Shown piece by piece: positions 1 through 15,241 of a stretch of DNA of 15,241 bases. Source of the DNA: an uncultured Bdellovibrio sp. Its GTDB lineage: Bacteria > Bdellovibrionota > Bdellovibrionia > Bdellovibrionales > Bdellovibrionaceae. The first letter of the stretch is position 1; each line of letters begins with the position of its first letter. The stretch spans positions 1-15,241 of the forward strand of contig CAWVRN010000048.1 in NCBI GenBank assembly GCA_963932905.1. Direction: 5' to 3'. The notes beneath the pieces were generated by a model. That model saw nothing but the letters and a program-made list of their open reading frames with translations. It ran no database searches and was not told the origin of the DNA. A program made the translations under genes and the position numbers.

Positions 1-84
1 CGGGCCAGAATCGAACTGGCACGCCCGTTTGACCGAAGCCCAGGATTTTAAGTCCTGTGTGTCTACCAGTTTCACCACCGGGGC
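1..84 (-). tRNA. tRNA-Leu(TAA), 3' end truncated by the window edge
   Basis: Reverse complement reads GCCCCGG-TGGTGAAACTGGTAGACAC-A-CAGGA-CT-TAA-AA-TCCTG, then a long variable arm, then GCCAG-TTCGATT-CTGGC-CCG. Anticodon TAA at 50-48, class II variable arm, canonical T-loop. The last ~4 acceptor-stem bases and discriminator lie outside the window. Confidence 0.96.
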
Positions 85-118
85 GCATGCAATTGCAAAA
101 ATGAATCACTAAAAAATC

Positions 119-154
119 ATTTTTCTTGAGCTTTGTCATCAAGAAATATCTAAT
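119..154. promoter_or_regulatory. Inverted repeat containing back-to-back -35-like hexamers between the tRNA and the ORF at 161
   Basis: TTTCTTGA(122-129)-N9-TCAAGAAA(139-146), extendable to 11 bp with 1 mismatch. Gives TTGAGC (+, 126-131) with a weak TCTAAT 17 nt downstream, and TTGATG (-, 142-137). Confidence 0.35.
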
Positions 155-160
155 TATTTC

Positions 161-859
161 ATGCTTTTCAAAAATGCCTTTAAAAAACTCATCGAACTAA
201 AACTTTTCCTCATTCCGATCATTTTATTCTTCTGGATCAGCTCCATTTTTGAGCATTTTTTAGTAAAAAAGATAGAGGGAGTGGTTAACAGTTCAGATCC
301 AAGTACGGCCACTTTGATTGGATATGCTTCTCTTCATTTGTTAAATGGAATTATATTTCCCACTTTGATTACCCTGTTAGCGCTTAGTTATTTGCGCAAT
401 AAAAAGAACGGATCACCCCAGTACCAAATTGAAGGCAGCCCATCCAATCAGCTGTTCATAGAGACATTGCGAAGTTGGGGGAAAACGACATGGTGGTTCT
501 TGGCATTGATTCTGCCCGGATTGTATAAATTTATTTCTTATTCGTATGTTCCCATCATTGTCTACTTGGATCCAGAATATGATAAAGGCGCCGTTGACGC
601 ACTAGAGGCCTCCGAGGCGAGTTTTCGTAAAAACTGGCTTGCAACCTGTTTCGTCTTTGTTGCCTTCTACCTTGTATTTCCTATAATGCTTAGCTCTATC
701 CTTGATTCTTATAAGGATTTTAATGAAACTCCGATGCTGGCTTTGCTGGTCAGTGTTTTCAACGGGAGCTTAAGCCTGTTTGCCTTTCTGCTTTTAGCAG
801 AAATTTACATTCGGGATAACACTCAACTGATGGGAACAGTGTCCGTCAACCCAGTCTGA
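161..859 (+). CDS. Integral membrane protein, DUF975/YciC-like, unknown function
   Basis: 232 aa with about 5 hydrophobic segments. The pattern LILPGLY..ISYSYVP.......GAVDALEAS....RKNW resembles the PG / AL..S core of DUF975/YciC-type membrane domains. Confidence 0.65.
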   Translation: MLFKNAFKKLIELKLFLIPIILFFWISSIFEHFLVKKIEGVVNSSDPSTATLIGYASLHLLNGIIFPTLITLLALSYLRNKKNGSPQYQIEGSPSNQLFIETLRSWGKTTWWFLALILPGLYKFISYSYVPIIVYLDPEYDKGAVDALEASEASFRKNWLATCFVFVAFYLVFPIMLSSILDSYKDFNETPMLALLVSVFNGSLSLFAFLLLAEIYIRDNTQLMGTVSVNPV

Positions 860-887
860 TTCTAGCAGAAAATCGCAGGGAGTTTTT

Positions 888-1937
888 ATGGAATTACTTT
901 TTAAATGGCAACAAGTTCGTACGCGTATGAAAGGTCTAACATTTGATGATGTTCTGATCGTTCCGTCCAAATCAGACATGCGTTCACGTAAAGATCCCTC
1001 TTTAAAAACTCAACTGACACGCAATTACAGTATTGATTTACCTATTATTTCGGCCAACATGGACACCATCACAGAATCAGATATGGCCATCGCTATGGCT
1101 CAATTAGGCGGCCTTGGCATCCTGCACCGATTTATGACTATCGAAGAGCAAGTTAAGCACGTTCATGCTATCCGCAAAGCCAATGTAGAACTGATTTCTG
1201 CCAGCATCGGAGTTAACGAAGATTTCCGTGATCGCGCGAAAAAATTAGTGGAAGCGGGCGTGCAAATATTAACTATCGACATCGCTCATGGTCACTCGGT
1301 GCAAATGCTAGAAACTATGAAATGGTGCAAAGACAACTTTCCAAAAACAGACATCATCGCTGGCAACGTAGCCACTCCGGAAGCAACCGAAGAATTAATT
1401 GAAGCGGGCGCCGACGCCATCAAAGTCGGTATCGGTCCTGGTTCCATGTGCACAACTCGTATCATCACGGGTGCGGGCGTTCCGCAATTAACAGCTGTTG
1501 CGTTGTGTGCCGAAGTGGGTAAAGAAAAAAATGTTCCTATTATCGCAGATGGCGGCATTAAAACATCCGGCGATATCGTCAAAGCTCTATCAGCTGGTGC
1601 GAACGTTGTGATGTTAGGAAGTATGCTTTCAGGCACAATTGAAACACCGGGAGAAATCAAAAACGGCCGCAAGCAATACCGTGGTATGGCCTCCCGTTCT
1701 GCACAAGATTCTTGGCGTGGCGGTGTTCCGGAAGGCATGGCGCCCGAAGGTGAATCAACTACCGTATCTGTGAAAGGCCACGTGAAAGATGTGATTATGG
1801 AACTATCTGGCGGTATCCGTTCAGGTATGACCTATGTAAACGCACAAACCATCGAGGAACTGTGCGAAAAAGCGCGCTTCATAGAAATGTCATCTTCTGG
1901 TATGAGCGAATCACGAGCTCATGGTTTAAATAAATAA
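888..1937 (+). CDS. guaC: IMPDH/GMPR-family enzyme without CBS domains, most likely GMP reductase
   Basis: LTFDDVL, SANMDT, TIDIAHGHS, catalytic loop KVGIGPGSMCTTR, IADGGI, YRGMAS...APEGES. 349 aa, no CBS pair, no flap Arg-Tyr dyad. SD GGGAG upstream. The family is certain; guaC versus guaB is an inference. Confidence 0.75.
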   Translation: MELLFKWQQVRTRMKGLTFDDVLIVPSKSDMRSRKDPSLKTQLTRNYSIDLPIISANMDTITESDMAIAMAQLGGLGILHRFMTIEEQVKHVHAIRKANVELISASIGVNEDFRDRAKKLVEAGVQILTIDIAHGHSVQMLETMKWCKDNFPKTDIIAGNVATPEATEELIEAGADAIKVGIGPGSMCTTRIITGAGVPQLTAVALCAEVGKEKNVPIIADGGIKTSGDIVKALSAGANVVMLGSMLSGTIETPGEIKNGRKQYRGMASRSAQDSWRGGVPEGMAPEGESTTVSVKGHVKDVIMELSGGIRSGMTYVNAQTIEELCEKARFIEMSSSGMSESRAHGLNK

Positions 1938-2743
1938 TGGGCCCCATTGGTGTCTTTGATTCTGGCGTGGGAGGCCTAACAGTTTTAAAACAACTGTGTC
2001 TGACGTTCCCGTCGCAATCGTGGATTTACCTAGGCGACACGGCCCGATTACCCTACGGAACTAAATCGGGCGTGACCATTCGCACTTACACCGAGGAAAA
2101 TCTTAATTTCTTAAGTCATTTCAACTGCCAGGCATTTATCATCGCCTGTAATTCTGCTTCAGCGCAATTTCCCGACAATTCATTTAATGGTCGTCCGGTT
2201 TTTAAAGTGATTCAGCCAGGGGCTATTCAAGCTTTGCGTGAAACTCGCAATAACAAAATCGGTATTATTGGAACCAAAGCCACCATCAATTCGCGTGTCT
2301 ACGAACATGAACTTCGCGGCATGGGTTTTACTGGTGAATTATTTTCGCAAGCCTGCCCGTTATTTGTTCCTCTGGTTGAGGAAGGTTTGTTTCATGATCC
2401 AGCGACCGATTTAATCATCGATCGCTATTTACACCCCATGCGTGATGCCGGTATCGATACCTTGATTATGGGCTGCACCCACTACCCGTTACTACACCAA
2501 GCTTTTCGAAACTACTTTGGCCCTAATATTAGGCTTGTCAGCTCTGAAGCCGAACTGACTCAACAGCTGATGGCTAACCAATGTGTTCAGACCGAACCCT
2601 CACCACCCGGGCATATTATTCTCTACACCACGGACCGTGTGGAGTTCGTTACTGACGTTGCAAAAATGATTTTGTTAGGAACAACTCATACATTGGAATT
2701 TAGAAATCTAGGTGGTCCCAATGTCTATGAAGGACAGCCATGA
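1937..2743 (+). CDS. murI: Glutamate racemase
   Basis: IGVFDSGVGGLTV, YLGDTARLPYG, both catalytic cysteines (IACNSA, MGCTHYPLL), CPLFVPLVEEG. TAATG overlap with the upstream stop. Confidence 0.97.
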   Translation: MGPIGVFDSGVGGLTVLKQLCLTFPSQSWIYLGDTARLPYGTKSGVTIRTYTEENLNFLSHFNCQAFIIACNSASAQFPDNSFNGRPVFKVIQPGAIQALRETRNNKIGIIGTKATINSRVYEHELRGMGFTGELFSQACPLFVPLVEEGLFHDPATDLIIDRYLHPMRDAGIDTLIMGCTHYPLLHQAFRNYFGPNIRLVSSEAELTQQLMANQCVQTEPSPPGHIILYTTDRVEFVTDVAKMILLGTTHTLEFRNLGGPNVYEGQP

Positions 2744-3958
2744 ATGTGCGCTCGAGATTTCTAAAGCGCGATCTTGCAAATTGTAATCACTCGACATGGT
2801 CGCTGCGTAAGCACCGCAATCACGAACGACGATAAAATCGTCTTGTTTTACTTCAGGTAGCTCGCGGTCTTTACCAAAGAAATCAGCACTTTCACAGATT
2901 GGACCGACGACGTCATACTTTTTATTCACATCCGATTGTTTTAGTGAATGAATACTGTGATAGGCTTCATATAGCGACGGTCTAATTAAATGATTCATTC
3001 CGGAATCTAAAACAATAAATTCTTTGTGAGGTGTTTTCTTCACATATTGAACTTGTGAAATTAAAACTCCGCAATGTCCCACTAGCCAACGACCTGGTTC
3101 GGACTGGATTTCAAGCCCTGGGATGTCTTGCTTCAACTGACTCAATTCCGAGAAAACAGTTTCAGCGTATTGTTTTAGCAAATTATGTTCAGAATTTAAA
3201 TCCTGTTTTTCATAGTGAATACCCAGGCCACCACCAAAATCAAATCGATGACATTCTGGAAATTCTGACCTTAGTTTTAAAAACAAAGGTTTCAATTTCG
3301 CCAGCGAGTCTTTCAAACTTGAAAACTCCAGCATTTGGGAACCCAGATGCAATGAAATACCTCGCACAGACACCGACGACGTATGCAAGCGGGCCGTGGC
3401 AATGACGTCACTTAATTGGCCCGTGTCGATTCCAAACTTATTGTCTTTTAAACCTGTCGCAATATAGGGATGAGATTGAATACTGATATCAGGATTAATT
3501 CTAAATACAACATTGGCTTTCTTACCTATTTTTTTCGCCATTTCACCAATACGCTGCAGTTCAGGAATGCTTTCGACGTTAATTTGATGAATGTCGTTAC
3601 GAATCGCTAATTCTAATTCTTTACGGGTTTTCCCAACTCCGCTGTACACTAGCTGTTGATAGGTGAAACCATTTTTAATCGCATGCTGAATTTCACCACC
3701 GCTAACGACATCAATACCTACATTGTGATCTTTGAACACTTTGAGCACATCAGGATTGGAATTGGCTTTCAATGCATAGAATAAACGAACATCCTTTAGC
3801 TCGCTTTGCATTTGCTGTACGCGCGCACGGACAAAATCTAAATTGTAAAAAAACACGGGCCCTTGATAATTCTTAGTCAATTGGCTTAGCTTGTATTCCG
3901 CTTTATCACCTAAAAATACCAACTCGCCATTTTTATAAACCAAGAACTCTTTTTCCAT
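2708..3958 (-). CDS. lysA: Diaminopimelate decarboxylase
   Basis: PLP lysine motif YALKANSN, DVVSGGE, SGVGKT, HPYIATG..NKFG, HLGSQ, DFGGGLG, EPGR, GPICESAD, GAY. Start moved from the track's TTG 3988 to ATG 3958 (MEKEF), which has a GGGGG SD-like tract upstream. Confidence 0.95.
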   Translation of the reverse strand: MEKEFLVYKNGELVFLGDKAEYKLSQLTKNYQGPVFFYNLDFVRARVQQMQSELKDVRLFYALKANSNPDVLKVFKDHNVGIDVVSGGEIQHAIKNGFTYQQLVYSGVGKTRKELELAIRNDIHQINVESIPELQRIGEMAKKIGKKANVVFRINPDISIQSHPYIATGLKDNKFGIDTGQLSDVIATARLHTSSVSVRGISLHLGSQMLEFSSLKDSLAKLKPLFLKLRSEFPECHRFDFGGGLGIHYEKQDLNSEHNLLKQYAETVFSELSQLKQDIPGLEIQSEPGRWLVGHCGVLISQVQYVKKTPHKEFIVLDSGMNHLIRPSLYEAYHSIHSLKQSDVNKKYDVVGPICESADFFGKDRELPEVKQDDFIVVRDCGAYAATMSSDYNLQDRALEISSAHSWLSFIDIGTT

Positions 3959-4016
3959 CGACAGATGCCCCCAAAAACATAAAGCCAAATTTATTACGAA
4001 ATACCTTAAAATGCTA

Positions 4017-4045
4017 TTGAGTTTTTAGCTGAATCTCATTAATTT
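4017..4045 (+). promoter_or_regulatory. Putative sigma70-type promoter for mpaA-dapD
   Basis: TTGAGT(4017-4022)-N17-TAATTT(4040-4045), followed by SD-like AGGATGGT before ATG 4067. Confidence 0.45.
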
Positions 4046-4066
4046 ACTGGCCAGGATGGTTTTACT

Positions 4067-4732
4067 ATGAAAATGGAATTATTTGCTCGCACTCCAAAAC
4101 AGCTTCCTATTTTTAAATACTCGTTCGGTTCTGAGGGCCCTCGCGCCCTAATTATCGGCGGCGTACACGGAGATGAACCCGAAGGTGTGATTGCGGCACA
4201 GGGCGTGCTTGCGGCTTTGAATGAATCGTTTCATTACAAACTTCAGGTCACTGTGATTCCTGAATTTAATCCTGAAGGCGTACTGAATAAAATCCGCATG
4301 AATTCCAACGGCGTCGATTTAAATAGAAATCTTCCTACAAAAGACTGGTCACCTGTAGCTGCAAAAGAGCGCTATTTTCCTGGAAAATCTGCGTGCAGTG
4401 AGCCAGAGAATAAAGGCTTAGTGCAATTGCTCGATACCGTAAAATTTGATTTGATTATCAGCCTCCATTCTTGGAACCCCATGATTAACATCAATGGGCC
4501 AGACTGCGAACCAGAGGCTGAGATTATTAAAAAGCACACGGGCTATTCGATCGAACCTGATATCGGCTATCCGACTCCGGGTAGCTTAGGAACTTACGCG
4601 GGCAAGGAAAGACAGATCTCGACCATCACTTATGAAATTCAACGTGAACTTGATTTCCATGAAATTAACAAAATTCACGTTCCCGGTTTACTTGATTGCC
4701 TAAAACAAACTGAAAAAAGGAAACGTTCATGA
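4067..4732 (+). CDS. mpaA: M14 zinc carboxypeptidase, MpaA-like murein tripeptide amidase (gamma-D-Glu-meso-DAP)
   Basis: Zn motif GGVHGDE, NPEG, R.NSNGVDLNRN, SEPE, ISLHS, MpaA-typical GYPTPGSLG, catalytic TYE. 221 aa, no signal peptide. Confidence 0.82.
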   Translation: MKMELFARTPKQLPIFKYSFGSEGPRALIIGGVHGDEPEGVIAAQGVLAALNESFHYKLQVTVIPEFNPEGVLNKIRMNSNGVDLNRNLPTKDWSPVAAKERYFPGKSACSEPENKGLVQLLDTVKFDLIISLHSWNPMININGPDCEPEAEIIKKHTGYSIEPDIGYPTPGSLGTYAGKERQISTITYEIQRELDFHEINKIHVPGLLDCLKQTEKRKRS

Positions 4733-5571
4733 TCTTAGAACACGTGATTCAAAAAATAGATAAAGATTTAAAAGACGGCATGAACATCAACGACATTTCT
4801 GCCGAAGACACATCCGCAATCAAAGAAGTGATTCAACTTCTTGACCACGGGAAACTGCGGGTCGCTGAAAAAATCGTTGGCAAAACTGGTCCACAAAGCT
4901 GGAAAACAAATGAGTGGGTTAAAAAAGCTATCCTTCAGTATTTCCGCATTCAAAAAATGCAGATAATGCAGACTAACGAGTTTAACTACTACGACAAAAT
5001 TGCACCGAAGAAATGGACTGGATCCGAAGGTGTACGCGTGGTCCCCCCCGCTATTGCTCGCTACGGATCGTTTTTAAATTCAGGCTGCATTATGATGCCT
5101 TCGTATGTGAACATCGGTGCCTATGTTGATTCTGGAACAATGGTCGACACGTGGGCGACCGTGGGCTCTTGCGGTCAAATTGGAAAAAACGTTCATCTGT
5201 CCGGGGGTGTCGGTATTGGCGGCGTTCTTGAGCCAACTCAGGCTCAACCAGTGATTGTGGAAGATAATGTATTTATCGGATCACGTTGCATTATTGTCGA
5301 AGGCGTATTCATTGAAGAAGGCGCCGTGATCGGCGCCGGTGTGACTATCACATCCAGCACTAAAATTTTGGATGTTTCTAATTCTGAAGTTAAAGAATAT
5401 AAAGGCTATGTTCCTAAGAATTCTGTCGTTATCCCAGGGACTATCAACAAGAAATTCCCAGCGGGTGATTACGGCGTGAATTGTGCTCTGATTATTGGTC
5501 AGCGTAAGGCAAGTACTGATTTAAAAACGTCACTGAACGACACACTTCGCGATTTCCAAATCTCTGTTTAG
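4729..5571 (+). CDS. dapD: Tetrahydrodipicolinate N-succinyltransferase
   Basis: G.LRVAE, NEWVKKAIL, RVVPPA, MPSYVNIGAYVD.GTMVDTWATVGSC.QIGKNVHLSGGVGIGGVLEP, hexapeptide repeats, C-terminal LND.LR. ATGA overlap with mpaA. Confidence 0.97.
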   Translation: MILEHVIQKIDKDLKDGMNINDISAEDTSAIKEVIQLLDHGKLRVAEKIVGKTGPQSWKTNEWVKKAILQYFRIQKMQIMQTNEFNYYDKIAPKKWTGSEGVRVVPPAIARYGSFLNSGCIMMPSYVNIGAYVDSGTMVDTWATVGSCGQIGKNVHLSGGVGIGGVLEPTQAQPVIVEDNVFIGSRCIIVEGVFIEEGAVIGAGVTITSSTKILDVSNSEVKEYKGYVPKNSVVIPGTINKKFPAGDYGVNCALIIGQRKASTDLKTSLNDTLRDFQISV

Positions 5572-5588
5572 TTTTTCGTTTAGATATC

Positions 5589-5615
5589 AGCCGCGCGAAA
5601 ACGCGGCTAATTTTT
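5589..5615 (+). terminator. Rho-independent terminator after dapD, overlapping the stop codon of the convergent gene
   Basis: AGCCGCG-CGAAAA-CGCGGCT hairpin (5589-5608) followed by AATTTTT. No U-tract in the opposite direction. Confidence 0.65.
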
Positions 5616-6899
5616 CATTCTTAAAACTTCCGCCGGAGAAATCTTCTCGATAGCCTTGGTTGGCAAATACGAACCCAAGAATGCGACCAATGTCGTTACA
5701 AAAAGAACAGTAAAGAATAAAAACAAATTTACCTTTGCCGGTATCGTCGAATCATAGTAAATGTCCGGTAAAATATTGATCGGATACCACTCTAACAAAT
5801 ATCCAACGACCAAACCAAGCACGGCCCCTACAGAAACCCCAACCAATGACAAACCTACACCCATTTGAATAAAGTATTTAATGGCTGCCTTCTGCGATAA
5901 GCCTAGCGTTCTTAACATCGCAATATCGCGCTTCTTCTGCGAAATTAATAACGCCAATACCGTTAGAATAGAAAACGATGCGATCAAGCCGGCCAGTCCT
6001 AAAAATAAACCGATCATGAATTTTTCTAACTTCAATGCATAAAACAATGCCGAGTTTCGATCCATCCAAGTTTGAATGGTCCAATCTATATTCTTTTTAC
6101 CTTCACCCTTATGATCGTCTATCCAATCTTGCAAGCGGCTTTGAAAACGACCGGCATCCATGGCGTCCTTTAACCAAATTTCAAGACCGACTTGACGACT
6201 TAAGGAATTCCTTAGCGATGACAATGTCAAATCACGCATATAAAAAATATACTGAGAATCTAAATCAGCTAAATTTGTCGAAAGAATTTTTTTAATTTTT
6301 ACCTTTTCAAAAACAGGAACTTCACCCATGGCCAAAACCAGACTCTCGGGTGGCAACACCATTAAATAATCCCCCTCAAACACACCTAAACTGCGAGCTA
6401 GATCAACTCCAATCATGATTTCGTTCGATTCGGGAATATCCATTTCTTCCCACATCTGCCCGTCAGCCGACATGGAAGTACTTTTTTTCAAATGTTTTTC
6501 GTTTTGCTCTTTAATTTTCTGATTCAAATTTTCGAAACTTTTTCGAACAAACCCTTGCGCTATGGCGCCGCGGAATTGCCCTTCCATCGTACGTATGATC
6601 ACATCTTGCGTATCGAACAATGAATAGCGTTCAGCACCCAAGTTTTTAATCTCGGTGAGAATTGGATCAGATTCCAAACCTTTGTGTAAAGCTCTATCTT
6701 TTGGAACTAACGTCAAATGCGCTTCTAGTGAAATCACGCGTGATTCAATACTTTTATTCATCCCGTTCATAATAAAAAGAATCAACAAAAAAGCGAAGGT
6801 CGAAACACCGATACTGACCATCGATAGACGTGAAATCCGTCGCACCAGATTGCCTGCGCGATTTGATAGGATTAACTTTTTAAACAGAAACAAGACCAT
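5607..6899 (-). CDS. LolC/LolE-family lipoprotein-releasing ABC permease (MacB/FtsX fold)
   Basis: ISRLSMVSIGV...ILFIMNG N-terminal TM, large periplasmic domain (IG.DLA..LG...GD), W..RN.ALF.AL..EK, K.RDIA.LRTLG, YY...IP, P.......PAEVLR. Likely start ATG 6899 (MVLFLF) rather than 6962, which would collide with the divergent gene. Confidence 0.9.
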   Translation of the reverse strand: MVLFLFKKLILSNRAGNLVRRISRLSMVSIGVSTFAFLLILFIMNGMNKSIESRVISLEAHLTLVPKDRALHKGLESDPILTEIKNLGAERYSLFDTQDVIIRTMEGQFRGAIAQGFVRKSFENLNQKIKEQNEKHLKKSTSMSADGQMWEEMDIPESNEIMIGVDLARSLGVFEGDYLMVLPPESLVLAMGEVPVFEKVKIKKILSTNLADLDSQYIFYMRDLTLSSLRNSLSRQVGLEIWLKDAMDAGRFQSRLQDWIDDHKGEGKKNIDWTIQTWMDRNSALFYALKLEKFMIGLFLGLAGLIASFSILTVLALLISQKKRDIAMLRTLGLSQKAAIKYFIQMGVGLSLVGVSVGAVLGLVVGYLLEWYPINILPDIYYDSTIPAKVNLFLFFTVLFVTTLVAFLGSYLPTKAIEKISPAEVLRMKN

Positions 6900-6904
6900 G
6901 CCCA

Positions 6905-6952
6905 AGAGTAATAAATAGGGGCTTGCAACGCAAGGTGATTGTGAAATAGACT
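6905..6952. promoter_or_regulatory. Overlapping divergent sigma70-type promoters
   Basis: Minus strand: TTGCGT(6933-6928)-N17-TACTCT(6910-6905)-N5-ATG 6899. Plus strand: TTGCAA(6923-6928)-N18-TAGACT(6947-6952)-N8-ATG 6961. Both -35 boxes lie in the CTTGC-AAC-GCAAG palindrome. Confidence 0.5.
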
Positions 6953-6960
6953 TCAAAGTC

Positions 6961-7419
6961 ATGAGAGCACATTTTCAAATCGGATTGTTGATTTTACTGA
7001 CAACGCTCACTGCATTCACAAAGGATAGCAACAAAATGACTCGCGCCTGGTTTAAATTGAAAAATCCTCACTACATGACCGTTCACTATAAAGACCCGAC
7101 AAATAAGAAGAATGGTATCGTTGATGTTACTGTTACAGACATAGATCTTATCAACCGCACCATCAAAGACATCGAATCAACACCCATTGATGGCCCTATG
7201 ATGATTAAAATGGACGGTTCGCGCACAATTCAAGTCACGTTGACCTTTAGCAATGAAGAACCCTCTAAATCCAAAGAAACTGACGTCATTACCTTTTATA
7301 ATGGTATGATCAAAACACCAAGCACCGGGTTTCACGACCCGCAGCTAGATGTTATCAAAAAATTGTATTCAGATATACTAAAGGCAGCGAACATTAAGGT
7401 CGTTCGCAAAACCAAATAG
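6961..7419 (+). CDS. Hypothetical secreted/periplasmic protein
   Basis: 152 aa. Basic N-terminus plus hydrophobic stretch (MRAHFQIGLLILLTTLTAF), soluble remainder. Fills the gap between two minus-strand genes. No family recognised. Confidence 0.7.
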   Translation: MRAHFQIGLLILLTTLTAFTKDSNKMTRAWFKLKNPHYMTVHYKDPTNKKNGIVDVTVTDIDLINRTIKDIESTPIDGPMMIKMDGSRTIQVTLTFSNEEPSKSKETDVITFYNGMIKTPSTGFHDPQLDVIKKLYSDILKAANIKVVRKTK

Positions 7420-7428
7420 GACCTTTTT

Positions 7429-8421
7429 TTAAGGCTTAGCACCCTGTTTTTCACGCGCTGGTTGACGAGTTCCCTGCTTGATTTCTTCAGACTCTTCTTT
7501 AGTCACTTCTTGTACATTAGAACGTAAGAAGAAATTTTTCTGCATTGCTTTCATCAAAATAGTCGCTTCATCCAGAGCCTCCAAAGCCCGCTTCGCCACT
7601 GTTGGAACTTCTGGACCGTAATTTTTAAGCATAGTCGTTACGGATTTAAAATCTTCCGTCATTTGTGACAAGCTACTGGTCAATTGCGCCAAGTTTTTAG
7701 CCAGCTCTGGATTTTGACGATTTAATTCCGGCAATATCACATTTAGTTCTTTGGTTAATACGGCCGTTTGTGAAATCGTTTTCTTTAAATTTTCTTTGTA
7801 AGTCATCTGACGACTTAATTTAATCACTTCTTCAGACATTTCGTTCATGTTACCCATCAAAGGATCAAGCTTATCGAAGATACTTAACATCGATTTTGTA
7901 CGATCCCGATCAAGAAAGGCTTCCAATAAAAATTGTAAATTGCTTAGCATTTCAGAAATTTTTTCCAACGACGTACCTAGACGCTTACCACTCAACAAAG
8001 TCATCAAATCCAAAGTTTCTTCCGATTCAATGACCCCGCCTTCTTGTGCGATTTTTAATTCTGCACTACCGACAGAAATTTCTAATACACGATCACCAAT
8101 CACAAATGGACGCACTAACTGCGCTTTTGAATCCTCACGGATTCTTTCATGAAATTTTCCCAGTACGTAGTACGTCACACGAATTTTGTTGTTACCTAAA
8201 AGTTCCACATCTTCCACACCACCAGCGCGAAGACCGGCAATTAGAACCGTCGTTCCCGGATGAACCCCATCCGCCGACACGAAAACTGATTCAAATTTGA
8301 TTTTTTTTTCAAACCAACCTTGCTTAATCGCCACACTGACTGCCATAACGAAACAGCCCACTATCGCAAACAGGACAAATAAACCAGCAACCCGTTCAAA
8401 TTTGTTAAACTTTACCTTCAT
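7429..8421 (-). CDS. MCE (MlaD-family) protein with long C-terminal helical region
   Basis: N-terminal anchor (AGLFVL), MCE core F.SADGVHPG..V.IAGLRAG.VE.V...I.EDS.A......IG...LEI..GS, then about 190 aa of helical/coiled-coil-like sequence. ATGA overlap with the upstream gene. Confidence 0.9.
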   Translation of the reverse strand: MKVKFNKFERVAGLFVLFAIVGCFVMAVSVAIKQGWFEKKIKFESVFVSADGVHPGTTVLIAGLRAGGVEDVELLGNNKIRVTYYVLGKFHERIREDSKAQLVRPFVIGDRVLEISVGSAELKIAQEGGVIESEETLDLMTLLSGKRLGTSLEKISEMLSNLQFLLEAFLDRDRTKSMLSIFDKLDPLMGNMNEMSEEVIKLSRQMTYKENLKKTISQTAVLTKELNVILPELNRQNPELAKNLAQLTSSLSQMTEDFKSVTTMLKNYGPEVPTVAKRALEALDEATILMKAMQKNFFLRSNVQEVTKEESEEIKQGTRQPAREKQGAKP

Positions 8422-9149
8422 AAACTAACTGCCTTATTCCCTTCCGTCTGCGGCGCATACAGCAAACCGTTATCCAGATGGATGGTGAGATGATTTATGT
8501 GGCTCATAAATTTTTCGTCATACGAAGAAATAAAAACGTGCTTCAAGCCTCGCTCTGCTCGATGCTTGTTAATTAGGTCAATAAACTTCAGACTTGTCTC
8601 TTGCCCTAAACCAACTGATGGGTCATCTAATAGTAGAACCTGAGGATGAGTCATCATTGGACGCAACAGACATGAAATTTTTCTTATGCGGCCGGGAATA
8701 TGAGCAGGGCGTTCGTCTTTGAATTTCTCAAGGTCAAAATATTTTAAAACTTCCATTACGCGCCGATTTGCTTCCTCGACTTCAACCAATTTGTGGTACA
8801 GCAACGGCAACATTAGATTTTCATAGATCGTGCGGTTGTTAATCAAACCACCATAGTCAAATGTGTACCCGATGGACAAACGATACGGCAAAAATTCTTC
8901 GAATGACATCTCGCCTACGTTAGAATCATTAATTAAGAATTTACCTGATTGAGGCACAATCAATCCACCTAGGATCTGCAACAGAGTCGATTTTCCAGCA
9001 CCCTGTATAGACTGAATCAAAACATTTTCATTTGTAGGGAATTCAAAATCAGCATTCATTAAAATAGGATCTTGAGTTTCATGCTGAAAGAACAAACTTT
9101 CAAATTTTAGACTTTTAATTTGTGGCATCAGTTTGGTTGGTTCGCTCAT
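8418..9149 (-). CDS. MlaF-like ABC nucleotide-binding protein with degenerate catalytic motifs
   Basis: Walker A SIQGAGKST, GL..P.SG, R..IGY.F, EN..LPL (MlaF-like), Walker B LLLDD. Located between mlaE-like and mlaD-like genes with ATGA overlaps on both sides. Confidence 0.88.
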   Translation of the reverse strand: MSEPTKLMPQIKSLKFESLFFQHETQDPILMNADFEFPTNENVLIQSIQGAGKSTLLQILGGLIVPQSGKFLINDSNVGEMSFEEFLPYRLSIGYTFDYGGLINNRTIYENLMLPLLYHKLVEVEEANRRVMEVLKYFDLEKFKDERPAHIPGRIRKISCLLRPMMTHPQVLLLDDPSVGLGQETSLKFIDLINKHRAERGLKHVFISSYDEKFMSHINHLTIHLDNGLLYAPQTEGNKAVSL

Positions 9150-9970
9150 ACAACACCTAGTTTTTGTAATTGGTTCAGATACACAATGGCAGTTACAACT
9201 AAATTAAATACAGTGACATAAATAATACTTTTCACCACGGCTTGCGTAGTGACTTGCGGAACCTCGTGCGGACTCTTCTTAACACTTAGACCTTGGAAAC
9301 ACGATACGACGAAAATGATAACGCCACTAAAACCGTTCTTCAGTAGAAAAATCGCGACATCCTCTTTACCAAAGGCACGCAATAAATTTTCGCTATAGAA
9401 ACTAAACGGAATGTCATGGAAGAATTGCGTGAGCAAGTAACCACCAAAAATCGCGATAATCATGAAATAAAAAGCCAGACACAGAACGCTTACAATACCT
9501 CCGACTATGCGGGGGAAAACGATATAGCTTAATGGATTTATACCCATCGACTCCAAAGCTTCGATTTCGCGATTCGCGCGCATATTGCCGACTTCGGTAG
9601 CAACGGCAGTTCCGCTTCGTGCAATGACAACCAGCGCGGTTAATAGTGGCCCAATTTCGCGCACTAACACGACGACAATCAAGTTACCCAGCATTTCTGT
9701 ACCACCTAACAAAGTTAAATTGGTCATACCTTGGATAACCAAAATGCCGCCCGTTCCTAATGCTAAAATTGAAATTAGGGGCATTGCTTGCCACCCTGTA
9801 AAATAAATCTGCGTTGAAAGAACGCTTAGAGTTTGACGTAATCCTTGCGCCTGATCTAGGAAAGCGGCGCGGAACGAAAGATAAATCATAAGGAAAATTT
9901 TTAGAGTGTACTCTAAGTTTTCCGTGATGGTACGACCTAACGATTCTATTCGATCCCAGACAATGTTCAT
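9146..9970 (-). CDS. mlaE: MlaE-family ABC permease
   Basis: Q.YFTG.QA.P, VREIGPLLTALVV.ARSGTA.ATE.G.M....EIEALE.MGINP..Y.V.PR, K...SG, C..G, VP..TT.AVV.S. Confidence 0.93.
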   Translation of the reverse strand: MNIVWDRIESLGRTITENLEYTLKIFLMIYLSFRAAFLDQAQGLRQTLSVLSTQIYFTGWQAMPLISILALGTGGILVIQGMTNLTLLGGTEMLGNLIVVVLVREIGPLLTALVVIARSGTAVATEVGNMRANREIEALESMGINPLSYIVFPRIVGGIVSVLCLAFYFMIIAIFGGYLLTQFFHDIPFSFYSENLLRAFGKEDVAIFLLKNGFSGVIIFVVSCFQGLSVKKSPHEVPQVTTQAVVKSIIYVTVFNLVVTAIVYLNQLQKLGVV

Positions 9971-9977
9971 GCAAATT

Positions 9978-10004
9978 TTATCGGAACAATTGTTACAATA
10001 TCTA
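9978..10004 (-). promoter_or_regulatory. Putative sigma28 (FliA) promoter of the MCE operon
   Basis: TAGA(10004-10001)-N15-TCCGATAA(9985-9978) versus consensus TAAA-N15-GCCGATAA; 7 nt to ATG 9970; no SD. Confidence 0.6.
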
Positions 10005-10064
10005 ACTCGATATTAGTCTAGTCTTTGATAAAGACCTGATCAAGATTCTCAATACTGAACATTT

Positions 10065-10622
10065 TTAATATGCCCAGATAGAGTAAAACAGTGACTTAAA
10101 AGTCTCTTGAAGTCGATCAAAGGCTGAGTCCGTATCGCTAGAGCGAGCCATGACGTGGGTTTTGATATCAATCACCTTAGGAAACACCTTGTAGAAGGTT
10201 CGTTTGGATCGGTACATATGCAATGCCGACGTGATCAACATCACATCTTGGCAGTTTAGAATTTCAGCTAGCGGCAGACTCTGAGTCGCATTACCAAAGG
10301 TTGTTTCACTGCGTTTCTCAAGAACTACGTCTTTTTCATCCACCTCAGGATAAAATGCCCACAACGGAAATATTTCTTTAATATCAGAATTGGGATTTAC
10401 CCCCGAAATAATTAATTTCCGAATATTTTTATTTGCCAGCAGATCCATGGCTTCACGAATACGACCCGGCCCGCCTGTTAAGACAATGCCACAGTCAGCT
10501 TCGGACACATGGGTCCACGCAGTCGAACGCACGGAACTCACAGAAACAAATTCAAAATAAAAAATAATGACAAACAGGACGACAAGGAAACTAGAAAAAT
10601 AAAGAACTATCTTCTTTCTCAT
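10065..10622 (-). CDS. DUF218 (YdcF/ElyC/SanA-like) membrane-anchored protein
   Basis: N-terminal TM, then IVLTGG..RI..A..L, IISG, E..S.TT.GNA, LITS..HM.RS, C-terminal E..K. Confidence 0.88.
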   Translation of the reverse strand: MRKKIVLYFSSFLVVLFVIIFYFEFVSVSSVRSTAWTHVSEADCGIVLTGGPGRIREAMDLLANKNIRKLIISGVNPNSDIKEIFPLWAFYPEVDEKDVVLEKRSETTFGNATQSLPLAEILNCQDVMLITSALHMYRSKRTFYKVFPKVIDIKTHVMARSSDTDSAFDRLQETFKSLFYSIWAY

Positions 10623-10637
10623 TACTTGGCGCTAGCC

Positions 10638-11018
10638 CTATGCCTTGTATGCTAGAACTTCGATTTCTACTTGAACACCTTTTGGCAATCCACGCACCTC
10701 GACAGTTGAGCGCGCCGGCGGATTATTTGGGAAAAAGCGGCCATAGATTTCGTTCACAGTGGGAAAATCACTCATTGCAGTTAAAAAGATTGTTGTTTTA
10801 ACAACATTCTCAAACTTCATCCCGCCTGCCGTTAACACAGCTTCTACATTCTTCATCACTTGTTCCGTTTGAGTTTTTACATCCTGACCCACTACTTGCG
10901 CGGTCTTCGGATCTAGCGCTATTTGCCCTGAACAAAACAAAAATGGTCCCGCTGAAATTGCTTGGCTGTATGGTCCAATTGGTTCCGGTGCATCTTTAGT
11001 AAGTATTACTTTTTTCAT
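10638..11018 (-). CDS. ridA: RidA-family reactive enamine/imine deaminase
   Basis: AP.PIGPYSQAI, LF.SGQI, VVKTTIFL..M.DF..VNE.Y..FF, PARS (catalytic Arg), LPKG..VEIE. Start ATG 11018 with SD GAGGAG; the track's 11072 start is too long. Confidence 0.93.
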   Translation of the reverse strand: MKKVILTKDAPEPIGPYSQAISAGPFLFCSGQIALDPKTAQVVGQDVKTQTEQVMKNVEAVLTAGGMKFENVVKTTIFLTAMSDFPTVNEIYGRFFPNNPPARSTVEVRGLPKGVQVEIEVLAYKA

Positions 11019-11046
11019 ATCTATCTCCTCAGTATGTAAACTATTT

Positions 11047-11529
11047 TTAAAAGTAAAATGTAATTCCTGCACGCATTGGGGAATCAGCGATGGTTCTAAA
11101 TCGAGTGTCTTTCAACGAAGAAATACCCGCACCACCTTCAAAAGAAAACCCTAACGAATCTAAACCAGTGAAAAAGAACTCAGCACCAAACACAGCATTC
11201 AACTCAAAACCATTTTGCTTTTCGCCGCCACCTTCATAATTCACGATGCCCACTTGGCCACCAAAATAAAAATTGAGCTGATTTTCACGAAACAAAATTT
11301 TACGGACGCCACCGCTGACAACAAATTTAGATTGATCTTTTTTAGTGTCGATTCCAATACCGCCAGTGATACCAAAATCTTGATTTGGATAGTAAACAAC
11401 ACCCACAGCAGGAACATCTTCAGACGAATTGTTTTTCACGCCTACGCCCAGACGACTCGCTAAATCTTTAGCAAACACGCTCTGAGACAACAAAATTACT
11501 ACTGCCGCTATTTTAATTAATGAATTCAT
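11047..11529 (-). CDS. Small outer-membrane beta-barrel protein (about 8 strands)
   Basis: Signal peptide ending SVFA|KD, Gly/aromatic-rich alternating strands (RLGVGV, FGITGGIGI, FYFGGQVGI, FGAEFFF, FSFEGGAGI), C-terminal beta-signal AGITFYF. SD AAAGGAG. Confidence 0.85.
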   Translation of the reverse strand: MNSLIKIAAVVILLSQSVFAKDLASRLGVGVKNNSSEDVPAVGVVYYPNQDFGITGGIGIDTKKDQSKFVVSGGVRKILFRENQLNFYFGGQVGIVNYEGGGEKQNGFELNAVFGAEFFFTGLDSLGFSFEGGAGISSLKDTRFRTIADSPMRAGITFYF

Positions 11530-11542
11530 GCCCGGCTCCTTT

Positions 11543-11561
11543 ACATTTGAGACTCAAATGT
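11543..11561. promoter_or_regulatory. Perfect 19-bp palindrome, candidate operator
   Basis: ACATTTGAG-A-CTCAAATGT directly upstream of the barrel gene SD. Overlaps the -10 of a candidate minus-strand promoter TTGAAA(11586-11581)-N17-AAACAT(11563-11558) with an extended TG. Confidence 0.55.
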
Positions 11562-11602
11562 TTTCACTAAAGGTCGGTATTTTCAAGATCTTATATGTTA
11601 AT

Positions 11603-11623
11603 CGGAGCGTTATTTAACCTCCG
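11603..11623 (-). terminator. Hairpin downstream of the phasin-like gene; weak terminator or 3' stabiliser
   Basis: CGGAG-C-GTTA-TT-TAAC-CTCCG, 14 nt after the stop at 11638. No convincing U-tract. Confidence 0.3.
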
Positions 11624-11637
11624 CCAATACAGAAAAA

Positions 11638-12024
11638 CTAATCGTTATCTTTGATGACTTCCACGCGCTCTATTTTAGTTTCTTTTTTTATGATATCGAT
11701 TTCAGCACTGATTTTAAATTTATGAGTCTCTGCAAATTTACTTAATTCACTGATCCAATCAATTTTATTAAAAATTCCAATGATTTCTTTAGACACTCGT
11801 TGAGTGATGTCGTCTTTGGATTTATTTGCACTTTGGATAATTACATTTAGGATTTCTTTAGGTAACTTTAATTCTTGTAAATAACTACGAATGTTCTCTT
11901 CCGTCATAAATGCAGCAGAGACTCCTGTTGTAAAAACTTTTTTCAAAGTTTCTGAGAACATCCCTTTTGCATCTTCGAACAAAGGACCATCATTCTTCTT
12001 ATTTGAAGAATCATTATTTTCCAT
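11638..12024 (-). CDS. Hypothetical helical protein, phasin-like N-terminal motif
   Basis: 128 aa. LKKVFTTGVSAAFMTEE.I resembles the LKK....G.GA...T.E start of phasin-related proteins. Overlaps the upstream gene by 11 nt. Confidence 0.6.
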   Translation of the reverse strand: MENNDSSNKKNDGPLFEDAKGMFSETLKKVFTTGVSAAFMTEENIRSYLQELKLPKEILNVIIQSANKSKDDITQRVSKEIIGIFNKIDWISELSKFAETHKFKISAEIDIIKKETKIERVEVIKDND

Positions 12025-12457
12025 AAAGTTGTTGTATCCTTTTGTGATAACTAGAAACCATGTTGGGTAAACTCACACTGACCAAAGTATTCGCAATTGG
12101 CCCTGGAACAAAAATACCGAATGTAGCTTCCACTTCGTAGGTAGCTCGGCATTGACTGCCTTCCGGTTCAATTTTCCAAGAACCACGTTGAGTTTTAAAC
12201 ACGTCACCAGAAATAAAGTCCCAAGTTACCGTTGAAACACCATTTTCAACATGATTTTCAACCATTTGCAGACGATAGCTAAATGATTTTACCATAGACA
12301 CTGAATACTCTACGATTTTTTTAGAACCTTCGTCTTTGATAACTTCGCATTTTTTTACTTCGGATAAAAATTCGGGGTATTTAGAATAGTCAGTAACGAT
12401 TTTATATAATTGATCTGCTGTGCATTTGAAGACTTCGCTTGTCTGTGCTTTTGCCAT
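12014..12457 (-). CDS. SRPBCC/START-fold protein (Coq10/RatA-like polyketide cyclase family)
   Basis: LY.IV.DY.KYPEFL..V...EV, W....GD.FK...GSW..E, Y.VE...G; 147 aa. Confidence 0.88.
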   Translation of the reverse strand: MAKAQTSEVFKCTADQLYKIVTDYSKYPEFLSEVKKCEVIKDEGSKKIVEYSVSMVKSFSYRLQMVENHVENGVSTVTWDFISGDVFKTQRGSWKIEPEGSQCRATYEVEATFGIFVPGPIANTLVSVSLPNMVSSYHKRIQQLYGK

Positions 12458-12463
12458 ACTTCA

Positions 12464-12493
12464 ATTCTGAAGGACAGGACAAGACGAAGTCAA
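12464..12493 (-). promoter_or_regulatory. Putative sigma70-type promoter giving a leaderless START-protein mRNA
   Basis: TTGACT(12493-12488)-N18-CAGAAT(12469-12464)-N6-ATG 12457. Pyrimidine-rich leader with no SD. Confidence 0.5.
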
Positions 12494-12509
12494 ATTGAAA
12501 ACGTCTAGC

Positions 12510-13472
12510 TTATAGAGGTTTTGTACTCAAGTTATGAAGCGTATCGATGGTACGGATAGTTCCCGTTTTCGATCGCATCACGATGCTATGAGTGCGCGCC
12601 ATGCTTTTAGGCAAAGATTTAACACCTTTCAACAACGGCCCATCGGTAACACCCGTTGCACAAAACATGACACTTCCTCGAGCCAGGTCATCAATCTTAT
12701 ACTTTTGCTCTAGATTTTTGATTCCCATTTTCAGAGCCCGCGCTTTTTCTTCTTCGTTACGAAACTTCAAACGACCTTGAAAATCACCACCTAGACATTG
12801 CATCGCTGCGGCCGAAATAACGCCTTCCGGTGCGCCACCAATTCCCATTAATAAATCGATTCCACTATCAGGCCATGCGGCTGCCACAGCTGCGGAAACA
12901 TCACCATCGCCGATCAAATGAATACGAGCGCCCGTTTTACGAGTTTCTGCAATTAGATCTTTGTGGCGTGGACGATCTAAAATAACAACAGTTACGTCAC
13001 TGACTGCTTTCTTCAATGCTTCCGCCACGCGATTGATATTTTCAGTGGGTGATTTATCAATATCAATCATGCCCTTAGCTGCTGGACCACAGGCTATTTT
13101 ATCCATGTACGTGTCTGGGGCATGTAGAAAGTTTCCATGTTCCGCTAGCGCTATCACCGAAATGGATCCTACGCCGCCCGTTGCACAGATTGTTGTTCCT
13201 TCTAATGGATCTAGCGCAATGTCGACTTTTGGAGAATCTTCTGTCGTTCTAAAACCTACCTTTTCACCGATATACAACATCGGAGCTTCGTCACGCTCAC
13301 CTTCCCCAATGACCACCGTACCATCGATACGAACTGTATCGAATGCGCGCCTCATTGCATCGACAGCCGCTTGGTCGGCTGCCTTTTCATTACCATGCCC
13401 AATCCAACGCGCACTTGCTAAGGCTGCCGCTTCAGTCACACGTACAAATTCTAAAGCCAGGTTTCTTTCCAT
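12510..13472 (-). CDS. glpX: Fructose-1,6-bisphosphatase class II
   Basis: MERNLALEFVRVTEAAA, VVIGEGERDEAPMLYIGE, DPLEGT, APDTYMDK, LDRPRH, DGDV, GGAPEGV, ATGVTDG. SD GGAG lies within the upstream gene. Confidence 0.97.
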   Translation of the reverse strand: MERNLALEFVRVTEAAALASARWIGHGNEKAADQAAVDAMRRAFDTVRIDGTVVIGEGERDEAPMLYIGEKVGFRTTEDSPKVDIALDPLEGTTICATGGVGSISVIALAEHGNFLHAPDTYMDKIACGPAAKGMIDIDKSPTENINRVAEALKKAVSDVTVVILDRPRHKDLIAETRKTGARIHLIGDGDVSAAVAAAWPDSGIDLLMGIGGAPEGVISAAAMQCLGGDFQGRLKFRNEEEKARALKMGIKNLEQKYKIDDLARGSVMFCATGVTDGPLLKGVKSLPKSMARTHSIVMRSKTGTIRTIDTLHNLSTKPL

Positions 13473-13873
13473 ATTAGGGTCTCCATCACGTTTTTAAATT
13501 CTTTGGTTAATCGTTGAGGTCGTAAGCTTTTATCGAGTGACACATGCGTTGTTTCCGCTAAACTAATGATCTCACTCTCTTTTTGAATTTTATACTGGAA
13601 ATAAATTCGAATACCTTCCATTTTAACTTGCAACCAAACCGTCAACACATCGCCGAAGAACGATGGCTTAATATGTTTAACTCGCGTCTCTAAAACAGCA
13701 AAATGCGAGGCGCTTTCCGGCTTTTGGTAATCAATCAAACCAACTGAGTGCGCCCAGGCCACACGAGCTTCCTCACAAAAGCGTAAATAATTAGTATGAT
13801 GAACAACACCCATGGTGTCCGTTTCATAAAATTGTACGCGATGCTGGTATGAAAAAATGTTATCCGATTTCAT
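13451..13873 (-). CDS. YbgC/FadM-like hot-dog acyl-CoA thioesterase
   Basis: RV.FYETD.MGVVHH.NYLR.CEEAR. Start ATG 13873 (MKSDN) with a GGGGG SD-like tract. 22-nt overlap with glpX. Confidence 0.88.
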   Translation of the reverse strand: MKSDNIFSYQHRVQFYETDTMGVVHHTNYLRFCEEARVAWAHSVGLIDYQKPESASHFAVLETRVKHIKPSFFGDVLTVWLQVKMEGIRIYFQYKIQKESEIISLAETTHVSLDKSLRPQRLTKEFKNVMETLIWKETWL

Positions 13874-13967
13874 TAATTTAGCCCCCAAATCTACACCCTT
13901 TATACTTTTTTTCAATTTCCTTTTTTCAAATGACAAAACAGGGGGCCTGACCTACATCTTAGGCCTC

Positions 13968-14561
13968 GTGTCGACACCATTACCTCTGTGGAAACAGAAA
14001 CTTCCGATGCAGCTAACTATGAGCCGTGTGTACGCGGTTCCTGTCGTTATTTTATGCCTAAATCAATCGCGTTTTTTCTTTTCTATCGTTGCCGCAGTTC
14101 TATTCATACTCGCCTCTATCACTGACTATTTCGATGGCTATTATGCAAGAAAGTGGAAGCTGGTCAGTAACTTGGGCAAATTCATGGATCCGGTTACTGA
14201 CAAGATCCTAGTTTCTAGTGTTTTGATTTTCCTAACGGTTCAGGGTGCTATTGACCCTTACGTAGTTATTCTATTGATTGTTCGCGACACCTTCATCGGC
14301 GGCATTCGTGCGGTCGCCTCTGCGGATCAGATCATTATTGACGCTAAGCCGTCGGGAAAATGGAAAGCCGGCCTACAAATGGGGGCCATTCCGGCATTGA
14401 TATTGGGCAATTCTTACCACGGGCAATACGATGCACAGATTTTCACCCAGATTTTTCAAAAAGTGGGACAAATTGGGTACGCCGTTCTTTGGATTTCATC
14501 GATTTTAAGTATTGTCAGCGCGATAGAATATTATAACATCTATAAGCAAGGCAAAAAGTAG
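13968..14561 (+). CDS. pgsA: CDP-diacylglycerol--glycerol-3-phosphate 3-phosphatidyltransferase
   Basis: LP.QLT.SR and CDP-alcohol phosphotransferase motif TDYFDGYYARK....SNLGKFMDP.TDK, plus RD..I.G.R, GK.KA..QM, S..EY. Start uncertain: GTG 13968 preferred; the track's ATG 13857 overlaps the divergent gene. Confidence 0.9.
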   Translation: MSTPLPLWKQKLPMQLTMSRVYAVPVVILCLNQSRFFFSIVAAVLFILASITDYFDGYYARKWKLVSNLGKFMDPVTDKILVSSVLIFLTVQGAIDPYVVILLIVRDTFIGGIRAVASADQIIIDAKPSGKWKAGLQMGAIPALILGNSYHGQYDAQIFTQIFQKVGQIGYAVLWISSILSIVSAIEYYNIYKQGKK

Positions 14562-14566
14562 GATTT

Positions 14567-14716
14567 ATGCTTAGATATTTACAACCCTCATCTTGGTTTT
14601 TTATATTTTTAGCTCTGCTATTGAGCTTGTATTTCACTTCAAAATTACAGGCCAGTCGCCGCTTGGCGCCCATGATCAAAGTTAGCCCCGCATCTTTTGT
14701 TAGCTTCGGTCAATAA
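14567..14716 (+). CDS. Small (49 aa) membrane-anchored or secreted protein, below the ORF-track cutoff
   Basis: Hand translation MLRYLQPSSWFFIFLALLLSLYFTSKLQASRRLAPMIKVSPASFVSFGQ*. Starts 5 nt after the pgsA stop and ends 11 nt before the next ATG; one hydrophobic segment. Confidence 0.5.
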   Translation: MLRYLQPSSWFFIFLALLLSLYFTSKLQASRRLAPMIKVSPASFVSFGQ

Positions 14717-14727
14717 TTCATGTTTAC

Positions 14728-15198
14728 ATGTCCTCCATGAAGACATCATCTATTCAAAAAACTTGTTTCATTCTTTTATCTGTATTCAGCTTAGCATTCA
14801 GTGGTTGTGAAACGCTGGGTGTCCTGCAAAGCTTAATCGAACCCCCAAAGGTAGACGTTGAGTCCGTCAACATCGGTAAAGTCGGCATGGAAGGTATCGA
14901 TTTAGAAGTGAATTTAAAAGTTAACAATCCTAACTCGGCCGCTCTTAATATCGATAAATTTAAATATGACTTAGCCATTGGCGACAGTTCCCTTTTCAGC
15001 GGCGTTTACGACAAAAAAGTAGAACTAAAATCGAACGACATGACTCACGTAATGATCCCTGTAAAATTAGATTACAAATCGGCGCGGGCCGCTGTTGAAA
15101 ATTACCTTTTCAAATCAATCCGTGATTACAAACTAAAAGGTTCGCTATCCAGTGGCGCTTTCACGGTCCCGATTGAAGGCTCCGGCAAAATTGAATGA
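14728..15198 (+). CDS. LEA_2/WHy-domain lipoprotein
   Basis: Lipobox-like FSG|C, P.V....V, L.V.NPN...L......Y.L WHy signature. Alternative start ATG 14737. Confidence 0.87.
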   Translation: MSSMKTSSIQKTCFILLSVFSLAFSGCETLGVLQSLIEPPKVDVESVNIGKVGMEGIDLEVNLKVNNPNSAALNIDKFKYDLAIGDSSLFSGVYDKKVELKSNDMTHVMIPVKLDYKSARAAVENYLFKSIRDYKLKGSLSSGAFTVPIEGSGKIE

Positions 15199-15205
15199 AC
15201 TGGTC

Positions 15206-15224
15206 CCTTAGCCTGCGGCTAAGG
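15206..15224 (+). terminator. Hairpin after the LEA_2 gene; possible terminator
   Basis: CCTTAGCC-TGC-GGCTAAGG, 8-bp perfect stem 7 nt after the stop. No clear U-tract. Confidence 0.4.
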
Positions 15225-15241
15225 CCAATTAAGATATCGTC

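What the first reader, a model, noticed from the sequence alone, without database searches (positions are those of the whole stretch)
7429..9970. MCE (MlaE/F/D-like) transporter whose only ATPase looks catalytically dead
Seen: in the 243-aa NBD the P-loop GAGKST (K53) is kept but its first Gly is Ser47. The Q-loop Gln is Asp98 (GYTFD), the LSGG signature is IPGRI (151-155), the catalytic Glu after Walker B is Asp176 (LLLDDP), the D-loop Asp is Gly (SVGLG) and the switch His is Tyr210 (ISSYD). The frame is intact and coupled to both neighbours by ATGA overlaps, which argues against a pseudogene. Established: E. coli MlaFEDB uses an MlaF homodimer, and degenerate ABC sites are normally paired with a consensus site. 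Inference: a homodimer would have two dead sites, so this is either an ATP-binding but non-hydrolysing lipid conduit or sensor, or it needs an unlinked active NBD. The MCE subunit has a long helical tail (PqiB/Mce-needle-like), and no mlaA, mlaB, mlaC or pqiC is recognisable in the window.
Basis: partly seen in the sequence, partly recalled or inferred. Interest (0 to 1): 0.8.

Follow-up and report, generated by a model that had tools for sequence, protein, structure and literature searches.

The report
Conserved dead ATPase in Bdellovibrio lipid transporter
A three-gene envelope lipid-transport operon of a Bdellovibrio-like predator keeps, under strong selection, an ATPase subunit that has lost nearly every residue needed to split ATP, so this transporter probably works without burning ATP, and that can be tested in the model predator.

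Summary
Window 7429-9970 (- strand) holds mlaE, an ABC nucleotide-binding domain (NBD) and a long-tailed MCE gene, joined by two ATGA overlaps. The NBD keeps Walker A (K53) and the Walker B Asp. It lacks the Q-loop Gln, LSGGQ signature, catalytic Glu, D-loop Asp and H-loop His.

It is not a decaying gene:
- The E-F-D trio is syntenic in 30 of 30 relatives, and dN/dS is about 0.01-0.04.
- The substitute residues are themselves conserved: His 0/30, Gln 1/30, Glu 1/30.
- The NBD models as a complete ABC fold (pLDDT 93).
- A profile finds exactly one copy in 56 of 301 sampled genomes of the phylum.
- None of 120 cluster representatives combines Lys, Glu, Gln and His.

The genome's three other Mla-like systems carry their own NBDs. 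The one seemingly orphan MlaF-like NBD is the partner in an asymmetric heterodimer, so a trans-acting motor is unlikely. No MlaA, MlaC or PqiC family gene was found in the genome.

In B. bacteriovorus HD100 the orthologues (Bd1769, Bd1770) are expressed, about 9-fold higher in attack phase. No publication was found; databases call it FtsE.

Most likely it is a non-hydrolysing scaffold, or nucleotide latch, of an MlaE2-(MCE)6 envelope lipid bridge. Verdict: a new variant of a known kind; interest 0.68.

The parts
9146..9970 (-). mlaE-type permease (274 aa, P0001)
   Evidence: PF02405 scores 218 bits. The family core and the coupling-helix motif (REIEALESMGINP) are kept, as in the four canonical MlaE paralogues of the genome. 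It is the most conserved of the three subunits among orthologues.
8418..9149 (-). degenerate ABC nucleotide-binding domain (243 aa, P0002), a pseudo-MlaF
   Evidence: PF00005 scores 62 bits. The motif losses are shown. The AF2 model has pLDDT 93.3 and TM about 0.8 to FtsE, LolD and MlaF. dN/dS is 0.010-0.039. The family forms one clade with SH-aLRT 100.
7429..8421 (-). MCE (MlaD-like) protein, 330 aa (P0003): TM helix, MCE barrel, about 175-residue helical tail, conserved C-terminal helix and tail
   Evidence: PF02470 scores 36.6 bits and TIGR04430 52 bits. Alignment A4 shows a conserved C-terminal block and a middle part of variable length.
9146..9149 (-). ATGA stop/start overlap, mlaE to NBD
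   Evidence: Read directly.
8418..8421 (-). ATGA stop/start overlap, NBD to MCE gene
   Evidence: Read directly.
10065..10622 (-). DUF218 gene. A syntenic upstream neighbour, not shown to belong to the system.
   Evidence: PF02698. Adjacent in 74 of 80 close loci and in 6 of 6 loci of the same order or class. Absent from 9 of 9 loci of other families of the phylum.
5607..6962 (-). LolC/E-like FtsX-family permease without an NBD gene of its own. A syntenic downstream neighbour, not shown to belong to the system.
   Evidence: TIGR02212 scores 181.8 bits. Adjacent in 74 of 80 close loci. It is separated from the MCE gene by variable inserts. Absent from 9 of 9 distant loci.

Best explanation
The operon encodes an Mla-type MCE machine, presumably MlaE2-NBD2-(MCE)6 by analogy with MlaFEDB. 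Its NBD is an ancient, selected pseudo-ATPase.

Shown:
- The NBD has an intact ABC fold.
- It is translationally coupled to both neighbours.
- It evolves under strong purifying selection.
- It lacks the residues that catalyse hydrolysis and that close the ATP sandwich.
- The loss is shared by all relatives found, across a phylum.

Inferred: the NBD stays docked on the MlaE coupling helix as a scaffold or clamp that holds the permease dimer. In the window's lineage Walker A Lys, Walker B Asp and an aromatic or His A-loop position are kept, so it probably still binds nucleotide without turning it over.

Lipid would then move through MlaE and the long helical MCE tunnel between inner and outer membrane down its own gradient. 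That is the way the ATPase-free Let/Pqi MCE systems and bridge-like lipid transfer proteins are thought to work. It would not be pumped by ATP hydrolysis.

In the model predator the orthologous genes are higher in the free-swimming attack phase. This suggests a role in envelope upkeep or prey contact rather than growth.
For: Motif losses:
- Shown against canonical paralogues and solved NBDs.
- In 30 orthologues: Gln 1/30, Glu 1/30, His 0/30, D-loop Asp 3/30, signature Ser 7/30, Walker B Asp 30/30, Lys 21/30. The substitutes are conserved: D98 27/30, D176 26/30, Y or F at 210 23/30.
- In 9 members from other families of the phylum: Gln 0/9, Glu 1/9, His 0/9, Walker B Asp 3/9.
- Of 120 cluster representatives, none has Lys, Glu, Gln and His together. 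Keeping Glu is unrelated to keeping Lys: 15, 46, 15 and 44 in the four classes.

Selection and rates:
- NBD dN is 0.019-0.034 against dS of about 2 in the closest pairs, so omega is 0.010-0.016. That is the same as MlaE.
- In the same genome pairs the pseudo-NBD diverged further (60, 39 and 39% identity) than the canonical NBD of another Mla system (69, 67 and 69%). MlaE changed about equally in both systems.

Context and fold:
- E-F-D synteny holds in 30/30 and 15/15 loci. In the 9 distant loci, 8 trios are followed by a gene on the opposite strand.
- pLDDT is 93.3 and TM about 0.8 to FtsE, LolD and MlaF.
- The MlaE coupling helix is conserved.
- A diverse alignment shows the Q-loop block 82-105 (0.69) to be as conserved as the Walker motifs (0.62 and 0.70).

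No free motor.

Expression, from Karunker 2013 table S2, rows read: HD100 Bd1769 has 124.5 RPKM in attack phase against 11.4 in growth phase. Bd1770 has 137 against 13.8.

In a canonical MCE system, mutating the Walker B Asp or the catalytic Glu of MceG cut fatty acid import by about 90% and lowered cholesterol use (PMC9947336, passages).
Against: - No biochemistry exists. An Asp at the catalytic position could support slow hydrolysis.
- The window's lineage keeps a good P-loop and the Walker B Asp. These are among the best conserved blocks. That fits a nucleotide-dependent role better than a pure scaffold.
- In M. tuberculosis, Walker B mutants of MceG failed to stabilise their Mce complexes (PMC9947336). 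A dead NBD is therefore not automatically a good scaffold.
- The direction of transport, the substrate and the outer-membrane end of the MCE tail are unknown.
- In HD100, mlaE (Bd1768) is at about 21 RPKM in both phases and is flagged silent, unlike the NBD and MCE genes. This is unexplained.
Confidence: 0.55

Rival explanations
1. Nucleotide latch or sensor. The NBD binds ATP or ADP but does not hydrolyse it. Occupancy opens or closes the MlaE/MCE conduit, so that lipid flow follows the cell's energy state. This is the way CFTR and SUR use ABC domains for gating rather than pumping.
For: - In the window and its close relatives Walker A Lys is kept in 21/30 and Walker B Asp in 30/30.
- The presumed A-loop position is H, Y or F in most orthologues (alignment; the A-loop assignment is recalled).
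- The Walker A and B blocks are among the best conserved.
Against: - Family-wide, the binding motifs decay. Lys is kept in 61/120 representatives and Walker B Asp in only 3/9 distant members. Nucleotide binding therefore cannot be the family's common function.
- The signature that closes the ATP sandwich is lost: Ser in 7/30 and the second Gly in 8/30.
Confidence: 0.2
2. It is still a slow ATPase. D176 acts as the general base, other residues stand in for Gln and His, and transport remains ATP-driven.
For: - An Asp carboxylate sits at the catalytic position in 26/30 orthologues.
- 30 of 120 representatives keep Glu.
Against: - Five catalytic or dimer-closing elements are lost together.
- No representative keeps Lys, Glu, Gln and His, and Glu retention does not track Lys retention.
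- By recall, Asp at this position marks the non-hydrolysing site of known heterodimeric ABC exporters. I saw the review PMC7756269 only as a search listing.
Confidence: 0.08
3. It is energised in trans. A canonical MlaF-like NBD from another locus replaces or pairs with the pseudo-NBD on this MlaE, as the shared MceG serves several Mce systems in mycobacteria.
For: - The genome has three other Mla-like loci with NBDs.
- MlaE coupling helices are similar among paralogues.
- MceG is a precedent (PMC9947336).
Against: - Every canonical MlaF-like NBD lies beside its own mlaE.
- The one apparent orphan, P0154, lacks Glu and His. It belongs to a five-gene operon in 3 of 3 relatives examined.
- A heterodimer with the window's NBD would have no consensus site, because that chain is degenerate on both the Walker B/H-loop side and the signature side (inference).
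- The pseudo-NBD is translationally coupled to both neighbours and always present.
Confidence: 0.07
4. The NBD really serves the neighbouring LolC/E-like FtsX-family permease, which has no NBD gene of its own.
For: - The best NCBIfam and PDB sequence hits of the NBD are LolD, FtsE and YtrE.
- The LolC/E-like gene is adjacent in 74/80 close loci.
- It is the only one of the genome's four best lolCE matches without a LolD-like neighbour.
Against: - In the tree the family lies outside the LolD-like clade (SH-aLRT 95). It lies on the MlaF-like side of a split with support 94.
- The permease is absent from 9 of 9 distant loci, which keep E-F-D.
- Variable genes are inserted between the MCE gene and the permease.
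- A dead NBD could not power a mechanotransmission permease either.
Confidence: 0.03
5. It is a decaying gene on its way to loss.
For: The Pfam score is low (62 bits). The NBD evolves faster than canonical NBDs.
Against: - The frame is intact in all 45 loci examined.
- Omega is about 0.01-0.04.
- The substitute residues are conserved.
- The fold is modelled with confidence.
- It is phylum-wide.
- It is expressed in HD100.
Confidence: 0.01

Closest known systems
E. coli / A. baumannii / P. aeruginosa MlaFEDB phospholipid ABC transporter (PDB 6xbd, 6xgz, 6z5u)
   Same: It has the same MlaE permease family, an MCE-domain subunit with an N-terminal TM helix, and an NBD encoded between or beside them. 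The NBD fold matches (TM about 0.8 to MlaF), and the genes overlap.
   Different: - The NBD lacks the Q-loop Gln, signature, catalytic Glu, D-loop Asp and H-loop His.
- No MlaA or MlaC was found in the genome. MlaB was not searched.
- The MCE protein is 330 aa with a long helical tail, against 183 aa for E. coli MlaD (figure from PMC10665443).
Veillonella parvula MlaEFD 'minimal' system with a long MlaD (PMC10665443; passages read)
   Same: It is a three-gene mlaE-mlaF-mlaD core with overlapping genes. It has no MlaA, MlaB or MlaC, and an MlaD roughly twice the E. coli size that is proposed to bridge the envelope.
   Different: The paper describes the Veillonella MlaF as closely resembling canonical ones. 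It holds no occurrence of 'degenerate', and its only 'Walker' is an author's name in the reference list. The helical tail here carries no recognisable beta-barrel. That rests on the helix-only secondary structure of a low-confidence model.
P. aeruginosa PA3211-PA3214 needle-type MCE ABC system (PMC13631591; outline and passages read)
   Same: It has an MlaE-like permease, an ABC NBD, and a single-MCE protein of similar size (PA3213 is 312 aa). [quoted passage not shown] The MCE protein also has a conserved C-terminal peptide.
   Different: That system has a PqiC-like outer-membrane lipoprotein as receptor. No PF03886 gene was found in this genome. Its PA3212 is described as an ATPase.
Heterodimeric ABC transporters with one degenerate site (TM287/288, TmrAB, CFTR, ABCB11; review PMC7756269, seen as a search listing with the start of its abstract only)
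   Same: The substitutions are of the same kind: Asp or another residue for the catalytic Glu, a lost H-loop His, and a non-consensus signature.
   Different: In those transporters the degenerate site is always paired with a consensus site built from two different chains. Here one chain carries both halves of the degeneracy. It is the only NBD of the operon, so both sites of a homodimer would be dead. The same genome holds a textbook example of the paired kind (see Noticed in passing).
LetAB and PqiABC MCE systems (ATPase-free; recalled, and named as LetA-like inner-membrane partners in PMC13631591)
   Same: These are MCE tunnels thought to move lipids without an ABC motor. This is the functional analogy proposed here.
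   Different: They use PqiA/LetA-type membrane proteins, not MlaE, and have no NBD at all. Here the ABC module is kept but disabled.

Membership tests
ABC transporter NBD (Pfam PF00005 ABC_tran) | Profile match above the gathering cut-off, and the RecA-like plus helical-subdomain fold | tested here: met
   62 bits against a cut-off of 25. The model has pLDDT 93.3. Foldseek gives TM about 0.8 to FtsE, LolD and MlaF.
ABC transporter NBD (Pfam PF00005 ABC_tran) | Walker A GxxGxGK[ST] and Walker B hhhhD | tested here: met
   SIQGAGKST has K53, with Ser at the first position. D175 is present. Among orthologues Lys is kept in 21/30 and Asp in 30/30.
ABC transporter NBD (Pfam PF00005 ABC_tran) | Catalytic set: Q-loop Gln, catalytic Glu after Walker B, H-loop His | tested here: not met
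   They are D98, D176 and Y210. Among orthologues Gln is kept in 1/30, Glu in 1/30 and His in 0/30.
ABC transporter NBD (Pfam PF00005 ABC_tran) | LSGGQ signature and D-loop Asp (closure of the ATP sandwich dimer) | tested here: not met
   The signature is IPGRI and the D-loop is SVGLG. Signature Ser is kept in 7/30, the second Gly in 8/30 and the D-loop Asp in 3/30.
ABC transporter NBD (Pfam PF00005 ABC_tran) | ATP binding and hydrolysis | not testable with these tools
   This needs purified protein.
MlaF (NCBIfam NF008809 / PRK11831 equivalog) | Score above the curated cut-off | tested here: not met
   65.4 bits against 441. The genome's canonical MlaF-like NBDs also fall short, at 166-194 bits. 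The cut-off therefore excludes the whole phylum, not just this protein.
MlaF (NCBIfam NF008809 / PRK11831 equivalog) | Encoded with mlaE and an MCE gene | tested here: met
   The E-F-D order holds in 30/30 and 15/15 loci.
MlaF (NCBIfam NF008809 / PRK11831 equivalog) | Groups with MlaF-like NBDs in a tree | tested here: inconclusive
   The family is one clade (SH-aLRT 100) on a long stem. It lies with the MlaF-like NBDs on one side of a split with support 94, away from LolD-like and 20 other NBDs. The joining nodes have support of only 24.
MlaFEDB / MlaEFD-type MCE ABC transporter | MlaE permease, and an MCE-domain protein with an N-terminal TM helix | tested here: met
   PF02405 scores 218 bits and PF02470 36.6 bits. 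The TM helix is at 7-33 and the MCE barrel at 40-134.
MlaFEDB / MlaEFD-type MCE ABC transporter | Hydrolysis-competent NBD that drives transport | tested here: not met
   Judged by motifs only.
MlaFEDB / MlaEFD-type MCE ABC transporter | MlaA and MlaC partners (the proteobacterial shuttle version) | tested here: not met
   PF04333 and PF05494 have no match in the genome, which is 98.6% complete.
Needle-type MCE system with PqiC-like lipoprotein (PA3211-PA3214, PqiABC) | Long helical extension after the MCE domain | tested here: met
   Helices span 139-315. The tail is present in all 18 aligned orthologues and varies in length.
Needle-type MCE system with PqiC-like lipoprotein (PA3211-PA3214, PqiABC) | PqiC-like outer-membrane lipoprotein (PF03886) | tested here: not met
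   No match in the genome.
Asymmetric heterodimeric ABC with one degenerate site | Two different NBD chains with complementary degeneracy, leaving one consensus site | tested here: not met
   There is one NBD gene per operon in all 45 loci. The same chain is degenerate on both the Walker B/H-loop side and the signature side.

The most novel reading that the evidence does not exclude
This is a phylum-wide class of ABC transporter in which both nucleotide sites have been given up, yet the NBD is kept as a static clamp. An Mla-type pump has thereby become a passive, ATP-independent lipid bridge between the two membranes. The predator raises it in attack phase to service or remodel its own outer membrane before or during prey entry. 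By my recall, it would be the first ABC transporter shown to work with no hydrolytic site at all. It would also be a natural experiment on whether Mla-type machines need ATP for lipid flow.
Probability: 0.35. Interest if true: 0.8.

Novelty: new variant of a known kind. Interest (0 to 1): 0.68.

Why it matters
Whether and in which direction Mla-type MCE transporters need ATP has been argued for years (recalled; see the review title in the listing). This finding offers a natural, conserved version whose motor is disabled while the permease and tunnel are kept.

The orthologous genes Bd1768-Bd1770 sit in the genetically tractable, non-pathogenic model predator B. bacteriovorus HD100. ATP binding, hydrolysis, structure and deletion phenotypes can therefore be tested directly.

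It is also a rare case of an ABC system in which a homodimeric NBD would have two dead sites. It extends the pseudo-enzyme concept to ABC transporters.

There is a practical point too. Public records name this protein 'cell division ATP-binding protein FtsE' or 'ABC transporter ATP-binding protein', which hides what it is.

Tried and rejected
- Complex prediction of MlaE with the NBD.
- Protein Atlas. It returned only generic ABC clusters, and the first was a Bdellovibrionota cluster. It gave no lead.
- Promoter and terminator scan of 6800-10800. It found 4 promoter-like sites against 8.4 expected and 1 terminator-like site against 3.5. No signal.
- Sequencing runs.
  - Contigs of two RNA-labelled soil libraries of one study (X1, X2) lie on a B. 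bacteriovorus-like copy of the operon. They bridge the E/F and F/D junctions.
  - The tool warns that DNA may be present in such libraries, so I do not count this as expression evidence.
  - X3 and X14 gave short pieces only.
- Supplement search of Karunker table S2 for 'mce', 'toluene', 'ttg2', 'CAE79632' and 'dapD' found nothing. The rows were then found through neighbouring gene names.
- Earlier-findings look-ups by place (near) and by sequence gave nothing.
- First try of the search for related loci with the diverse alignment failed for lack of a conserved stretch. A narrower alignment worked.
- An idea that was dropped: a conserved Arg at position 156 (29/30) replacing the signature Gln and forming a nucleotide-free salt bridge across the dimer.
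  - In MlaF-like NBDs that column is not the LSGGQ Gln.
  - It is variable in the genome's canonical NBDs.
- A link to the LolC/E-like permease, and P0154 as a trans-acting motor, were both considered and rejected (see Rival explanations).
- The taxonomic range outside Bdellovibrionota could not be established.
  - The representative library has no taxonomy.
  - The pattern scan of named genomes lists only the best 80 of 138 relatives.
  - Of those 80, all but four carry a Bdellovibrio-type or Oligoflexia label.
  - Two of the four are labelled only 'Deltaproteobacteria' and 'Proteobacteria'.
  - The other two are MAGs labelled Bacillota and Streptomyces griseus, at 50-58% identity, which may be mis-binned.


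Full report
WHAT IS THERE

On the - strand the window carries three tightly packed genes:
- mlaE, 9146-9970, 274 aa;
- an ABC nucleotide-binding domain (NBD), 8418-9149, 243 aa;
- an MCE/MlaD gene, 7429-8421, 330 aa.

Both junctions are ATGA stop/start overlaps. Pfam gives MlaE 218 bits and MlaD 36.6 bits. ABC_tran scores only 62 bits, whereas the genome's other single NBDs score 75-131 bits.

I aligned the NBD to three canonical MlaF-like paralogues of the same genome and to solved YtrE and LolD.
- Walker A is kept as SIQGAGKST, with K53.
- The Walker B Asp (D175) is kept.
- D98 stands for the Q-loop Gln.
- IPGRI stands for LSGGQ.
- D176 stands for the catalytic Glu.
- G182 stands for the D-loop Asp.
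- No His lies in the H-loop. MAFFT puts Y210 there and HMMER puts S209.

As a control I read the same columns in 31 other single-NBD ORFs of the genome. These were chosen from the 62 PF00005 matches as those in open frames of at most about 340 aa with at least 75 bits. The remaining 30 matches, in long multi-domain frames or weak, were left out. The 31 have Lys 31/31, Gln 27/31, Walker B Asp 31/31, Glu 30/31, D-loop Asp 29/31 and His 29/31. Only the window's NBD loses the set together.

IT IS NOT A DECAYING GENE

A protein search of 41 related genomes gave 30 loci with clear orthologues at 97% down to 32% identity. All 30 keep the E-F-D order.

Motif counts in these 30:
- Gln 1, Glu 1, His 0, D-loop Asp 3, signature Ser 7, second signature Gly 8.
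- Walker B Asp 30, Walker A Lys 21. The other nine have Arg 6, and Leu, Gln and Thr once each.
- The substitutes are conserved: D98 in 27, D176 in 26, Tyr or Phe at 210 in 23, G182 in 20, P152 in 21.

Nei-Gojobori estimates for the closest pairs give an NBD dN of 0.019-0.034 against a dS of about 2. That is an omega of 0.010-0.016, the same as MlaE (0.009-0.013). One further pair gave 0.039. For most pairs dS is saturated and omega could not be computed.

The AlphaFold2 model, built on a 35-sequence alignment, has mean pLDDT 93.3 and a complete ABC fold. Foldseek gives TM about 0.8 to FtsE, LolD and MlaF chains.

HOW FAR THE FAMILY REACHES

Record titles of close relatives name Bdellovibrio sp., Bdellovibrionaceae and Pseudobdellovibrionaceae MAGs at 80-97% identity. 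B. bacteriovorus chromosomes lie at about 60%.

I ran a profile of 35 diverse members over 301 genomes sampled from the phylum.
- 56 genomes have exactly one match at 204 bits or more.
- The next best match anywhere scores 165 bits. The window genome's own canonical paralogue scores 154.
- In the window's family 27 of 36 genomes have it. One genus lacks it in all 9 of its genomes.
- Elsewhere it is patchy: 6 of 67 and 4 of 34 in two large families.

I fetched 15 of these loci. All 15 keep E-F-D. In the 9 from other families of the phylum, 8 trios are followed by a gene on the opposite strand. Their NBDs are even more degenerate: Gln 0/9, Glu 1/9, His 0/9, Walker B Asp 3/9, Lys 7/9.

In the library of 1.84 billion cluster representatives, 119 proteins match at E <= 1e-30.
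- Of the 150 listed I aligned the 123 that are 200-320 aa long, dropping 27 fragments or long proteins.
- I then set aside two canonical-looking ones (P0124, P0148) and one truncated one (P0081).
- Among the remaining 120 none has Lys, Glu, Gln and His together.
- Lys is kept in 61, Glu in 30 and Gln in 1.
- Keeping Glu is unrelated to keeping Lys: 15, 46, 15 and 44 in the four classes.

This pattern fits an ancient loss of catalysis followed by lineage-specific erosion of nucleotide binding, with the protein itself retained.

WHERE THE FAMILY COMES FROM

I built a tree of 47 NBDs: the 31 from this genome, 9 of the 30 orthologues and 7 representatives (IQ-TREE quick search, LG+G4).
- The degenerate family is one clade, SH-aLRT 100, on a stem of 0.86.
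- It lies with the MlaF-like NBDs on one side of a split (support 94) that holds the LolD-like clade (support 95) and 20 others on the other side.
- The nodes that join it to the MlaF-like group have support of only 24.
- The best sequence hits to LolD, FtsE and YtrE are therefore not evidence of LolD ancestry.

RELAXED BUT NOT FREE

Identity of the window genome's proteins to three relatives, for the two systems:

| Relative | Window system E / NBD / D (%) | Canonical NBD of the other Mla-like system (%) | That system's MlaE (%) |
|---|---|---|---|
| G017 | 69 / 60 / 49 | 69 | 60-68 across the three relatives |
| G028 | 61 / 39 / 40 | 67 | (as above) |
| G031 | 58 / 39 / 41 | 69 | (as above) |

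The pseudo-NBD has shed the constraint that makes NBDs the slowest-evolving ABC subunit. It keeps enough constraint to preserve its fold.

In the diverse alignment the best conserved blocks are Walker B (0.70), the pre-Q helix with the Q-loop region at 82-105 (0.69), the signature surroundings (0.65) and Walker A (0.62). By established ABC structures (recalled), the Q-loop region is where NBDs grip the coupling helix. On the MlaE side the corresponding motif (REIEALESMGINP) is conserved as in the canonical paralogues.

IS THERE A MOTOR ELSEWHERE?

The genome has three other mlaE loci, each with its own NBD and MCE gene. A MlaF-model search found a fourth MlaF-like NBD, P0154, that looks orphaned.
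- It has an intact Walker A, Q-loop, signature and D-loop.
- It has Asp for the catalytic Glu and Asn for the H-loop His.
- In 3 of 3 relatives examined its orthologue lies directly upstream of the NBD-mlaE-mlaE-MCE genes of one of those loci.
- That locus's NBD keeps Glu and His but has SYG for SGG in the signature.

This is the classical complementary pair with one consensus and one degenerate site, so P0154 is spoken for and could not supply a catalytic site anyway. The window's NBD is degenerate on both halves of the composite site. No pairing with a canonical chain would restore a consensus site (inference).

THE REST OF THE MACHINE

The MCE protein models as a TM helix (7-33) and a confident MCE barrel (40-134). 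Residues 139-315 form a tail that is helical throughout but of low confidence as a monomer. Among 18 orthologues the middle of the tail varies in length. A C-terminal helix, and an acidic stretch ending in an R-x-P-A motif, are conserved.

No MlaA, MlaC or PqiC-family gene was found in the genome. The system therefore resembles the MlaEFD-only, long-MlaD bridge described for Veillonella (PMC10665443, passages). It also resembles the needle of P. aeruginosa PA3213, 312 aa and about 170 A long, whose C-terminal peptide docks on a PqiC-like lipoprotein (PMC13631591, outline and passages). What receives the tail here is unknown.

Neighbours: orf160, RidA and DUF218 lie upstream and a LolC/E-like permease lies downstream. 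DUF218 and the permease are each adjacent in 74 of 80 close loci. Both flank the trio in the 6 loci fetched from the same order or class, but are absent from the 9 distant loci. Variable genes are inserted between the MCE gene and the permease. I treat all of these as synteny, not as parts of the system.

EXPRESSION AND LITERATURE

A 90%-identity cluster of the B. bacteriovorus orthologue includes a 236-aa protein of strain HD100.

In table S2 of Karunker et al. 2013 (PMC3627812) I read only the head of the table and the rows named here. The rows between the RidA-like Bd1766 and the LolC/E-like Bd1774 match the synteny and gene lengths.

| Gene | Product | Attack phase RPKM | Growth phase RPKM | Note |
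|---|---|---|---|---|
| Bd1768 | permease, 825 bp | 21.6 | 20.9 | flagged silent |
| Bd1769 | ATP-binding protein, 711 bp | 124.5 | 11.4 | attack-phase specific, 9.9-fold |
| Bd1770 | MCE protein, 954 bp | 137.2 | 13.8 | 9.35-fold |

The mapping rests on synteny and length, not on an accession match.

Full-text searches found no description of a degenerate MlaF or of these genes. The search terms were:
- MlaF, degenerate, Walker B, MCE;
- Bdellovibrio with Mla terms;
- pseudo-ATPase and degenerate homodimer;
- both sites degenerate;
- Bd1768, Bd1769, Bd1770 (whose one hit is an unrelated strain name).

Supplements are not covered by these searches. Public records name the orthologues FtsE or a generic ABC ATP-binding protein.

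MECHANISM

Shown: this is a conserved, selected and expressed NBD with an ABC fold and without the catalytic and dimer-closing residues. It is fixed in an mlaE-NBD-MCE operon.

Inferred: it remains docked on MlaE and does not hydrolyse ATP. In the window's lineage it probably still binds nucleotide.

My best reading, at 0.55, is a scaffold or clamp for a passive MlaE-MCE lipid bridge.
- The main rival, at 0.2, is a nucleotide latch or sensor. It fits the window's own well-kept P-loop but not the wider family.
- Against a pure scaffold: in M. tuberculosis, Walker B mutants of MceG neither transported normally nor stabilised their Mce complexes (PMC9947336, passages).
- Slow hydrolysis (0.08), a motor in trans (0.07), service to the LolC/E-like permease (0.03) and decay (0.01) follow.

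EARLIER NOTES OF THIS SCAN

One note (e1-3032409) reached the same conclusion on an orthologue in another Bdellovibrio-like genome. Three others (e1-4129566, e1-726328, e1-3613243) describe pseudo-MlaF genes in other genomes, one of them in Gemmatimonadales. These are unchecked AI notes and not independent support. They do suggest the phenomenon is wider than this phylum. I could not test whether those families share an origin with this one.

VERDICT

The finding is real and well supported as an observation. It is a new variant of a known kind. No mention of it was found in print in the library searched. It is directly testable in a model organism. Interest 0.68.

Noticed in passing
G000:C1:82400-89825 (locus L111 2398-9826); relatives L133, L134, L135: Another Mla-like system of the same genome has two mlaE genes and two different NBDs with complementary degeneracy. 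P0154 has Asp for the catalytic Glu and Asn for the H-loop His, but an intact signature. Its partner keeps Glu and His but has SYG in the signature. This is a textbook one-consensus, one-degenerate-site heterodimer in an MCE system. In this genome the pair is split by two inserted + strand ORFs of 185 and 946 aa with no Pfam match. In 3 of 3 relatives examined the five genes lie directly next to one another, in one of them with a start/stop overlap.
   Followed up: yes
window 6961-7419 (+): A 152-aa ORF with a signal-peptide-like N-terminus fills a stretch of about 460 bp between the MCE gene and the LolC/E-like gene. It has no Pfam or NCBIfam match. It has no counterpart in any of 80 related loci, including one at 95% identity where the two flanking genes abut. 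Its start overlaps the divergent start of the LolC/E-like gene by 2 bases.
   Followed up: partly
window 5607-6962 (-): This is a LolC/E-like FtsX/MacB_PCD permease (TIGR02212, 181.8 bits). It is the only one of the genome's four best lolCE matches without an adjacent LolD-like NBD. What powers it is open.
   Followed up: partly
whole genome G000: No MlaA, MlaC or PqiC-family gene was found, although there are four MlaE-containing MCE loci and one double-MCE gene on C16. All MCE systems of this organism may be bridge-type.
   Followed up: partly
window 7429-7600 (- strand; C-terminus of the MCE protein, about aa 275-330): A C-terminal helix is conserved across the phylum (consensus R-A-x-E-A-L-x-E-A, then K-A-M-Q-K-S-F-F-L-R). 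It is followed by an acidic stretch and an R-x-P-A motif. This recalls the C-terminal docking peptide of PA3213 and PqiB (PMC13631591), but no PqiC-like receptor is present.
   Followed up: no
B. bacteriovorus HD100 Bd1768-Bd1773 (Karunker 2013 table S2): There is an expression step inside the orthologous operon. mlaE is at about 21 RPKM in both phases. The NBD and MCE genes are about 9-fold up in attack phase. The two following genes (Bd1771, Bd1773) reach 2500-3900 RPKM in attack phase and almost nothing in growth phase. An internal attack-phase promoter or antisense reads could explain it.
   Followed up: no
window 8418-8460 (- strand; C-terminus of the NBD): The last residues of the NBD (consensus K-K-x-V-x-L) are conserved among orthologues of the family, although the model gives them low confidence. 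This may be a counterpart of the C-terminal 'handshake' extension of MlaF (recalled from PMC7367683, seen only as a search listing).
   Followed up: no
genomes of genus g3 (G011, G062, G190 and others): One genus of the window's family lacks the pseudo-NBD system in 9 of 9 sampled genomes. It also lacks a P0154-type NBD in 3 of 3. Across the order the two genes mostly co-occur, with six exceptions in the genomes that both searches covered. Kinship may explain this.
   Followed up: partly
protein P0148 (representative library): This is the nearest non-degenerate neighbour of the family in the tree. It keeps Lys, Gln, Glu, D-loop Asp and His but has a degenerate signature (LSLEH). It may be an intermediate form.
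   Followed up: no
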